DNA of 64,000 nucleotides from Thermoplasmata archaeon. Lineage in GTDB: Archaea > Thermoplasmatota > Thermoplasmata > RBG-16-68-12 > JAJISG01. The translations under genes and the position numbers were made by a program. The notes below the pieces were generated by a model. That model was not told where the DNA came from and did no database searches. It was given only the letters and a program-made list of their open reading frames with translations. Location of the stretch: contig JBHHZZ010000005.1 of the NCBI GenBank assembly GCA_046758325.1, positions 150 through 64,149 on the forward strand, given 5' to 3'. How positions within the stretch are numbered: position 1 is the first letter of the stretch; each line of letters starts with the position of its first letter. Positions 1 to 64,000 of the stretch are shown piece by piece.

Positions 1-107
1 GCCATCCAGATGCAGATTAGGAGCACAACGCTGAAATGGTAGTTCGCCCTAGGCCTGAACGCCCCTCCCGCGAGAAATCCGCCCAACAGATGTGGAAGGA
101 GGATAGG

Positions 108-1481
108 ATGAAATTCAAAACGATAAACCCGGCCACGGGGGAAGTCATTGCGGAACGTGAGACGATGTCCCGGGACGAGGTGTTCGCCATCGCCGAGGCC
201 TGCCATGCCGCTTTCTTGAAGTGGAGGCAACTCGACGTCTCCCAGAGAGTTCCATATCTCCTGAAACTGGCAGAGGTACTGAGGAATCGTAAGGAGAAGT
301 ATGCAAGGCTCATCACCACCGAGATGGGAAAGCCCATCAAGGATTCCTTGGCGGAAATCGAAAAGTGCGCATGGACCGCAGAGGTCTTCGCCGACAAGGC
401 CGAGAACTGGCTCAGGGAGGAGACCGTGGAAGCGGATGGAAAGAAGCACGTCGTCTCCTATGAGCCGCTTGGAGTCATCCTCTCCATCATGCCGTGGAAC
501 TTTCCGTTCTGGCAGGCGCTTCGGTTCGCCATCCCCACCCTCCTGGCAGGAAACGTCTCCATCCTGAAACACTCCAACAGCGTTCCTCAGTGTGCCCTCG
601 CCATCGAGGAGGCGTTCAGGGAAGCTGGATGTCCCGAGAACACATTCAGGACTGTGATTGCCGACCACGCCACGATTGCGGAACTCATCGCGTCCGACTT
701 CATTCAGGGCGTTTCCCTCACCGGGAGCACCGCTGCCGGGCAGAGGATCGGCGAGTTGGCGGGAAGGCACCTGAAGAAGGTCGTCCTGGAGTTGGGGGGC
801 TCTGATCCCTTCATCGTCCTGGAGGATGCGGACCTAGACATTGCCGCGAGAAATGCGGCCCTGGCCCGCACCATCAACACGGGTCAGAGCTGCATTGCCG
901 CAAAGCGATTCATAGTCGCGGAAGAGGTGGTCGAGCCCTTTTCTAAGAAGTTCGCGGAGTACCTGAACCGAGTGGTGGTCGGCGATCCCATGGAGGAGGA
1001 TACGCAGGTCGGTCCCCTGGTCAACGAGGAGGCCGCTAAAGAGATGGAAGAGCTGGTCAACGAGGCCGTCAGCAGGGGCGCCAAGGTGCTGGCCGGGGGG
1101 AAACGGCTGGAAAGGAAGGGTTACTTCTACCTGCCCACGCTCCTAACCAACGTCAGACCCGACATGAAGGTCGTGGCCCAGGAGGTCTTCGGTCCCGTGG
1201 CTCCAGTCATCGCGGTCAAGGACGAGGATGAGGCAATCAAGGTCGCCAACTCCTCCGACTTCGGCCTGGGCGGAAGCGTGTGGACCAAGGACCTTGAAAG
1301 GGGCATGAGGGTCGCCAAGCGCATCGAGGCCGGCACGGTGTTCGTGAACGAGGTCACGAAATCCGACCCCAGGATGCCTTTCGGCGGTATCAAGAAGAGC
1401 GGCCTGGGACGCGAGCTTTCGAAGTTCGGGATCAGGGAGTTCGTGAACGTCAAGGCCCTGAACGTCTACGAGCACCGGTAA
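108..1481 (+). CDS. NAD(P)+-dependent aldehyde dehydrogenase family protein
   Basis: ORF 36..1481. ALDH motifs are present in the translation: 'LELGGSDP' (ELGGKSP-like) and the catalytic Cys region 'GQSCIAAKR'. Start placed at the internal Met of MKFKTINP. Confidence 0.85.
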   Translation: MKFKTINPATGEVIAERETMSRDEVFAIAEACHAAFLKWRQLDVSQRVPYLLKLAEVLRNRKEKYARLITTEMGKPIKDSLAEIEKCAWTAEVFADKAENWLREETVEADGKKHVVSYEPLGVILSIMPWNFPFWQALRFAIPTLLAGNVSILKHSNSVPQCALAIEEAFREAGCPENTFRTVIADHATIAELIASDFIQGVSLTGSTAAGQRIGELAGRHLKKVVLELGGSDPFIVLEDADLDIAARNAALARTINTGQSCIAAKRFIVAEEVVEPFSKKFAEYLNRVVVGDPMEEDTQVGPLVNEEAAKEMEELVNEAVSRGAKVLAGGKRLERKGYFYLPTLLTNVRPDMKVVAQEVFGPVAPVIAVKDEDEAIKVANSSDFGLGGSVWTKDLERGMRVAKRIEAGTVFVNEVTKSDPRMPFGGIKKSGLGRELSKFGIREFVNVKALNVYEHR

Positions 1482-1513
1482 GGTCTATGAGCTGATTCGG
1501 AATCGAGGCAGAC

Positions 1514-3163
1514 ATGAAAGCGGCGGACCTGTTCGTCAGATGCCTCGAAGAAGAGGGGGTCGAGTACGTCTTCGCCCTTCCTGGCGAGGAGAACCTGCAT
1601 CTTCTGGAAAGCCTTCGAACCTCGAACATCAAGGTGATCGTCAACCGCCATGAGCAGTGCTCTGCCTTCATGGCCGCCACGTATGGAAGACTCACCGGCA
1701 AGGTGGGCGTCTGCCTGGCAACCCTGGGACCCGGGGCGACCAATCTGGTGACGGGGGTTGCCTACGCCCAGCTCGGCGGGATGCCCCTCCTGGCGATTAC
1801 CGGGCAGAAGGGGATTCGCGAGAATTGGCAGGCCGATTTCCAGGTGGTGGAGGTTGTCCATATGATGGAGCCCATCACCAAACGGACCATCCAGATTCGG
1901 AGCCCCGAGAGCATCCCTAAGGAGGTTCGAGAGTCCTTCAAAGAGGCTACCACAGAAAGGCAGGGGGCCTGCCACATAGAGCTTCCGGAGGACATCGCTG
2001 TGGAAAGGGTGGAGGAGGTTTTTCAGCCCCAGAAAGCCATCCGCATTCGACGACCGGCGCCGAACACGGAAGCCATCAAGCTGGCAGCTGAGTCGATCAG
2101 GACAGCCAAGGATCCGGTCATCATCGTCTCAAGCAGGGCACAGAGACGCAGTGTCCGAGAGAGTCTCAGGAGTCTCTGTGACCAGACCAACCTCTATGTC
2201 ATCCACACCCAGCTTGGGAAGGGGGCGCTGGGAGACGACCACAGGAACTCCCTCTACTCCTTCGGAATTCACAAGCACGACTACGTAAACTGTGTTGTTG
2301 ACAGGGCCGACCTGATCATAACCATCGGGTATTCCACGGTGGAGTATCCGCCGAGCGTGTGGAATCACGACCTGGACAAGAGGATTCTTCATATCGATTT
2401 CGCTCCGGCATACCACGACATCTACTATTTCCCAAGCTGCGAACTGATCGGGGATATCGCCACCTCCCTGGATCTGTTGGCCAGGGAGCTGGAATCCTAT
2501 CACTATGACGGCAGCTACTGCAAGAGAATCAAGGGCCAGCTCGACGAGATGCTGTTTGTTGAAGGAGCTGATGATGAGGCCTTCCCGCCCCGGCCGAGGA
2601 GGATTGTGGCTGACTGCCAGAAGGTGCTGGATCCTCAGGATATCCTCTGCCTGGATAACGGCATCTACAAGTTGTGGTTCTCCCGACACTTCAAGACCTT
2701 TCACGTCGGGACGTTCCTTCTCGATAACACCCTGGCCTCCATGGGGGCTGGGCTTCCCAGCGCCATGGCCGCCAGGCTGGTTCACCCGGAAAGGCGGGTT
2801 CTAGCCGTATGCGGCGACGGCGGCTTCATGATGAATTCCCAGGAATTGGAGACGGCGGTACGGCTGGGTCTCAACATTGTCGTGCTGATCCTCAACGATG
2901 ACGCCTATGGCTTCATCAAATGGAAGCAGTCAACCTACAAGTATCCCAGTTTCGCCCTGGACTTCGGGAATCCCGATTTCGTGAAGTACGCCAGAAGCTA
3001 CGGAGCCGTGGGGTTCCGGGTGAAGTCCACCGAAGAACTCGTCCCCCTGCTGGAGAAGGCCTTTGCCCACGGCGGTCCGGTCATCGTGGAGTGTCCCATC
3101 GACTATTCCGAGAACTCCAAAGTCTGGGGCGAGGATCTCGACGGGATCGTCTGCCCCATGTAG
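1514..3163 (+). CDS. thiamine-diphosphate-dependent enzyme, acetolactate-synthase large-subunit family
   Basis: 549-aa ORF with ThDP-binding motif 'GDGGFMMN...NDDAYG' and an N-terminal Pyr-domain-like region. Substrate unknown. Confidence 0.8.
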   Translation: MKAADLFVRCLEEEGVEYVFALPGEENLHLLESLRTSNIKVIVNRHEQCSAFMAATYGRLTGKVGVCLATLGPGATNLVTGVAYAQLGGMPLLAITGQKGIRENWQADFQVVEVVHMMEPITKRTIQIRSPESIPKEVRESFKEATTERQGACHIELPEDIAVERVEEVFQPQKAIRIRRPAPNTEAIKLAAESIRTAKDPVIIVSSRAQRRSVRESLRSLCDQTNLYVIHTQLGKGALGDDHRNSLYSFGIHKHDYVNCVVDRADLIITIGYSTVEYPPSVWNHDLDKRILHIDFAPAYHDIYYFPSCELIGDIATSLDLLARELESYHYDGSYCKRIKGQLDEMLFVEGADDEAFPPRPRRIVADCQKVLDPQDILCLDNGIYKLWFSRHFKTFHVGTFLLDNTLASMGAGLPSAMAARLVHPERRVLAVCGDGGFMMNSQELETAVRLGLNIVVLILNDDAYGFIKWKQSTYKYPSFALDFGNPDFVKYARSYGAVGFRVKSTEELVPLLEKAFAHGGPVIVECPIDYSENSKVWGEDLDGIVCPM

Positions 3164-3302
3164 TGTGTTTCGCCGGCATGGCAAGGAGAAAGGTACGAGG
3201 AATCCTCGCGGCTGGGACAGCTGTTGGCTGAGTCCTGGGGTCAAAACGATGGAGGAAACCTCTAAGTGCCCTTCGTAGCATACTCTAGGACAGGTTTGAG
3301 GC

Positions 3303-3464
3303 ATGCCGAGATGCGCGTACTGCGGTGAGGAAATCGAAGTGGGGATGGAGTTCTACGTGGAGACGGGAGATCCGAGCGAGCAGCGGACGGCCCTGACGGT
3401 GGCTTGCCCAGATTGCGCGGCCGACTTCCCTGACAAGTTCCGCCCGCCACCCTCGAGGCCGTGA
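3303..3464 (+). CDS. small zinc-ribbon-like protein (53 aa, CxxC...CxxC)
   Basis: Hand-translated: MPRCAYCGEEIEV...VACPDCAADF. Not in the ORF track (<60 aa). Ends 4 nt before the glutaredoxin gene. Confidence 0.35.
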   Translation: MPRCAYCGEEIEVGMEFYVETGDPSEQRTALTVACPDCAADFPDKFRPPPSRP

Positions 3465-3468
3465 TTCC

Positions 3469-3702
3469 ATGGCCGACATCATCGTATACACCACGCCGAC
3501 CTGCCCATGGTGCAAGCGGGCGAAGGCGTATCTGGAGACCAAAGGCGTCTCCTACGTCGAGAAGGACATCACGAAAGACCGGTCGTGGATTGATGAACTG
3601 CGACGCATATCGGGTCAACTGGGCATACCCGTCATCACCGACGGAACGCGCGTGGTGATTGGCTTCAACACCTCTGCCTTGGACGCCTTCGTCACCGGCT
3701 GA
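3469..3702 (+). CDS. glutaredoxin/NrdH-like thiol-disulfide oxidoreductase
   Basis: 77 aa with CPWC active site and thioredoxin-fold pattern (TPTCPWCKRAK...GIPVI). Confidence 0.8.
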   Translation: MADIIVYTTPTCPWCKRAKAYLETKGVSYVEKDITKDRSWIDELRRISGQLGIPVITDGTRVVIGFNTSALDAFVTG

Positions 3703-3904
3703 GAATCTGGACATGGAGTAGCGGCTGACCCAGTATCCAAACTCCTACTGATGTCTGACCCTCAGGAGTCTCCAGGAGGCTCCTAGACAGTGATTGCCGG
3801 GCAGGCAGCCACGCGAATCATCTCCATCTGTGGATCCTTCAGACACGTTGAAACCTGGGCTTATTTACGGGGTATGAATCATAGGCGTGAAACTTTCTGA
3901 TGAC

Positions 3905-4276
3905 CTAAGGCTGCTGCCCCGCTGCCCATGTCATGAGAGGGATGGAGGCATCTCTGAGCCGCTTGCCTTCATCCGTCAGGGAGTACTCCACCCTCGGCGG
4001 CACCTCAGGATAGCTCTCTCTCATGAGAATACCCATCTTCTCCAGCGCTTTGAGCCTCCTAGCGAGGGTCTTGGTGCCGATTCCCTGAAGCCTCTCCTCA
4101 ATCTCGTGGAACCGCAACCTGCCGAAGTTCCCAATGGTGACAACGATGGAGAGCGTCCAACGAGACCCGAGGATGTCCATGGCCTCGTTGAGGGGACAAG
4201 GGCAGAATCCTTCGCCCTCTCTCATGGAACATCCCTCACTTCCCGATATGACAGGAAGTTCCTTTTTCGCCATCAA
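3905..4276 (-). CDS. HxlR (DUF24) family winged-helix transcriptional regulator
   Basis: Motifs 'LGSRWTLSIV', 'RFHEIEERLQGIGTKTLARRLKALEKMGI', 'PPRVEYSLT', plus an N-terminal Cys pair. Confidence 0.8.
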   Translation of the reverse strand: MMAKKELPVISGSEGCSMREGEGFCPCPLNEAMDILGSRWTLSIVVTIGNFGRLRFHEIEERLQGIGTKTLARRLKALEKMGILMRESYPEVPPRVEYSLTDEGKRLRDASIPLMTWAAGQQP

Positions 4277-4587
4277 CTCCCACGCTTTCCTCTTGACAGT
4301 ATAAATAGGAGACGAACCATATAATCTTTCGTGAGGACAACGTCAGTGAAGCAGACGGACGAGAAGACTCCCAGGGAAGAGAGAAGCCTTCCCATAGTGC
4401 CCGCATCGACGGAAGGGTGCACCTGCGGCTGCGGCTGCCCCTGCTGTTCTGCCTAGGCAGGGGCCCGTGACCCTGGTGCGCATTCAGGGAAGCCTCTCAA
4501 TATGCATTGCCTCGGATGCACACATGGCATGTATGAGAGGTTCTGCAGAGAAACGGGAAACAGCTGCCGCCCTATGCTAAGTGCCAA

Positions 4588-5268
4588 CTAAAGACGCCAG
4601 AAGTCTCCCGACAGACCAATAGAAGAGAAGAAGGCTGCTATTTGTTCTGGGGTTGGGCGCCCATAGTCGACTTTCAATCTATCCCGATAGAAGAATCGGC
4701 TCATTTCGACGATCTGGTTGAACGTGAGCGTGTGTCCTGATTTCTCAGGATTCTCCGCCTTCCATTCTTGGAGATGCCCTTCCGAACCGAAGAAATTCAT
4801 GTTGTTGCCACATGTATCAACGACATCATCAAACCACTGAGCCGCGGGCTTGCTGAAGTGAACTAAGACATCTGCAGGTTCCTTCTTCACAACTCGCTCG
4901 TTGCTGAGTGAGAGTTCAATGAGGTCGCCGCAGTGGAAGCAATATGCCTTGATTTGAATCGGCTGCCTCAACAGGACGTGAATCCCTATGGAATCCCATG
5001 CGCAGTTGGCATAGTAGCTCTTCCCGCTCTCGGTCTTCACAAGAAAGGGCGTGGCCATATTGGAGAAGGGCCATGCCATGAGAATTCGCTGCGTCCCTTG
5101 GAGCCTATACAGGAACCTCCCTCGCTGGAGCGAGTCCAGCGCTATAGTGGCTTCTTGTTTGCTTATCTCGAATTTCCGCATGATTTCCTCCATATGCGGC
5201 GCCCTGCATTGTTCAGCGAAGTAATCGTATACGAATTTCCTAACGAGTTTGGGAAGCTCTGAGGACAT
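4588..5268 (-). CDS. MerB-family (alkylmercury lyase-like, PF03243-type) protein
   Basis: Translation aligns by eye to MerB around the catalytic residues: 'YANCAWD' vs MerB 'YAWCALD' (Cys96/Asp99) and 'DTCGNNMNFF' vs 'SFCCHVHFF' (Cys159). The gene is visibly AT-richer than its flanks. Confidence 0.7.
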   Translation of the reverse strand: MSSELPKLVRKFVYDYFAEQCRAPHMEEIMRKFEISKQEATIALDSLQRGRFLYRLQGTQRILMAWPFSNMATPFLVKTESGKSYYANCAWDSIGIHVLLRQPIQIKAYCFHCGDLIELSLSNERVVKKEPADVLVHFSKPAAQWFDDVVDTCGNNMNFFGSEGHLQEWKAENPEKSGHTLTFNQIVEMSRFFYRDRLKVDYGRPTPEQIAAFFSSIGLSGDFWRL

Positions 5269-5730
5269 GCAGAGGCAGACCGCATCTGGACATTAGAAGG
5301 TTCTGTTATGTCGACCTCGCATCTTCTGATGGCGATGAAAGTCCCAGAGACAAACGTGATTGCCAGGAGGACACCCCAGGATGGGGGAAACGTGCAACGA
5401 TGATTGAGAAGAATGTCGACCAGAGCGTAACGGAGGAAGGTCATTGCCCCACCTCCGAGATCGTATCTGGACAAGTGACAAAAAACTGCTATGCAGCGGT
5501 ATGTTGGACACATGCACAAATAGTGAAATGAAAGCTCTCAAGGGGCAGCATGAACTCGGCTCTCTCGAAGTCTTCGTTACGACTTGACAATGACGCTCGA
5601 TGTAAGGGTAGTTTTGGAACGACCTCACATGGATTTCTTTGTGGCAGCCTGCGAAGTAAGCGTGTATCCTGCTGCACCATATGGCTTGAGATGAACAGCC
5701 ACAGCTGAGGGCGTCCTAATCAGGTCTCCT

Positions 5731-6108
5731 TCACTTCCTGCTGCCCCTTCGAGCAACCATCAGAATGTGGAGTAGGACGGCGGTCATCGCGAACGCGAGG
5801 AAGGGAGTGAGGACCAGGGTCGGGTCGGTGATCACCGTCTGGTAGTAAGGGTCCTTGATAGTGTACCTTCCCGGGATGACGTAGGTCACTAGCACCGATA
5901 GCGCAAAACCGAGGATAAGCAGCAAAGGCGGAGTATGGAAGATAGCGCCCATACGGATATCTCTCGACGTGTGTTCCTCCTCTGGCGTCACGACCGCCCA
6001 GAAAAACCACAACGTGCCAAGGCCGAACAGGAGAATGGGGAAGGGAAGAGACACAAGCAGGTAGGGCGCGTCCCGACTCGCCAAGAACATGGCCTGGGGA
6101 ATGGCCAC
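5731..6108 (-). CDS. hypothetical membrane protein
   Basis: 125 aa, about 3 predicted TM segments, no recognisable motif. Confidence 0.4.
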   Translation of the reverse strand: MAIPQAMFLASRDAPYLLVSLPFPILLFGLGTLWFFWAVVTPEEEHTSRDIRMGAIFHTPPLLLILGFALSVLVTYVIPGRYTIKDPYYQTVITDPTLVLTPFLAFAMTAVLLHILMVARRGSRK

Positions 6109-6152
6109 GATCCCGTATGCGACTGCCAGGAAATGATACAGAAGGGTCTCCC

Positions 6153-6614
6153 TCAGAAGGCGATGACGAGGGGGGTATCCACTCTGGATGTCTCATTTAG
6201 CACGCGACGGTGTCCCGCCGAGGCCACGCCCAAGGCTAATAGTCCTGAGAGGGCCAAGGGCCCACCTACAGAGATAACAAGCTCTGTTACTGAGGCGTAT
6301 TGGAACAGGCGTCCGAGGAGATCGTACCCTCCCATACCTGTCGGTGTCATTCCGATGTACGCCCCGAGAGCGCTTCCTACACGGACAAAGGGCCATCCCC
6401 GCGGTGTCGGGTGGGTGCAGCTACAAGCCAGGAAGGCGCCTGCCGCGGGAAGGAATGGAGGGAGGTAGAGGTGCACAAGCCACATATTCCACGATGGGAA
6501 GAGGAGGGGCTCGAACTGCAAGGTCCCGAAGAGCAGAAGAGCGGCGCTGCCGCCCACAAGAGCGCCTATGGGCGTGAGTCGGACACAATTCTCTTCCCAG
6601 CGACTCCGAACCAT
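6153..6614 (-). CDS. hypothetical membrane protein
   Basis: 153 aa hydrophobic ORF. In a different frame from 5731..6108, so not a simple read-through of it. Confidence 0.4.
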   Translation of the reverse strand: MVRSRWEENCVRLTPIGALVGGSAALLLFGTLQFEPLLFPSWNMWLVHLYLPPFLPAAGAFLACSCTHPTPRGWPFVRVGSALGAYIGMTPTGMGGYDLLGRLFQYASVTELVISVGGPLALSGLLALGVASAGHRRVLNETSRVDTPLVIAF

Positions 6615-6865
6615 TGAGTTCCGGACCGGGATGCGACTACATAGCTAAAGAACATTAGTTTCCTCTCCTCCGAAGTCTAGTCAACTTGACAATGCCCTAT
6701 TCGGACAAAGTTCAGTCCCCCTCCTGTCCACGATATGAATAGTGCTGTAGCCTGATGATTTCTTGGTACTCCCTGCAAACACCAGGTGTTGAGCCCGTCG
6801 TCGGTCGCCTGGAAGAGGGGGAGGCAGCCATGTTCATCGAGTTTATCTCGTGAGAGGCTCCTGAA

Positions 6866-7222
6866 TCAGATCCACTGTTCTCCTACCGTCCTCTCGTTCC
6901 GCACGTTGCCTGTGTTCACCGTGGACTTAGGCTCGAGCAACAACACGTGAACTTCTTCTTCGGCAATGGGCAAGTGTTCGACGCCTCTTGGAATGACTAC
7001 AAACTCACCCTCCTCTAGTCGAACATCGCCGTCTCGCAGTTTGATTAGCAATGTTCCCTTCACGACGAGAAACAGTTCATCCTCGGCAGCGTGATGATGC
7101 CAGATAAACTCCCCTCTGAGTTTGGCTAGCTTGACATGAGAATCGTTAAGTTCGCCCACGATTTTCGGACTCCAATAGTCCTGAAAGAGGCCGAATTTCT
7201 CAGCGAGGTTCACCTTTTCCAT
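6866..7222 (-). CDS. cupin-domain protein
   Basis: 118 aa with cupin motif pattern (G..H.H...E.F.V..G...I...G). Confidence 0.7.
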   Translation of the reverse strand: MEKVNLAEKFGLFQDYWSPKIVGELNDSHVKLAKLRGEFIWHHHAAEDELFLVVKGTLLIKLRDGDVRLEEGEFVVIPRGVEHLPIAEEEVHVLLLEPKSTVNTGNVRNERTVGEQWI

Positions 7223-7398
7223 AGGTCCCTGACAACGAGGCGCGGGATACTTAGGAATTGCCCTTGCGCCAGGTCAGGGGCTGCCAGGTTCATGGATAGG
7301 CTGTGAGACAGCCTCGTCATTTCATTGTGTTGCGCCATCGCCTACATAGTTAGCAGAAGGCAAAGCCTAAGGCACCGGAGTGGATTGCAGACGCTGTA

Positions 7399-8271
7399 AT
7401 GGCTGAGGTGGTCATCTCGAAGGCCGGCCCATCCGACGAAGAGGCCATACGCCGGGTGTGTTCTGCTTGCTACAGGGACGACTACATCCTACGCATGATC
7501 GACGCGTTTCTGAACACGGGTACGGTCCTCTTGGCCTCTCTTGGTGAGGAGCCCGTAGGATTCGTGAAGGTGGGTGCGACCATGGACGGGAGCGGCTGGC
7601 TCAGCGCATTGCGTGTCGTCCCGTCAAGAAGGCGCGAGGGTATTGGCGCTACCCTTTCGCGAGCCTGTGAGGAAGTCGCCGCGGAAGCCGGTTCCAGATC
7701 CATACGCCTCTGGACTGAAAGCAAGAACGTTCCAGCGTACTCCTTGTTCGAAGCCCTGTCATATCGTCGTGTCGCCAGCTTCACCCGCTGGTGGACCAAT
7801 ATCGCGCCGGATGCCCCAGCCCCTCCGCAGAGAGCGACCCACACGAAGGGATCCTGGGACAGGATCGCTGAATCGATGATCTTTCGAGCTTCGAAGGGCT
7901 ATTTTCCCCTTGCCTTGCGATTCTGCCGCCTCAGCGATGCCTTGCTGGAGGAACTGATGGAGTCCCAGGTTCTGTACTTAGATTCTGCGGGGGCGCCCTG
8001 CGTCTTGAATCTTGAGGTTTGGAAGGCTTTCGATGAGAGGACGGTGGAACTCACCGTAATGGGCGATGATGTCCGGGCACAGGTCCAGGCTGCCACTGGC
8101 TTGGGCTCGGCGATAGGGTATGGTGCCGTAGGGATGTTCCTCCCATTCGGCGAAGCCTGGTCCGAGAGGGCGAAGTCGGCTGGGCTCGCTCGAGGGACCT
8201 GGGGCACTCACGCCTTCCTCTATGAGAAGCGCATCGCTCCCGGTGGGAGAATCGCCGATAAGTCCCGATAG
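7399..8271 (+). CDS. GNAT-family N-acetyltransferase
   Basis: Acetyl-CoA-binding motif 'RRREGIGATLSRACEE' in a 290-aa ORF. Confidence 0.7.
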   Translation: MAEVVISKAGPSDEEAIRRVCSACYRDDYILRMIDAFLNTGTVLLASLGEEPVGFVKVGATMDGSGWLSALRVVPSRRREGIGATLSRACEEVAAEAGSRSIRLWTESKNVPAYSLFEALSYRRVASFTRWWTNIAPDAPAPPQRATHTKGSWDRIAESMIFRASKGYFPLALRFCRLSDALLEELMESQVLYLDSAGAPCVLNLEVWKAFDERTVELTVMGDDVRAQVQAATGLGSAIGYGAVGMFLPFGEAWSERAKSAGLARGTWGTHAFLYEKRIAPGGRIADKSR

Positions 8272-8512
8272 CCTCTCACTGAGGACCTCCGCTGTTCCTA
8301 TTTGACATGGGGAGATTGTGCGGAGGATTATCCGAAGCAAGAATCGGCTTGGCCAATGAAACGGGTTTTCTGTACGTCGAGGCTGACTGCTCTGATGGAG
8401 AACACCCGGCGTGACCCGAGTTGGTCGCCAGCGGAGTTTGATAGGGATATGTCAGGCACGAAAACCTGACGGTTGGCTTGAATGTGTTAGGGGTAAGACC
8501 ATATTCTCCCCC

Positions 8513-8911
8513 TCATTCCTGTAGGAACTTTCCTTCCATTTCCCGTAGCATTGAATTGCAGAAGGTGAGCATTCTCTCCCTCTCTTCTCTGCTCATCGGG
8601 GTGAGACAATTCTCCATCATTCGCGGCATCATCTCGTGCATGGTCTCCATCATATCCTCTGAGCCCATCGATTCCATGCACCCCTTCATCATTTCTGGCA
8701 TCATTTGGGACATCATTTCCTTCATCTGCTGGGGATCCCCGCCACCCGTTGACTCCATCATCTTGGGCATCATCCCCATCATAATCTTCTGCATCTCCTG
8801 TGGCGTCATATCTGTGAAGAACTTCTCCATCATGCTATCCATCATTTCCATCTTCTCTTCCTTGCCCATCCTCCTCATCATCCGATCCATCATGCGCTCT
8901 TTGAACGACAT
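8513..8911 (-). CDS. methionine-rich protein (~30% Met, amphipathic MMxxMM periodicity)
   Basis: ORF 8513..9022. Start placed at internal ATG 8911, preceded by GGTGATGAG. Translation is MSFKERMMDRMMRRMGKEEKMEMMDSMM...; the antisense frame is also open (see findings). Confidence 0.55.
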   Translation of the reverse strand: MSFKERMMDRMMRRMGKEEKMEMMDSMMEKFFTDMTPQEMQKIMMGMMPKMMESTGGGDPQQMKEMMSQMMPEMMKGCMESMGSEDMMETMHEMMPRMMENCLTPMSREERERMLTFCNSMLREMEGKFLQE

Positions 8912-9079
8912 CTCATCACCTTGTAGGGAGGGGTCTGAAGGCTTCTTAACCCTTTCTGCGCAACCATGTGCCGGGCCATATGCAAGATCTGGGTGACAGG
9001 GTGGCGGCCAACGGAAGTTCATCCAATGTTCAAATAGTAAGTCATGGCGCCGGCTTCCGTGATACTCTCAAAGCAAAAG

Positions 9080-9152
9080 TGGGCTCAGCCGGATTCGAAC
9101 CGGCGACCTTCGCCGTGTGAGGGCGACGTCATAACCGCTAGACCATGAGCCC
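9080..9152 (-). tRNA. tRNA-Val (anticodon CAC)
   Basis: Hand-folded cloverleaf on the reverse complement: acceptor GGGCTCA/TGAGCCC, anticodon loop CTCACAC, T-loop GGTTCGAATCC, 73 nt. Confidence 0.8.
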
Positions 9153-9260
9153 ATCTGAGGGAAGGCCAGGAGGCGTTAAATCTCTTTTGTTACGGCGCCA
9201 CCTTCCAAGTCGGGCGTAGGCAACCTTTATGGGAGCTAGTCCGATGCCACCACGAGGCCT

Positions 9261-9569
9261 ATGGCGAAGAAATCGAACGAAAGCTCCCCCATGGCGGAGT
9301 TGAGGAAGCTCCTCTCGAATCAGGGCTATGCACTGCATCTGGCAACCGAGAGGAAGGGCGATGTGCTCACAGCCAGGGTGGAGATAGTGGATGTGAAGGC
9401 CGAGCGAACCTTCCTCAAGCTCATCGCCTCCGGCCGCCTGGAGGATGTCGATTTTACCGTGGGACTGGACGTGGCTGAAGAGCCTTTCTGGGATGTCGTC
9501 CTGAAGCTAGTCAACCTGCTGGATTCCGTCAAGAATCTCGTGCCCATCCGGATGACCACGTCCCGCTGA
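9261..9569 (+). CDS. hypothetical protein
   Basis: 102-aa ORF, no recognisable motif. Confidence 0.35.
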   Translation: MAKKSNESSPMAELRKLLSNQGYALHLATERKGDVLTARVEIVDVKAERTFLKLIASGRLEDVDFTVGLDVAEEPFWDVVLKLVNLLDSVKNLVPIRMTTSR

Positions 9570-9614
9570 ACGGCACCTATTTATACGGAAGATGCGATTT
9601 CCATCGTTACTGGG

Positions 9615-9842
9615 ATGGAACCTTCTAACGTGCTCATTGTCCTCGAAGAGTGGGAGAAATGGCGCTCTCGTAAGACGCGGCTAGAGGGGGAGCTGGAGAA
9701 CCTTCGGAAGAAGCGGGAGGCCCTGCGGGCCGACCTCGAGAGCGTCAAGAAGGAACTGGCCAGCATCGAAGACGTCCTTTTCGAACATGGGGAGAGGCCC
9801 ATAGATGCCTATACCCTACCGCCCTTCCACCTGGGGAAGTAG
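9615..9842 (+). CDS. small coiled-coil protein (75 aa), paralog A
   Basis: EEWEKWRSRKTRLEGELENLRKK... heptad-like. Stop TAG at 9840-9842 lies one base before the next gene's ATG. Confidence 0.45.
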   Translation: MEPSNVLIVLEEWEKWRSRKTRLEGELENLRKKREALRADLESVKKELASIEDVLFEHGERPIDAYTLPPFHLGK

Positions 9843-9843
9843 T

Positions 9844-10071
9844 ATGGGGAGGACCGATACCATCTGGGAGGAACACAGGAAGTGGCTCCATCGGAAGCGG
9901 GAGCTGGAGGAAGCCCTGGAGGATGTGGACAGGGAGGAGTCCTTCCTTCTGGAGGAGCTGGATAGGGTGGAAGAGCAGGTAGCCTACTACGGCTCCCTGA
10001 CGAAGGAGATGAAGAAGACGTTGGATCCTCCCAAGCTGGCTCATCTTCTGCGCTCCTGGAGGAAGGTCTGA
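9844..10071 (+). CDS. small coiled-coil protein (75 aa), paralog B
   Basis: WEEHRKWLHRKRELEEALEDV..., same length as paralog A with a similar N-terminal motif. Start taken at internal ATG 9844. Confidence 0.45.
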   Translation: MGRTDTIWEEHRKWLHRKRELEEALEDVDREESFLLEELDRVEEQVAYYGSLTKEMKKTLDPPKLAHLLRSWRKV

Positions 10072-10092
10072 GCTTTAGCCTTTTAAGGGGCA

Positions 10093-11124
10093 ATGCCCAT
10101 GAGGGTGGAGGCCGGCGGGGACCTTATGGAGGTCAGGACTGTCTGGATGGAGGAGGGCATCGTCAGGCTCATCGACCAGCGCCTCCTGCCCACAGAGTTC
10201 AGCATCTTCGAGGCTTCGGACTACAAGGAGGTCGGCTTCGCCATCGCCGACATGGTGGTCCGCGGGGCCCCTGCCATCGGAGCCACAGCAGCCTATGGGA
10301 TGGCCCAGGCCCAGCTCCAGGGCAGGGACCTGGAGGAGGTGGCCCGCTATCTGAGGTCCACCAGGCCAACGGGCCATGACCTCTTCTACGCCACGGAGAT
10401 GATGCTCCTGGCGGCCAGGGAGGGCCGAGACCTGGAGGGGGTGGCGGAGGAGTACGCCGAGGACAACATCCGACGCTGCAGGGCCATCGGGAGACACGGC
10501 CTGGAGGTGTTGCAGGACGGGTCCCGCGTCCTCACCCACTGCAATGCCGGCGCTCTGGCGACCGTGGACTACGGTACGGCTTTGGCCCCCATCAGGGCGG
10601 CCAAGGAGGCCGGCCGCCAGGTGTTCGTCTTCGTGGATGAGACCAGGCCCCGGCTACAGGGCGCGAAGCTGACGGCCTGGGAGCTGGCCCAGGAGGGGAT
10701 CGAGCACGCCATCATAGCGGACAACGCCGCTGGCCTCTTCATGGCCCGGGGGGAGGTCGACCTGGTGATCGTCGGAGCGGACAGGATAGCCAGCAACGGG
10801 GATGTGGCCAACAAGATAGGCACCTATGAGAAGGCCGTGCTGGCGAAGGAGAACGGCGTCCCCTTCTACGTGGCCGCGCCCGTCAGCACTTTCGACTTCT
10901 CCATCAGCAGCGGGAAAGAGATCCCCATCGAGGAGCGGGAGGAGGGTGAGATGAGGGCCCTGGGGCCTGAGTCCATCGCCCCCCGAGAGAGCAAGGTCCG
11001 GAATCCCGCCTTCGACGTGACTCCCGCGAGGTACATAACCGGATTCATCACCGAGCTCGGAGTCCTCAAGCCTGGCGAGCTTTCCTCCCTCAAGGCGGAG
11101 GGCCTGGGGTTAAGGAGTAAGTAG
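10093..11124 (+). CDS. eIF-2B alpha/beta/delta-family protein (MTR-1-P / ribose-1,5-bisphosphate isomerase family)
   Basis: 'VRLIDQRLLP' N-terminal motif and 'TGADRIASNGDVANKIGT' typical of the e2b2/MtnA family. The true start may be at Met 10126. Confidence 0.8.
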   Translation: MPMRVEAGGDLMEVRTVWMEEGIVRLIDQRLLPTEFSIFEASDYKEVGFAIADMVVRGAPAIGATAAYGMAQAQLQGRDLEEVARYLRSTRPTGHDLFYATEMMLLAAREGRDLEGVAEEYAEDNIRRCRAIGRHGLEVLQDGSRVLTHCNAGALATVDYGTALAPIRAAKEAGRQVFVFVDETRPRLQGAKLTAWELAQEGIEHAIIADNAAGLFMARGEVDLVIVGADRIASNGDVANKIGTYEKAVLAKENGVPFYVAAPVSTFDFSISSGKEIPIEEREEGEMRALGPESIAPRESKVRNPAFDVTPARYITGFITELGVLKPGELSSLKAEGLGLRSK

Positions 11125-11150
11125 GACCACCGTGTAATCGCTTCGATTCC

Positions 11151-11504
11151 ATGGTCCTCACGAGCAGCGTTGTGAGCCACATCTGGTTCCTGGTAAGGGA
11201 TCTTGACAAAGCCGTCCGCTTTTTCGGCGATGTCCTAGGCCTACGACTCTTGGAGGCGAGGAAGAGGGCAGCCCGGTTCGACGGAGGCAACCTGACCATC
11301 GGCCTCTACGAGGCGGAGGATGTCGACGGCAGCTCCCCCATCGTGACCTTCCGGATGGAGAAGGGAATGGAGAAGTTCCATGCCTACCTGCGCGGGCAGG
11401 GGGTCAAGGCCAAGCTGGTGGATATGGATCTCATCGGCAAGGTTCTCGCTCTGGAGGGCCCCGAGGGCCGCCTTCTCTGGGTGCACCAGCCCAAGGAAGA
11501 ATAG
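11151..11504 (+). CDS. VOC/glyoxalase-family protein
   Basis: 117 aa with 'HIWFLVRDLDKAVRFFGDVLG' glyoxalase-fold N-terminal motif. Confidence 0.65.
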   Translation: MVLTSSVVSHIWFLVRDLDKAVRFFGDVLGLRLLEARKRAARFDGGNLTIGLYEAEDVDGSSPIVTFRMEKGMEKFHAYLRGQGVKAKLVDMDLIGKVLALEGPEGRLLWVHQPKEE

Positions 11505-11533
11505 ATTTTATAGGCCCCTCCCCATGGGAGAGT

Positions 11534-12592
11534 GTGCTTCTCTTCTCCACATGGTTCGGCACCTTCCTCTTGGATGACGGCAAGGTCGTGAAGTCCGTCC
11601 TCTTTCCCAAGGATCCAGAGGCCCTGGCCGAAAGGATGCTGTTGATGGAAGCGGGAAAGGAGTTGGAGGAGGAGAGGAGGCTCGCGGACGGCCTGGACGA
11701 CTTCTTCGTCGCCGAGCGGCGGCTGGAGGGCCTGGGAGGCACCTTCACCACCGAAGCCCCGCCCTTCCTGAGGCCGGAGGACTACGGCTTGGACACGAAG
11801 CTTCTCCGAGACACGATGATCGCCCTGGGGAAGCTGAGGATGAAGAGGGCCGTCCAGCCCACCGACCACATCATCCAGGCCGTCAGGGCCCTGGACGACC
11901 TGACCCAGAGGGGCAACCTGATGATGGAGAGGCTGCGGGACTGGTACTCCCTCCACTTCCCTGAACTCGCCCGTATGGTGGATCAGAGGCAGTTCCTGGA
12001 CCTGGTGGCCGACCACGGGAGGAGGGAGGACATGCCCCTCCAGGCCTTCGAGTCCATGGGAGCCGACCTGGACGAGGAGGACTTGAGGGCGGTTCAAAGC
12101 CTCGCCCGGCTGGTCAGGGAGGTCCAGCGGGAGAGGGCCTCGCTGGGGGCCTATCTCGAGGACAAGATGAGGGAGCTGGCCCCCAACATCGCCCACCTGG
12201 CCGGTCACATCATCGGGGCTAGGTTGATCTCCCTGGCCGGCGGCCTGGAGGAGCTAGGCAGAATGCCCGCTAGCACCATCCAGCTTCTGGGCGCGGAGAA
12301 GGCCCTCTTCCGGCACCTGAGGAAGGGCACGAGACCGCCAAAGCACGGTGTCCTCTTCCAGCATCCATGGGTTCATCAGGCACCCTACTGGCAGCGAGGG
12401 GCCATTGCCAGAGCCCTGGCTGCAAAGCTGGCCATAGCCGCTCGGGCGGATGCCTACACGAAGCGCTGGATAGGTGAGGAGCTCAAGGCCCAGATGGAGG
12501 AGGCCCTGGTCGAGATTAGGCGAGCCCACGAGAGGCCTCCTGAGAGACCACGGAAGAGGGGGAAGAAGAGGTCGAGGCGGCGACACAGATAG
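11534..12592 (+). CDS. nop5: Nop5/Nop56/58 C/D box snoRNP protein
   Basis: Nop domain 'GAEKALFRHLRKGTRPPKHGVLFQHP', coiled-coil middle region, basic KKR tail. No fibrillarin gene follows. Confidence 0.8.
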   Translation: MLLFSTWFGTFLLDDGKVVKSVLFPKDPEALAERMLLMEAGKELEEERRLADGLDDFFVAERRLEGLGGTFTTEAPPFLRPEDYGLDTKLLRDTMIALGKLRMKRAVQPTDHIIQAVRALDDLTQRGNLMMERLRDWYSLHFPELARMVDQRQFLDLVADHGRREDMPLQAFESMGADLDEEDLRAVQSLARLVREVQRERASLGAYLEDKMRELAPNIAHLAGHIIGARLISLAGGLEELGRMPASTIQLLGAEKALFRHLRKGTRPPKHGVLFQHPWVHQAPYWQRGAIARALAAKLAIAARADAYTKRWIGEELKAQMEEALVEIRRAHERPPERPRKRGKKRSRRRHR

Positions 12593-12627
12593 TTAGTCTC
12601 ATAAGGCATCTGTCCCTAACAGATTCC

Positions 12628-12951
12628 ATGTCCCCCAGTCCAATAGAGGTCAGCGACGACGAGCTGGAGGAGCTGGTCAAGAAGGAGAGCCGCGTGGTGG
12701 TCGACTTCTGGGCTCCCTGGTGCCAGCCGTGCAGGGTCATCTCTCCCATCGTTGAGGAACTCGCCACGCAGTATGAGGACGGCGTCACCTTCGCCAAGCT
12801 GAACATCGATGACAACCCTCGGTCCCCCGCGAATTATGGCATCATGGGGGTACCCACCCTCCTCTTCTTCAAGGAGGGGGAACTCGTGGACAGGATCGTC
12901 GGCGTGGTCCCCCGATCCAAGATTGAAGCTGTCTTGGGCAAGATCCTCTGA
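12628..12951 (+). CDS. trx: thioredoxin
   Basis: Thioredoxin fold with 'FWAPWCQPCR' active site (CQPC instead of CGPC). Confidence 0.85.
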   Translation: MSPSPIEVSDDELEELVKKESRVVVDFWAPWCQPCRVISPIVEELATQYEDGVTFAKLNIDDNPRSPANYGIMGVPTLLFFKEGELVDRIVGVVPRSKIEAVLGKIL

Positions 12952-13069
12952 CGCGCGGGCGTGGGGGTGAAGACCTTCCCCGAGGCCAACGACATATTCG
13001 GAGGCACGGATTTCTCAGGATACAAACATTCATGTACGTGATTGCCCATCCGCCGCCGGAGGTAGGGGG

Positions 13070-13171
13070 ATGGAACACTACGTGATAGTTTGGGTGGCTT
13101 ATGCCATAATTCACGCCCTGCCGTGGGTTTTCGCGTACATCCTGATCCGGAGGATACCGGAGGGAGTCTGA
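13070..13171 (+). CDS. small hydrophobic protein (33 aa) just upstream of the SSF symporter
   Basis: Hand-translated MEHYVIVWVAYAIIHALPWVFAYILIRRIPEGV. GGAGGTAGGGGG precedes the ATG; stop is 4 nt before the SSF start. Confidence 0.4.
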   Translation: MEHYVIVWVAYAIIHALPWVFAYILIRRIPEGV

Positions 13172-13175
13172 AAGG

Positions 13176-14705
13176 ATGTTTCACGAAGCGGTTCGCTGGC
13201 CTTTCGTCATTGGCTTCATCATCTACTTCGTGGTCATCTGGGTCATAGCCCATCGGGTGGCGACCCGCGTCAAGTCCTACCTGCAGCTAGCCGTGGGAGG
13301 CCGCGTTGTATCGTATCTGGCCTTCGCCTTCCTCATCTCAGGCACCTACATCAGTGCGGTTTCCGTCTTCGGAGGAGTGGGGACCACCTACGAGCACGGG
13401 TATGTGTCGGTGGTCGGCTGGGCCCTGGCGTGGATGGTAGCCCTCATATTAGCCCTCTTCATCGGCTACCGGCTTAGGAGGCCAGCGGCTCCGCCCTTCA
13501 CCCTACCGGAGGCCATGAAGACGAGGTTCGAGCTTGGGAAGAGGCGAAGCCCCCTGCAGTTCATAGCAGCCTTCTGGGGCCTCATCTTCGTAGGCCTGTT
13601 CAATATGCTCCAGATCAAAGGCTTCGGCCTTGCCATGGAAAGCATTACTGGGTTCCCCTTCACCCTCGCCGTGGCCCTCTATGCCTTCATCGTCATCTAC
13701 ATCGGCCTGGGCGGTTATCTTGCGATCATCAGGACGAACATCGTCCACCAATTCGTCATCCTGGCAGGCCTCTGGATCACCGTTCTCGTCATCCTTGCGA
13801 TGCCTGAAATCGGGGGCCTCGTCGGCCTTCACACCAAGGCGGCTGCCGTTCAAGGCGCCATTCATCCGGATTCCCCGTACACCATCAGCCAGGGAGCCCT
13901 TCTTACTCTCGTAGGGGCCTTCCCCATCATCTTCCTTCTCAACGTCATGATCGCGAACATGCTGGCCTGGTCGGCTCCCTTCTGGCCCTCCGTCCTCCTG
14001 GGCTCCAAGTCGGTGCGGGAGATGCTCAAGGGAGGGGCCCTCGCCTCCCTGTTTGTGGCCATGGCCTGGGTGGCCATACCCCTGATTGGCCTGTCGGCTC
14101 GGGTCTTCTTCCCCGTTCTTCCCGCGGAGGTGGGCAGATACGACCCCGACGTGGCCTTTCCCCTGATCATAGGCAACATTCTACCTGAGAGCGTCGGCAT
14201 TATCGCCCTCCTGGGTCTCTTCGCTGCCGCCATCTCCACATCCACTGTCCTCCTCCTCTACGCTTCCCTCTTCCTGGTGAACGACATGATAGGCGCCGTC
14301 AAGCCGGAGATGACCAAGGAAACGATGTTCAAGCTCAGCCGTGTTTTCATGGTGGTCATAGGCCTCATCACCCTGGGCATCGCTATTGCCTTCCCGCCTA
14401 CCTCCCTTCTCATCGGCGCTCAACTCGCCTTCGCCATCAGCGCGGCGGCCCTGGCCGTCCCCATCGGTCTCGGCCTGTATTGGAAGCGCATGACGAGGGC
14501 CGCAGCCTACACATGCCTCATCATACCGCCTATCGTGTTCATGTTCGCCCTGGTTCAACTGCTTCAGAAGGGAGAGGAATACCCCCTCTTCCTGCCACCG
14601 ATCGCCCTAGCCCTAGTCGTAGCCATCATTCTGGCGGTCGTTGTAAGCCTGCTCACAAAGCCGGCCCCGGAGGAATCCACCCGACCCTTCTGGGAGTGGA
14701 AGTAG
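13176..14705 (+). CDS. sodium:solute symporter family (SSF) transporter
   Basis: 509 aa, about 13 TM segments, SSF-like layout. Substrate unknown. Confidence 0.8.
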   Translation: MFHEAVRWPFVIGFIIYFVVIWVIAHRVATRVKSYLQLAVGGRVVSYLAFAFLISGTYISAVSVFGGVGTTYEHGYVSVVGWALAWMVALILALFIGYRLRRPAAPPFTLPEAMKTRFELGKRRSPLQFIAAFWGLIFVGLFNMLQIKGFGLAMESITGFPFTLAVALYAFIVIYIGLGGYLAIIRTNIVHQFVILAGLWITVLVILAMPEIGGLVGLHTKAAAVQGAIHPDSPYTISQGALLTLVGAFPIIFLLNVMIANMLAWSAPFWPSVLLGSKSVREMLKGGALASLFVAMAWVAIPLIGLSARVFFPVLPAEVGRYDPDVAFPLIIGNILPESVGIIALLGLFAAAISTSTVLLLYASLFLVNDMIGAVKPEMTKETMFKLSRVFMVVIGLITLGIAIAFPPTSLLIGAQLAFAISAAALAVPIGLGLYWKRMTRAAAYTCLIIPPIVFMFALVQLLQKGEEYPLFLPPIALALVVAIILAVVVSLLTKPAPEESTRPFWEWK

Positions 14706-14714
14706 CTCTCTTTC

Positions 14715-16382
14715 CTACCCAGTCTCTGGACCTTGGCGAAGCTCCCTCCGGAGCACCTTTCCCACGAGGGTCGTGGGAAGCTCGTCCCTGAACTCGATGT
14801 ACTTTGGCACCTTGTGCTTGGCGAGCTTCCCCTTGCAGTACTCCAGCAACTCCTCCTCCCTCAACTTCCCCCGGTACTCCTCGCGGAGGACCACGAAGGC
14901 CTTGGGCACCTCGCCGTGGAACTCGTCCGCAACACCGATGACGGCGGCCAACTCCACGGCCTCGTGTTCGAAGAGCACCTCCTCTATGTCCCTGGGGTAG
15001 ACGTTGAAGCCACCCACTATGATCATGTCCTTCTTCCTGTCCACGATGTAGAAGTAGCCGTCCTCGTCGGTCTTGCCGATGTCCCCCGTGTAGAACCACC
15101 CGTCCCGGAGCACCAGTCGCGTCTCCTCCTCCTTGTTCCAGTACCCCTTCATCACCTGGGGTCCCCGGATGGCGATCTCCCCGGTCTCCCCCGTGGGCAT
15201 CTCATTGGTCCCCGTCTCCATGTCCACCACCCTGGCCTCGGTGTCGACGATGGGTATGCCGATGGAGCCGAACCGCACCTTGGACCAGTCGTCCATGGGG
15301 TTCACGTGGGTCACCGGGCTGGTCTCCGTCAACCCGTATCCCTCCACGATCATCGCTCCCGTGACCTCCTGCCAGCGACGGGCCACCTCCGCCGGTAGCG
15401 GGGCCGCCCCCGAGACGCAGTACTTGACGGACTTGAGGCTGTACTTCTTCAGGTCGGGATGGGACAGGAGGGCAACGTAGATGGTCGGCACTCCAGGGAA
15501 GTGGGTCGGCCGATGCCTCTCGATGGCCTCCAGGGTCTCATCCTTCCCGAACTTGGGCAGGAGGACGGTGGTCGCGCCCATGTAGATGGGGGTGTTCATA
15601 CACACGGTCACGCCGTAGCTGTGGAAGAAGGGAAGTACGGCCAGGACGACCGCGTCCTCGTCCATGTAGCTAAAGTGGCTCGTCTGGACGGCATTGGCCA
15701 CCAGGTTGAAGTGGGTGAGCATGACGCCCTTCGGGACGCCGGTGGTGCCGCCTGTGTAGAGGAGGAGGGCAAGGTCCTCCTTCGGGTCGATATCCACCTT
15801 TGGCGGTCCTCCTCGAGCCTTGCTCAGCACCTTCTGAAAGCGTTGGGTGTCTGGGAAGTGCCTAGGCTGTATCCCCCGGATTGAGGCGAACATGCCGTAG
15901 AGCGTGGGCAGGTAGTCCACCAGGCTCGTCAGGATCACGTGCTCCAGCGGCGTCTCCTGCCGGACGTTGTGGACAGGCTCATAGACCATGTCCAGGGCGA
16001 TCATGACGCGGGCGCCGCAGTCCTCGAGCTGCCTCTGAACCTCCCGCTCCGTGTAGGTGGGGTTGAAGGGGACCGACACGCCTCCGGCCTTGAGGGTGCC
16101 GAAATGGGATATGAGGAACTGAGGGCAGTTTGGAAGGAACAGGGCCACACGGTCTCCCTTCCGCACATTCAGGTCTCTGAGCACGATGGCCATCTTATCC
16201 GACAGCCGGTCTAGCTCCCGGTAGGTAAGGGGGTTGTTGAAGAAGATCGTCGCGGTCTTCCGGGGGACCCGGGCAGCGGTGTCCCTAAGGAACTGGTAAA
16301 GGGGGATCTCGGGATATTCCAGGCTGTGGGGTACGCCTTCGGGCCATGCCTTCATCCAGGGCCTCTCCTCCACCTCTTCCAA
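14715..16382 (-). CDS. AMP-forming acyl-CoA synthetase/ligase (FadD-like)
   Basis: 'YTGGTTGVPKGV' AMP-binding motif, 'GYGLTET', 'YTGDIG'. Confidence 0.85.
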   Translation of the reverse strand: MEEVEERPWMKAWPEGVPHSLEYPEIPLYQFLRDTAARVPRKTATIFFNNPLTYRELDRLSDKMAIVLRDLNVRKGDRVALFLPNCPQFLISHFGTLKAGGVSVPFNPTYTEREVQRQLEDCGARVMIALDMVYEPVHNVRQETPLEHVILTSLVDYLPTLYGMFASIRGIQPRHFPDTQRFQKVLSKARGGPPKVDIDPKEDLALLLYTGGTTGVPKGVMLTHFNLVANAVQTSHFSYMDEDAVVLAVLPFFHSYGVTVCMNTPIYMGATTVLLPKFGKDETLEAIERHRPTHFPGVPTIYVALLSHPDLKKYSLKSVKYCVSGAAPLPAEVARRWQEVTGAMIVEGYGLTETSPVTHVNPMDDWSKVRFGSIGIPIVDTEARVVDMETGTNEMPTGETGEIAIRGPQVMKGYWNKEEETRLVLRDGWFYTGDIGKTDEDGYFYIVDRKKDMIIVGGFNVYPRDIEEVLFEHEAVELAAVIGVADEFHGEVPKAFVVLREEYRGKLREEELLEYCKGKLAKHKVPKYIEFRDELPTTLVGKVLRRELRQGPETG

Positions 16383-16497
16383 CGCAAACCCTCCGTCTGG
16401 TCGGAAATGACCACGGCGGCTATTAAATGATTGCTAGAATGGCCGGAGCTCTCCTGCGGATGCTTGGTGCGTTCCATAGTGCGCGCCAACCAAAGGC

Positions 16498-16504
16498 TTA
16501 TAAG
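16498..16504 (+). promoter_or_regulatory. TATA-like box (TTATAAG) with BRE-like CAAAGGC upstream
   Basis: About 55 nt upstream of the ATG at 16558. Confidence 0.35.
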
Positions 16505-16515
16505 CACACTATACG

Positions 16516-16532
16516 CTACAGCTACGCTGTAG
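16516..16532. promoter_or_regulatory. inverted repeat CTACAGC-TAC-GCTGTAG between the TATA box and the start codon (candidate operator)
   Basis: Perfect 7-bp arms read directly. It overlaps the expected transcription start. Confidence 0.35.
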
Positions 16533-16557
16533 ATACTTCAGAACGGAGGTATGACGT

Positions 16558-17277
16558 ATGGGAGAGATTAGAACGGCAATCCCGGATCGGATCGACAAGT
16601 ACCTGGATTCCCTAGTCCGGACTGGTCCTTTCGCCAGCAAGGCGGAGCTCGTGAGGGCCGCCCTCGTGGCCTTTGCAGGAGTAGCGGGGCCGATTGCGCA
16701 AGACTTCGACAAGGAGAACATGATTTCCCCAGACGGGAGGATATATCAGCTGGAATACGCCAGGGAGGGGTCGATGCGGGGGGCCCCCGGGGTGGGAATT
16801 GCACACGACGATGGCGTCCTTCTGGTGGGGGTTACCTCACCAGTGCCTAAGCTTGTGAAGACGCCGGAAAAGATCAAACGTATAGGGGAACGCGTGGCAA
16901 TGCTGTCGTCAGGCATCGTATCAGATGCTCGCATGCTGGCACATCGTGTGCGAGTAGCGGACCCAAAGACTACCGACGAGTTGGTGGACCGATTAGCGGA
17001 GTTCTACTGGGACCATACGATAGACCGAACGAAACGACCACTATGCGTAGCCCTTCTGGTAGCGAGTGCCTTGGATGGCGATGCCAGGCTCCTGGAATTC
17101 GATCCGAGTGGTGCGGTCTTGGAGGGGAACGCTGCCGCCATCGGAGAGGACTGCAAGAGTGTGCGGGAATTCCTGGAGAAGCGATACCGCCGAGGGTCGG
17201 CGAAGGAGGCAGAGGACCTCGCCCTGGAGGCCCTGGGCAAGCCTGAGACCTACGATGTCGTTCACGTGACGGCCTGA
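16558..17277 (+). CDS. ribbon-helix-helix domain fused to a proteasome alpha-subunit-like (Ntn-hydrolase fold) domain
   Basis: Residues 1-48 'IRTAIPDRIDKYLDSLVRTGPFASKAELVRAALVAF' are a classic RHH. Residues ~55-239 align by eye with archaeal PsmA ('ISPDGRIYQLEYAREG...GVLLVGV...SGIVSDARML...DARLLEFDPSGAV...AAIGEDCKSVREFLEKRY'). Confidence 0.7.
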   Translation: MGEIRTAIPDRIDKYLDSLVRTGPFASKAELVRAALVAFAGVAGPIAQDFDKENMISPDGRIYQLEYAREGSMRGAPGVGIAHDDGVLLVGVTSPVPKLVKTPEKIKRIGERVAMLSSGIVSDARMLAHRVRVADPKTTDELVDRLAEFYWDHTIDRTKRPLCVALLVASALDGDARLLEFDPSGAVLEGNAAAIGEDCKSVREFLEKRYRRGSAKEAEDLALEALGKPETYDVVHVTA

Positions 17278-17343
17278 GAATAACGTGGCACGCCCAAATC
17301 TTCTTCACTACGATTAGCGTCAGTTCGGTCGCGGAGGGTAGAT

Positions 17344-18292
17344 GTGTCGGGCAAGGAACGGGCTCGGGAGCGGTTCCCTGCTGCTCCGGGCAGAGTCTTT
17401 GACCGAAACATCCTTCTCCTGGTTGCGAGCGGCGCGCTCTTCAGCATCCCCATAGGCTTCACCTTCGTCGCAATCCCCATCTACCTTGAGCGACTTCCCG
17501 GAATTCCTACCGCCCTGATCGGCCTCTTCTTCACGACTATGGGACTCGTCGCCGTCGCCTTCATTGTGCCTATCGGCATCCTGGCGGACCGGTTCGGCAG
17601 GCGACTCATGCTCGCCCTTGGGGGCGTCTTCGCCTCGACTGCGATCCTCCTCCTGGCATTTCTCGACACCCTGGAGGGACTGCTGGCAGTTGCAGCAGTC
17701 ATCGGTTTGGCCGAAGCCCTCTACTTCTCCACGTGGAACGCCCTCTTGGCCGACGCGAGTACTGGCGAGACCCGGACCAGTGTCTTCGGCTTCAGCTTCT
17801 TCGCAACCTCTGTCGCCTTCGCGGCAGGCAGCGTCCTCGGCGTGGTAGCCGACCGGGCCTTTCAAGGAGGGGCCTCGCCCCAGGATGCATACCAGCCTCT
17901 GTTCCTCGTCATCGGCCTCTCGCTCCTCCTGGTTCCCGCTATCGTACCGTTCGTTCGTCTTGATCGCCGTTTCCATCCTGTACGTAGCCCGCAACGCCCT
18001 GATGAACATGACATGGCCTGTGATGTCTTCCTTCCTCATGGGGGCCGTGGACCCGGACGAGAGGGCTGCTGCGAGTGCCGTCACCGGAGCCGCCTTTCGG
18101 CTGCCCTTCGCGGTGAGCACGACCCTCGGCTCTTACATGCTCACCCTCGATCTCTCGCTGCCCTTCTTCGTTACCGCGCTGCTCTACGGTCTCGGCACAG
18201 CAGCCTTTTGGTACTTCTTCCGCACGTACGGGGCTGTTACCCCAGAACAAGCTGAGGCCGCAGAGGCTGCTGAGATCGTGAGTCCCAAGTAA
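17344..18292 (+). pseudogene. MFS transporter disrupted by a +1 frameshift near 17955-17970
   Basis: The N-half (17344..~17960, 'DRFGRR' MFS motif, 6 TM) continues in frame 2 (ORF 17885..18292, 3-4 TM). The joined product is short (~330 aa). Confidence 0.45.
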
Positions 18293-18363
18293 GTCGCCTC
18301 GCCGCAGTGACCCACGTCTGTGACAATCGCCTCCACCGGTGGTTGCCCGTATCCCCGGCCCGA

Positions 18364-18675
18364 TCAATGGGGAGGTTCCCTGTACAAGGGAGGTCTCTCT
18401 ACCTCTCGACGCAGGACCTCCATGAACTGTTTCTGTCGGATCTTGTCGTATCCTATGTAGAAGAGGAGGAGCCCGATGATGACGGTGGCTATGGAGCCGC
18501 TGAGGAAGAAGGCCCGGCGGACCTCGTCTCCCAGGGTCAGTGTGAAGAGGGCCTGCGATATATCCGGAAAGGCCATCAGGATGACCAGGAGGGCGCCTCC
18601 GAGGGTGAAGAGGAAGCCAAGCATGGCAAGGAAGAGGCCTGTCTTGAAGCTGATGCGGGCTCTCAACTGCTCCAT
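18364..18675 (-). CDS. small membrane protein (2 TM)
   Basis: 103 aa hydrophobic ORF. Confidence 0.4.
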   Translation of the reverse strand: MEQLRARISFKTGLFLAMLGFLFTLGGALLVILMAFPDISQALFTLTLGDEVRRAFFLSGSIATVIIGLLLFYIGYDKIRQKQFMEVLRREVERPPLYREPPH

Positions 18676-18809
18676 GGAACCGCCACAATCAGCTCTTCTT
18701 CAAGCCCAACATAAACGTTTGGGGGCCGTTATCGCCACCGAGGCATTGGGCTGAGCCGACCACAACTGAGAAGGCTTATATCGAGGCTCCCCTTGTTCCT
18801 GCGATACCC

Positions 18810-19196
18810 ATGGCTTGGGAACAGGCAGAAGTCAGGGGGCTGAAGCCGAACCGCTATGTGATGATCGGCGACGAGCCCTGCAGGATCATCAACATTACGA
18901 CCAGCAGGCCCGGGAAGCATGGTGAGGCGAAGGCCAGGATAGAGGCCTTCGGGCTCTTTGACGGACAGAAGAGGAGTATGGTGCATCCCGTCACCCACAA
19001 GGTCCGGGTTCCTATCATCGATCGCCGGAAGGCCCAGGTCCTCACTGTAATGGACGACGAGGTCCAGCTCATGGACCTGGAGAACTACGAGACGTTCGAG
19101 CTCCCTATCCCGGAGGGCTTCGACATCAATCTGGAGCCGGGGAAGGAGATCCACTACCTGGTGGCCATGGGAAGGCGGAAGCTCACGAGGCCCTAG
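18810..19196 (+). CDS. eif5a: translation initiation factor 5A (aIF-5A)
   Basis: Hypusine-loop motif 'SRPGKHGEAKARIE' and OB-fold C-terminus. Confidence 0.85.
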   Translation: MAWEQAEVRGLKPNRYVMIGDEPCRIINITTSRPGKHGEAKARIEAFGLFDGQKRSMVHPVTHKVRVPIIDRRKAQVLTVMDDEVQLMDLENYETFELPIPEGFDINLEPGKEIHYLVAMGRRKLTRP

Positions 19197-19201
19197 TCTC
19201 C

Positions 19202-20059
19202 ATGGCGATCGAAAACCTCCTCTTTGCCGATGCCTCCTCCGACGCCGAGGGAAGCCGCGTAGCCATCTTCGGGGTGCCTTTTGACGGGACATCGAGCTAT
19301 CGGGGGGGCTCCCGCTTCGCGCCGAACGCCATTCGCCAGGCCTCCTACAACTTCGAGACCTACCACATGGATTTGGGCGTGGATCTGCAGGACCTTAGCT
19401 TCTGCGATCTTGGCAACCTGGATGAGTTCGGCGCCTCTAGGGCCATGGTCCAGGGGGTGGAGGCCTTCGCCAAGTCCGTGGCATCCCAGAGGAAGCTGAC
19501 AATCATGTTGGGAGGTGAGCACTCCATCACTCCTCCCTGTGTAAGGGCCCACGGTCGCCCAGCCTTCGTGGTTCTAGACGCTCACATGGATTTTCGGAAG
19601 TCCTACTTGGATGACAGGAACAGCCACGCCTGCGTAACCAGGCGGGTAACGGAGCACGTTGGCGTGGATCGGGCCCTCGTAGTCGGCGTCCGCTCCTATT
19701 CAAGCGAGGAAGCAGAGGCGGTGGAGGACATGGGCTTGAGTTACGTCACTTCTTCCGATATCCTAGAGGGCGGCCTGGCAAGCGTGCTGGAGGCCTTCCA
19801 GAACCTTCCTGATGACGTCTACCTGAGCCTTGACATGGACGTGGTCGACCCTGCCTACGCACCAGGTGTGGGCAACCCCGAGCCCTTCGGGGTGACGCCC
19901 CTGCACGTGAAGGAGGTCATCGGAGCCCTCGGGGACAGGATTGTGGGCTTCGACATCACCGAGGTCAGCCCCCCGTGGGACCAGGGGATTACGGCGATCC
20001 TTGCAGCCCGCTTCGTTCGCGAGTTGCTGGCTGTGCTCCAGAGGGCCGATAGGGGTTGA
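19202..20059 (+). CDS. speB: agmatinase (arginase-family ureohydrolase)
   Basis: 'GGEHSIT', 'DAHMD', 'SLDMDVVDPAYAPGVGNPEP' metal-binding motifs. Immediately downstream of aIF-5A, a known archaeal pairing. Confidence 0.85.
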   Translation: MAIENLLFADASSDAEGSRVAIFGVPFDGTSSYRGGSRFAPNAIRQASYNFETYHMDLGVDLQDLSFCDLGNLDEFGASRAMVQGVEAFAKSVASQRKLTIMLGGEHSITPPCVRAHGRPAFVVLDAHMDFRKSYLDDRNSHACVTRRVTEHVGVDRALVVGVRSYSSEEAEAVEDMGLSYVTSSDILEGGLASVLEAFQNLPDDVYLSLDMDVVDPAYAPGVGNPEPFGVTPLHVKEVIGALGDRIVGFDITEVSPPWDQGITAILAARFVRELLAVLQRADRG

Positions 20060-20127
20060 GTTTCACACCTTCTCGTCAGCGATAATGAAGGCGGAAGGTT
20101 TTCCATTGGCATCGCCGACTTGGATGC

Positions 20128-20424
20128 GTGGCCACCCTCGACCCCTATGTATTCATCCTCCTGCTCGTGGCAGGCCTCTCCTGGGTCCTCATCGTTCTCG
20201 CCTGGGCCCTGCCCCGGAGGAAAGAGGTTCCCCGTCAGAAGGGAGGCTACCGCATCGAGCACGTAGGCCTCATCGCGGGCCTAGGCTCCTTCTCCCTCAT
20301 AGCTCTCCTCATGACAGGCTTGCTCGAGGTCGACAACCCCATATTCCCCGTATCCGTAGGAGCCGTACTCATTCTCATCCTCCTCCTCGCACTGGCGGAG
20401 TACTTCTACTGGAGGGAAGCCTAG
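20128..20424 (+). CDS. small membrane protein (3 TM)
   Basis: 98 aa hydrophobic ORF. Confidence 0.4.
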   Translation: MATLDPYVFILLLVAGLSWVLIVLAWALPRRKEVPRQKGGYRIEHVGLIAGLGSFSLIALLMTGLLEVDNPIFPVSVGAVLILILLLALAEYFYWREA

Positions 20425-21035
20425 CCGTAGCCAGGGATCTCCTTCCTGCGGTGAAAGAGCTGATTCAGATCATACCTCTTGATCTCGGCCTGTAGCCGCT
20501 TGCCGAGGTCCTCCTTCCTCCTCTTTATCATCTCCAGGTCCTCCGCTTCATCAGCCACGGACTTGCGGAGTTCCTCCAGCTCGGAGGCGATGGCCCGGTC
20601 CACCTCGATGCCCGCCATGGCCAGAATGGAGATGCTGTTCATCATTATGTCCAGTTCCAGCCTTATTCGCTCCCGCTGACCCCTTCCGACCACGCTCTCA
20701 TTCACCCTATCCAGGAACTCCCTGTGACCTTGAAGCATACCTAGGATCCGCTGGACCCGCTCGCCCATGGCCAGGAGGTAGTCCTCCAGACGAAGGATCG
20801 AATCGTCCAGGTCCTTCAGAAAGCCCCGCTCCCCGACCTTGGACCTCTGGTTGATGCCCAGGGCCGCCATGAGGACCTCTTCCCTCTTTCGACGGGCCTC
20901 CATCTGCTTGGAGAGGTTCTTGAGTGCATCGCCCTGCTTCCCCAGCTTGAGGGCGAGCCTGTCCAACCGTCTTTCGGCCTTCCCAAGCTCCTTCTCCAGG
21001 GAGTAGACCCTCTCCTTCATCTCCTCCGACGGCAC
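20421..21035 (-). CDS. coiled-coil protein (PspA/ESCRT-III-like composition, unassigned)
   Basis: 204 aa, largely alpha-helical charged heptads. No diagnostic motif. Confidence 0.45.
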   Translation of the reverse strand: MPSEEMKERVYSLEKELGKAERRLDRLALKLGKQGDALKNLSKQMEARRKREEVLMAALGINQRSKVGERGFLKDLDDSILRLEDYLLAMGERVQRILGMLQGHREFLDRVNESVVGRGQRERIRLELDIMMNSISILAMAGIEVDRAIASELEELRKSVADEAEDLEMIKRRKEDLGKRLQAEIKRYDLNQLFHRRKEIPGYG

Positions 21036-21100
21036 GTGGTATCATCCTGTCAGGCCCATTAAGAAGGTTTGTCTGTGGCTATCGTGGATGAGAGCAAGCC

Positions 21101-21108
21101 TTTAATAC
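21101..21108 (+). promoter_or_regulatory. TATA-like box (TTTAATAC) 24-31 nt upstream of ATG 21132, compatible with a leaderless transcript
   Basis: AT-rich segment in an otherwise GC-rich intergenic region. Confidence 0.3.
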
Positions 21109-21131
21109 CCGTAATTGTATTACATGAAATT

Positions 21132-21647
21132 ATGGAAGCGGATGACGAAGAACGCGAAGAGGAGGAGACTACCGAGGAGGAAGGACAGGACGAAGCGGTC
21201 GGAGAGAAGGAAAAGTCCCTTGCTTCGCTGAGGGAGTCAATCCTTCAGATCGTGGACGACGCCCTGAAGGACGCCCTGGAGCTACGCAGCAAGGGTCGTG
21301 CCCTCAAGCTGACCCTCGGGGACGAGCTGGGCCGCATAAGGACGGAAATCAGGAGGGCGGTGGAGGGCACAACCGCTGGCATCTGCGCCATCGACCTGAG
21401 CACGCTCAAGGAAGGCCTGAAGGGCAGGACAAACACCCTGATGACCAGGGTCAAGGACGAGGACCTCGAGAGGATGGACCTGCTGGTGGAAGCAGGCCTC
21501 TTCGAGAGCAGGTCACAGTGCGCCGCCTTCCTCATCCACGCAGGCCTGGAGGCCAGGAAGGACCTGGTGGGAAAGGTGCAGGAGACGGCTCAGCGTATCT
21601 CTGAGCTGAAAGAGCAGCTCAGAGACGAGCTTTCGGGAGAGGCCTAG
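21132..21647 (+). CDS. acidic N-terminal region plus C-terminal ribbon-helix-helix (CopG-like) protein
   Basis: ORF 21069..21647. C-terminal 'LMTRVKDEDLERMDLLVEAGLFESRSQCAAFLIHAGLE' matches the RHH pattern. Start inferred at 21132 from promoter position. Confidence 0.45.
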   Translation: MEADDEEREEEETTEEEGQDEAVGEKEKSLASLRESILQIVDDALKDALELRSKGRALKLTLGDELGRIRTEIRRAVEGTTAGICAIDLSTLKEGLKGRTNTLMTRVKDEDLERMDLLVEAGLFESRSQCAAFLIHAGLEARKDLVGKVQETAQRISELKEQLRDELSGEA

Positions 21648-21736
21648 CTTCGATACCCTGGATTCCGAAATGGTCACAAGTTCCCACTTGCTTTAAGACA
21701 GGTAGCGAACTAGGGAGAAGGGAGGGCTAGCGGAGT

Positions 21737-22762
21737 ATGTCGGAACCCATTATCAAGATGGAGAGCCTTTCCAAGACCTTCATCAGCAAGGACAGAAAGG
21801 GCCTGCGGAGCAAGCGGAGGGAGATCCAGGCCCTCAACGACGTCGATCTAGAGATCTACGACGGCGAGATCTTCGGCCTCTTGGGGCCCAACGGGGCCGG
21901 CAAGACCACATTGATCAAGTGCCTCACCACCCTCCTCATCCCGACCAGCGGCACCGCGTGGGTCAACGGGTACAACATCATCGCCCATGAGAACCTGGTG
22001 CGGGCCTCGATAGGATGCATGCTCATGGGCGAGAGGGGCCTCTACTGGAAGCTGACGGGACGGGAGAACCTGGACTACTTTGGCGCCCTCTATCACGTGC
22101 CCAAGGTCGTGCGGCGGAAGAGAACAGAGGAGCTTTCCGCCCTCCTGAACCTGGGCGATTTCCTGGACAGGACCGTGGAGACCTACTCCTCGGGCCAGAA
22201 GATGCTCCTCGCTTTCGCCAAGGCCCTCATCAACGACGCGCCCATCCTCTTCTTGGATGAGCCGACGGTGACAATGGACGTCCCTACGGCACGGGAACTC
22301 CGAAAGATCGTCAAAGACCTGAACCAGGAAGGTCACACAATCTTCTACACCACCCACATGATGCAGGAGGCGGAGGAGCTCTGTCATCGGGTGGCCATCA
22401 TCGATCGAGGGGAGATCATTGACCTCGGGACCCCGCGGGACCTCAAGTCCTCCCTGGTGACGGAGGAGGTGATAACCCTGGAGGGGGTCATGAACGAGGA
22501 GGTCATCCAGGGGCTGAGGTCGATCCCCGGAATCAAGGCGGCCACCGTCAAGTCGGAGTCAAAGGGGAGGACGACCGTCGCCGTCATTTGCGACGATAGC
22601 CGTCGGCTGCTGTCAGAAATCATAGAGACGGTGGTGGGCAACGGAGCAACCCTGGACTTCATCAAGCCCCACGAGGTAACCCTGGAGGACGTCTTCATCG
22701 CGAAGACGGGAAGGTCCCTGAGCGTCGACACCAGCGTCGTTGCGAAGGGGGAGGAGAAGTGA
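21737..22762 (+). CDS. ABC transporter ATP-binding protein
   Basis: Walker A 'GPNGAGKTT', signature 'YSSGQKMLL', Walker B 'ILFLDEPT'. Confidence 0.85.
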   Translation: MSEPIIKMESLSKTFISKDRKGLRSKRREIQALNDVDLEIYDGEIFGLLGPNGAGKTTLIKCLTTLLIPTSGTAWVNGYNIIAHENLVRASIGCMLMGERGLYWKLTGRENLDYFGALYHVPKVVRRKRTEELSALLNLGDFLDRTVETYSSGQKMLLAFAKALINDAPILFLDEPTVTMDVPTARELRKIVKDLNQEGHTIFYTTHMMQEAEELCHRVAIIDRGEIIDLGTPRDLKSSLVTEEVITLEGVMNEEVIQGLRSIPGIKAATVKSESKGRTTVAVICDDSRRLLSEIIETVVGNGATLDFIKPHEVTLEDVFIAKTGRSLSVDTSVVAKGEEK

Positions 22763-23634
22763 GCACGGTAACCAAGGGCCTCGGCCTGTCCTTGATGTCC
22801 CGCCGGTCCAACCTCGGCATCCTCCTGACGGTCCTGAGGGCTCGATTCCTGATCATATCCCGTTATCGGGGCTCCCTCTTCCTGGAGACCCTCCTCCCCC
22901 TGGTCTTCGCCGCCCTGCCCATCTTCATCGGGGTGGCCGTGGCGGGGGGCGACGCCAGCGCGGCCCAGAACTTCCAGGAGAACGTGGGGACATCGGACTA
23001 CAAGCTGTACATGCTCCTGGGGGCCAACGTCTTCGTCGTGGTCTCCATAATGCTGTGGATCGTGGGCTTCTGGATACGAAGGGAGATGGAGATGGGGACC
23101 CTCGAATCTATCTACCTCTCGCCGGCGAAGAGGGTATACGTGGTCTCGGGCATCGCCAGCTACGCCTTCATCCGAAGCGCTATCGCCTTCGTCATCGCCT
23201 TGCTCCTCGGCTCCCTCGTCTTCGGTGTCAACCCCTTCAAGGGCGAAATCCTTCTGGCGGTCGTGTTCCTCCTCATAGGCCTCATCCCACTCTGGGGTCT
23301 GGCCTTTCTCTTCGGGGCCCTCATTTTGAAGATCAAGGAGGCCAACAGCGTCATCACCAGCCTGCAGTGGGTCATCTCCTTCCTGATGGGGGTCTTCTTC
23401 CCCATCGCCGCCTTCCCACCACTGTTGCGATACGTGGCCCTGGCCTTCCCGCCGACCTGGATTAACCAGGGGGTGAGGGCCTCTCTGCTGAACCTGTCCT
23501 ACTTCTTCGGGACCTGGTACTTCCACCTGGCGGTGGTCTTCGTCTTCGCAGCCGTGGTTCCCCTGATAGGCTACTCCGTCTTCCTGTCAACGGAGAGGAG
23601 GCTGAAGAGGAAAGAGGGGGTGGGCCAATACTGA
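22759..23634 (+). CDS. ABC-2 type transporter permease
   Basis: 291 aa, about 6 TM. Overlaps the ATPase stop by 4 nt. Confidence 0.7.
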   Translation: MSTVTKGLGLSLMSRRSNLGILLTVLRARFLIISRYRGSLFLETLLPLVFAALPIFIGVAVAGGDASAAQNFQENVGTSDYKLYMLLGANVFVVVSIMLWIVGFWIRREMEMGTLESIYLSPAKRVYVVSGIASYAFIRSAIAFVIALLLGSLVFGVNPFKGEILLAVVFLLIGLIPLWGLAFLFGALILKIKEANSVITSLQWVISFLMGVFFPIAAFPPLLRYVALAFPPTWINQGVRASLLNLSYFFGTWYFHLAVVFVFAAVVPLIGYSVFLSTERRLKRKEGVGQY

Positions 23635-23699
23635 CCACCAACAAAGGGTTCGGGCTGGCCCGTCATAGCCTCGCTCAGTCCCTGCAGACCTTCTGGGAC

Positions 23700-24494
23700 A
23701 TGTCCAAGAAGACCCTCGTGGAGTTCTCCCGCTACCCCGTGGCCTTCGTGGCCCTCTTCACCCAGATCCTGCTTATCATACTGATGTTCATGTTCGCGGC
23801 CCTGGCCTTCACGTCAGGGGAGACGGGAATCGCGCAAGGTCGGCAGATCGCGGCGGTGATGGTGTACGGCTTGATCGTCAACCTGTTCCTCAGCTTCACG
23901 TTGTGGGAGGTAGGCTTCTCCATCCGGGAGGAGCAGTTTCGCGGGACCCTGGAGTCTCTTTACCTCTCTCCCGCCAGCAGGTTCGGCAGTCTCGTCTCAC
24001 GCATTTTCGCCATACTGCTGTGGACCGCAGCAGTTTCCGCCTTCGCTGTGTTCATAGTGGCCCTCATGGTCAGAGGCCTGCCCGCGGAGAATGTTCTGCT
24101 GGCCTTTGCAGTCCTGGGACTGACCATTTCAGGGTTCCTAGGCCTCGGTTTCTTGTTCGCTGCGGTGACCATCAGGCTCAAGGAAAGCGCTCAGTTTCTG
24201 GTCACCTTCCTGCAGTTCTTCTTCATCATCTTCAGTGCCATGTTCTTCCCTTTCAGGGCGCTTCCGTCCGTCATGGTGGACTACGTCAGCCGGTGGCTGC
24301 CGGTCAGCTATTCCGTTGATGCCTTCAGGTCCCTCCTGATGGGACTGCCGTCTGGGTTTCCGGAGCTTCTGCCCCTGGACGTCGAGATCCTCATCGTGGC
24401 GATCTTCGGCCTCCTGTCTCCCCCCTTGGGTTACCTGATCTATAAGGAGGTGGAGAGGAGGGCCAGGATCCAGGGAAACCTTGGAGAGTACTGA
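23700..24494 (+). CDS. ABC-2 type transporter permease (second subunit)
   Basis: 264 aa, about 6 TM, same layout as the upstream permease. Confidence 0.7.
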   Translation: MSKKTLVEFSRYPVAFVALFTQILLIILMFMFAALAFTSGETGIAQGRQIAAVMVYGLIVNLFLSFTLWEVGFSIREEQFRGTLESLYLSPASRFGSLVSRIFAILLWTAAVSAFAVFIVALMVRGLPAENVLLAFAVLGLTISGFLGLGFLFAAVTIRLKESAQFLVTFLQFFFIIFSAMFFPFRALPSVMVDYVSRWLPVSYSVDAFRSLLMGLPSGFPELLPLDVEILIVAIFGLLSPPLGYLIYKEVERRARIQGNLGEY

Positions 24495-24530
24495 AGCCCG
24501 TGTCCAGTGGGATGACCCGAAGTGGCTGTC

Positions 24531-26954
24531 CTACCCCTCCAGGATGTGCCCCGTTTGAAGCACCTTCCGCCTCACTTCCTCCGCCACGGCCTGGTTCCGC
24601 AGGACCACCTCTATGACCTTATCGTTCGCATCGCCAGAGACTTTCTCCACACCAGGCACCTTTCCGACGGCGTCCTTGAGGGTCGTCAGGCAGCCGCTAC
24701 AGTGCATGGAGGGGACCTTGAGTCGCAAGACCTCTGCACGGGCCCCGGCCCGGCGCCCCGGCAGCACTCTCCCAAGGAAGGAGTTCAAGAGGACGGTTGT
24801 AACGCTGGCTCCCATGGCGATCATAGCCCAGACAGGATGCACGAGGCCCGTGGCTGCTGCGGGCACCCCTATACCGTTGAACAGGAAGGCCAGGGTCACG
24901 TTCTGCCTCGTCTTGTTGTAGGCCGCCTTGGCTACCTTGAAGGCATCCACCACGGCTCGCAGCCTGTCTCCAATGATGATCACGTCGGAGGACTCTATGG
25001 CGATGTCTGTACCGGCGCCTAAGGCCATACCCACGTCCGCCTGCATCAGGGCGGGGGCATCGTTGATGCCGTCGCCGACCATGACGACCCTATGGCCCCT
25101 CTCCTGCAGCTCCTGAAGGATCTCGGCCTTCTCCTGCGGGAGCACGCCGGCGTAGACCTTGCCAATGCCCACTCGCTCCGCCATGGCGACCGCCGTCCTC
25201 TCGTTATCCCCCGTTATCATGATGGGCTCCAGGCCCATTCTCCTCATGTCCTCCACGGTATTCGCCGCGTCCTCCTTCGGGAGGTCGGCAAGGGCGATGA
25301 GACCAAGCGGATGACCGTCAAGGGCCACGGCCACGACGGTCTTGGCCTCCCCTTGCAGCCTCTTTGCATCCTCCGCCAAGGACGATAGGTCGACGCCTGA
25401 GGAGATCAGGAACTCTGGCTTGCCTACCAGTGCCCTCTTCATCTGCCACAAGCCCTCCACCCCTTCACCTGGAACCGCCTTGAAATCCACCACGTCGGGG
25501 ATCTCCAGACCCTCCTCGCGGGCCCTCTCCACGATTGCCTTTCCCAGAGGGTGTTCTGAGCGGGCCTCGCATGCGGCGGCGACCTCCAGCACCCTCGCAT
25601 CGACGACGCCTTCCGCTGGGGCGAGTTCCACAACCTGAGGCCTCCCCAACGTGATGGTCCCCGTCTTGTCCAAGATCGTCACATCCGCCCTGGTGAGGGT
25701 CTGGAAAGCCTCCGAGGATCTCACGAGGATGCCCCGCTCCGCTGCCAGTCCACTTCCTCGGATCATGGCGAGGGGCGTGGCCATGCCCAAGGCACAAGGG
25801 TAGCCCATCACGAGGACTGCTAGCATGGCGAAAATGGCCCGGACGTAGTCAGCCTCGCCAAACAGAAGGGCCAAGCCGACGGTCCAGATGAGGAGGCTGG
25901 CGCCCCCCATGAGGACGACCCAGGGGACGTAGTATTTGAGGACCCTGTCCACCAGCTGGAGGATGCCCGGCTTGAGGGCCCTGGCCTCTTCCACGTATCG
26001 GGCCACCCGTCGGAGAAATGAATCCTCTCCCACTCTGGTCACCTTGATGAGGAGAGTACCTTCCTGGTTGAGGGAGCCGCCAATCACCTCTTCCCCCGGC
26101 CGGACCTCCACCGGGAGGGACTCCCCCGTAACGATGGACTGATCCACGCTGGAAGCTCCCTCCATAACGACGCCGTCAACCGGCAGCTGTTGCCCCGGGA
26201 CCACCCTCACGAGCTCACCCGCCTCCACCTCCTCCACAGCTACCTCCACCTCCCTTCCATCTCTCAGGACCGTGGCGGTCTGAGGCTGCAGGTCCAAGAG
26301 CCTCCTCACCGCGCGGGAGGACTGGGTCCTCACGTGGAGGGAGGCGTATCCAGAGGCCACGTGATACGTGGTAATGAAGACGGAGACGGCCAGAAAATCC
26401 AGGACGGGGAACCGCTGGTAGACGAATCCCAGGAGCCCTCCAGCGAGGCCAGCAAAGGCGCCGAACTCCAACAGGTTGTGCTGGTTGAGGATGCCTCTGC
26501 GGAGGGAGTGCCAGGCCATCTGCTTGATGTGCCATCCGGGACCGAACATGGTGTAGAGGGCCAGGGCTAGCATGGCCCATGGGTACCAGACCTGCCTCAC
26601 GCCCAGCCACATGCTCATCATCAGGGTGGCGGCAGCGATGGTGGCGGCAGTCGCAGAGATCAGCTTTCTTCTCGCTTCCCCCAGCTCCGCCGCCTCCTCC
26701 TCGAAGGTCCTCACCTTGGCGGGGTCCCGAATCACATATCCCAGCTCCGTCAGCCTCCTCCTGACGTCGTCGGCCTCCACAAGTTCAGGGAGGTACTCCA
26801 CCAGCGCCTCCTCGTGGGAGAGGCTGACGGAGACCCTCCGTATGCCGGGCAGTCTGACCAGAGCTTTCCGAATGGTCTCAGCGCAGAAGGAGCAGGACAT
26901 GCCACCGATCTTCAGGTGTAGCTTCTCCGCAGCAGCCAACGCTATAGCCCCCAC
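24531..26954 (-). CDS. copA: heavy-metal (Cu+-type) P1B-type ATPase with N- and C-terminal HMA domains
   Basis: N-terminal HMA 'GMSCSFC', DKTGT, 'GDGINDAP', C-terminal HMA 'MHCSGC'. The TM6 motif reads YPC, not CPC. GTG start. Confidence 0.9.
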   Translation of the reverse strand: MGAIALAAAEKLHLKIGGMSCSFCAETIRKALVRLPGIRRVSVSLSHEEALVEYLPELVEADDVRRRLTELGYVIRDPAKVRTFEEEAAELGEARRKLISATAATIAAATLMMSMWLGVRQVWYPWAMLALALYTMFGPGWHIKQMAWHSLRRGILNQHNLLEFGAFAGLAGGLLGFVYQRFPVLDFLAVSVFITTYHVASGYASLHVRTQSSRAVRRLLDLQPQTATVLRDGREVEVAVEEVEAGELVRVVPGQQLPVDGVVMEGASSVDQSIVTGESLPVEVRPGEEVIGGSLNQEGTLLIKVTRVGEDSFLRRVARYVEEARALKPGILQLVDRVLKYYVPWVVLMGGASLLIWTVGLALLFGEADYVRAIFAMLAVLVMGYPCALGMATPLAMIRGSGLAAERGILVRSSEAFQTLTRADVTILDKTGTITLGRPQVVELAPAEGVVDARVLEVAAACEARSEHPLGKAIVERAREEGLEIPDVVDFKAVPGEGVEGLWQMKRALVGKPEFLISSGVDLSSLAEDAKRLQGEAKTVVAVALDGHPLGLIALADLPKEDAANTVEDMRRMGLEPIMITGDNERTAVAMAERVGIGKVYAGVLPQEKAEILQELQERGHRVVMVGDGINDAPALMQADVGMALGAGTDIAIESSDVIIIGDRLRAVVDAFKVAKAAYNKTRQNVTLAFLFNGIGVPAAATGLVHPVWAMIAMGASVTTVLLNSFLGRVLPGRRAGARAEVLRLKVPSMHCSGCLTTLKDAVGKVPGVEKVSGDANDKVIEVVLRNQAVAEEVRRKVLQTGHILEG

Positions 26955-27000
26955 ATGGTTGCAGTAAATACTATATCCCCGGAAGTACTAATAGTATCCA

Positions 27001-27390
27001 GTGGAAAGTATGGAAGAAACTTCCCCCTCAGGAAGCGCCGGAATGGTCGGCAGCTGTCCGCTGGTTAAGGAACCGGGGGACCTGTGCCCCCATATCCTGC
27101 AGGGCGTCATCAGCTCCGTGGGGAGGAACTGGACCATTCTCATTCTGGTGACCCTCGGCAACTTCGGAACGCTTCGCTTCCACGAGCTACAGGGCAAGCT
27201 CGGCCGCATTAGCCCGAAAACCCTCTCCGCGCGACTGAAGGAGATGGAGAGGGCCCGCTTCATCGACCGGAAGAGCTTCGCCGAGGTGCCGCCCAGGGTA
27301 GAATACTCCCTGACCCACGAGGGGAGAGATCTGGTCAAGGCCCTGAAACCTCTCATACGATGGGCCGACAGGGTTGCCCATGCTCGTTGA
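27001..27390 (+). CDS. HxlR (DUF24) family transcriptional regulator
   Basis: 'VGRNWTILILVTL...RFHELQGKLGRISPKTLSARLKEME...PPRVEYSLT'. Divergent from copA, with a 46-bp spacer. Confidence 0.75.
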   Translation: MESMEETSPSGSAGMVGSCPLVKEPGDLCPHILQGVISSVGRNWTILILVTLGNFGTLRFHELQGKLGRISPKTLSARLKEMERARFIDRKSFAEVPPRVEYSLTHEGRDLVKALKPLIRWADRVAHAR

Positions 27391-27467
27391 GCACTCAAGG
27401 GGATTCGCGTCGAGACAAGGGATTTATCACGACAGAAGGCCATGCGCGCGGCAGGAGTGAGGCGGAT

Positions 27468-28244
27468 ATGAAGGTGGAGGAGGTCACCGCCAAGCACAAG
27501 GAATTCATGGGGTATCTCGCCTCCGATCCCCTCAGGAACACGTTTGCCCTCTACGACCTGACGGAGGAGGGGGAGAGGGTGAGGTGTTACGCGGCCTCGA
27601 GGGAGGGGGCCTTCCGGGGTTACATTCTCCTCTGGCACGGTGCTGAATATCCGTCCGTCATCCTTCACGGGAGTCAAGAGGCGGCCCATGAGCTGCTCCC
27701 GAGGGCGCCAATGGAGAGCTGCACCTTTCTCGTGAATCCTCCCCTGCGTAGCTGCGTGGAGGAGACCCGTCGGATTACGGCTCACCACGTGATGGACGTG
27801 ATGGCGGTGGACAGGGACGGCGCTCGACTGCCGGATGTGAAGAAGGCCCGACGTCTCCAGCCGTGGGACGCCGCCGGTTTGGCCGCTCTCTACAACGAAA
27901 TCGGTCAAGGCGGCCGCGACTACGAGACCTGGATTAGCCGGGGCATCGCCTATGGCATCTTTGAATCCAATCGGCTAGTTTCCGTGGCAGGCACCCATGT
28001 GCTGTCGAAGGACCTCTGCTTGGTCGGAGGGGTGTACACCTCCAGGGATGCCAGGATGCGGGGCTACGCTGCTGAAGTGACGGTCGCCGTCACCCGACAC
28101 GCCCTCCGACAGGTCCCCACCGTCTCCCTCCTGGTAGTCTCCATCAACAAGGTCGCCATCCGGCTGTACGAGAAGCTGGGCTATCGGAAGGTGATGGAGT
28201 GGGTATGGATGGACGTGGGGACAGGAAGGAGACCTTTGATGTGA
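27468..28244 (+). CDS. GNAT-family acetyltransferase
   Basis: C-terminal 'RMRGYAAEVTVAV...IRLYEKLGY' GNAT motifs. Start chosen at MKVEEV. Confidence 0.55.
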   Translation: MKVEEVTAKHKEFMGYLASDPLRNTFALYDLTEEGERVRCYAASREGAFRGYILLWHGAEYPSVILHGSQEAAHELLPRAPMESCTFLVNPPLRSCVEETRRITAHHVMDVMAVDRDGARLPDVKKARRLQPWDAAGLAALYNEIGQGGRDYETWISRGIAYGIFESNRLVSVAGTHVLSKDLCLVGGVYTSRDARMRGYAAEVTVAVTRHALRQVPTVSLLVVSINKVAIRLYEKLGYRKVMEWVWMDVGTGRRPLM

Positions 28245-28322
28245 GGGCCGTCACCACCCTTTCAGCGGGCCCTCGAGACCCAGGGAAGCGCCTGACTCTG
28301 AGCGCCGCACTGCCGGGCCTCC

Positions 28323-28784
28323 TCAGGGGCCTGGAGTGGGCATCAATCTATGAGGAGGCTGCCACACCAACCCGAGGATGGCACCTACGAACATCAATAG
28401 GGAGCCTATGACGAAGCCCCAGAAGGTGGGGAAGCCCAGGATGGCTACGAGGAGGATTATGACGGAGCCGACCCGCACCCTGTCCACGGAGGCACTGTTC
28501 ATCATGGAGACCCCGACGACTCCGAGGGCCACAATGATGAGGCCCGCCACGACCCAGAGCAGGAACCATGTCAACATGGCGACCATGAAACCGGGACCTG
28601 TGCTCGGAAAGCCGCTGGTCACTGCACCTGAGAGTAGGGTCGCGACGATGATTATGACGGCGAAGGCGGCTATGTGGAAGGCGAGGCCAATAGTGCTCAG
28701 AACGAGGGCCCCCGAGGGCCGATCCTCCCCGTTCATGAGGGGGGATGCCCTCGAAAATATAAGTGATGTGGGTTCCATCGACAA
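28323..28784 (-). CDS. hypothetical membrane protein (4 TM)
   Basis: Hydrophobic 153-aa ORF. Overlapping frames look like translation artefacts. Confidence 0.4.
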   Translation of the reverse strand: MSMEPTSLIFSRASPLMNGEDRPSGALVLSTIGLAFHIAAFAVIIIVATLLSGAVTSGFPSTGPGFMVAMLTWFLLWVVAGLIIVALGVVGVSMMNSASVDRVRVGSVIILLVAILGFPTFWGFVIGSLLMFVGAILGLVWQPPHRLMPTPGP

Positions 28785-28826
28785 TCTGGAAAATCATTAT
28801 AAGGAGCCCCACCTTGTTACAAAGGA

Positions 28827-30290
28827 TTGAAGATGCCCAGGGATTGGAAGGGACCTCTGAAGAAGCTGGACGCCTATCGCTACGAGATTCCCAGATCGTA
28901 CAAGAAGGAGATGAGGACTTCGGGCATCATCTACGCGGATGAGCAGCTCATCAGGAGCATCGTCACGGACTTCGCTCCGGAGCAGGTGGCCAACGTGGCC
29001 ACGATGCCAGGCGTCATGGACAAGGTCCTGGCCATGCCCGACATCCACTGGGGCTACGGCATGCCCGTCGGCGGCGTGGCGGCCTTCAGCGCAGAGGAGG
29101 GCGTGGTGTCACCCGGGGCGGTCGGGTATGACATTAACTGCGGCGTCCGTCTCCTGAGGACGGACCTCACGGAGGAGGACATCAGCCCACACGTGAAGGC
29201 TCTTGTGGACACCGTCTTCGTCAACGTGCCCAGTGGAGTGGGCTCCCGCGGCAAGGTGAGGGCAGACCGTCAGGAGCTGATGAAGGTCCTAGAGGAGGGA
29301 GCCGAGTGGGCCGTATCTAAGGGGTACGGTTGGCCCGAAGACCTGGACAGGATCGAGGCCAACGGCACCATGCCGGCTGCCGACGCCTCTAAGGTGAGCG
29401 AGAAGGCCATCCACAGGGGCATACCTCAGATAGGGAGCCTCGGCGCTGGCAACCACTTCTTGGAGATTCAGCGGGTCGCCAAGGTGCACGATGGTGAGGC
29501 CGCGAGGGCCATGGGCCTGGAGAAGGGGGATGTCACCGTCCTCATCCACACCGGCTCCCGAGGTTGTGGCCATCAGATCGCCACAGACTACATCCGGCTG
29601 GCGGAGCAGTGTGTGAGGAAGTATGACATATGGCTCCCTGACAGGCAGCTGGCCTGCATGCCCGTCAACTCCGCCGAAGGGCAGGACTATTTCGCGGCCA
29701 TGTCCGCTGCCGCGAACTTCGCCTTCGCCAACAGGCAGATGATAACCCACTGGGTGCGGGAGTCCTTCGAGAAGGTCCTGGACAGGCCGGCGGATGATCT
29801 GGGCCTCAACATCGTCTACGACGTGGCCCACAACATGGCCAAGCTCGAAGAGCACGTGGTCGACGGGAAGAGGCAGGAGGTCTACGTCCATAGAAAGGGG
29901 GCCACCAGGGCTTTCCCGCCGAACCATCCGGAGACACCGAAGAAATACAAGGCCGTGGGACAGCCCGTCTTGATCCCGGGGGACATGGGCACGGCCAGCT
30001 TCGTGCTGGTGGGGACGGAGGAAGCCATGAAGGAGAGCTTCGGCTCCACCTGCCACGGTGCCGGCCGCCAGATGTCCAGGACCGCCGCCACCCGGAGGTA
30101 CAGCGTGGGACAGGTGCAGAGTGATCTGGCCAAGAAGGGCATCTACATCCATGCTGCCAGCAAGAAGGGCATCGTGGAGGAGGCCCCGGGAGCTTACAAG
30201 GATGTAGAGAGCGTCGTCCGGGTGACGGAGGGCGCTGGCATCTCCAAGATCGTGGTAAGACTAGAACCCCTAGGCGTCATGAAGGGATGA
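28827..30290 (+). CDS. rtcB: RNA-splicing ligase RtcB
   Basis: 'GYDINCG', 'GAGNHFLEIQ', 'HTGSRGCGHQ', 'STCHGAGR' RtcB metal/GTP motifs. Confidence 0.9.
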   Translation: MKMPRDWKGPLKKLDAYRYEIPRSYKKEMRTSGIIYADEQLIRSIVTDFAPEQVANVATMPGVMDKVLAMPDIHWGYGMPVGGVAAFSAEEGVVSPGAVGYDINCGVRLLRTDLTEEDISPHVKALVDTVFVNVPSGVGSRGKVRADRQELMKVLEEGAEWAVSKGYGWPEDLDRIEANGTMPAADASKVSEKAIHRGIPQIGSLGAGNHFLEIQRVAKVHDGEAARAMGLEKGDVTVLIHTGSRGCGHQIATDYIRLAEQCVRKYDIWLPDRQLACMPVNSAEGQDYFAAMSAAANFAFANRQMITHWVRESFEKVLDRPADDLGLNIVYDVAHNMAKLEEHVVDGKRQEVYVHRKGATRAFPPNHPETPKKYKAVGQPVLIPGDMGTASFVLVGTEEAMKESFGSTCHGAGRQMSRTAATRRYSVGQVQSDLAKKGIYIHAASKKGIVEEAPGAYKDVESVVRVTEGAGISKIVVRLEPLGVMKG

Positions 30291-30291
30291 G

Positions 30292-30804
30292 GTGAAGGTC
30301 TCCATTCTTCCCGTGGGGGAGGTGGAGGAGGACATCCTCCAGAAACTCTCGGAGCGGCTTAGCGACGGTGGCCTTGATGTGAGCCTTCTCCCTGCGGAGA
30401 AGATACCTCAGGAGGCCTATCACAGGAGGAGGAAGCAGTACAGGGCTCCTGCCTTCCTGAAACTGGCCCGGAAGAGTGACGGGGAACATGTCCTTGCCGT
30501 CACCAACGTTGACCTCTATGCGGAGCCCCTCAACTTCGTCTTCGGCCAGGCGGAGATGAGAGGAAAGGCCGCAGTCATATCTCTCTTCAGGCTCAGGTCG
30601 AGGGACAAGGACCTGTTCCTTCTGAGGGCCTTGAAGGAGATCCTCCACGAGCTGGGCCATAATAGGGGCCTCAAGCACTGTCCCGACAGGAGATGCGTGA
30701 TGCACTTCTCGAACAACCTGAGGGACACTGACCGAAAGGGCCCTGGACTCTGCCTCGACTGTGGGGAGAGGTTTCAGGGGGGCCCCTTTTGGAGCCAACC
30801 CTAG
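30292..30804 (+). CDS. amzA: archaemetzincin
   Basis: 'HELGHNRGLKHC' zincin motif plus C-terminal CxxC zinc ribbon. GTG start one nt after the rtcB stop. Confidence 0.85.
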   Translation: MKVSILPVGEVEEDILQKLSERLSDGGLDVSLLPAEKIPQEAYHRRRKQYRAPAFLKLARKSDGEHVLAVTNVDLYAEPLNFVFGQAEMRGKAAVISLFRLRSRDKDLFLLRALKEILHELGHNRGLKHCPDRRCVMHFSNNLRDTDRKGPGLCLDCGERFQGGPFWSQP

Positions 30805-30805
30805 T

Positions 30806-32173
30806 CTAGCCTCGGCCGGCGAAGGCCAACATCATGGCCGCAGTCGCCTTCACTGCCTTCCTGGCATCCTCGACCCTGATGTGCTCGTTGGGGGCGTGGA
30901 CCTTACTGCCGGTGTACCCTACACCTGGGGCGGCGGCCGAGGGCGTCCCCACGCTGGTGTAATACCACGTAGACGAGGATCCCGGAGACCAGGGGAAGAT
31001 GTTGGGTTCTCTACCGTACACCTCTCGGCAGGCCACGAGGAGGGCCTGGCCTATGCGGGATGACAGTGGCGTGCCTGCGGGCTCGAAGGAGCCGAGGTGG
31101 TCCACCTGGATGTCCTCGAAACCCCCGTTTCGGAGGTGCTCCTTGAGTTTGGTCAGGACCTCTCCCGGGCGCTGACCTGGAAGGAGACGGAAGTCCAACT
31201 TAACCCTGGCATAGGCAGGGTTGATGGTCTTCGACCCCTCCCCGATGTAGCCCGCGTAGAAACCGTCGATGTTGCAGGTGTTCCCGTAGACGAGCTGCTT
31301 GAGCCTGGAGAGGTGGCCCTTGCCCCCCAGGACCCGCTTCACCCCGTAGGTCTGCTCGAAGTCTAGTGGATCGAAGCTGTTTCTCCTGAGGTAGGACAGC
31401 TCCTCCTCCGTGGGCCTGTGGACGTTGTCATAGAACCCGGGTATGAGGATGCGGCCTCGATCGGTCCTGATGGTTCTCAACGCAGAGATGAGGCGCCAGG
31501 CAGGGTTCGGGATGGAGGCGGCCAGAGAGGAGTGCTGGTCGATGCGGGCTGTGCGTACGGAGAGTTCCACATACAGGATCCCCTTGCTTCCGAGCTGAAT
31601 CGTCGGGGTTCCATCCACGGCATGGCCGCTCCCCTCTATGGTGGCTCCGTCTCCCTTGAAGAGATTCTGGTGTTCCTCCCAGAACGCAGGGAAGTGAGGG
31701 CTTCCCAGCTCCTCCTCCCCCTCTACCATGAAGCGGAGGGTCAGCGGTAATGGGCCGGTGACCTCCCGAATGGCCCTCTGTGCCATGGCCTGAGAGAGGA
31801 CGTTGCCCTTGGTGTCCGCAACGCCCCTTGAGTACAGGTTGCCGTCCCGGATCACGGGGTCAAAGGGGTCCGATTCCCACTCATCCAAGGGATCCACCGG
31901 CTGGACGTCGTAGTGGTTGTAGAGGAGAAGGTCGGGGCCGTCGCCATCACCCACCTCTCCGACCACGAAGGGAGGTCCCCCAGGGACCGATAGCTCCCTG
32001 GTCCTCACGGAATACTTCTCCAGAAGCCTCCGGGTCGCATCCGCTCCCTCTCTGAAGGCCTGCCCAAGTGCACTGATGGTCGGCACGCTGCAGTACTCTT
32101 TCAGGTCCTCAAGAAACTCCTCGAAATGGGAGTCGATGTAACCTAGAACTCTCCTCCGTTCCTCAATGTCCAT
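30806..32173 (-). CDS. M20-family metallopeptidase (dipeptidase/ArgE/DapE-like)
   Basis: 'YNHYDVQP', 'SRGVADTKGN', M20 dimerisation-domain pattern. Confidence 0.8.
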   Translation of the reverse strand: MDIEERRRVLGYIDSHFEEFLEDLKEYCSVPTISALGQAFREGADATRRLLEKYSVRTRELSVPGGPPFVVGEVGDGDGPDLLLYNHYDVQPVDPLDEWESDPFDPVIRDGNLYSRGVADTKGNVLSQAMAQRAIREVTGPLPLTLRFMVEGEEELGSPHFPAFWEEHQNLFKGDGATIEGSGHAVDGTPTIQLGSKGILYVELSVRTARIDQHSSLAASIPNPAWRLISALRTIRTDRGRILIPGFYDNVHRPTEEELSYLRRNSFDPLDFEQTYGVKRVLGGKGHLSRLKQLVYGNTCNIDGFYAGYIGEGSKTINPAYARVKLDFRLLPGQRPGEVLTKLKEHLRNGGFEDIQVDHLGSFEPAGTPLSSRIGQALLVACREVYGREPNIFPWSPGSSSTWYYTSVGTPSAAAPGVGYTGSKVHAPNEHIRVEDARKAVKATAAMMLAFAGRG

Positions 32174-32558
32174 GTGGAGGCGTATGCATACTCTCTATAG
32201 AGGCCTTCGCCTCATCTGCATGCGTCCCTCCTAGCTCTCGCTAAAACAGGGGAATTGAGATTCCAAAGTACTGAGGAGGCCTCAAATATCGCGGATAACG
32301 CTCTTCACCTTCTCCGCGACCTCGGGTGGGATGGATTCCATCCCGTGGACGGCCTTAGCGTGCTCCGCCACTTTCCCCAAAAGGTCCTCAGAGGTCTCCG
32401 CGGTGGCCTCATACCCGCAATCAAATCCTATGTCCTCACACTTGACCATCTTTGCCATGTCAGTGGAGCCGGAATCAATCCTGTCCTATAAGTACTCACC
32501 CCATAACCCTGGGATATGACCTGCCGCCTCCCGAAACCCCCGTGTCCTCGATCTTCCC

Positions 32559-33770
32559 TCAGTTTGAGACTCCCCCATGCCCGAGACCGAGCCTGAACAT
32601 GAAGGCCGCGAGCATCACCGAGGCCAGCAGTGAGAAGGCGAGCCCGTAAGAGAAGGTCCAGATCGGGCTGTAGAGCCAGAGGAGTCCCGCCATCGCGCTC
32701 GCCGGGAACTTGGCCAGGCCTGAGAGGGTATGGTATGTGCCCAGGGCCGTGGCCCTCAGCTCCTCGGGCGACAGGTCCGCGACGAACGCCCTCTCCACCC
32801 CATTCACGAAGGCGAAGGAGAGGCCGAAGACGAGGAAAAGGAGGAAGATCTGCCAATTCTGGGAGAACAGGAGGAATCCGAGGCACATGACGGCGAAGAG
32901 GAGATATCCGATGAGGATGACGGGGGCTCGGCCGGCGGTATCTGACAGGGCTCCCGTGGGCATGGCACCTAGGGCGTATACGAGGTTGAAGGCCAGGTAG
33001 AAGAGGATACCAGTGCCCTGGGTGAGCCCCACGCCTATCACCCTCAGGAGCAGGAAGAGGACGGAGAAGCTGCCGAGGGAATAGGTCGTGGAGATGATGA
33101 TGAAGAGACGTAGCTCCCTACTGAGGGAGGAGAAGCTCACCCTTAGGGAGGGGACCGCGGCCTTACGCTTGGGCCTCTCCAGAATGAAGCTGGTCAGGAG
33201 GGCTGAGAGGAGGGCCGGGACGACAGCAATGAGGAAGATCTCTCGAAAGGGAAGGCCGTAATGGTCGAGGAGGACGAAGGCTACCAGGGGTCCCAGAACG
33301 GCCCCCGCCGTGTCGGCTAACCTGTGAAAGCCGAAGACCTTTCCCCTCTTGGCAACGGGGGATGCGTCGGCCAGGATGGCGTCCCTGGGGGCATCCCTCA
33401 GGCCTTTGCCGGCCCTCTCCCCGACGCCTACGCCGAGCAATTGCGGCCAGGACTGGACGAAGGGGATTGCAGACTTCATAATCCCCGAAACGCCGTAGCC
33501 GGCCATGACCAGCCCCTTCCGCCGACCCAGCTTGTCCGACCAGTGGCCTGAGAAGACCTTCAGCAGGCTAGACGTGCTCTCCCGCGAGCCCTCGAAGATG
33601 CCGAGGATGAGGGCGGTACCCCCGATCTCCGCCGAGACGATGAAGAAGGGCATCAGAGGGAATATCATCTCGCTACTCAGGTCCGTGAGAAGGCTGACGA
33701 ATCCCAGTAAGAGGACGTTGAAGCTGAGGCCCGCTGCAAGGCCCTGAGCCCGCCTCTGGCCTCCGCTCAT
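32559..33770 (-). CDS. MFS transporter
   Basis: 403 aa, 12 TM, 'SDKLGRRK' loop motif. Confidence 0.8.
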   Translation of the reverse strand: MSGGQRRAQGLAAGLSFNVLLLGFVSLLTDLSSEMIFPLMPFFIVSAEIGGTALILGIFEGSRESTSSLLKVFSGHWSDKLGRRKGLVMAGYGVSGIMKSAIPFVQSWPQLLGVGVGERAGKGLRDAPRDAILADASPVAKRGKVFGFHRLADTAGAVLGPLVAFVLLDHYGLPFREIFLIAVVPALLSALLTSFILERPKRKAAVPSLRVSFSSLSRELRLFIIISTTYSLGSFSVLFLLLRVIGVGLTQGTGILFYLAFNLVYALGAMPTGALSDTAGRAPVILIGYLLFAVMCLGFLLFSQNWQIFLLFLVFGLSFAFVNGVERAFVADLSPEELRATALGTYHTLSGLAKFPASAMAGLLWLYSPIWTFSYGLAFSLLASVMLAAFMFRLGLGHGGVSN

Positions 33771-33833
33771 GATTGCCCCCTCAAAAGGAAAGCTCGAACT
33801 CTCTGATAGGCCTTTCTCAACGGGATCGCTATC

Positions 33834-34184
<351 letters not shown>

Positions 34185-34266
34185 CTATTGGCTTCGTGGC
34201 ATCCCTCCGCGTGCCTGGCCATGGGAAAGATGGTGGCCTCCTCCTCGGAGCCTCGCCGCGGGAAGC

Positions 34267-34584
<318 letters not shown>

Positions 34585-34680
34585 CTAATTTAGATGACTA
34601 CGCCGTTATAAACTTATGCCCTTCCTTATCGCTCCTGCTGCTTCCACAATCTTGAAGGCTCCCCGTACCATTAGGAGGCT

Positions 34681-36120
34681 GTGATTCCCCTCGAGGAGAT
34701 GCGTGTTCTCGACAGAAACCTGGAGTACCACGGGGTCTCCATCGAGGATCTGATGGAGAAGGCGGGGGAGGGGATTGCAGAGACCCTCCTCAGCAAGATG
34801 CAGGCGGAGGGCAGGAGGGTCCTCTTCCTCTGTGGGACTGGAAACAACGCCGGCGACGCCTTCGTCGCGGCTCGATATCTGAAGGACAGGACGAAGGTGG
34901 TCATCGCCCTGGCTAGGACCCCGGAGGAGATATGGCGGGGGCCTGCCAAGAAGAACTTTCAGCGGATTTCGTCCGAGGTCACCGTCCTGGAGCCGCCTCA
35001 GGACTACCGATCCCTGGCACAGGAGGCAGACATTCTCGTTGACGGCCTCCTCGGAACCGGTATCAGGGGCACCATGCGGGAGCCCTACCGATCCATGGTG
35101 GAGGCCATGAACCGTTCCGGCAGGCCCATCCTCTCCATAGACCTACCCAGTGGCTTCGGTTCCGACGTTGTAGTGAAGCCCTCGGTGACTGCTGCCCTCC
35201 ACGCGGTGAAGGAAGGGATGGACGAGGAGACCTGTGGGGAGATCGTCGTCATCGACATAGGCATCACGAAGGAGCTGGAGAGGCTAGTTGGCCCTGGAGA
35301 GTTCCTCTACTACTCGATACCCAGCCCCGAGGCCCACAAGGGCGACAGCGGCCGCGTGCTCGTGGTGGCCGGCGGGCCCTACACCGGGGCACCAGCCCTG
35401 GTTGCCATGGCAGCCTACCGCATCGGGAGCGATGTGGTACACGTGGCCACACCTTCCGTCAGCTATCCCATCGTCGCCTCCTTCAGCCCCACCCTAATCG
35501 TCCACAGGCTCTCCCAGAGCAGGCTCGTCACCGGCGATGTTCCAAGGATCCTGGAGTTGGCCGAGGGGATGGACGCGGTGGCTTTGGGACCGGGGCTGGG
35601 CAGGGATCCCGATACCCTTTCCGCAGTAAGGGACCTCCTCCGGAAGCTGGATAAGCCTGTGGTCATCGATGCCGACGGCATCACCGCAGTGGCCGAGGAT
35701 CTGGGCTGCCTCCGGGGAAGGAAGGGCATCATAACCCCCCACAGTATGGAGTTCTACAGGCTGACTGGGTCGGAACTCTCGGGGGATCTGGAGGGGAGAA
35801 TCGAGCAGGTACGGTCCTTCGCCGAGGACGTGGGCCTCACCGTCCTCCTCAAGGGTCGGCACGACATCATCTCCGATGGAGACAGAGTAAAGGTCAACAA
35901 GACGGGAAATGCTGGCATGACCGTGGGAGGCACCGGAGACGTACTGGCGGGCCTGGCCGGCGGCCTTTTGGGGAAGGGAATCGACCCCTTCAACGCCGCC
36001 AGAATAGCTTCCTTCGCCAACGGATACGCGGGAGACATAGCCTTTCGAGAACTCAGTTACGGGATGACTGCCACGGATCTCCTAAGCAAGATTCCCGCCG
36101 TCTTGATTGAGTTCCTCTAG
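34681..36120 (+). CDS. nnr: bifunctional NAD(P)H-hydrate repair enzyme Nnr (epimerase + ADP-dependent dehydratase)
   Basis: YjeF-N domain 'LCGTGNNAGDAFVAARYL' and C-terminal carbohydrate-kinase domain 'GGTGDVLAG'. Confidence 0.85.
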   Translation: MIPLEEMRVLDRNLEYHGVSIEDLMEKAGEGIAETLLSKMQAEGRRVLFLCGTGNNAGDAFVAARYLKDRTKVVIALARTPEEIWRGPAKKNFQRISSEVTVLEPPQDYRSLAQEADILVDGLLGTGIRGTMREPYRSMVEAMNRSGRPILSIDLPSGFGSDVVVKPSVTAALHAVKEGMDEETCGEIVVIDIGITKELERLVGPGEFLYYSIPSPEAHKGDSGRVLVVAGGPYTGAPALVAMAAYRIGSDVVHVATPSVSYPIVASFSPTLIVHRLSQSRLVTGDVPRILELAEGMDAVALGPGLGRDPDTLSAVRDLLRKLDKPVVIDADGITAVAEDLGCLRGRKGIITPHSMEFYRLTGSELSGDLEGRIEQVRSFAEDVGLTVLLKGRHDIISDGDRVKVNKTGNAGMTVGGTGDVLAGLAGGLLGKGIDPFNAARIASFANGYAGDIAFRELSYGMTATDLLSKIPAVLIEFL

Positions 36121-36464
36121 TACCCGGTCACGTCCGCGAAGACCTCGTTTTCGACGATCTTGACGTTGTAGGTCTGAAGGGGGAAGCTCGGTGGCTCTCG
36201 GATGACCTCACCGCTCTTGATGTTGAACTGCCCACCGTGGAGGGGACAGGTCACTGTGTCGGCCTCGAGGGTGCCCTGGCTGAGGTCTCCCCACTCGTGA
36301 GTGCAGGCGGCGTCTAGGACATAGATGTCATCGCTTGCCTTTATCACCATGTAGTCACAGCCGAGGACCTCGACCTTGAACATCCCACCGTCCTTCAGAT
36401 CGTCCAGGTCGCACATCTTCACGAGCTCTGCCATGAGGACCGGTGCCACTACTTCCGCTGCCAT
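36117..36464 (-). CDS. Rieske [2Fe-2S] domain protein
   Basis: 'CTHEWGDLS' (CxH) and 'CPLHGGQF' (CxxH). Confidence 0.75.
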   Translation of the reverse strand: MAAEVVAPVLMAELVKMCDLDDLKDGGMFKVEVLGCDYMVIKASDDIYVLDAACTHEWGDLSQGTLEADTVTCPLHGGQFNIKSGEVIREPPSFPLQTYNVKIVENEVFADVTGY

Positions 36465-36480
36465 TTTTAAAGATTGCCTG

Positions 36481-37026
36481 CTAGCTCTCCGGGACCTCCC
36501 CTATCCTTCGCTGCCTGGTCCAAGCGAGGAAGGCGGCTCCCGCCACATTGATGGGAATGATGGCCTCGGCCAGTATGCCCATGTAGGCGCCGGGAATCCC
36601 ATGTCCCTTGACTCCGTAGGCGTAGGTACCGAGGAGGAGGGAGACCAGGCCGGTGATGATCCAAGTGGCAATCAAGACGCCCTCGATGGAGGGCCTCCTG
36701 AGGAGGTACCAGCGGCCTAACCAGCAGGAGACAAGGAAAACGAGGAGGGCCGCTGTCGCGTCGATGGAGGTGGTGCCCATGGGGTTGATCCACTCGTAGA
36801 GGAGGGCTGCGGAGAAGACGCCGAAGCCAACGCCGAGGATGGCCCATAGGCCAAAGGGCAGAGCCGCCGCCAGGAGAAAGGCCTCGGGTCTAGGGGAGAG
36901 GGCACAGCTGCCGAGAAGACAGAGAGAGATGGGCGGCACCCCGATGAAGAGCGCAACGTAGGCCAGGAGAAAAGCAGAGAAAGCTACGATGCCTCGAACG
37001 GTCCTCGATACGGGTCGCAACGGCAT
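36481..37026 (-). CDS. hypothetical membrane protein (5-6 TM)
   Basis: 181 aa hydrophobic ORF. Confidence 0.4.
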   Translation of the reverse strand: MPLRPVSRTVRGIVAFSAFLLAYVALFIGVPPISLCLLGSCALSPRPEAFLLAAALPFGLWAILGVGFGVFSAALLYEWINPMGTTSIDATAALLVFLVSCWLGRWYLLRRPSIEGVLIATWIITGLVSLLLGTYAYGVKGHGIPGAYMGILAEAIIPINVAGAAFLAWTRQRRIGEVPES

Positions 37027-37274
37027 GAGCGCCCTTCGAGCAGGGTACTTCCCCTAGATAGACCTTCGGAATCCGGGGGTAGTGGGGCCCTGAGTGGGGA
37101 GCGGAGGCAACACCTCCGCCTGCGTCTCAACAGGCCCATGGCGTGAGGGAGGAATCTGATGTAGGGTGCCACTTCGATGCGTGGAAATTCACCCCTTCAA
37201 TAGTTTTTTATACGCAAGTGCTCATAGAGGGCCGCTTCAAGGGATGGGATGACGTCGAGTTCTTGGGTGAGACC

Positions 37275-38381
37275 ATGGATTCGTTGGCAAGGGATGCCTT
37301 AGGCTCCGAGCCGGAGGGCTATGCAGCCGCAAACGGCTACGATGACCTGCAGGCCAATGAGGAGCTGGAAGCGGTACTGGCCCAGCTGAGGACCAGGATA
37401 AAGATAATCGGGATTGGCGGAGCTGGTTGCAACACTATCACGAGGATTGTCGACGAGGGGATAACGGGTGCCGAGCTCTACGCCGCCAACACCGACGCCC
37501 AGCACCTCCTGCACACGAAGTCCCCTCACAAGGTGCTCCTTGGACGCAGGCTGACGCGAGGTCTGGGGGCGGGCTCTCTCCCACATATAGGCGAGCAGGG
37601 CGCCAAGGAGTCGGAGGAGGAGCTTCGACAGATTCTCTCCGAGTCCGACATGATCTTCGTTACATGCGGCCTGGGTGGTGGAACTGGAACGGGGGCCATT
37701 CCCACCGTCGCCAAGATCGCGCGGGAGATGGGTGCCCTGACCGTGGCCGTTGTCACCATGCCCTTTACCGGCGAGGGTCGCATCAGGGCCGAGAACGCGG
37801 AGTGGGGATTGGAGAAGCTCAGGGAGAATGCGGATACTGTGATCGCCATACCCAACGACCGCCTCCTGGAGCTGGTCCCGAGGCTCTCGCTGAACGCAGC
37901 CTTCAAGGTGGCCGACGAGGTCCTCATGCGTTCCATCAAGGGCATCACGGAGCTCGTCACCAAGCCGGGCATGGTCAACCTTGACTTCAACGACATCAAG
38001 ACGATCATGAAAGGCGGTGGAGTGGCCATGATAGGCCTGGGCGAGAGCCAAGCTGCTGGGGAGGAGAGGGCCATCGAGTCCATCGATGAGGCCGTCAACT
38101 CTCCCCTGCTCGAGGTGGACATCAGCTCGTCCACAGGAGTCCTGGTGAACGTCATTGGCGGAGAAGACATGAGCGTGTCGGAGGCGGAGAAGGTGGCGGA
38201 GGAGGTCCAGAGGAGGGTGAGCCCCAACGCCCGCATCATATGGGGTGCCACGGTGGACCCCAGCCTCAGGCACGTGCTCAGGGTGATGCTGGTCGCCACG
38301 GGGGTCAAGTCCAAACAGATCCTGGGCAGGAAGACGGCCGAGGAGGTTCGGGAGCGCTTCGGCATCGACTTCGTAGGGTAG
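37275..38381 (+). CDS. ftsZ1: cell division GTPase FtsZ (paralog 1)
   Basis: '[10 protein letters not shown]', '[12 protein letters not shown]', 'NVDFND'-like 'NLDFNDIKT'. Start at MDSLARD, preceded by GGGTGAG. Confidence 0.85.
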
Positions 38382-38389
38382 GGGTGTCT

Positions 38390-39481
38390 ATGGGGGTCTT
38401 CGCTGAGGGCTTAGCTTCCCATCCAGAACCGCAGGCCTATCACGGCGCTACCCTCTCGCAGGCGGACCAGGAGCTGGAGGAGGTCCTCAAGAGTCTGAGG
38501 ACAGCGATACGGATCGTGGGCATCGGGGGAGCGGGGTGCAATACCATCAACCGCATCTGCGAGGCTGGCATTACAGGGGCCGACCTGTACGCCGCCAACA
38601 CCGACGCCCAGCATCTCCTGCACATCAAGTCTCCCAAGAAGGTCCTGCTGGGGAGGAACACGACCAGGGGCCTGGGTGCAGGCGCCCTTCCCCACGTCGG
38701 TGAGGCCGCTGCCAGGGAGACGGAGGCCCAGATCAGGGCCCTGCTGGAGGCATCCGACATGGTCTTCGTCACCTGCGGACTCGGAGGAGGCACTGGCACA
38801 GGAGGCGCCCCCATAGTGGCCCACATAGCCAAGGACCTAGGAGCTCTGACCGTAGCCATCTGCACCTTCCCCTTCAAGGCCGAAGGCTCCGTTCGGTGGG
38901 AAAACGCTGAGTACGGGCTGGAGAAGCTAAGGAAGCATGTGGATACCCTCATAGTGGTACCCAACGACAGGCTGCTGGAACTGGTGCCCAGGTTGCCCCT
39001 CACCGCAGCCTTCAAGGTGGCCGACGAGGTCCTCATGCGCTCCATCAAGGGCATCACTGAGATCGTGACAAAACCTGGCCTGGTCAACCTGGACTTCAAC
39101 GACATAAGGACGGTCATGAGCGAGGGCGGGGTGGCTATGATGGGTCTGGGGGAAAGCCAGGCGGAGAACAGGGCCGAGGAGGCGGTGGAGGAGGCCATCA
39201 GCTCCCCCCTCATCGACGTGGACGTGAGCTGCGCGTCGGCAGCTCTGGTCAACGTCACCGGCGGCAGCGACATGACGGTCCTGGAGGCCGAGAAGGTGGC
39301 AGAGCTCGTCCAGGCCAGGATCAGCCCCAACGCAAGGATTATATGGGGAGCGGCCATAGATAACGGTCTGGAACACAAGCTGAGGGTCATGCTGGTCCTA
39401 ACAGGCGTGAAAAGCCGGCAGATAGTGGGACCGCAAGCGGCTTCCAGGCCTTGGGAGTCGGACCTCGAATTGGTGCGCTAG
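38390..39481 (+). CDS. ftsZ2: cell division GTPase FtsZ (paralog 2)
   Basis: Same tubulin/FtsZ motifs. Starts 9 nt after the ftsZ1 stop. Confidence 0.85.
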
Positions 39482-39496
39482 GAAGGCTGATTCCTC

Positions 39497-39733
39497 GTGG
39501 ACATAGTTGAGCGGGCGTGGCAGTTTCAGAAGAGAATAGAAGAGAGGACCAAGAGGCTGGGCAGAGGAAAGTATGGCCGGGTCTTCAAGATGGCCAGGAA
39601 GCCCTCCTCTGAGGAGTACAACAGGACCATCCAGATTACGGGCATGGGCCTTATGTTGCTGGGAGGTCTCGGCTTCCTCATATTCTTCCTCATGATCGAG
39701 GTGCCGAAGTTCTTCAGCGGCTCCGTACCCTAG
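39497..39733 (+). CDS. secE: protein translocase subunit SecE/Sec61-gamma
   Basis: 78 aa with 'KPSSEEYNRTIQITGMGLMLLGGLGFLIFFLM' archaeal SecE pattern. Sits in the conserved position before spt5-rpl11. Confidence 0.75.
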   Translation: MDIVERAWQFQKRIEERTKRLGRGKYGRVFKMARKPSSEEYNRTIQITGMGLMLLGGLGFLIFFLMIEVPKFFSGSVP

Positions 39734-39738
39734 GAGGT

Positions 39739-40650
39739 GTGCGTCTGGGACTTTTTGACGATTTCAAGCCCAAGGAGAAGCCTAAGGAGGAGGAGCCCGT
39801 AGTCGTCAAGACAGGGCTCAGGATATCCCCCCGGGAGGGAGAGGAGAAGAGGATGGTGACGGCCGGCGTCCAGGTGGAGTATCCCCTGATCGTGGAGAAC
39901 GTGGGGACGAGGGACGAGGCGATCTCCATCAAGGTCGATATGGTCCCTGGATCAGAAGTCTGCGAGCCCTCGGACTGGATTGTGAAGCTCTCGGGGGTGG
40001 AGGACAAGGTATGGGACATCACCTTCACGGGCATCTATGAGAAGGAGATGGATGTGCCGAAGGGTCAGTCCCGCGACCTCACCCTCTCCGTCACAGCTCC
40101 GCGGGGTGCCCGCTACGGCGACCGCCTCAACATCATCGTGACGATTACCTCCCAGGAGGATCCGGCTGTCTCCGACTCCGTTACCCTCTCCACGGGAACG
40201 AGGCAGACGGTCATGGCCGTGAAGACCTCCATAGGCCACGAGAGGCCCGTGGCGGACTCCGTAGCCTCCAGGGCGAAGGCCAGTGACGCCGGCATATACT
40301 CCGTCCTCTCCCCCACCACCATGCGTGGCTACGTCTTCGTCGAGGTCATGAACGCGGAGAAGCTGCAGCAGATGGTAAAGGGCATCCGCCGGGCCCGGGG
40401 CCTCGTGAGGGGAGAGACCAGCCTGGACGAGATTACCCACTTCCTCACGCCGAAGCCGCTGGTGTCTGGCATCATGGAGGGGGACATAGTGGAGCTAGTC
40501 TCCGGACCCTTCAAGGGAGAGAAGGCCAGGGTGATGCATATCGACGAGGCCAAAGAGGAGATCACGGTGGAGCTCTTCGAGGCCATGGTGCCCATCCCCG
40601 TGACTGTTCGGGGGGACAGCGTGCGGGTCATCGAGAAGGAGGAGAGGTAG
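39739..40650 (+). CDS. spt5: transcription elongation factor Spt5/NusG (NGN+KOW), with an in-frame ~120-158-aa N-terminal beta-sandwich (CARDB-like) extension
   Basis: Canonical Spt5 core begins at Met 40213 ('MAVKTSIGHERP...GYVFVEVMNAEK...GDIVELVSGPFKGEKARV'). The frame stays open upstream to a GTG at 39739; an ATG at 39853 follows GGAGAGGAG. Confidence 0.7.
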   Translation: MRLGLFDDFKPKEKPKEEEPVVVKTGLRISPREGEEKRMVTAGVQVEYPLIVENVGTRDEAISIKVDMVPGSEVCEPSDWIVKLSGVEDKVWDITFTGIYEKEMDVPKGQSRDLTLSVTAPRGARYGDRLNIIVTITSQEDPAVSDSVTLSTGTRQTVMAVKTSIGHERPVADSVASRAKASDAGIYSVLSPTTMRGYVFVEVMNAEKLQQMVKGIRRARGLVRGETSLDEITHFLTPKPLVSGIMEGDIVELVSGPFKGEKARVMHIDEAKEEITVELFEAMVPIPVTVRGDSVRVIEKEER

Positions 40651-40651
40651 C

Positions 40652-41131
40652 TTGGTGGAGACCATAGACGTGCTCGTGGAGGGTGGGAAGGCCACTGCCG
40701 GCCCCCCCGTCGGTCCCGCCCTAGGACCCCTCGGCCTGAACATCATGCAGGTTGTCGAGGCTATCAACGAAAGGACCTCCAGTTTCGAGGGCATGAAAGT
40801 GCCCGTCAGGATATTCGTGGACCCTACCAGGGGGACCTTCGAACTAGAGGTGGGGACGCCGCCCACGTCGGCTCTCATCCTCAAGGAGACGGGAGAGGAG
40901 AAGGGGTCAGGAACTCCGGGAAGGGAGAGGATTGGCGACCTAACCCTCAAGCAGGTGGTGCGGATCGCCCGCATGAAGGCAGAGAACACCTTGGGTTCAG
41001 GACTCAAGGAAAAGGTCCTGGAGGTCCTGGGAACCTGCGTCTCCCTCGGCGTCGCCGTGGAGGGAAAGGGTCCGAGAGAGGTCCAGTCCGAAGTTCAGCA
41101 AGGACTTCACGATGAGTTTCTCGGTGGATGA
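40652..41131 (+). CDS. rpl11: 50S ribosomal protein L11
   Basis: 'PPVGPALGPLGLNIMQVVEAIN' L11 signature. TTG/GTG start. Confidence 0.85.
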   Translation: MVETIDVLVEGGKATAGPPVGPALGPLGLNIMQVVEAINERTSSFEGMKVPVRIFVDPTRGTFELEVGTPPTSALILKETGEEKGSGTPGRERIGDLTLKQVVRIARMKAENTLGSGLKEKVLEVLGTCVSLGVAVEGKGPREVQSEVQQGLHDEFLGG

Positions 41132-41178
41132 CAACGGGAAGTAAACGGCCAAGAAAGGCTGATTCATGTTCTCTGGCC

Positions 41179-44100
41179 TTATTCCCCTCTCCGATTCCTT
41201 CTCACAACCAATACCACGGCTATTATGAGAATCGTTGCCGCGATGCCGAATATCGCGCCAGTAACCACTGCATCTCCCCAAGCCGCGGTCTCATCACCCA
41301 CCACGACCACATCTAGCCTCTGCTCGGTCCCCCTGTTTCCAAGGGCGTCGATAGCATAGTACAGAATAGTGACATCCTCCCGTACCTCGATTGGCCCGAC
41401 ATACTGATGCCATGTCCCACCGTCATCAAGGCTGTAATAGATGATTTCACCACCGACACCGAGGTCGCTAGCGCTCAGTGAGATTGTCTGACCCGGCTCG
41501 ATTTCCAGCGTGCCCGATGTGGTAGGGTCGGGCGCCACCGATACGGTGGGTGAGTAGTCGTCCACGAAGGCATTGTATGATGCTGTGAACCCCCTGTGGC
41601 CAAGCCTATCAACGGCATAGTAGTCTATGGTGTGGACTCCGACACCGTCCACCGTGAAATTGCCAGCATACTCCGTCCACGCCCCGGAGTCTATCCTATA
41701 CCAAATGGACATCACTCCCGCGCCGGCATCAGCGGCGGAGAGGCTGAACTCTGTAGAGGATGTGACGTAGGTTGGAGAGAATCCATACCGCGGTTCGCCA
41801 ATCGCAAGGATGCTTGTCGGGGCGTCGTCGTCCACAACAACCTCGAACGACTGTATCACTTCGGTGTTGCCTACATTGTCGATGGCATAGTAGTCTATGG
41901 TGTGGACTCCGACACCGTCCACCGTGAAATTGCCAGCATACTCCGTCCACGCCCCGGAGTCTATCCGATACCATATCGACGCAACCCCTGCCCCGCCGTC
42001 GACCGTCGTCAAGCTGAACTCCGTAGACGCGTTCACATAGGTCGGAGACGCACCGTACTGAGGCTGTCCGACCTCAAGCATGCTCGTGGGAACCTCGTCG
42101 TCCACGAGAATGTCGTATGATTGTATGGGCACGTCATGTCCCAGGTAGCTTGTTCCATAGTAGCGGATTGTGTGTTCGCCTGCAGAACTCACGGTGAAGT
42201 TCCCTGCATACAGTGTCCAAGCATCGAGGTCTATCCGATACCATATCGAAGCTAGTCCCTTGTCGACGTCCTCGCCAGATAGGTTGAACTCAGTCGATGA
42301 AGTCACGTAGGTCGGCGACGTGCCGTACTGTGGCTGGCCGACGGTTATGTTTGGTATGCTCCCTTGATTTACAGTGTCGACAGCATCGCGGATGGTTTGC
42401 CAGAGATTCTTGTCTTCAGCTAGGGCGTAGGTGAAGAGAAAAACCTCACTGGCACCCGCCTCCTTGACCCAACTTATGTTCTGTCCGAACCACCCTTCAT
42501 CCCCGATCTCAACGTCATAGAGATAAAGGGAAGTGACGATCCTCCTGGCGCCAGCATCCCGTAGCCAACCTATCGCCGTCTTTATGCCTTCCTCACCAAA
42601 CCCCAACATGAGATAGGGCGCGTCGACGGCCTCCGCTATTCCCTCCCAATCGTACCCATTGTCCCAGTAGACCCACGGGTGTGACATAAGATGCGGCCTT
42701 AGAGGAATATCGGACCCCGCATCGCGGATATACTGCTGCAACAGGCTCAGAAGCTCTGTTACCTGCCCAGCCCTCCAGACATACCACATGTCCAAGAGCG
42801 TCTGATTGTCCTTTGTGAACTGCGCTCTCTCCGGAATGGTATCGCCCGGAACCGAGACGTTTGTCTCGTTCTCAAACTTATTCACTGTAAAATTGTCAAA
42901 GCTCGCATCGTACAGGAATTGGAAATCGTCGTTGATGTCGATGCCGTCGAAGCCCAGGTCGACCAGTTCCCCCATCAAGCCTTTCAACTGGGCAAGGTAT
43001 TCCGGAGCACCGAGGACTCGCGATGGCGGAATGATCGGCCAGTAATCGGCAGGCGTGCCGTTCGATAGGATCTGAATCCACTCCGGATGCCGCGATTCGT
43101 TCAGCCAATACGAATTGGGCATAGCCAACCACGCATAAACCTTCAAGCCTTGAGTATGGGCGTAGTCGACGACTTCCCTAATATGATCATCAGGCATCCA
43201 TTCTGGCTTAGGCAAGTATTCTGAGGGCCACAGTGCAACTCCACTCCCCACCGATATGAGAACGGCCGAGCCCCCTACGCCTTTGATCTTCTCGACTCCG
43301 AGGGTATAGTCGCACAGAGCTTGCCATTGCTCGCAGATCAGATAGGTGCCCAGGACAAAGGTGTCCAGTACCACATTTGTGACGATGCTTATCGAATCTT
43401 CAGAGCCTAGGATTCTATCAGAGGTTACTGTAACAACGACGGTGTACTTCCCCAGGTCAGCGTCTCCCACCGTTAAGGTTACGTTAGTTGAAGAACCCGG
43501 TCCCAGATCTGTGATCGAGGTCTGAGTCAGTTCCGCCATACTTGCGTTGTCAACATTGTCTACCGTCAGGGTAAAGTTGTCAGATACATTCCCGTCATTG
43601 GTCACAACGATCTCGTACGCAGCGTTCGTGGTGGTGTTTACCACCTGATGCCCTGGATGTGTCAGACGAACTCTGTAGAGTCCTGAGTCGACGAAGAACT
43701 GTCTGGTCTCGGATTGTACTTCATTGATCCCGTCAGATGCCCTGACGTGCCAGTAGTAGGTCCCCTGTCTCAGCCTGTAATGGTCCTTGATTTCCTGAGC
43801 GCTGAGGGCTCTACTGTACACGGCCACTTCGTCTATTGTCCCGTTGAAAAAATCACCAAACCAATAATTGGCCTTGCCTATGGTCCAAGGTCTGTCAAGA
43901 TCACTTACTCCGTTCACAACCGTAGCATTATCTCTCTCTTGCCCGTCGACATACAGCCTTAAGGTCTGATTATCATAGGTTGCCGCGACGTGATGCCACA
44001 CGCCCACGTGAGTTCCGGCTGGCAATTCGTATGAAACAATGGGCTGGATCGTTCTGTTGCCCACCCAAGCGTGGATATACCCCCAGCTGTACTGAACTCT

Positions 44101-44817
44101 CAAGTAAGTCTCGTTATTCCCCCACCCCACTCTTCCAGCAATATAACCAATGTGGCCAGACAGATCCGGGTTTATCCAAGCTTCTACGCTTCTGTCAGCC
44201 GAATTGAACTCGGGACTGTGGGCAACCTCGACGTAATCATCCACCCTATCGTACTTGAAGGCTCCAGCAAATTTGCCGCCGGTCTGGTCAAAGATTGCAC
44301 CACCGTAGACGGTTCCGTTGTTCCCATTCCCACTCGAATCGTAGACGATTGTGTCATTCTCTCCATATTCGCTTCTTCCATCGAAGTGCAGCAACAGCAC
44401 CGTACTAGGATTGGGAGTGATGGGCAGTGAGTCCAGATCATAGGTTGATGTGGTTCCACTGGCTACGTTGGTCTCCCGGTAGACCAGTCGATGTGCTTCC
44501 GAGATATTCAGGCTCTCGTCGGCAAGGAATCTGATCGTCATTGCTTCATCATCCTCATCGCTGAAGGTGGCGTTGAGAATGATGTTCAAAGCCCCCTGAG
44601 TGAAGTTGGTGTTGTTCGGGGGGCCGTTAAGCGTTATGGTTGGGGCCTTCAGAGAATGAACAACATCGTCAGGGTGAACGCCAGCAGGTGGAAGGGACTC
44701 ACTCATCAGGTCACCATGTTGGTATGCTTGTGGACTCGTCATCATAATGGCAAGCGACACCACTATGACAGCCGCAACTCCTCTCTTCACTTCATCCCAT
44801 TTCATCGATTCCATCAT
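41179..44817 (-). CDS. large secreted/membrane-anchored surface glycoprotein candidate: signal peptide, LamG/ConA-like lectin domain, CARDB-like domain, glycoside-hydrolase-like TIM-barrel region, 4 tandem ~93-aa beta-sandwich repeats, C-terminal TM anchor
   Basis: 1212 aa. N-terminal hydrophobic signal. LamG pattern in 'LLHFDGRSEY...DEVAVYSRALSAQEI'. Repeats carry 'IWYRIDSGAWTEYAGNFTV...HTIDYYA.D..GN'. C-terminal 'AIFGIAATILIIAVVLVVRRNRRGE'. More than 25 N-x-S/T sequons. Confidence 0.75.
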   Translation of the reverse strand: MMESMKWDEVKRGVAAVIVVSLAIMMTSPQAYQHGDLMSESLPPAGVHPDDVVHSLKAPTITLNGPPNNTNFTQGALNIILNATFSDEDDEAMTIRFLADESLNISEAHRLVYRETNVASGTTSTYDLDSLPITPNPSTVLLLHFDGRSEYGENDTIVYDSSGNGNNGTVYGGAIFDQTGGKFAGAFKYDRVDDYVEVAHSPEFNSADRSVEAWINPDLSGHIGYIAGRVGWGNNETYLRVQYSWGYIHAWVGNRTIQPIVSYELPAGTHVGVWHHVAATYDNQTLRLYVDGQERDNATVVNGVSDLDRPWTIGKANYWFGDFFNGTIDEVAVYSRALSAQEIKDHYRLRQGTYYWHVRASDGINEVQSETRQFFVDSGLYRVRLTHPGHQVVNTTTNAAYEIVVTNDGNVSDNFTLTVDNVDNASMAELTQTSITDLGPGSSTNVTLTVGDADLGKYTVVVTVTSDRILGSEDSISIVTNVVLDTFVLGTYLICEQWQALCDYTLGVEKIKGVGGSAVLISVGSGVALWPSEYLPKPEWMPDDHIREVVDYAHTQGLKVYAWLAMPNSYWLNESRHPEWIQILSNGTPADYWPIIPPSRVLGAPEYLAQLKGLMGELVDLGFDGIDINDDFQFLYDASFDNFTVNKFENETNVSVPGDTIPERAQFTKDNQTLLDMWYVWRAGQVTELLSLLQQYIRDAGSDIPLRPHLMSHPWVYWDNGYDWEGIAEAVDAPYLMLGFGEEGIKTAIGWLRDAGARRIVTSLYLYDVEIGDEGWFGQNISWVKEAGASEVFLFTYALAEDKNLWQTIRDAVDTVNQGSIPNITVGQPQYGTSPTYVTSSTEFNLSGEDVDKGLASIWYRIDLDAWTLYAGNFTVSSAGEHTIRYYGTSYLGHDVPIQSYDILVDDEVPTSMLEVGQPQYGASPTYVNASTEFSLTTVDGGAGVASIWYRIDSGAWTEYAGNFTVDGVGVHTIDYYAIDNVGNTEVIQSFEVVVDDDAPTSILAIGEPRYGFSPTYVTSSTEFSLSAADAGAGVMSIWYRIDSGAWTEYAGNFTVDGVGVHTIDYYAVDRLGHRGFTASYNAFVDDYSPTVSVAPDPTTSGTLEIEPGQTISLSASDLGVGGEIIYYSLDDGGTWHQYVGPIEVREDVTILYYAIDALGNRGTEQRLDVVVVGDETAAWGDAVVTGAIFGIAATILIIAVVLVVRRNRRGE
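41540..42660. repeat. four tandem ~279-bp coding repeats inside the surface-protein gene (copies 2 and 3 share ~95-bp identical stretches)
   Basis: Near-identical DNA at 41611.. and 41889... The antisense ORF 41596..42120 shows the same internal duplication. Confidence 0.6.
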
Positions 44818-44854
44818 CTTTTCCTTGGCCAGTACGAAAATCGTTAGTATGACT

Positions 44855-44862
44855 ATAAAAGA
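44855..44862 (-). promoter_or_regulatory. TATA-like element (TTTTATAG on the minus strand) about 40 nt upstream of the surface-protein start
   Basis: AT-rich segment 'gactataaaagagtac' in the intergenic region. Confidence 0.3.
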
Positions 44863-45191
44863 GTACTTGCCCGGGTCTCAGACTCGATTATCAACCTCAC
44901 TGTCACGAGTTTCCGATAGTGCGTTTCCGTCATCCATGTCGAAGCAGGTGATCCCCTTTTGGACACCAAGGAGGTTGCACAGCGCAGACCGATTACCCAT
45001 TCATCGGTGCTAGAGCTGGTTTTCCAGCAATGTGGTTCGTTCCCAGCCCCGTGTCAATTCAGCAGATGCCGAGCTTCTCCCTCCTCCTGGCCTAGGCCGG
45101 GAGAATCCCGAACGGTTCCAAAAGCTTATATTCCCCGTCCATCATGGTATGGCCTCCTGTAGGAGGCGGTGGCCGCTGGTACTACAGAGGG

Positions 45192-45836
45192 ATGTATTTG
45201 GCCGACAAGAAGCTCGTTGAAGCAATCGAAAAGGCCCTAAAGGAGGCCAAACCCAGGAACTTCAAAGAGAGCGTGGAGATATCTATCAACCTGAAGGACG
45301 TCGACCTCACCCTGCCCCGAAACAGAATCGAGGGCGAGGTTGTCCTTCCGAAGGGAAGGGGGAAGGAGGTCAAGGTTGCCCTCTTTGCCAGCGGGGAGAT
45401 GGCCGTTAAGGCGCGGGGGGTCGCAGACCTCATAGTGCCCCCCGAGGAGATTGAGGGTCTGGCAGAGGAGAAGGCCAAGGCGAAGAGGCTCGCAAGAGAG
45501 TACGACTTCTTCGTCGCCGAGGCCCCCCTGATGCCTGCCGTTGGCCGACGTCTGGGAACCGTCCTCGGACCCCGGGGAAAGATGCCCCGCCCCATCCCAC
45601 CCGGAACGGATCCGGTCCCCACCATCAAGAGCCTGAAAAACGCCGTCAAGCTCCGTTCGAAGGACAAGCCCACCTTCCATGCCCCCGTCGGGACGAGGGA
45701 CATGAAGCCCGGCGACCTGGCAGAGAACGTGGAGACCATTCTGAAGAGGGTGGAGGCGAAGCTGCCCCGGGGCCGTTTCAACATAGGCTCCGTATACGTG
45801 AAGACCACCATGGGACCTGCCGTGAGGATGATGTAG
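45192..45836 (+). CDS. rpl1: 50S ribosomal protein L1
   Basis: 'FKESVEISINLK', 'KMPRPIPPGTD', 'HAPVGT' L1 motifs. Start at MYLADKK, preceded by GAGGG. Confidence 0.85.
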   Translation: MYLADKKLVEAIEKALKEAKPRNFKESVEISINLKDVDLTLPRNRIEGEVVLPKGRGKEVKVALFASGEMAVKARGVADLIVPPEEIEGLAEEKAKAKRLAREYDFFVAEAPLMPAVGRRLGTVLGPRGKMPRPIPPGTDPVPTIKSLKNAVKLRSKDKPTFHAPVGTRDMKPGDLAENVETILKRVEAKLPRGRFNIGSVYVKTTMGPAVRMM

Positions 45837-46829
45837 ATGGCGGAAACCGCGGTGCATCCAAGAAAGGCTCAGATTGCCGAGGAACTGAAGGAGTTGCTCG
45901 TCGGGAGCCGAGTGGTGGGCCTAGTCGGCGTGACGGGCATCCCTGCCCCGCAGATGCAGAAGATCCGGGCCGGACTCAGAGACAGGGTCGAGCTGAGGGT
46001 TGTGAAGAACAGGCTGTTGCTCAGGGCCCTGGAGGCAGCGGCCAAGGAGATGAAGGGCGTGGAGAAGCTGGAGGACCTCATCCATGGGCAGACGGCCCTG
46101 GTCCTGACGGACTCCAACCCTTTCAAGCTCTTCAAGGAGCTGGAGGCGACCAAGACGAAGGCTCCCGCCAGAGGTGGCGAGATCGCTCCCGAGGACATCG
46201 AGGTGAAGGAAGGGGACACCCCCTTCAAGCCTGGTCCCGTGGTGGGAGATCTGCAGAAGGCGGGAATTCCTGCCGCCATCGAAGGAGGAAAGGTCGTAAT
46301 AAAGAAGGACAAGGTCCTGGTGGAGAAGGGCCAGAGGATTCCCAGGAATGTGGCTCAGGTCCTCGCCAGGCTGGAGATCTTCCCGATGACGGTGGGCCTG
46401 GACCTGCGGGGCGTCTACGAGGATGGCCGCCTCTTCACCAGGGACGTGCTGGCAGTGGACGATGAGGAGATACGACGACAGATGATCACTGCGTTCCTCA
46501 GCGGCGTGAGCCTATCCCTGGCCATCGCCTTTCCGACCAGGTCTACGGTCGTCCTGCTGCTGGCGGACGCCCACCGTAGGGCCTTGGGTCTGGGTGTGGC
46601 CATGAGGTTCCCCGAGGAGGAAGTGCTTCCTCACTTGCTTTCCCGGGCCCATGCGGAGGTCACCGCCTTGGCATCGAGGGTTCCGGAGGCCCTGGGCAAG
46701 GACCAGGGGGCCGTGGTTGAGTCGCCTCCCCTAGAGGAGGCGTCAGAAGAGAAGACCCGAAAGAAGGAAGAAGAGAAAGGTGAAGGGGAGGAAGAGGCCG
46801 CTGCGGGCCTTAACTCCCTCTCAGAATGA
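45837..46829 (+). CDS. rpl10: 50S ribosomal protein L10 / acidic P0
   Basis: P0 N-terminal domain and acidic C-terminal tail '[11 protein letters not shown]'. Starts directly after the rpl1 stop. Confidence 0.85.
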
Positions 46830-46848
46830 GGATCCAGGAGGTGAACGA

Positions 46849-47154
46849 ATGGAGTACATATACGGAGCGATGCTCCTGCACGCTGCGGGAAAGGAGGTCA
46901 AAGAGACAAGCCTGAAAAAGGTCCTGAAGGCTGCTGGTATAGAGCCAGACGAGACTAGAGTGAAGGCCCTCACAGCCGCCTTGGAGGGAGTGGACATCGA
47001 GGAAGCCATCAAGAGCGCCACCCTCGCACCCGCCGCTCCTGCACCCGTCGCAGCGGAGAAGAAAGAGGAGAAGAAGGAAAAGAAGAAAGAAGAGGAGGAG
47101 AAGGTAACCGAGGAGGAGGCAGCCGCGGGCCTCGGTGCCCTGTTCGGCTTCTGA
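46849..47154 (+). CDS. rpl12: 50S ribosomal protein L12 / P1 stalk protein
   Basis: '[17 protein letters not shown]', Ala/Pro hinge, KE-rich region, '[13 protein letters not shown]' tail. AGGAGGTGA 5 nt upstream. Confidence 0.85.
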
Positions 47155-47400
47155 ACCCTCTTCAGGGACCTTCCCAGACTCGGGTCCGCATCGACACTCG
47201 TCGTATCAGGGCCCACAGGCAAGGAAGGGGGCCTTCGCGTCTCCGAGGCTCCTCCTCCCACTCAGACGCGAGTCTTCTAACAAAATCATCAGCCTCAGAG
47301 AGAGCGAGGTGTCCGGCTTGGGAACACGTGGGGAAGGCTTCCTCCCGGGCGAATGAGATTCAATCATGGAGTGGACCTTCCGGCCACCCTCAAGGAGCCT

Positions 47401-48333
47401 CTACCCATCCTCTGAGGTCTCTGAGCCAAGACCACGTGCCACCGGCTCCACGTGAACTGTCGCTTCTGCCTTCAGCTCCTCCCTGATCTTGATTTCCACT
47501 CCAGACGCTATCTCGTGGGCCTCTTCGATGCTGAGGTGGTTGTCTACATCTACCGTGAGGGCCACAGCCTTCCGGAAGCCGTAGTCATGGACGGAGATAT
47601 CGTGTACCTTCCTCACTCCTGGGAGGGTCGAGGCAAGGTCCATGATATGCCTGACGAAGACCTCGCTGGGAGCCCTGCCCAGTAGACGGTCGCCAGCCGA
47701 GCGTAGCAGTCTTCCGCCGGTGTAGAGGATGATCCCGGACACGATGATACCGAAAAGGGGGTCCAGGATTCGCAGGGATCCACTCCAGCTCGTCATGTAT
47801 ATGGCCAAGGCGATGGCCCCCGTGAGCATTGCGTCATACCTGTGATTCCATGCGTCCCCCCGGACGACGTCGCTGTCTATCCGCTCGGCGATAGCGAAGG
47901 AGAAGCGGGCGAGGATCTCCTTGACCCCTGCCAGAACGCCTAGGATGAGGGCGAAGACCAGGCTACCGCGAATCGAGGGGTTGAAGAGTTCCCTCACGGA
48001 CTGCAGCAGGAGAAGAACGGCCACGAAGACCAGGAAGGCCGCCACCAGGAGGGCAGCCACATCCTCCAGCCTCCCGTGTCCGAAAGGATGCTCCCGATCC
48101 GCCTCTTTTCCGGCGTATCTGAATGCGAGGAGGATCATGAGGGATATGCCCACGTCTCCCAGCTGGTTGAAGGCGTCCGTGAGGACAGCCACGCTCCCCA
48201 GGAAGGAGGCAATGAAGATCTTTGAGGAAAACAGGGACATGTTGACCACAATGGCCACGGTGGACTGGAAATACCCATACCGGGCCCTCGTCCTAGGGTC
48301 CGACGCGTCGCCCAGATCAGGTAGGAAACCCAC
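47401..48333 (-). CDS. cation diffusion facilitator (CDF) family transporter
   Basis: 6 TM plus a cytoplasmic C-terminal domain. 'HPFGHGR' and 'DAWNHRYD' metal-site motifs. Confidence 0.8.
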   Translation of the reverse strand: MGFLPDLGDASDPRTRARYGYFQSTVAIVVNMSLFSSKIFIASFLGSVAVLTDAFNQLGDVGISLMILLAFRYAGKEADREHPFGHGRLEDVAALLVAAFLVFVAVLLLLQSVRELFNPSIRGSLVFALILGVLAGVKEILARFSFAIAERIDSDVVRGDAWNHRYDAMLTGAIALAIYMTSWSGSLRILDPLFGIIVSGIILYTGGRLLRSAGDRLLGRAPSEVFVRHIMDLASTLPGVRKVHDISVHDYGFRKAVALTVDVDNHLSIEEAHEIASGVEIKIREELKAEATVHVEPVARGLGSETSEDG

Positions 48334-48472
48334 AGGTGAAGATAACTCCCCCCTACTTAGAAATTGACCATCCAGGGAAGGCCTACGTCCTGCAGCAACT
48401 ACCTACGCGCGGGTGATGAGAGAACTCTTGCTGAGCGCGCTGCCGCGACGAGGATCTTGAGTGCTGATTCCC

Positions 48473-48790
48473 TCATAGCTTCCCCTCCTTGGCCCGTTTC
48501 TGAAGCCGCGCCCTCCTCTGCTTCGAGGTGAACCCGGTGGCTCTCTCCAGGAAGGCGTTGTAGGCGCGAACGGTCTCCCCCGCCGTCTGGTTGTCCACGT
48601 CTCTGCTCATATCCATCTCTACATAGAGGAACTTGCCGTCCGTCCAGACAGCCATATCCCTTATGGCGCCGTAGCTGACGCGCATCCTCCCCTCAACCCC
48701 ATCTACCTCCCCAAATCCCCTAAGGATTCGTCTGAGGCCATCACCCTCCAGCTCCCTGAAGTGTCCCCTCTTGATGTCGTAGGTCTGCAT
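48473..48790 (-). CDS. hypothetical protein
   Basis: 105-aa ORF, no diagnostic motif. Confidence 0.35.
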   Translation of the reverse strand: MQTYDIKRGHFRELEGDGLRRILRGFGEVDGVEGRMRVSYGAIRDMAVWTDGKFLYVEMDMSRDVDNQTAGETVRAYNAFLERATGFTSKQRRARLQKRAKEGKL

Positions 48791-48911
48791 TCTCAGTCCG
48801 ATATCTCCAATCCGAGGCCAATCAAAAAGACTTCGACTTCTATTGGAGCAATGGTTGAACCCTTAAGGCAAGTATGCATTAGCTTGGGGCCCTATGCCAA
48901 CAGCCTGGTCG

Positions 48912-49664
48912 ATGAAAGCCCAATCTAGGACTTCAAAGCCCACGAGATTTCGGCCCCCGCTCTTCATGACCGTCTCCCTATTGCTTTTGATTACGCTGAT
49001 CCTGCCTCCCCATGTAGCAGCTCGCTGCTTCGGGGTACCCGAGGGGACCGAGGAACCAAGAACGGAAGGAGTCTGGTCCTTGGAAATAGAGGTGACTAGC
49101 TCCAACGGCTACAAGGCCTCTGCCATCCTCGGCGTCGATTCTGGGGCAACGGAGGGCTATGACCGTGATTTCGATGCCGTGGAGCCCCTCTTCCAGTTCC
49201 AGCCTCGGGGAGGTGACGTTGAACTCACCCTTTACGCTTATTTCTACTACCCCGATAACCCGGAGACGGCGCTGGGCAGCTCTATGGATCCTGAGGCCAC
49301 CGTGGGACTTACGACGAGCGTCATCGACCCCAAGGATAACATGACGTGGCCTCTTCAAGTGGCCTACCTCTTGGAGGAGGACGCAGTCATAAGTCTTACC
49401 TGGGAGCCAAACGTGACCAGGCAGCTCGGCGGATACTCAATAGAGCTCTTCACTCCCTTCGGTGAGGTCCTGCCCATGGCCAAGATCTCCAACTACTCCT
49501 TCGCAGCGAGCCGCGGGGTCTATGACTTCACGGTAAGGGCCTTGGCGGAGACGGAGGAACGGGGGGCCGAACAGCAGATAATCGGCGGCGTAATCACGGC
49601 CTATGCTCTCGTGGTGGCAATCATTCTGGGTCTGAGGCGACTGAGGAAGGGTCGGAGATCTTAA
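48912..49664 (+). CDS. secreted protein with N-terminal signal peptide and C-terminal TM anchor plus basic tail
   Basis: N-terminus 'MKAQSRTSKPTRFRPPLFMTVSLLLLITLILPP'. C-terminus 'IIGGVITAYALVVAIILGLRRLRKGRRS'. Confidence 0.45.
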   Translation: MKAQSRTSKPTRFRPPLFMTVSLLLLITLILPPHVAARCFGVPEGTEEPRTEGVWSLEIEVTSSNGYKASAILGVDSGATEGYDRDFDAVEPLFQFQPRGGDVELTLYAYFYYPDNPETALGSSMDPEATVGLTTSVIDPKDNMTWPLQVAYLLEEDAVISLTWEPNVTRQLGGYSIELFTPFGEVLPMAKISNYSFAASRGVYDFTVRALAETEERGAEQQIIGGVITAYALVVAIILGLRRLRKGRRS

Positions 49665-50677
49665 CCCAGGAAACGATCCAGGTCCACGCTGGACCTGCCC
49701 AGCTCCTCCACCTTTGTATAGAGGCTCCAGTCCTCCTTGCACTCGCAGTCCAGTTCGTCGAGCCAATCAGAGACATTCAGGGAGTAGTCGTCTATGGCCT
49801 TGAGGATGATACCATCGCAGTGTCCGCAGTTGTGGGCTCCCCGCCGCTTGCCGCCCCCGGTCGGCTTGGACATCACCCTAGCCCCGATCCCCCGCAGAAC
49901 CTTGAGCACCTCCACTAGGGACCACAACCAAGGGGGCCTGTACTCTCCCTTCCTGTACAACACGTCCACCAGGGTGTCCCTCTGGACGTTGGTGGGGTTT
50001 ATGGATATCGTATCCGTCATGCCGTCGATGGCCCTGGCGGAGTTGATGATGTCAATCAAGGCCCCCCTTTCGGAAAGGAAGGGAGGCTTGAGGAGGAGGT
50101 AGGTCTTGACGCTGACGCCGCATTCCCGCGCTACCTTCGCAGCCTCCACGTACGCTTCAAAACTGAAGTCCTTGCTGATGCAGCGGTCCCGAATGAAATC
50201 GTTGGCAGACTCGAGGCCTATGGCGACCTCGAAGACCTTGCAGCATTTCACGGCCTCCTGCAGGAGAGGTCTTCGCACGAGCTGAGGCAGGTTCTCAACA
50301 ACCACCTTCTCGCACCTCTCGCCCAGGTCCCCCAGGATGATTCTTCGAATTTTGGGAGGAATCTCGTTGGGATCGAAGAAGTTGCCCGAGTTGTAGACCT
50401 TGACTATAGGTTGACCCCCATAGATGTCCATGGCACTGGACCACTGCTGGAGGAGGTCCTCTCCGGAGACCTCGGTGAAGCAGTCGCTGACGTATCCGCA
50501 CATGGAGCAACCGCTTTTCCTAGCCCAATAGCACCCCTTCGTTCGCAGGATAAGGACGAAAGCTTCCGCCACTTCGCCATCCAGAAGCTCTCTCTCTGTC
50601 CAGGCGGACACGTACTTTGTGGGATCGTGCTCCCTGACCGCCCTCGTCTCCTGTATCAGCTGTGCTAGCTGAGTCAT
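49661..50677 (-). CDS. TIGR01210-type radical-SAM-like protein (archaeosine RaSEA-like)
   Basis: Cys cluster 'GCYWARKSGCSMCG' and overall similarity to archaeal ArcS-partner proteins, judged from memory only. Confidence 0.6.
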   Translation of the reverse strand: MTQLAQLIQETRAVREHDPTKYVSAWTERELLDGEVAEAFVLILRTKGCYWARKSGCSMCGYVSDCFTEVSGEDLLQQWSSAMDIYGGQPIVKVYNSGNFFDPNEIPPKIRRIILGDLGERCEKVVVENLPQLVRRPLLQEAVKCCKVFEVAIGLESANDFIRDRCISKDFSFEAYVEAAKVARECGVSVKTYLLLKPPFLSERGALIDIINSARAIDGMTDTISINPTNVQRDTLVDVLYRKGEYRPPWLWSLVEVLKVLRGIGARVMSKPTGGGKRRGAHNCGHCDGIILKAIDDYSLNVSDWLDELDCECKEDWSLYTKVEELGRSSVDLDRFLG

Positions 50678-50710
50678 CCACGAAGGAAAGCTGGCCGGCG
50701 AATAAAAGGT

Positions 50711-51808
50711 TTAGCCGCGGGGTTTCACCAGGATAATGGCGGCGATGAGGCCTAGGGCGATGAAGACGAGGGAGAGGAACCAAAGGGCGAAACCTATCTC
50801 AGGGGCAGTGATGAAGACGGGCACCTCGAATATGCCGGGAGCCTGGTAGAGGAGCGCGTAGGCGACGAACAACAGGAGGCCCACGACGGCCAAGGAGATG
50901 CCTACCATGGGATTCCCTTCCTTCTGTTGCCTTATCTTCACAGCCCCTGTCGCCTTCCGGCGGCGCGTCTGATGCATGGGTTGTGCAGTGACTCCTGGCA
51001 CGGCTCCGGCGGGGGGGTAGGCCCGGCAGCTGTAGCAGTACCATCTGTCGTATTGGGGGATGTAGGTGAGTTCCCCGCCGCACGTAGGACACGCGCTCTC
51101 GCCCTCCCGGCCCGCCTCCTGCGGAGCTTCAACCTCCTGGACTACCTCGACCTGCCCCTGATGCGTCTCCTCGGCAAGCTGTTCCGGCGGCTCTGGCTGT
51201 TCTTCCACCAAGGGAGCTTCTTGCGCGGCCTCTTTCTCCTCGGGTTCAGGGGGTTTCTCCTCCTGAGATTCTACGGGCTCCTCCCCCTTCAGCAGGAGGC
51301 CCTGTTTCCTTACGTGCTCGAGAAGGCGTAGTCGGAGCTCGTACTTCATGCCGCTGTCATCCAGGGCGTAGTCCCTACACCACTTCATGAGCTGCTCCTT
51401 GGAGGCCAGGTCCATCTCTTCCCGGGAGAAGGGAGCGTAACCGATGGTCTCGGCCTTTCCTTCACCGCCTGCCTTCATGCGCTTGCCTCCCTTACGTCCT
51501 CGAGCGATGCCGTAACTCTTTGGCACGTACGCCCTGCAGTCGAGGCAATAGAAGCGATCATATTGAGGTATGTACTCGAGCTCCTTCCCACACGTGGGGC
51601 ACGGGTTCCTGATCCCAGCGTCTTCCTTGTACTCCTGGCAACCGTAGCAGTAGTACCTGTGATACTGCTGCACGAATACCAAGGCTCGACCGCATCTATC
51701 GCAGGGATGAAGGGTCTTGGGCGCGTAGGACCGGCAGCCGTAGCAGTAGTGCCTTCCGTAAGGGGCGATGTAGGTGAGCTCAGCACCACAGGTTGGACAA
51801 CCAACCAT
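50711..51808 (-). CDS. membrane protein with four CPxCG-type zinc-ribbon repeats, a SAP-like motif, an acidic linker and two C-terminal TM helices
   Basis: Four repeats of 'CPTCG.EL.YI.QYDR.YC..C..Y'. 'LMKWCRDYALDDSGMKYELRLRLLEHVRKQGL' is SAP-like. C-terminal hydrophobic pair. Confidence 0.6.
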   Translation of the reverse strand: MVGCPTCGAELTYIAPYGRHYCYGCRSYAPKTLHPCDRCGRALVFVQQYHRYYCYGCQEYKEDAGIRNPCPTCGKELEYIPQYDRFYCLDCRAYVPKSYGIARGRKGGKRMKAGGEGKAETIGYAPFSREEMDLASKEQLMKWCRDYALDDSGMKYELRLRLLEHVRKQGLLLKGEEPVESQEEKPPEPEEKEAAQEAPLVEEQPEPPEQLAEETHQGQVEVVQEVEAPQEAGREGESACPTCGGELTYIPQYDRWYCYSCRAYPPAGAVPGVTAQPMHQTRRRKATGAVKIRQQKEGNPMVGISLAVVGLLLFVAYALLYQAPGIFEVPVFITAPEIGFALWFLSLVFIALGLIAAIILVKPRG

Positions 51809-52007
51809 CTCATCCTCTTAGGAGGTTTCTCTGGGCACCCTATTTGATTGTTTTTAAGTCGTAATCAAAATCGGGAATCATTTTTCCTGGCTTTTTGACG
51901 TCTTCTAGGGGTACAGAGGTACCCCATCCCCGAAACGTGGATACCTATCGGAGCTGGATTCAAGGTTGGGCGGACAGGTTGACGAAGGCGAGGCCAAGGA
52001 GCACGAG

Positions 52008-52093
52008 AGCCGCCGAAGGGATTCGAACCCTTGACCTACGGTTCTCCCGCTGCGTTACAAGACCGTCGCTCTAACCAGCTGAGCTACGGCGGC
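52008..52093 (-). tRNA. tRNA-Thr (anticodon UGU) with a putative 12-nt intron next to the anticodon loop
   Basis: Hand fold: acceptor GCCGCCG/CGGCGGC, D-arm GCTC..GAGC, anticodon stem ACGGT/ACCGT with 12 extra nt (CGCAGCGGGAGA) after loop CTTGTAA, T-arm AAGGG-TTCGAAT-CCCTT, discriminator U. Confidence 0.65.
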
Positions 52094-52123
52094 TTCACGA
52101 GGTGGATTGAGAGGTCATAGGGA

Positions 52124-52131
52124 TTAAATAA
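52124..52131 (-). promoter_or_regulatory. TATA-like box about 30 nt upstream of tRNA-Thr
   Basis: 'TTATTTAA' on the minus strand at the expected distance. Confidence 0.3.
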
Positions 52132-52171
52132 CTTGTCGGGGAACATTCACAGCGCATCCCCTTGGCCAGTA

Positions 52172-52765
52172 TCAGCGCTCTGCGCCTTGAGCTTCGGAAG
52201 TCAGCCCCAGCAACTGCTGCAGGGAGACAAAGACTATCCAGACGACTGCTGCCAGGACGCCAACGGTCTCCCAGAGAGGGTCCACGCCGCTGAATATTAG
52301 GATTAGGGCGAGGACGAAGGCGACCGCCGTGGCCACTGCTCCCACCACCCCGAAGGCCCGATTCTTCGCAACGATGAGCAGGAAGAGCGCCAATCCTGCC
52401 GTCAATAGCAGAAAGAAGGCGATCGCAGCGTACGTGTGAAGAACGCCCGCGTCCTCTGTCCAGATACCGACGCCAACAAGGGATATCCCGGCCGCCAGGA
52501 ACGCTCCGCGGGTCACCCAAGCCACAGACCTGGTTCCTAGGGGCTCAAGGCCCCAGGCCGCGAAGGGAAGAATCAGAAGGCCAGTCAGGATGACAGCGCT
52601 GTTGAAAGCCCAGGCACCTGATCCGACCCCCAGGTCGCTGAGGACGTCCTCGCCGAAGACGTATGTGGGATCGAGGGCAATGGCCGTTGCATAGAGTATG
52701 ACAAAGACGATGGGGGCCAAGAGGCCACAGATGGTTCCAATCCTCTCAGGGGTTAACCGCTCCAT
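52172..52765 (-). CDS. hypothetical membrane protein (6 TM)
   Basis: 197-aa hydrophobic ORF. Confidence 0.45.
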   Translation of the reverse strand: MERLTPERIGTICGLLAPIVFVILYATAIALDPTYVFGEDVLSDLGVGSGAWAFNSAVILTGLLILPFAAWGLEPLGTRSVAWVTRGAFLAAGISLVGVGIWTEDAGVLHTYAAIAFFLLLTAGLALFLLIVAKNRAFGVVGAVATAVAFVLALILIFSGVDPLWETVGVLAAVVWIVFVSLQQLLGLTSEAQGAER

Positions 52766-52854
52766 GACGGCCTATTGTGTATTCTGTTTATAAAGAACCT
52801 TGCGCTCCATCATGGCGGTAGGTTTTTCTTGGACAGAGACCCTGCCTGCGACTC

Positions 52855-53631
52855 ATGACTCCGGACAGCCTCAGGCAGGCCTATCGACAGTTCACCACGG
52901 GGGTATCCCTCATCACGACCCACGGGACGGCTGGCCCAAACGTCACGGCCGCAGAGTGGACCTTCAACGTGTCCTATGAGCCCTTCTTGATATCCGTTCA
53001 CATCGGCCGGGGGAAGGCCACCCACGATGCCATCGAACAGACCGGGGAGTTCGGGGTGAACATTGTGGCGGAGGATCAGGTGGCCGCCATGGCCCTCGCT
53101 GGTCACTTTTCCAAGCGTGTCGTAGACAAGCTCTCCAGCGACCTCTTCGACACCTATCCGGCGAAGCGTATCAAGGCTCCTCTGATTCGTGGCTGCCTAC
53201 TGAATGCCGAGTGTCGAGTGGTACAGCAGGTCGCCATGGGCGACCATACTGCCTTTGTAGGGGAGGTGGTGGAGTTTACCGTGGACGGGTCTAGGAATCC
53301 CGTGATCCTCCACAAGGGAGCGCGGCGGCTCGGTGCACGCATAAGGAGGCGCGCTGATGTGACCGTTGCAGTGACGCCGATGCAAGCCGCGCGGGGTGCG
53401 GGAATCACCGCCACAGGGGAGCTCATGGCCCCCAGCAGGGCCTTCAAGAAGATTCACATTAGACTCATCGACCCGAAGGGGATAGAAATCGTAGAGAGGG
53501 AGGCGCTAACCGGAGCCGAAGGCTATTTCAGCGCCGACCTGGCCATCCCTGCCGAAGCACCGTCAGGCGTCTACGTCATCCTTGCCCGATACCGTGATGC
53601 TGAGGGCAGTGCCCGTCTCAGGGTAACCTAG
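52855..53631 (+). CDS. flavin-reductase-like (FMN-binding split-barrel) protein with a ~90-aa C-terminal extension
   Basis: 'FTTGVSLITT' N-terminal motif of the flavin reductase family. The C-terminal 90 aa look like a beta-rich domain. Confidence 0.65.
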   Translation: MTPDSLRQAYRQFTTGVSLITTHGTAGPNVTAAEWTFNVSYEPFLISVHIGRGKATHDAIEQTGEFGVNIVAEDQVAAMALAGHFSKRVVDKLSSDLFDTYPAKRIKAPLIRGCLLNAECRVVQQVAMGDHTAFVGEVVEFTVDGSRNPVILHKGARRLGARIRRRADVTVAVTPMQAARGAGITATGELMAPSRAFKKIHIRLIDPKGIEIVEREALTGAEGYFSADLAIPAEAPSGVYVILARYRDAEGSARLRVT

Positions 53632-53692
53632 TCCGCGAGTGGCATAGCGGGAGTCCGGTTCAACCGGCTCAACAGAGGTGACCCACTGAAAA

Positions 53693-53944
53693 TCATCTCT
53701 TCCGTCCCCTTCTCTTGGACTTCGGTCGGGTCCTAGAGTGGGCTCCCTTTCGGTCAGTCATCCTCTTCCTCTTTGCCCAGTCCTCTTGCACGAGAGTCCC
53801 GTTCCACAACTTCAAGGCCTTCTCCTTGGAGAAGGGGATGCCTCGGGCCTCGAGCTTTGACTTCATTCGATTACGGAACTGATGCCTCTTGATATCCTTC
53901 TGGCTGTTCCAGAGCCTTTCAAACTCCCGGACCTTCTCGTTCAA
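53693..53944 (-). CDS. small basic hypothetical protein
   Basis: 83 aa, K/R-rich. Confidence 0.3.
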   Translation of the reverse strand: MNEKVREFERLWNSQKDIKRHQFRNRMKSKLEARGIPFSKEKALKLWNGTLVQEDWAKRKRMTDRKGAHSRTRPKSKRRGRKR

Positions 53945-54018
53945 GTCACTGCCTCCGGATTCCTATCGGTAGGACGACGATGCTGAGGTTCAGTATTCGG
54001 GCCTACTGGGAAGAATGA

Positions 54019-54489
54019 CTACCGGCGCCTTCTTCCTCCGCCCCTTCCACCGGGTCTGCCTCTGCCGCCTCTGGAGGGCTGTCCGCCGAAGTCGGATCTG
54101 CCCGAGGATCGCCTCTCCATCTCGTACTCTCGGTCGCTGATATTGAACTCCTCGTTGACTTCAGGGATGTCCTCCTCGACGATGGCCATGCTTCCGTACT
54201 TTCCCACGTTGAGACGGAGATGACCCCGCACGAGGGACATGAAGCCGTTATCGATGAGCAGAACGTCCCCAGGAGAAACCTGTTCAATCTGATCCTGCCA
54301 TAACGTCATGAGTACTGTCCCGGTCTCGTCGCCGACTCTGGCTTCTGCCAGCAATCGGGCGCCCCCCATCCTAGAGGGGACCTCTCTCTTCTCGCCAATG
54401 TCCAATACCTTGACGAGGATGTTCACGCGCTTTGAGGCAGGCGAGAGGTCGTCTACCTTAACCATTTCCTTGTCTGCTTCCTTATCCAT
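54019..54489 (-). CDS. ssb: single-stranded DNA-binding protein (SsoSSB-like OB fold) with Gly/Arg-rich C-terminal tail
   Basis: 'VNILVKVLDIGEKREV...ARVGDETGTVLMTLW' matches the crenarchaeal/Thermoplasma-type SSB pattern. Tail is 'GRGRPGGRGGGRRRR'. Confidence 0.7.
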   Translation of the reverse strand: MDKEADKEMVKVDDLSPASKRVNILVKVLDIGEKREVPSRMGGARLLAEARVGDETGTVLMTLWQDQIEQVSPGDVLLIDNGFMSLVRGHLRLNVGKYGSMAIVEEDIPEVNEEFNISDREYEMERRSSGRSDFGGQPSRGGRGRPGGRGGGRRRR

Positions 54490-54664
54490 TGTGTCTCACT
54501 TCCGGCACGAAAAACAGGGGACCCGACCCAACCTTTGAGCCCTGAATCCCGAGTTGTTGTGTCTGCGATAAGGACGCCTATGTCCCATATATACCTTCCC
54601 TTCTCATTCGGCGACCCGGTGCCCCTAGCCAGCCTCCACAATGACTCTCGTAGACAAGGCCTAC

Positions 54665-55654
54665 TCAATCACGCGATAGGGCCTCATACAGGAGGGGCAG
54701 CGAGACGTCGTACCTGTAGGTCACGTTCATATGCCCGTCGTCGAATTCCTCATAGTAATGGGGTATCCCCAGGGCTTCTAGCTTCGCGTGGAGGATCCTG
54801 GACCCCCAGATGAGGCTGAACTCGTCCTCCGTCCCGCAGTCGATGTAGATCAGCTCCAGCTTCCGAAGGTTGTCCGCGTACCTCTCCACCATGTTGACGG
54901 GGTCCCATTCCCTCCACCTCACCCACACCTCGGACCTGAACTCGCCCGTCTCCAGGTCGAATGGAAAGTCGATGCCCATGATTGGCGATTGCGGATTGGG
55001 GGAATAGTGGGCCGCCATGCCCAGGGTGTTCAGGACCGGGAGGAGGTCCTTTCTCCTCCTGTCGGGTCTCTCCCAGTATCCCTCCAGCCATGCCTCTGGC
55101 CCACCAGCCTCCCTGAAGGCCTTGAGGGCCTTGGAGAAGTCGGGTATGTAGCAGTATTCGAAGGCGGAGTCGCCAGAGTGATTCGCCAGGGCGGAGAACA
55201 CATCGGGATGCCTCATACCCAGGACCATGGACCCGTACCCTCCGGAGGACTTGCCCCAGATGGCCCGCCGGCCGCATCTGTACCTCTCCTCCACGAGGGG
55301 TATGACCTCCTGGATGAGGTAGTCCTCGTAGGCGCCGATGGCGGAGGAGTTCAAGTACTGATTCCCTCCGACCCTCGTGAAGCAGTCTGGCATCACGACG
55401 ATCATGGGACCGCACTTCCCCTCGGCGATAAGGCGGTCCATCTTCGATCTGAGATCCTCCATCAGGGGGTCTACATTCAGGAGCATGCGGCCGGTTCCCG
55501 TATATCCCACGATGCCGTAGACCACAGGCGCCTCCTCCTTGCCGTATCCCGGCGGGAGGTAGATTAGGACATCCCGTTCCGACGGGTCCCCCAGGGGATT
55601 CCCCTTCAGGATTTCGCTCTCGAACGTCTCCTCCACAAGCCTTCCCTGCATCAT
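54665..55654 (-). CDS. esterase (alpha/beta hydrolase, putative-esterase family)
   Basis: Nucleophile elbow 'GKSSGGYGS'. Fold pattern of enterochelin-esterase-like proteins. Confidence 0.7.
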   Translation of the reverse strand: MMQGRLVEETFESEILKGNPLGDPSERDVLIYLPPGYGKEEAPVVYGIVGYTGTGRMLLNVDPLMEDLRSKMDRLIAEGKCGPMIVVMPDCFTRVGGNQYLNSSAIGAYEDYLIQEVIPLVEERYRCGRRAIWGKSSGGYGSMVLGMRHPDVFSALANHSGDSAFEYCYIPDFSKALKAFREAGGPEAWLEGYWERPDRRRKDLLPVLNTLGMAAHYSPNPQSPIMGIDFPFDLETGEFRSEVWVRWREWDPVNMVERYADNLRKLELIYIDCGTEDEFSLIWGSRILHAKLEALGIPHYYEEFDDGHMNVTYRYDVSLPLLYEALSRD

Positions 55655-55765
55655 GAGCCCCTGAACCCGCGGAGGGTATTTCAGCCTGCAGATATGGGCC
55701 CTGGCATCTCTCTTCGCCTCATTTGGGTTATCGTTATATATGCTCGAGACCCATTAACTTCATGA

Positions 55766-56161
55766 ATGCCGAAGGGCTCCGTGCTCCAGCCCTACGAGTT
55801 GGTAGTCAACAAAATTCTTCCCACCATCAGGGCCAGGCTAGCGCAGGTTCTCCTTCAAGACTACGACCTCAGACAGGTGGAGGTCGCCGAGAAGCTGGGC
55901 GTTACCCAGGCGGCCGTGAGCCACTACAACACGCACACCAGGGGGGCGGACCAGACCATTCTCCAGCTCTTCCCGGAGATCGACAGTTTCATCCAGGAGC
56001 TGGCCAAGGATATTGCCAGTGGAATGCCCAAACAGCAGCAGGTAGCTCGACTGAACAACATCTGCTGGCAGCTGATGTACACGGAGAGATTCTGCAGTTA
56101 TCACCGCAAGATCGCGGATCTGGAAGGCTGTAACATCTGCTACGAGCCGGTTCCCCAGTGA
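55766..56161 (+). CDS. HTH transcriptional regulator with C-terminal Cys/His zinc-binding cluster
   Basis: 'LRQVEVAEKLGVTQAAVSHY' HTH and 'CWQ...CSYH...CNIC'. Confidence 0.5.
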   Translation: MPKGSVLQPYELVVNKILPTIRARLAQVLLQDYDLRQVEVAEKLGVTQAAVSHYNTHTRGADQTILQLFPEIDSFIQELAKDIASGMPKQQQVARLNNICWQLMYTERFCSYHRKIADLEGCNICYEPVPQ

Positions 56162-56236
56162 TCAGTCTGGGGACGCTGGCTTTTGGGAGTGATGTTGTGG
56201 TAGCGCAGAGCATGAAAGGCTGGGATCGCCTTTGCC

Positions 56237-56482
56237 TTGCCGAGGTCGGCCCTAGCGGTAGCCAGGACCCTCAAGGATGGCCCCCTCACCAGGGAACAGG
56301 TGAAGTCCAGGACCGGGCTGCCGGATAGGACCCTGCGATTCGCCATCGCTCGCTTGAGGCGGGTGGGAATCGTGGACGAGCGGCGCAGCCTCAGGGACGC
56401 CCGAAGGAAGTTATTCTTCCTGGTGGGAGAGGGCGAGGGAGCAGGACGAAGAGCTCAGGAGGCTCCCCAGTTGACCCGGTAA
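56237..56482 (+). CDS. small winged-helix DNA-binding protein
   Basis: 'LTREQVKSRTGLPDRTLRFAIARLRRVGIV'. TTG start is the first start after the in-frame stop. Confidence 0.35.
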   Translation: MPRSALAVARTLKDGPLTREQVKSRTGLPDRTLRFAIARLRRVGIVDERRSLRDARRKLFFLVGEGEGAGRRAQEAPQLTR

Positions 56483-58122
56483 AGCTGGGAGTAGCCATCG
56501 TCGTACAGTTTGAGGTAGTCCCCCCCCAGGAACTTGTCCAGGGCCTGCGGGGAGAGTGGCAGGGCGGGGTCCCAAGGAAACAGCATGGCGCCCGCTACTA
56601 GGTCTCGGTCCAGGAGGACATAGTCGACTCTCCCAGGACCACCAGGTAGCTCCTCCACCCATTCCATCTCCTGCCGCGCCTCGTCGAAACTAGGAGCGTG
56701 AAGAGCCAGGGAAACACTATCCCAGGTGGCCCTAACTCCGGTGAAGCCGAAAAGGATGGATGAGGCCCTGTGATCCGTTGCCGTCACACCGTCCACCCTT
56801 CCGACAGACCATTGGACCACGTTCATGCCCTCGGCCCTGGTCCCCTCGAAGTGGTTTCCCAGGACCTCCCTAGGCGGCAAGGCGGTGAGGGCTCCGAGGA
56901 TGATGAGAGCTGAAAGGAGCAGGACCAGGAGACGCTTTCCCCGGCCTATGGCCCGCATCAGCTGGAAAGCTCCCATCCCTCCGAAGATGGCCAGGGGCAA
57001 GGTCAGGTACTCGAGGTGCCTGTAGGGTATGAGGAACGTGGGTGCGATGAAGCCTCCGAGGATCCAGGAGATGTTGAGGGCCAGGAACCATGATGTAATG
57101 GATGGACCACCGGGGAGGAAGTCAAAATACCTGCGGCCAGGAGCGCTGAAAAGGAAGAGGAAGACGAAGGGGGCGGAATAGAGGAGGGAGGCCTGAGAGA
57201 CGGAGACAGTGGTGCCTGGCACCTGACTGTAGTAGAAGACCACCAGGATGAGGGAGGTGAGGAGAGCGGCCAGGCCAAGTATCTTCCAATCCCTGGATGC
57301 TGGTCTGGAGGAAGGTCGATACGTCCAGGAGATATGGGACCGCAGGATGGAGATGGGGTATAGGACCGCCGGCAGAGCCAGTATGAGGATCGCCGTCACC
57401 CACCATGGAAACCTCTCGATGCCCAGGAACGTCCTGAAACTCTCCGCATAGACGGCCCAGTAGGCGACGTTCGCTCCGACCAGGAACCCCAGGAGGGCCG
57501 TCTCTCTCCTAATCTCTCCGAAGGAAGCACCCCTGAGGGCGACTCTCATGAATGCCACCATGAAGGTAGAGATCATGAGGATGTAGCTAGAGAGGTGGTG
57601 CACAACCACCAGGGCCAGGGCCAGGGGGATCAGAAGGGCGAAGAGCTTGCCGTCCTCCCTCAGTCGGAGGAGCAGCAGGAGGCTTGAAGCTACGAACAGA
57701 TCCCCCAGGGCCCCCGGGATAGGATGGGAAGTGGGATATACGTGAGGCAGGACCACGGCGACGATTGCGGCTGCCAGGAGGGCGGGCCAATCCCTCCCAG
57801 TAACCTCCCGACCGATGAGGAAGGCAGGGACGACGATGAGGGACGAGAGAATGGGGACCATCAGAACGGCAGCGGCCTCCAGCGGTATCCCGGTCCATGA
57901 GGTGGAGGCGACCAGTACCTCCATGCCCGAGAACTCAGGGTAGCCAACCCCCCACCCGAGGTAGGGGTCTGGCAAAGGCGAGCCCTCCGAGAGGAGACGA
58001 GTGATTAGGAAGTATTCGCCGAAGTCAGCGCCCCAGAAGAGGTAACGGGTTACCGGCAGCAGCCGGAGGTAGACCGCCAGAAGAAAGATTGAGAGGAGGG
58101 CATACGAGGTGGACCTCTTCAC
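56455..58122 (-). CDS. polytopic membrane glycosyltransferase-like protein (GT-C fold candidate) with C-terminal soluble domain
   Basis: 555 aa, about 13 TM. An acidic loop motif 'FWGADFGEY' follows TM1. Adjacent to a GT4 gene. Confidence 0.5.
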   Translation of the reverse strand: MKRSTSYALLSIFLLAVYLRLLPVTRYLFWGADFGEYFLITRLLSEGSPLPDPYLGWGVGYPEFSGMEVLVASTSWTGIPLEAAAVLMVPILSSLIVVPAFLIGREVTGRDWPALLAAAIVAVVLPHVYPTSHPIPGALGDLFVASSLLLLLRLREDGKLFALLIPLALALVVVHHLSSYILMISTFMVAFMRVALRGASFGEIRRETALLGFLVGANVAYWAVYAESFRTFLGIERFPWWVTAILILALPAVLYPISILRSHISWTYRPSSRPASRDWKILGLAALLTSLILVVFYYSQVPGTTVSVSQASLLYSAPFVFLFLFSAPGRRYFDFLPGGPSITSWFLALNISWILGGFIAPTFLIPYRHLEYLTLPLAIFGGMGAFQLMRAIGRGKRLLVLLLSALIILGALTALPPREVLGNHFEGTRAEGMNVVQWSVGRVDGVTATDHRASSILFGFTGVRATWDSVSLALHAPSFDEARQEMEWVEELPGGPGRVDYVLLDRDLVAGAMLFPWDPALPLSPQALDKFLGGDYLKLYDDGYSQLYRVNWGAS

Positions 58123-58309
58123 GTCGTTCCATTAAGGAAAGCTCATATTAACGTTCGGGTCGTCCCGCCGAACATCCTGTCTCTGAGTAGAAGACGGTTC
58201 GCTGACCCAGCAGCGATAAGCCCTCAAAAGGTCCTGAGAGTGAGATGGTATAGGGTACGACACCTGTCGCCCTGATCAAGAACTCCGAAGAGATTCCAGG
58301 TATCCGCCA

Positions 58310-59479
58310 TCAGAACCCGGAGACACACTCCTCGTACACCTCCATGGTCTCGTGGACCACCCTCCCCCAGTCAAACCTCTCCTCCACGACACGACGCCCC
58401 GAGGCCGCCAGCCTCTGACACAGGCTGTCGTCTTCCATCAGTTCCTTCATCCTCTGAGCCAAGTCCTCACCGCTTCCTGGCGGGACCAAGAGGGCATTTT
58501 CATTATCCCTAGCCACGTCGACTACCCCTCCGACCTCAGTGGCAACCACCGGCAGGCGGGCAGCCCATGCCTCAAGGAGGGTAAGGGGAAACCCCTCCCA
58601 CAACGAGGGCAGGACGAAGGCGTGGGAGGAGGCGTACAGGGCCATCAACCTCTCCTCCTCCACAAATCCCAGAAAATCCAGGTTGCGCAGGCCCAGGGCC
58701 TTCGCCGTTCTTGTCAACTCCTCCCCTTCTGGCCCCTCTCCCACGAGAAGCAGCCGGAACTTCCTGCCAGCTTTCTCCAAGATTCTGGAGGCCTCCAGAA
58801 GGTGAACGACGCCCTTTTGAGGCACAAGTCTCCCGACGAAGAGGAAGGTGAAGTCCTCAGGCCTTCTGGTCCGAACCGCATCAAACCTGGACCAGTCGAC
58901 GCCGTTGGGAATCCAGCGCACTGCTGGTTGTTTGGACTTCAAGCCTGCTTCCAGCGCCTGCTTGTCGACCGTTATGACAGCATCATAGGCCAAGGAGAGG
59001 CTGAGGGCCTCCAGGGCCGAGAAGGCCAGGGCTCGCGGGCTCCGTCCTAGCATCGCCGTCCATCTTCCGGCGTAGACGCCGTGAAGGGTGCGTACCAGTG
59101 GGATACGAAGCTTCCTTCGAAGGTATGTGGCGGGGAAGCTACCCAGGGGACAGTGAACATGGATGAGGTCGTGAGGACCTAGCTGCCTCACCTGCTCCAC
59201 CAGCAGGAGCGGAAAGAGGGCCCTGCCCACAGGATTCCCGAAGGCGCTCCGGGGCCCGATGCGAAAGACCCGGAATCCCTTCATCCCATCGCATCCCTTC
59301 GGTCTAACCCCGCCCTGCAAGTCCCTAGACACGAGGTCTACCTGAACTCCCTTTGAGACCAACCCCCTGACCAGGTGGAGGATGTGGTACTCTCCCCCGC
59401 CCACGCTGGGAAACCATCTCTCGGAGATCATCAGGACCCGCAAGGGTTGTCCTCCGATGGGGAAGGATGCTTGGCTCAA
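58310..59479 (-). CDS. glycosyltransferase family 4 (group 1)
   Basis: 'EGFPLTLLEAWAARLPVVATEVGG' GT-B C-terminal motif. Confidence 0.85.
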   Translation of the reverse strand: MSQASFPIGGQPLRVLMISERWFPSVGGGEYHILHLVRGLVSKGVQVDLVSRDLQGGVRPKGCDGMKGFRVFRIGPRSAFGNPVGRALFPLLLVEQVRQLGPHDLIHVHCPLGSFPATYLRRKLRIPLVRTLHGVYAGRWTAMLGRSPRALAFSALEALSLSLAYDAVITVDKQALEAGLKSKQPAVRWIPNGVDWSRFDAVRTRRPEDFTFLFVGRLVPQKGVVHLLEASRILEKAGRKFRLLLVGEGPEGEELTRTAKALGLRNLDFLGFVEEERLMALYASSHAFVLPSLWEGFPLTLLEAWAARLPVVATEVGGVVDVARDNENALLVPPGSGEDLAQRMKELMEDDSLCQRLAASGRRVVEERFDWGRVVHETMEVYEECVSGF

Positions 59480-59535
59480 AGCCTTTTGCGCCCAGTCATG
59501 GATGGAGGAACCGGACGCTGACGATGCGGGCCCTG

Positions 59536-60663
59536 CTACAGGATTAGGTTCTCGACCACGGAGGCAACGATGTCCATAGCCCTTTCTATCATCTCCAAGG
59601 AGTTGGCGTAGGAGAAGCGCAGGTGACCCTCGCCCATCTTCCCGAAAGCTGAGCCGGGACTGCAGATGACCCCTGCCTTGAGCAGGCGGAAGGCTAGATC
59701 CTCCGACGTGACTGGATGGGTGCTGGAGGGGAAGGCGTAGAAGGCTCCATCAGGTCTGGGACAACGGAAACCCGGGGTCTCGTTGAGCCTCTTGACAATC
59801 CGGTCCCTTCTCTCTCGAAACTTCGCCACCATGTCCTCCACATAGTCCATGGAGCCCTGTAGCCCCACCAGGACGGCATGTTGCGCAGGCGTCGGCGGGC
59901 ACGCCACCATGAAGTAGTGGACCTTGGACATCGTCTCCACATATTCCTCTGGAGCGATGAGGTATCCCAGCCTCCACCCGGTCACGGCGAAGACCTTGGA
60001 GAAGGAGTTGACGTAGATGAGGTTATCCATCTTCCCGAGGAAACTGTGGTGCCCCTTCTCGTACACGATGGCGTCGTACACCTCATCGGAGATGAGGAGG
60101 AGCTGGTTCTCCTCGGCAAACTCCGCGACGGCTTCCACTTCCCGCTCCCCCATAACCGACCCCGTGGGATTCGAGGGCGTATTCACGATGAGGGCCTTGG
60201 TCCTCGATGTCACCAAGTCCTGGAGAATCTCGACCCTCGGGATGAATCCCTCCTCTTCCAGGAGGGGGTAGAAGACCGGGGTTCCGCCGGCGAGGCGAAC
60301 GTGAGGGGCGAAGAGGACGAATCCGGGATCGGGAACCAAGACCTCGTCCCCCCGATCGATGAAGGTCTGCATCGTGAGGTAGAGAGCCTCTGTGGCTCCC
60401 GTAGTTACGAGGACGTTGCCTTCTCTGACTCCTGCCTGGGACGAGTGTCTCTCCGCCAACGTCCGCCTGAGTTCTGGCAGACCTCCGGTAGGACCATACT
60501 TGTTGTGCCCGCTGTCGAGAGCCTCCTTCATGGCCTTCAGGACATGAGGGGGCGGTGGAACGTCAGGTTCACCCAGGCCCAGGTTGATGGCATCGAACCC
60601 GGCCAGGTCGAACATCTTCCTGATACCGGACATCTTGAGTCCACGGGCCCGTGGGGCAAACAT
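59536..60663 (-). CDS. class I/II pyridoxal-phosphate aminotransferase (aspartate aminotransferase-like)
   Basis: 'NPTGSV', 'SFSKVFAVTGWRLGY' PLP-Lys motif. Start chosen at internal ATG 60663. Confidence 0.8.
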   Translation of the reverse strand: MFAPRARGLKMSGIRKMFDLAGFDAINLGLGEPDVPPPPHVLKAMKEALDSGHNKYGPTGGLPELRRTLAERHSSQAGVREGNVLVTTGATEALYLTMQTFIDRGDEVLVPDPGFVLFAPHVRLAGGTPVFYPLLEEEGFIPRVEILQDLVTSRTKALIVNTPSNPTGSVMGEREVEAVAEFAEENQLLLISDEVYDAIVYEKGHHSFLGKMDNLIYVNSFSKVFAVTGWRLGYLIAPEEYVETMSKVHYFMVACPPTPAQHAVLVGLQGSMDYVEDMVAKFRERRDRIVKRLNETPGFRCPRPDGAFYAFPSSTHPVTSEDLAFRLLKAGVICSPGSAFGKMGEGHLRFSYANSLEMIERAMDIVASVVENLIL

Positions 60664-60873
60664 AGATGATGATGCTTGGCACACAATTTTAAGGCTTCGA
60701 GACACACTTTGGCAGGGTCCTCGACAGAAAAGGCCTCGCCCCCAAGGTCCGGAGGTCTGTTCGGGCCGAGGCCAGGCAGGCGTCGACAGAGCAGCCGATG
60801 TACTCATCAGGGGTCGCTTCCGGGAAATGCAGCGCTACATCTTTTTGTAGGTGAAGCATATGGGCCAGGGAGG

Positions 60874-61140
60874 ATGACCGACAGGTGCCCTAGGTGCCGG
60901 AACAGTATCGATAACCCCAAGAGCCTGACCTGCCCCACCTGCGGTTACTCTCTGAGACTGCCTTTGGTGGGGAAGATAGGGGCAGCCTTGGTGATCGGTG
61001 GCCTCATCTCCTTCCTCCTCGCAATCTTCTACGGGGAGATGTGGATGGACATCCTCCTGGCCGGCATCAGCGCCATCACCGCCGGGATGGCCGCCCTCTT
61101 TGCATCTGGATGGATGCTCGGACGGGCGGGCCGAACTTAG
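60874..61140 (+). CDS. small membrane protein with N-terminal zinc ribbon (CPRC...CPTC) and 2 TM
   Basis: GGGAGG precedes ATG 60874. Translation is 'MTDRCPRCRN...CPTCGYSL' then a hydrophobic stretch. Confidence 0.45.
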   Translation: MTDRCPRCRNSIDNPKSLTCPTCGYSLRLPLVGKIGAALVIGGLISFLLAIFYGEMWMDILLAGISAITAGMAALFASGWMLGRAGRT

Positions 61141-64000
61141 AGGAAGTCCTCCAGCTTGGCAACCTGTTTACTCTCATCCTGGAACGTGGACTCTATGGCC
61201 TCCTCCACGAGTTCGATCCTCTGCCGGAGGTAAGCCGAAACTCCGTACTCCTCGGAGATCCTCTTGGATACCTCCAGGTACTTGATGACGCTGCTCCGGT
61301 GCACAGTCAACGTCAGATTTCCGCCACAGCCGAGGCACTTGCCTTTCAGCGGAATCCGTCGGTACTTTGCGTTGCACTTGGTGCATCGGAACTGCTGGCT
61401 TGTGAAAGCCTTCAGGTTCCCGATAAGGTCTGGTAGAAAATGATGAGTCACGATCCTGGCCACCACATCCTCCGCGTCCACCGCCCTTATCTTGTCGGCC
61501 AACGCCAGCTGCCCCTCCATCTTGGAGACCATGTTCCCTTCCTTGTAGGAGGACAGGAGGGGAGCATTCGCCACCCCGTCCACCTCGTGGGTGTACCCAA
61601 AGCCCTCAAACTGCAGTACCGTGCCGATCCGCTTCGCCACAGTATCTATGAGTTCCTCCACCTCCCGGGGATGGGTGAAGCGCTCCGCCGCCTCGTACAT
61701 CTCCAGGGGGAGGGAGGAACATACCTCCATGTTCTGAGCCTCCTTGTCGATTTCCCTGGGATCGATCCTCGTGCTGAGGACCAGGGGTGCATCCATGAGC
61801 CCTCCTCGCTTCTCCGGCAGGAACTCCCGGCTGAAGTTGAGGAGGCCGTCTAGGAGGAGGATGACGGAGTCCTCGTCGCCGTCGGCGTCCCTCCTCTTGG
61901 CGGCGTGGAAGAAGGGATGGGCGAAGCAGACCCGGGCTGGGCAGAGGCCGATGATCCGGCCGAGGACCCCCACGGAGGTGTGGGGAGCAAGCCCCACGAC
62001 CAGCCGCCCGATGAGGTCCCCCGCGGACTGGAGGTTGTAGAAGGCCTCCATGTCGTAGACCTTGACCAGGAGGTCGTCCACGAATCGGGCGACCCGCAGC
62101 ATGTACTCCCCGCAGGCGCTGGAGACCACGATGTCCTGGGGCTTGAGCTCCAGCAACTGCTCCTCCCTCTCCAGGGGACGACCCTCTACGTCCTTGGCGT
62201 ACCCGAGCTGCCTGCCCCTCTCCACGCTGAGCCCTACCTCCACTGGCCTGAAGTGAGTCAGGGGCAGGTTAGTCATGTCGAACCGGGTGGTCCCGTCCTT
62301 GAAGACGAAGATGCCATGCTTGGCCCGCAGCAGGGCCTTCTCCAGCGGCTCCGGCGTCTTGTTACGGGATATCATGCCTTTGACGAGCTTCACGCCTTGA
62401 ATCCTGCCCTCCTCCAGGGAGGCGGTGGCCTGGCTGTGGAGCTCCCTCAGGGGGATAGGTTGCTCCACCACCTTGCCTAGAGGGGTCGTGTGGCCGCCGC
62501 ACGGACACAGCGGCAGAAACCAGGACTTGCCACAGCTCTCGCACCTCCTGATACCGACCTCGGCTACGACCCTGTCCCTCTCCAGGGCCTTGCTCAGGAG
62601 CCTCTGGGACCCGCCGTTGCCGCCTATGGGGAAGAGGCCGTGGGGTGGCGGCTTCATGAGCCTCTCCTTCGCCTTCTCAGGCCGTCCCATCCTCGCCCCA
62701 ATCCTCGTGGGAGCCCTGGCCTTGACGCGGATGCCCGAGAGGCGCGAGACGTATTCCAGGGGCGAGGAGGCCTCCACATCTTCCTCCAGGCGGAGGCCAT
62801 CCTCGGCAACCCCTATTCCCAGGCACCTCAGCAGGGCCTGAGAGTGGCGACCCACCTTGAGTCCACCCCCGTCGTGAACAAAGGGTGCTCCCAGCTCCAC
62901 CAGCAGCGTGATGATATCCTCGCCATCGGGAAGGCGCAGATGATCGTCCACCATGCTGCCGTTCTCAGCTACGAGTCGCCTCAGGCGCCTCAGCTCCTCC
63001 ACGGATAGGTCGTGCCAGAAGAGGTTGTAGCGGGGGTGCAGCGGTATGCCGTAGGTCTCGGAGAGTTCGACGACCTCCTCAAAGGTCGGCCTGGCCCAGT
63101 TCTCCGGCAGCTTTCCTGCTGCCTTCTCAATCTCGGCCCGGTACCAATCGAGGCCGTAGGCACAGGGGATCAACGGGTGGTTGTTTTCGAGGAACTCGCC
63201 GAAGGCCACGAGGATCTCTCCCAGGTCGACGATGGTCTTCACCTTCGGCCGTAGACGCTCAGCCTCCTCCAGGGTGTTGACTTCCACCAGACTGCCGTCC
63301 TTGAGCAGGACGATGGGCCCTTCTATGGAGGTGCACGGAGCCACCGCACCCGCCTTCCCAGGCCTCTCCACCTTGATTTGCGTGCCCACGGCGATGAACT
63401 CGTCCAGGAGGAACATGGTGGCCGGATGCAGACCGAGGGCCGCAAGACCCGTTGCCCTGGACCTGCCGTACCTCAAGCGGAAGCCCCCCTTGCGACTCGG
63501 ATGGGCCAGCACGGGCCTCCCAGCCAGGATGTTCTGTATGAACTTGTAGCTGGGCTCGAGGCCGGCCTCCTCCTCCCCTCCTTTCCACGTCTTCAGGTAC
63601 TCCTCCAGGAAGTCCCACCCATCTATGCCCAGCTTGCGAACGTGCTTCAGGATCTTAGGGGCCTTGAGACAGAGGCCCTCCGCGATGACCAGGCAGGCAC
63701 CGCCTCGAATCCGGTTGGTCTCCACCCTGGACAGGTCCCTGTGGCCGCTTATCTCCTCCTCCTCCGTGCCTTCCCCGTTGACAGATACGGGGCAGTGGCT
63801 CACCACCAGCTCTATCTCCTCCTCCGTGGGCGTGTATTGGAGGTGTTGAAGCCGCCTGTAGACTGGAATCTCCTCCTTGAACCGCTCCACCTCCTCCCTC
63901 GTCGCCGTGTAGGCTCCCATGCCTAGCTCCCGTCGAACCACGTCGGCGATCAGGACGCTCAGGGCCTGGGCCGTTCCTCCGGCCGATCGTATGGGCCCCG
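61137..64000 (-). CDS. polC: DNA polymerase II (PolD) large subunit DP2, 5' end outside the window
   Basis: Zn clusters 'CESCGKSW...CPCGG' and 'CTKCNAKY...CLGCGG' with extensive DP2-like sequence. The reading frame stays open past position 64000. Confidence 0.9.
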   Translation of the reverse strand, partial: GPIRSAGGTAQALSVLIADVVRRELGMGAYTATREEVERFKEEIPVYRRLQHLQYTPTEEEIELVVSHCPVSVNGEGTEEEEISGHRDLSRVETNRIRGGACLVIAEGLCLKAPKILKHVRKLGIDGWDFLEEYLKTWKGGEEEAGLEPSYKFIQNILAGRPVLAHPSRKGGFRLRYGRSRATGLAALGLHPATMFLLDEFIAVGTQIKVERPGKAGAVAPCTSIEGPIVLLKDGSLVEVNTLEEAERLRPKVKTIVDLGEILVAFGEFLENNHPLIPCAYGLDWYRAEIEKAAGKLPENWARPTFEEVVELSETYGIPLHPRYNLFWHDLSVEELRRLRRLVAENGSMVDDHLRLPDGEDIITLLVELGAPFVHDGGGLKVGRHSQALLRCLGIGVAEDGLRLEEDVEASSPLEYVSRLSGIRVKARAPTRIGARMGRPEKAKERLMKPPPHGLFPIGGNGGSQRLLSKALERDRVVAEVGIRRCESCGKSWFLPLCPCGGHTTPLGKVVEQPIPLRELHSQATASLEEGRIQGVKLVKGMISRNKTPEPLEKALLRAKHGIFVFKDGTTRFDMTNLPLTHFRPVEVGLSVERGRQLGYAKDVEGRPLEREEQLLELKPQDIVVSSACGEYMLRVARFVDDLLVKVYDMEAFYNLQSAGDLIGRLVVGLAPHTSVGVLGRIIGLCPARVCFAHPFFHAAKRRDADGDEDSVILLLDGLLNFSREFLPEKRGGLMDAPLVLSTRIDPREIDKEAQNMEVCSSLPLEMYEAAERFTHPREVEELIDTVAKRIGTVLQFEGFGYTHEVDGVANAPLLSSYKEGNMVSKMEGQLALADKIRAVDAEDVVARIVTHHFLPDLIGNLKAFTSQQFRCTKCNAKYRRIPLKGKCLGCGGNLTLTVHRSSVIKYLEVSKRISEEYGVSAYLRQRIELVEEAIESTFQDESKQVAKLEDFL

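Follow-up and report, generated by a model that had tools for sequence, protein, structure and literature searches.

A reading frame on the minus strand of the archaeal DNA analysed here (a stretch of 64,000 nucleotides, referred to below as the window) raises two questions: whether it is a gene at all, given that the opposite strand is open as well, and what a protein of its unusual composition might do. The frame occupies positions 8513-8911, from an ATG at 8911-8909 to a TGA at 8515-8513, and its translation, MSFKERMMDRMM...EGKFLQE, bears out the initial annotation of a 132-aa product with about 39 Met and three Cys. It contains 39 Met (29.5%), 20 Glu, nine each of Lys and Arg, three Cys at residues 78, 102 and 118 and a single His, with 1 Ile, 4 Leu, 5 Phe and neither Val nor Ala; there are 13 MM pairs, D, E, K and R together make up 32.6% of the residues, and the net charge is -7. 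The 118 window ORFs that are 100 aa or longer have a median of 2.4% Met, and the second-highest value among them is 8.9%. To our knowledge a Met content of about 30% is very rare among proteins, and those Met-rich proteins that have been characterised (MrpX, SilE/PcoE and the inserts of CueO) act outside the cytoplasm.

The competing frame, on the plus strand at 8478-8996, is rich in Ile and Ser and open for 172 codons, as had been described. It had also been proposed that composition cannot tell the two frames apart because they share third codon positions; the sharing is real, but the frames are separable, because ATG has no synonym and the Ile that mirrors it has three codons, so that a comparison of homologous genes decides between them. 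By the logic of the genetic code the antisense frame is open almost automatically, since stops within it need Tyr codons, or His and Gln codons in particular contexts, on the sense strand, and the Met-rich protein has no Tyr and few His or Gln. At least one internal stop interrupts the antisense frame that shares third positions in 36 of the 59 unique family genes for which DNA was collected. Classical dN/dS by frame was rejected as uninformative, since the frames have their third positions in common and exchange positions 1 and 2, and we relied instead on the asymmetry between positions 1 and 2 and on the third base of ATG, using a codon alignment of 34 non-redundant homologous genes. Outside the Met columns the nucleotide diversity at positions 1, 2 and 3 is 0.42, 0.33 and 0.60; this order (2<1<3) fits the Met frame only, as an antisense reading would make position 2 more variable than position 1. 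At the 24 columns in which Met is the majority residue the diversity of position 3 falls to 0.13, with ATG in 703 of 776 codons and ATH in 22. A third base frozen in this way argues that there is no selection on the Ile frame, in which ATC, ATT and ATA are interchangeable and the base would drift.

A homologue search with conservation compared by frame, the check proposed in the initial annotation, comes out in the same direction: the Met-frame protein has 29 homologues at 44-82% identity, and the translation of the antisense frame has no match above threshold in Pfam or NCBIfam. We regard 8513-8911 (minus) as almost certainly a real protein-coding gene, and the homologous sequences mark the Ile/Ser ORF as a mirror artefact rather than a gene. 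For the minus strand to carry no gene, the ATG-rich tract being non-coding or the plus-strand ORF being real, is extremely improbable: the 172 open codons that speak for it are what the lack of Tyr codons produces in any case, and the stops in homologues, the frozen G and the order of codon-position diversity all suit the Met frame alone. The locus may serve as a worked example of how a synonym-less ATG can distinguish a true ORF from an antisense mirror that shares its third positions.

The start proposed earlier, at 8911, agrees with homologues and with independent gene calls, and an identical 132-aa product is found among the gene calls of two other, independent assemblies; the exact gene is present in samples SRR29324601/02. 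A longer in-frame start at 9022 (169 aa) was rejected on these grounds, as homologues such as P0025 and the independent calls begin at the Met equivalent to 8911. The ribosome-binding element that had been noted is GGTGAT at 8915-8920 (minus), three bases 5' of the ATG and read directly from the sequence, and it would act as a Shine-Dalgarno-like element. The N-terminus, MSFKERMMDRMMRRMGKEEK, is charged and lacks a hydrophobic h-region, and on inspection no signal peptide was found in it. At the other end, the C-terminus described as natural-looking proves to be part of a conserved core (residues 87-130). At the DNA level the gene contains a single weak tandem array (12 nt, three copies), so that the repeats described below are probably old and present at the level of the protein. 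About 43 nt past the stop codon lies an inverted repeat, GTCAGG-TTTTCGTG-CCTGAC (8451-8470, minus), that could form a transcript-end hairpin; it was not among the reports of a terminator scan, and the sigma-70 promoter and intrinsic-terminator models used in that scan are uninformative for an archaeal host. A weak Rfam match to the C/D-box snoR118 inside the CDS (8599-8696, minus; 22.3 bits against a gathering cutoff of 44, E=0.11) is judged to be due to chance.

A HMMER profile search of 1.84 billion representative proteins extended the family to 155 clusters at E<=1e-3 and 66 at E<=1e-10, the closest relatives reaching 1e-28. Metagenome-assembled genomes that encode members belong to Methanofastidiosia, Bathyarchaeota, Thermoplasmatota, Geothermarchaeales, Chloroflexota and Neomarinimicrobiota, and many further members come from metagenomes; as far as its sequences indicate, this is a rare, unnamed family common to anaerobic archaea and bacteria of sediments and the subsurface. 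Scans with Pfam and NCBIfam, covering both frames, ten variant relatives and all 128 members, gave no model above threshold, profile searches of PDB sequences gave no relative of solved structure at E<0.1, and in the literature on Met-rich archaeal proteins and Met-rich ArsM partners we found no description of this one. Relatives are annotated in their sources as 'hypothetical protein', apart from one 'deoxyhypusine synthase', which is evidently wrong. What emerges is a newly defined, conserved and cytoplasmic family that has a clear signature and is shared by archaea and bacteria of anoxic sediments, and for which there is neither a name, a Pfam model nor a solved structure.

The signature is a C-terminal motif, MxxxM-P-x-M-M-[ED]-x-C-[FL]-x-x-M-x-x-E-x-R-x-x-M-L-x-x-C-R-x-M-L-x-E-[MI]-E-x-K-[FY], which the window protein carries at residues 87-130 (8522-8653, minus) in the form MxxxMHEMMPxMMExC[LF]xxMxxExRxxMLxxCRxMLxE[MI]ExK[FY]. 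Column conservation over 128 family sequences is highest at P96 (96%) and R111 (90%), followed by C102, L122 and E126 (88% each), M106 (86%), M98 and M99 (85%), C118 (83%), M95 (82%), M114 (80%) and M91 (79%). At eight or more positions of the core the residue is Met in 79-86% of the 128 sequences and does not interchange with Leu, Ile or Val, and the median share of Met among all hydrophobic residues in the family is 54%. The two conserved Cys were considered as an obligatory pair and rejected as such, since each is lost independently of the other: 92 sequences have the two, 35 have a single one and one sequence has neither (Fisher p=0.47), and C118 is replaced by Tyr, Trp, Phe or Leu.

N-terminal to this core module the family carries repeats of about 22 residues of the type PExMxxMMxxMMPxMM. 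In the window protein there are three clear tandem units of about 22-24 residues, [DS]PExMxxMMxxMMPxMMxxC/x, at residues 36-58, 59-82 and 83-106 (8594-8806, minus), all with the MMxxMMPxMM pattern, and two degenerate units precede them in the N-terminal Met-rich helices (residues 1-35, MSFKERMMDRMMRRM / GKEEKMEMMDSMMEKFFTDM; 8807-8911, minus), a stretch that recurs in P0025, P0026 and P0004. The number of repeats varies from none or one, in membrane-anchored forms with 6-13% Met, to about ten in forms of 278 aa. On this comparison of sequences the family can be described as a C-terminal helical hairpin of about 45 residues joined to a variable number of Met-rich helix repeats of about 22 residues.

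Several variants of this arrangement were seen among the relatives. The 278-aa members (L021:2526-3362 and L023:4523-5359) show a large repeat expansion, with about ten MMPxMMxNMFKxLxPxDxQEIMM units and 28% Met, and P0054 (456 aa) is a fusion protein, in which a CPBP/Rce1-like intramembrane protease domain (PF02517, E=9e-14) is followed at its C-terminus by the family module. Alternative Cys-cluster C-termini (F[KE]PWEFCPCRxxCE; ...CCSGM...ACCGC; ...CCAQMG) occur in P0029, P0151, P0160, L058:1002-1397, P0130 and P0025/P0026/P0148; it appears that tails of several kinds, each bearing Cys, have been joined to the Met-repeat module. One of these proteins, P0025 (L012:6001-8123), shares the N-terminal half of the window protein and has a different C-terminus (…CAQMGFDL…); its gene lies near that of a 292-aa GNAT protein like the 290-aa GNAT protein of the window, with the gene for an HTH_10 regulator in between, an arrangement that suggests partial synteny and module swapping. 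A second, different Met-rich family is encoded just past an ArsR gene in two loci (L033:1950-2483 and L037:6426-6932). Its relatives include P0028, P0120, P0166, P0168 and P0174, it has no Pfam match, and it shares N-terminal MMDKMM...MMPKMM repeats and ends in MMPxCLxxLLPKMSxxxRVDF...EQG...EKK. In a Neomarinimicrobiota genome (L005:5938-6171) the family gene is split over two frames, a 27-aa Met-rich ORF being followed by the core module, which suggests a frameshift, a pseudogene or an assembly error; P0163 is an intact relative.

Structure prediction with AlphaFold2 was unconvincing with 18 sequences (pLDDT 70, pTM 0.31) and improved with 128 (pLDDT 83.8, pTM 0.51). The latter model has helices at residues 3-14, 17-33, 37-54, 60-80, 84-103 and 108-130, the first two in the N-terminal stretch and the next three in the repeats, and its most confident part is the C-terminal hairpin (pLDDT 91-96). 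The initial annotation had placed all Met on one face of a helix. A Met face is indeed present, in that in all six predicted helices the Met side chains point on average about 180 degrees away from the charged ones, but it is broad rather than narrow: the directional resultant is 0.44-0.67 per helix, reaching 0.96 in the last, and the placement is better than random at p<0.05 in three of the six. The protein is accordingly predicted to be cytoplasmic, acidic and all-alpha, with six amphipathic helices, and with 39 Met against 5 Leu and Ile together and 5 Phe we infer that Met makes up nearly the whole of the hydrophobic face or core. The modelled fold would be a short alpha-helical repeat in which Met takes the usual role of leucine, and a specific relative of this fold was not detected.

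The surroundings of the gene in the window offer little guidance. Upstream, at a distance of 168 nt and in the same orientation, is a tRNA-Val(CAC) gene, followed further upstream by small ORFs, of no assigned function, and by the genes of an MtnA-like isomerase, of a protein with a glyoxalase fold and of Nop5; downstream are a convergent gene for a GNAT acetyltransferase and a cupin gene. Apart from the tRNA, no riboswitch, leader or other Rfam element was found upstream of the Met-rich gene, no metal, arsenic, sulfur or Met-biosynthesis gene adjoins it, and tblastn searches of the whole 64 kb gave no ArsM, ArsR or HTH_10. The Cu-ATPase (24531-26954) and CDF transporter (47401-48333) noted previously are present and, as was said, not adjacent, being about 16 kb (15.6) and 38 kb away, and because of these distances the window locus provides no functional context for the protein.

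Family genes in other genomes are more informative. We clustered 298 neighbour ORFs of related loci and took a Pfam census of the 145 distinct neighbours within two genes, in which methyltransferases (7), HTH_10 regulators (5), ArsR-type HTH_5 (4), FMN_red (4) and QRPTase (4, lineage-specific) are the commonest. Five loci (L002, L038, L039, L051 and L052) have an arsenite methyltransferase gene no more than two genes away from the family gene; the first four products score 324-373 bits against NF008823 (cutoff 263) and that of L052 falls in the same cluster. These loci represent four lineages, at most 65% identical, with four different gene orders, and in L038 the family gene, at 2758-3120, begins 2 nt after arsM on the same strand. 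If one arsM per 1,500-3,000 genes is assumed, an assumption of our own, a rough Poisson estimate of the probability of this adjacency is about 1e-6. ArsR/SmtB regulators adjoin family genes in L033, L035, L037 and L047, which are of one lineage, and in L063; these loci also carry DsrE-like or OsmC-like genes, and a second Met-rich paralogue is added in L033 and L037. Among the genes for membrane-anchored members, that of P0127 precedes a type III sulfide:quinone reductase gene (L070) by 20 nt, that of P0136 precedes a 3-mercaptopyruvate sulfurtransferase/rhodanese gene (L075) by 114 nt, and that of P0155 is flanked by a YgaP-like membrane gene on one side and an AhpD-like, peroxidase-related gene on the other.

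Neither a P-type ATPase nor CopZ, Acr3, ArsC or ArsA was seen in the vicinity of a family member, no DKTGT-type ATPase occurs among the 298 neighbour ORFs, and MsrA/B motifs were found near just one of about 55 related loci, as an MsrAB fusion about 3 kb away in L024. Most related loci, the window included, have no arsenic, sulfur or thiol-stress neighbour; where such neighbours exist, their gene families would indicate modules of arsenic methylation, sulfur and thiol stress, and not copper specifically. In two of the loci a neighbouring gene is split by an in-frame stop, namely the type III sulfide:quinone reductase at L070:1154-2438, for which the best NCBIfam model is the selenoprotein subtype NF049943, and the AhpD-like gene next to a membrane-anchored member at L066:939-1592; both are probably selenocysteine (TGA) genes.

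Comparison with known Met-rich proteins helps to define what the window protein is not. MrpX of Azospira suillum is a periplasmic methionine-rich peptide with a signal peptide, encoded in a yedYZ-mrpX operon, co-transcribed with the MsrP/YedYZ sulfoxide reductase under the control of a sigma factor that senses reactive chlorine species (PMC4436054). The window protein is like it in being small and composed almost entirely of Met and charged residues, and in the stoichiometric use of Met that is proposed, but it has no signal peptide or msr neighbour, its neighbours being GNAT, cupin and tRNA-Val genes, and its family is set apart from the description of MrpX by a conserved Cys-containing C-terminal module and by anaerobic archaeal and bacterial hosts. 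Dense MxxM or MMxxMM thioether arrays are likewise a feature of the Mets-motif binders of Cu(I) and Ag(I), among them the Met-rich insert of CueO (PMC11494321), CusF, CopC, PcoE/SilE and Ctr1. These proteins are periplasmic or extracellular and encoded with cop, cus, pco or sil genes, whereas the window protein is predicted to be cytoplasmic and has no copper genes nearby, either in the window, where the Cu-ATPase is 15.6 kb distant and the association, genomic or physical, with copper transport or oxidase components that characterises Mets proteins of copper homeostasis is lacking, or in the approximately 55 related loci. Proteins of the SilE/PcoE type are small and become helical when metal-bound, and have multiple HxxM/MxxH motifs, many His, a signal peptide and a place in a sil/pco locus; the window protein has a single His, no signal peptide and no adjacent sil, pco or cus genes.

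The M domain of SRP54/Ffh and calmodulin also have amphipathic helices with flexible Met on one face, but the window protein is a stand-alone repeat protein with a Met density several-fold higher, and Pfam searches of its 132 aa found no SRP_SPB, NG domain or EF-hand, the first two being absent even at E<=10. The only recurrent Pfam similarity is to MgtE_N (PF03448), which matches the window protein below the gathering cutoff (19.9 bits against 25.9, E=1.1e-3) and 20 of 128 relatives at E<=0.01 (best 3.3e-5, all sub-threshold); the CBS and membrane domains of MgtE are absent from the window protein and no MgtE entry appeared in the PDB profile searches. MgtE_N and ARM/HEAT-like alpha-solenoid repeats are among the nearest known systems, without the protein being a member of MgtE_N. 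The copper storage proteins Csp1 and Csp3 are small, all-helical, cytoplasmic or secreted, and hold many soft metal ions inside a helical assembly. They resemble what is proposed below in being helical proteins that hold soft metals, but are four-helix bundles with a Cys-lined core, which the window protein is not. Membership of the known Met-face groups, which the initial annotation had raised, is therefore not upheld in any respect that could be checked (signal peptide, His content, SRP54 domain, copper or msr neighbours), and the likeness to MrpX, SilE/PcoE, CueO inserts and the SRP54 M domain is confined to Met arrays borne on helices. The protein is best described as being of the general kind of Met-rich stoichiometric binders or scavengers, from which it differs in being cytoplasmic, built of repeats and provided with a conserved C-terminal module of its own.

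The reading that we rank first, albeit tentatively, is that of a stoichiometric cytoplasmic buffer or carrier, rich in thioethers, for soft thiophilic metals or metalloids. The thioethers of the protein would hold such species, either metals of the Cu(I)/Ag(I) type or metalloids of the As(III) type, within the cytoplasm; a protein with more repeats would have a proportionately larger capacity, Cys would contribute where present, and expression of the gene would, in several lineages, be part of modules for metal(loid), sulfur or thiol stress. That Met in particular is kept in the core argues that thioether chemistry, and not hydrophobicity alone, has been selected, and the way in which repeat number scales suggests that the protein acts stoichiometrically and not as a catalyst. 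Taken with the Cys-cluster tails (CCGC, FCPCRxxCE, CCAQ) and with the arsenic-methylation, ArsR, sulfur-transfer and peroxidase neighbours, these features favour the handling of a soft thiophilic stressor. Known Met-only sites for Cu(I) and Ag(I) are extracytoplasmic, and soft-metal sites in the cytoplasm are normally based on Cys; the lack of a signal peptide thus counts against such a buffer, as does the lack of metal, arsenic or sulfur neighbours in the window and at most related loci. The independent loss of C102 and C118 does not fit an obligatory two-Cys site, and the Met residues may simply be buried.

The main rival to a metal(loid) buffer is a redox sink or switch, in which Met would be oxidised to the sulfoxide, either scavenging oxidants in the manner of MrpX with recycling by Msr, or unfolding the Met core as a signal. 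We consider it unlikely, even though the composition mirrors that of MrpX (20% Met and 44% charged residues, against 29.5% and 32.6% here; PMC4436054), a core built of Met should be destabilised by oxidation, a variable repeat number would suit a stoichiometric sink, and some loci have AhpD-like, OsmC-like or FMN-dependent quinone reductase neighbours or, in L024, the distant MsrAB gene. A signal peptide and an msr operon are both absent, Msr motifs being near just the one locus, and the arsM, sulfide:quinone reductase and rhodanese neighbours would be left unexplained. Furthermore, Met is oxidised fast by hypochlorite and very slowly by H2O2 (PMC4436054); fast oxidants such as hypochlorite are not expected in the sediment and subsurface habitats of these anaerobes, and the slow reaction with H2O2 would make a Met sink a poor defence against the oxidants that are. 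Those same sulfide:quinone reductase and rhodanese genes, which family genes precede in an operon-like manner, suggest a third serious option, that of an adaptor, carrier or clamp whose flexible Met surface, like that of the SRP54 M domain or calmodulin, binds a hydrophobic partner. ArsM, the sulfide:quinone reductase, a transcription factor or a hydrophobic sulfur species (polysulfide or S8) could be that partner, with the hairpin as a docking or dimerisation module and Cys perhaps carrying sulfane sulfur; we hold all of these forms, taken jointly, to be improbable, as no single partner is conserved across loci, none is found in the window, and a range from one to about ten repeats would be unusual for a specific adaptor.

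That the protein is a reserve of Met or sulfur, or a translational gauge of Met-tRNA or SAM supply, is highly unlikely. Its extreme Met content is comparable to that of Met-rich seed storage proteins, and the adjacency of the SAM-consuming ArsM in four lineages could hint at an economy of Met and SAM, but a conserved non-Met core (P96, R111, E126 and two Cys), an ordered helical prediction and the existence of membrane-anchored members low in Met are not expected of a storage protein, and neither an upstream SAM/Met riboswitch or other Rfam element nor adjacent Met-biosynthesis genes were found. Returning to the soft metal(loid) buffer, a wider proposal, which we regard as doubtful, would be that the family is a class of cytoplasmic proteins not recognised before, with a hydrophobic core built almost wholly of Met, which has spread through inheritance and gene transfer among anaerobic archaea and bacteria with the thioether core as its functional element, acting either as a high-capacity, repeat-scalable buffer of soft metal(loid)s or as a fold gated by Met oxidation or metal binding, and wired into modules of arsenic methylation and sulfide oxidation. 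If the Met arrays do bind soft metal(loid)s or form a redox-gated core, the family would be a new component of the biology of metal, arsenic and sulfide stress in uncultured anaerobes, and would offer protein chemists a natural fold with an all-methionine core.

Two further features of the window deserve mention. Between the tRNA-Val gene and the MtnA-like gene there are three small plus-strand ORFs (9261-10071; 102, 75 and 88 aa, the last two overlapping) whose products are charged and coiled-coil-like in appearance, the first of them without a Pfam match. At 52007-52093 (minus) ARAGORN predicts a tRNA of 87 nt to which it assigns no type and whose anticodon, 'gtaa', has four bases; in an archaeon this may be an intron-containing tRNA.

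Follow-up and report, generated by a model that had tools for sequence, protein, structure and literature searches.

A conserved fusion of a predicted ribbon-helix-helix domain to a proteasome alpha-type body in many uncultured archaea, with a periodic candidate operator at its own promoter

Ribbon-helix-helix (RHH) dimers of the Arc, CopG, MetJ and omega types line up on DNA repeats that are one helical turn apart, and archaeal repressors act on the stretch that separates the TATA box from the Shine-Dalgarno site. Two larger proteins, PutA and NikR, carry an N-terminal RHH domain on an enzyme or sensor body and autoregulate their own operon; the gene co-regulated by PutA encodes a transporter. 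Proteasome alpha subunits turn the side formed by helices H1 and H2 towards the beta ring. Canonical archaeal psmA sits in a PsmA-SBDS-Rrp4-Rrp41-Rrp42 superoperon with L37ae adjoining, a position that is typical of the gene and not strictly defining. In the Thermoplasma acidophilum alpha subunit, residues G19, K66, G80 and L81 and the Pro17 loop have roles in the HbYX docking pocket and the gate (PMC10349882), and PAC2 homologues such as PbaA/PbaB dock on alpha rings in an HbYX-dependent manner (PMC3605417). Divergent prokaryotic members of the proteasome-like superfamily have been catalogued by Fuchs, Alva and Lupas in 2021, using matches that keep the active-site residues (PMC8665760).

The window, a 64-kb stretch of DNA from a Thermoplasmata archaeon, contains a gene that combines elements of these systems. 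The features of the locus are the following:

16498..16503, plus strand: TATA-like box TTATAA with a BRE-like, purine-rich stretch (AAAGGC) in front of it, read from the sequence; putative promoter element
16511..16543, plus strand: candidate operator of three 11-bp units, ATACGCTACAG / CTACGCTGTAG / ATACTTCAGAA; putative protein-binding site
16516..16532, no strand: inverted repeat CTACAGC-TAC-GCTGTAG with perfect 7-nt arms, centred on box 2, read directly
16545..16549, plus strand: Shine-Dalgarno site GGAGG at a distance of 8 nt from the ATG, which most related loci share
16555..16559, minus strand: CGTAT, which reads ATACG on the complementary strand; speculative fourth box in inverted orientation, overlapping the start codon
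16558..17277, plus strand: coding sequence of the RHH-proteasome-alpha fusion protein, 239 aa (NCBI MFQ5837636.1, annotated as 'MAG: peptidase [Thermoplasmata archaeon]')
16558..16701, plus strand: RHH domain, aa 1-48, with strand EIRTAIP, helix A, a G-x-F-x-S-K-A-E loop and helix B
16705..17274, plus strand: proteasome alpha-type body, aa 50-239, with the FDK gate segment, helix H0 and S1 to S9
17344..18292, plus strand: downstream MFS transporter gene, split over two frames (17344-18255 and 17885-18292)

The two parts of the fusion are joined in a single open reading frame without stop or frameshift. The first-pass annotation had named such an interruption in raw reads as a sign of two separate genes. 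Three independent Logan run assemblies (SRR29324601/2/3) agree with the window: the fusion gene shows 0 mismatches and the only 2 differences lie outside it, so that the in-frame fusion is genuine. An assembly or sequencing artefact in which a truncated psmA was fused with a small RHH gene, a possibility raised a priori in the first-pass annotation and favoured by nothing else, is thereby refuted and its probability is negligible. Besides the three identical assemblies, the same continuous reading frame is found in more than 70 loci from unrelated samples and in ~107 protein clusters, a Shine-Dalgarno site and start codon are kept before the RHH domain, and there is no internal start signal.

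The alpha-type nature of residues 50-239 is supported by profiles and structures alike. The HMM search and structure prediction suggested in the first-pass annotation returned a match to Pfam Proteasome (PF00227, E=1.4e-21 over aa 75-227) and an AF2 model of alpha fold with a pLDDT of 88, in which helix 58-72 corresponds to H0. The nearest solved structures are archaeal alpha subunits (6he5_A, E=8e-28, aa 54-227), with 33-40% identity over aa 54-227, and the top Foldseek matches are all alpha chains (1j2p/1ya7, TM 0.69-0.72). The protein scores 121 bits against an alpha model and 41 bits against a beta model. Proteasome_A_N (PF10584) stays below its cut-off in the window protein (24.0 bits, cut-off 27.7), and many homologues carry a precomputed match to it. 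The PsmA cut-offs of TIGR03633 and NF003075 are clearly missed (114.9 bits vs 287.35 and 120.6 bits vs 219, respectively); other RHH-fusion members reach 80-190 bits against PsmA models, where a canonical Thermoplasmatota PsmA scores 296.5 and 309.3.

Compared with PsmA (TIGR03633/NF003075; T. acidophilum 1PMA, A. fulgidus 1J2P), the protein shares the alpha-type Ntn-hydrolase fold with H0, the SPDGR-YQ-EYA segment, the gate cluster and the HbYX pocket residues, and it has no Thr1 active site or propeptide. It differs in the 48-aa RHH domain that precedes the gate segment, in reading FDK for YDR within that segment, a substitution that had been noticed before and is correct by alignment, and in lacking 9 residues of H1 and the C-terminal ~25-30 residues that form S10 and H5. 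The alpha body of the window protein is thus not complete. The initial impression that ~30 residues are missing from the middle of PsmA has to be revised: in the alignment, the middle lacks 2 residues at one place and 9 at another, the latter gap shortening helix H1, and there is a shorter H4-S9 loop together with the C-terminal loss. Since the H1/H2 side faces the beta ring, the shortened H1 and the loss of S10/H5 mean that the body may no longer act in an alpha-like manner.

The conserved positions coincide with those of known function in alpha rings. P58, G60, R61, Y63, Q64, E66, Y67, A68 and E70 of H0 are invariant in the family. Between 52 and 56 of 56 sequences retain the counterparts of T. 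acidophilum Y8, D9, P17, Y26, G34, K66, G80 and L81 (the last as L/I/F/V), and the counterpart of G19, G60 in the window protein, is invariant. Y8, D9 and Y26 make up the open-gate cluster, and a role is known for G34 as well. By these alignments, the alpha body keeps a predicted helix H0, gate cluster and HbYX docking pocket, and the conservation of H0 and of the inter-subunit pocket suggests a putative ring.

The N-terminal 48 residues had been taken for a textbook RHH domain. This assignment stands for the family, whereas the window protein by itself gives weak scores that remain below the cut-offs (NCBIfam ParD, E=0.013; Pfam ParD_antitoxin, PF03693, E=0.25). Among 23 homologue N-terminal domains, 17 match RHH_1 (PF01402, best E=7.8e-6) and nine match ParD_antitoxin, and one homologue carries a precomputed PF01402 match. 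The family motif G-x-[FY]-x-S-x-x-E-h-h-R aligns with ParD structures, and R5, G23, F25, K28, E30, L31 and R33 are invariant, with a mean column identity of 71% in the RHH domain vs 53% in the alpha body. In the AF2 monomer, helices span residues 10-22 and 28-56 and residues 1-9 are coil (pLDDT 55). The N-terminal strand of an RHH domain forms only in the dimer, so that its absence from a monomer model is expected and lends no support; the alternating E-I-R-T-A-I-P and the invariant G23 are compatible with a strand-helix-helix topology. On this profile and motif evidence, residues 1-48 are assigned to a predicted ParD/CopG-type RHH domain.

Like ParD/CopG-type repressors, the fusion combines ~45 aa of predicted strand-helix-helix pattern and a G-x-[YF]-x-S-x-x-E-h-h-R motif with gene-proximal short repeats one helical turn apart. 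Unlike them, it is not a stand-alone protein of 50-90 aa with a toxin partner; its RHH domain is covalently attached to a putative ring-forming body of ~190 aa. No small conserved toxin-like neighbour of the ParE/RelE type was present in any locus examined and PADLOC returned no match, and a defence or toxin-antitoxin role was accordingly rejected. In a 'Rosetta stone' test, stand-alone relatives of the fusion RHH were not found beside proteasome genes; one such relative (P0406), the single context examined, sits among virus-like ORFans.

The fusion is not a peculiarity of one genome. A search for homologues of the same architecture, as the first-pass annotation had advised, yielded ~107 full-length 90%-identity clusters from Thermoplasmatota with 38-100% identity, all with the RHH domain, and at least nine loci in GTDB species-representative genomes carry the fusion. 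In addition, all 59 metagenome loci found with a DNA pattern for the RHH part only encode the alpha body where the contig allows. Nine distant, long-type fusions of 244-301 aa were confirmed with Pfam, one of them in a metagenome-assembled genome (MAG) labelled Hodarchaeota (Asgard). The long-type relatives keep a complete alpha body including full H1, S10 and H5; the short type, to which the window protein belongs, is without 9 residues of H1 and all of S10/H5. The labels of fusion-bearing MAGs are patchy and comprise Methanomassiliicoccales, DHVE2, Thermoplasmata and Hodarchaeota. Carriage on mobile elements was not seen, the plasmids holding only canonical haloarchaeal psmA. We found no description of the fusion in the literature searched, including the 2021 catalogue, whose members resemble it as divergent superfamily proteins found by sequence mining and in which the terms 'ribbon', 'RHH', 'DNA-binding' and 'Thermoplasmat' are absent (PMC8665760). 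Within that literature, the conserved RHH-alpha fusion appears to be undescribed.

The promoter of the fusion gene contains a periodic array. Downstream of the TATA box and ahead of the Shine-Dalgarno site, three (A/C)TAC(G/A) boxes recur every 11 bp, with TAC cores at 16512, 16523 and 16534 (-46, -35 and -24 from the ATG). The pattern TAC-N8-TAC-N8-TAC occurs once in the 64 kb window (chance expectation 0.00), and in the 591,568 nt of related loci that were scanned the exact three-box pattern has 0 occurrences other than at RHH-psmA promoters. Over 46 dereplicated promoters, the lag-11 autocorrelation reaches z=10.7-12.2, a signal seen solely in the -80..-11 region, and the lag-22 autocorrelation z=4.4, whereas control regions give no positive signal (lag-11 z=-7.8 to 0.2). 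At least two in-phase boxes are present in 33 of the 46 promoters, mostly at -46/-35/-24, and most related promoters have A/T-rich boxes at about -60 from the ATG. A distant subfamily of the fusion has an 11-nt array with a different core, and the Hodarchaeota locus shows the same box geometry as the window. Tandem Repeats Finder reported nothing at the array, to which it is blind because only 4-5 nt per 11-nt unit are conserved, and a bacterial promoter scan is not applicable to an archaeal promoter. A tabulated comparison of RHH strand residues with box sequences revealed no clean pattern of covariation.

A palindromic operator had been proposed instead. The perfect repeat does exist and is the sole match to CTACAGC-N3-GCTGTAG in the window at up to 2 mismatches (0.08 expected by chance). 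As a conserved operator, however, it was rejected, since the related promoters keep the direct 11-bp array and none evidently contains a comparable palindrome on reading by eye; it is best read as peculiar to the window, where it arises incidentally from boxes 1 and 2 and the variable stretches of their units. The Shine-Dalgarno distance, being conserved in most related loci, identifies the first residue of the RHH domain as the start codon. CGTAT, which follows box 3 by 22 bp and so keeps the helical phase of the array, might speculatively be an inverted fourth box; most promoters have RCGT directly before the ATG, and the Hodarchaeota locus L169 has an identical spacer, GGAGGTATGACGT-ATG. 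The expectation of an autoregulated gene is borne out to the extent that a conserved 11-bp box array accompanies the family's own promoters, and the fusion protein very probably regulates its own promoter through putative binding to these boxes, which could nonetheless belong to a different factor.

Downstream of the fusion gene, the two frames of the MFS gene match Pfam MFS_1 with E=3.4e-24 and 2.6e-5, and the frameshift is reproduced in independent assemblies. An MFS gene directly follows the fusion in eight related loci, making it the commonest downstream partner, and it is probably co-transcribed. Its linkage has no obvious tie to proteasomes. In one subclade, all six loci have a PAC2-family gene (PF09754, E=2e-44) 1-20 nt downstream, the complete copies of which end in HbYX-like VMYG; the PAC2 linkage is limited to this subclade. 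The likeness to PbaA/PbaB (PMC3605417) lies in this C-terminal M-Y-G and in the lysine that receives the HbYX tail, which is conserved in the fusion protein; the known partners of PbaA/PbaB, in contrast, are standard alpha rings, and in the literature searched we found no PAC2 gene that shares an operon with a DNA-binding alpha paralogue. The gene contexts of the distant long type include no proteasome-related neighbour. That the window lacks a proteasome beta gene was confirmed by tblastn, which detected no other alpha or beta gene there, and no second alpha or beta gene is found in the flanks of 72 related loci.

In none of these 72 loci does the RHH-psmA gene lie in the exosome-proteasome superoperon; unlike psmA, it stands outside with its own operator-like promoter. 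All 100 of 100 bootstraps recover the canonical PsmAs as a monophyletic group that contains no RHH form. The suggestion that the protein is the standard PsmA of a lineage that carries this N-terminus throughout holds insofar as a lineage-wide family exists, but scores, context and tree differ. It is unlikely to be simply the standard PsmA because of its low bit scores (80-190 vs 219/287), its absence from the superoperon and its branching outside the canonical PsmAs. We infer that a canonical PsmA is encoded in the same genome. Among the at least nine RHH loci listed, no MAG also provided a canonical PsmA, and none of 120 matches to a Thermoplasmatota PsmA query shares a GCA or neighbouring protein accession with an RHH-bearing record. 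The closest canonical match (P0111) was rejected as the same-genome PsmA, being Archaeoglobi-like. Tetranucleotide composition places an L044-type lineage near some RHH contigs, with r up to 0.91, which is not proof.

We consider it moderately probable that the fusion protein is an accessory, self-repressing, ring-forming proteasome alpha-type paralogue whose gate N-terminus has been extended by a ParD/CopG-type RHH domain. The alpha body would oligomerise into an alpha-type ring and bring the RHH domains together as dimers, which would bind the three (A/C)TAC(G/A) boxes next to one another along a single face of the DNA. The bound protein would block transcription initiation and repress itself together with the co-transcribed downstream gene, the MFS transporter here and the PAC2 proteasome chaperone in another subclade. 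If the ring keeps inter-subunit pockets into which HbYX C-termini fit, partners such as PAC2, PAN or Cdc48-type proteins that dock there, or the formation of larger assemblies, could change the number of RHH domains available to DNA, and expression would thereby be coupled to the assembly state. The logic is that of PutA and NikR, an N-terminal RHH domain on a larger body with putative repression of the own promoter; the bodies are unrelated (proline dehydrogenase and a nickel-binding ACT-like domain, respectively), so that kinship is limited to the RHH domain and the likeness is one of analogous mechanism, not of membership. Among the points that weigh against the accessory-paralogue reading, RHH domains need pairs and a heptamer is odd, so that the geometry of a ring might be at odds with DNA binding; the short type is without 9 H1 residues and S10/H5; the window protein's own RHH score is weak; the boxes may be bound by another factor; and the PAC2 linkage stays within one subclade. 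That the putative RHH-alpha ring also sits on beta rings is possible, if somewhat doubtful.

Several other explanations were weighed against this one. The protein might be a pure transcription factor derived from a retired proteasome subunit, with a body that only oligomerises the RHH domains, perhaps senses a ligand or peptide, and regulates itself and the transporter. The missing S10, H5 and H1 residues of the short type, scores far under the PsmA cut-offs, long branches, the stronger conservation of the RHH domain and the MFS gene as commonest partner (eight loci) all fit this idea, the MFS arrangement recalling RHH-enzyme autoregulators of the PutA-putP type. We nevertheless regard it as unlikely, because the near-invariant residues are those of the HbYX pocket (K66, G19, G80, L81) and the gate cluster, which a mere oligomerisation scaffold would not need, and because one subclade shares its operon with an HbYX-tailed PAC2 chaperone and long-type relatives retain the complete alpha body. 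The same retained alpha-ring residues would also suit a sole proteasome alpha subunit: in a Thermoplasmatota lineage, this N-terminally extended form would have taken the place of standard PsmA, and the RHH domain would serve the housekeeping 20S as an appendage for gating or regulation. This reading can further point to the missing second alpha gene in the 64 kb window and the flanks of 72 loci and to searches that assigned no canonical PsmA to an RHH-bearing MAG; that absence, however, is uninformative, as the searches covered individual loci. Typical Thermoplasmatota PsmAs do exist, one of which scored 309 bits when tested and two others of which lie in the superoperon, and the RHH forms branch outside all canonical PsmAs instead of within the Thermoplasmatota ones. 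With the patchy occurrence across MAGs labelled Methanomassiliicoccales, DHVE2, Thermoplasmata and Hodarchaeota, and with a putatively self-repressing promoter and fast divergence that would be unusual for an essential housekeeping subunit, a sole alpha subunit seems improbable.

Finally, the RHH-like domain could be a protein-protein module, antitoxin-like or a pore plug, with the boxes bound by another regulator. The closest profiles are indeed ParD antitoxins, whose RHH region also enters protein complexes, and a near-invariant domain is compatible with a protein interface too. Yet RHH domains of the ParD type are themselves operator-binding, the array of boxes accompanies the gene in different phyla and is absent from the rest of the 592 kb, and neither a toxin-like nor any other conserved regulator gene is found alongside, with PADLOC giving no match; we hold this explanation to be highly improbable.

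Few archaeal and eukaryotic proteins are as conserved and as well studied as proteasome alpha subunits, whose N-termini make up the protease gate. A DNA-binding domain at this gate would join regulated proteolysis or ring assembly to transcription, which are not known to be linked in archaea, and would offer a simple example in which a structural subunit may itself signal its assembly state to its own promoter. The system is small, consisting of one 239-aa protein, one 60-bp DNA and, in some lineages, a PAC2 partner, and its occurrence in a Hodarchaeota MAG makes it relevant to alpha-subunit diversification before eukaryotes. In a bolder version, which we think rather unlikely, RHH-alpha rings would cap beta rings and give a 20S gate with sequence-specific DNA-binding domains that is tethered to promoters or reports assembly. 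If this were true, each of the three 11-bp-spaced boxes would correspond to one of three RHH dimers from a single seven-membered ring, and these archaea, including Asgard relatives of eukaryotes, would build such a DNA-binding 20S.

The fusion gene, its promoter elements and its downstream neighbour occupy the following positions in the window:

16511-16543: promoter box array of three units, ATACGCTACAG / CTACGCTGTAG / ATACTTCAGAA
16516-16522 and 16526-16532: arms of a perfect inverted repeat
16558-17277, plus strand: ORF of the RHH-alpha fusion protein (239 aa)
17344-18292, plus strand: MFS transporter gene in two frames (17344-18255 and 17885-18292), both matching MFS_1

In the fusion protein, aa 75-227 match Pfam Proteasome with E=1.4e-21, whereas its alpha N-terminal signature narrowly misses the cut-off (24.0 bits against 27.7). 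In NCBIfam, archaeal PsmA is nearest but well under its curated cut-offs (120.6 for a cut-off of 219; 114.9 for a cut-off of 287.35); the beta-subunit model reaches 41 bits, and aa 8-36 match a model of ParD antitoxins (E=0.013). Among solved structures, archaeal alpha subunits come closest (A. fulgidus 6he5, E=8e-28, aa 54-227 aligned to residues 14-198 of 247). An AF2 model based on an alignment of 56 homologues (pLDDT 88.3) comprises two N-terminal helices, H0 (residues 58-72) and the alpha sandwich as far as strand S9; its top Foldseek matches are without exception alpha chains (1j2p, 1ya7, 1pma; TM 0.69-0.72). The first-pass annotation had correctly read ‘FDK’ in place of ‘YDR’, and had estimated that about 30 middle residues were missing. 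Compared with canonical PsmAs, the body is in fact 2 residues shorter in the S2-S3 loop and 9 shorter in helix H1; its H4-S9 loop is incomplete, and the entire C-terminal S10/H5 segment is gone. A missed stop codon between the two parts, which would make the fusion an artefact, is excluded because the gene is identical in three Logan assemblies, each from a separate sequencing run.

The in-frame architecture defines a family. Among 5.8 billion proteins searched, about 107 clusters match at full length (231-297 aa, most 233-253; 38-100% identity) and span 93-100% of the query, RHH included; all source-named clusters come from Thermoplasmata, Thermoplasmatota or ‘Euryarchaeota’ MAGs, and the first canonical PsmAs appear at E~1e-23, covering just 66-80% of the query. 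Conservation is highest in the N-terminal part, with a mean column identity of 71% over the first 50 residues against 53% overall and invariant R5, G23, F25, K28, E30, L31 and R33. Scanned singly, 17 of 23 N-terminal domains matched Pfam RHH_1 (best E=7.8e-6) and nine matched ParD_antitoxin; the domain profile aligns to ParD structures weakly (E 0.09-0.3) via G-x-[FY]-x-S-x-x-E-h-h-R. A degenerate DNA pattern derived from the RHH alone retrieved 59 metagenome loci, all of which (59/59) carry the fused alpha body, contig permitting. Species-representative genomes (GTDB) hold at least nine fusion loci, in MAGs labelled Thermoplasmata, Methanomassiliicoccales, DHVE2 and, in one evidently mis-binned case, ‘Nitrospirae’.

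An exhaustive RHH-only profile search yielded 76 cluster representatives: the short-type fusions and, in addition, nine more distant fusions of 244-301 aa (eight of at least 262 aa) with Proteasome and Proteasome_A_N domains and, in most, a longer, more complete C-terminal part. One of these, MFX0097547.1, is annotated ‘proteasome subunit alpha [Candidatus Hodarchaeota archaeon]’; another long-type fusion, P0407 (276 aa; L167/L168), lies on JGI contigs of 610-622 kb in an Asgard-like setting of sparse small ORFs and Ras/Roc/Arf-type GTPase genes. The remaining matches are stand-alone RHH proteins of 48-80 aa, the closest relatives measuring 55-74 aa. The one case looked up, P0406 (L170-L172), has ORFans and a 56B_RHH-like gene as neighbours and no proteasome genes around it; this virus- or provirus-like setting is a possible source of the RHH domain. 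In NCBI, family members go by ‘peptidase’, ‘proteasome subunit alpha’ or ‘hypothetical protein’. Full-text literature searches for the RHH-alpha fusion gave no description of it, nor is it mentioned in the 2021 catalogue of proteasome homologues, which was built from matches keeping active-site residues (Fuchs, Alva and Lupas; PMC8665760).

The H0/alpha-alpha contact segment is nearly invariant (P58, G60, R61, Y63, Q64, E66, Y67, A68, E70), and T. acidophilum residues were mapped onto 56 family sequences.

T. acidophilum alpha-subunit residues, their counterparts in the fusion family and the number of sequences
Y8: F/Y, 56/56
D9: D, 56/56
P17: P, 56/56
Y26: Y, 56/56
G34: G, 52/56
K66: K, 54/56
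G80: G, 56/56
L81: L/I/F/V
A154: S, 53/56

T. acidophilum G19 corresponds to the invariant G60. In cryo-EM of the T. acidophilum particle, the HbYX tyrosine is packed between L81 and K33 with a hydrogen bond to G19, the HbYX backbone bonds G80 and V82, and the carboxylate is salt-bridged to K66 on the adjacent subunit (PMC10349882). The HbYX pocket exists only between two ring subunits.

Gene neighbourhood adds a proteasome connection in one subclade. In the subclade of 37-42% identity, a PAC2-family chaperone gene (PF09754, E=1.9e-44; TIGR00161, E=3e-39) follows on the same strand, operon-like, 1-20 nt 3' of the fusion gene in 6/6 loci (L009 6809-7600; L115, L116, L121, L128 and L143), and all three complete copies end in VMYG, an HbYX-like tail. 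Known archaeal PAC2 homologues bind alpha rings by such tails (PMC3605417). Given this adjacency and docking mode, the genomic context is evidence that the fusion protein is probably still part of the proteasome world. In eight loci, the window included, the downstream same-strand neighbour is an MFS transporter gene, an association that may reflect co-regulation, the sole explanation we offer. The window product (~316 aa) falls some 100 aa short of the 389-426 aa seen at other loci; because independent run assemblies repeat the split sequence, it is a real frameshift or pseudogene and no assembly slip. A soil subclade of the fusion gene is surrounded by Fe-S cluster genes. Further along the window (18810-20059, plus strand), an aIF5A gene (PF01287) is directly followed by a 285-aa ORF, which we take from reading its sequence to be agmatinase/arginase-like; the pairing looks ordinary. 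At 52007-52093 (minus strand), an 87-nt tRNA confirmed by Rfam (65 bits), with a four-base anticodon (gtaa) and ARAGORN identity undetermined, is probably an intron-containing archaeal tRNA.

The promoter was analysed in 46 dereplicated upstream regions of homologues with 37-100% identity. TAC cores recur at constant positions -46, -35 and -24 from the ATG, between an A/T-rich TATA-like box (near -60) and GGAGG (near -13), within the unit consensus r-A-TAC-(G/A)-y-y-a-w-a. Identity at lag 11 is 0.358 for 0.265 expected (z=10.7 to 12.2), with a further signal at lag 22 (z=4.4); at all other lags z stays under +2.5, with depletion at 6, 23 and 24 (z=-2.5 to -4.0). Control regions farther upstream (z=0.2), inside the CDS (z=-7.8) and downstream of the gene (z=-0.5) lack the positive lag-11 signal. 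At least two in-phase boxes are found in 33/46 promoters, three or four in 18/46. The 64 kb window has a single TAC-N8-TAC-N8-TAC (0.00 expected), and both strands of related loci totalling 591,568 nt have none outside RHH-psmA promoters. The perfect palindrome previously proposed as operator is present, but the conserved element is instead the TAC-box array; in this window the variable halves of unit 1 and unit 2 happen to form the palindrome.

Comparable arrays are seen in distant relatives: the Hodarchaeota locus L169 has TAC, TCC and TCC at -47, -35 and -24, ATA is the core of an 11-nt array in another distant subfamily, and the P0407 upstream region has TCCA-type boxes and a lag-11 identity of 0.43, without the GGAGG/ACGT spacer. 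The spacer from Shine-Dalgarno to start, GGAGGTATGACGT-ATG, is identical in the window (16545-16560) and L169 (2871-2887), and the consensus GGAGGnATGRCGT-ATG holds for most family promoters; being shared between phyla, it suggests that gene and promoter were transferred together horizontally, or else that an additional regulatory element is present. The consensus includes an upstream ATG that is out of frame and, in phase with the array, CGTAT, a possible inverted copy of the putative operator box. Cooperative RHH repressors, like archaeal repressors that occlude a promoter, classically use an arrangement of this kind, with short sites spaced by one helical turn across the TATA-to-start interval. 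The obvious candidate binder is the gene's own RHH domain, which would repress the promoter; a rival reading gives this domain a non-DNA role.

Four indirect lines favour an accessory paralogue over the rival in which the fusion protein is the sole housekeeping alpha subunit. Every family member tested falls below the PsmA cut-offs, which a high-GC Thermoplasmatota PsmA passes easily. Canonical psmA lies in a PsmA-SBDS-Rrp4-Rrp41-Rrp42-L37ae superoperon in two Thermoplasmata-type loci and one Archaeoglobi-like locus, and none of the retrieved RHH-psmA loci is in this exosome-proteasome superoperon. In a neighbour-joining tree of alpha bodies, haloarchaeal, Archaeoglobi and Thermoplasmatota PsmAs group together in 100/100 bootstraps with all RHH forms outside, themselves grouping in 62/100; long-branch effects may contribute. 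Finally, the family is patchily distributed over several orders and extends to an Asgard MAG. Matching accessions and up to 10 kb around the genes paired no canonical PsmA with an RHH form in the same MAG or contig, which is uninformative either way. On these indirect grounds, the two very probably coexist in one genome. Two different canonical-type PsmAs labelled ‘Thermoplasmatota archaeon’, P0283 (MHB8584217.1) and P0332 (MHB8584932.1), may be paralogues of a single MAG, since their accessions are just 715 apart. A further rival sees a retired proteasome subunit working purely as a transcription factor; the shortened H1 and lost S10/H5 of the short type may impair beta-ring contact, and the PAC2 linkage and the conserved pocket residues stand on the other side.

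Both halves come from well-known families; new are the architecture, the conserved putative operator and the PAC2 linkage. As an accessory paralogue, the fusion protein would form an alpha-type ring whose N-termini, converging on the pore, bear the RHH domains; these would pair as dimers, fill the three boxes on one DNA face and shut the promoter off. Three boxes would take six of the seven RHH domains, an attractive numerical fit argued from geometry; a weakness is that a heptamer is odd-numbered and RHH domains act pairwise. Docking of partners in the HbYX pocket, or entry into larger assemblies, would change the availability of RHH dimers and might thereby couple expression to assembly.
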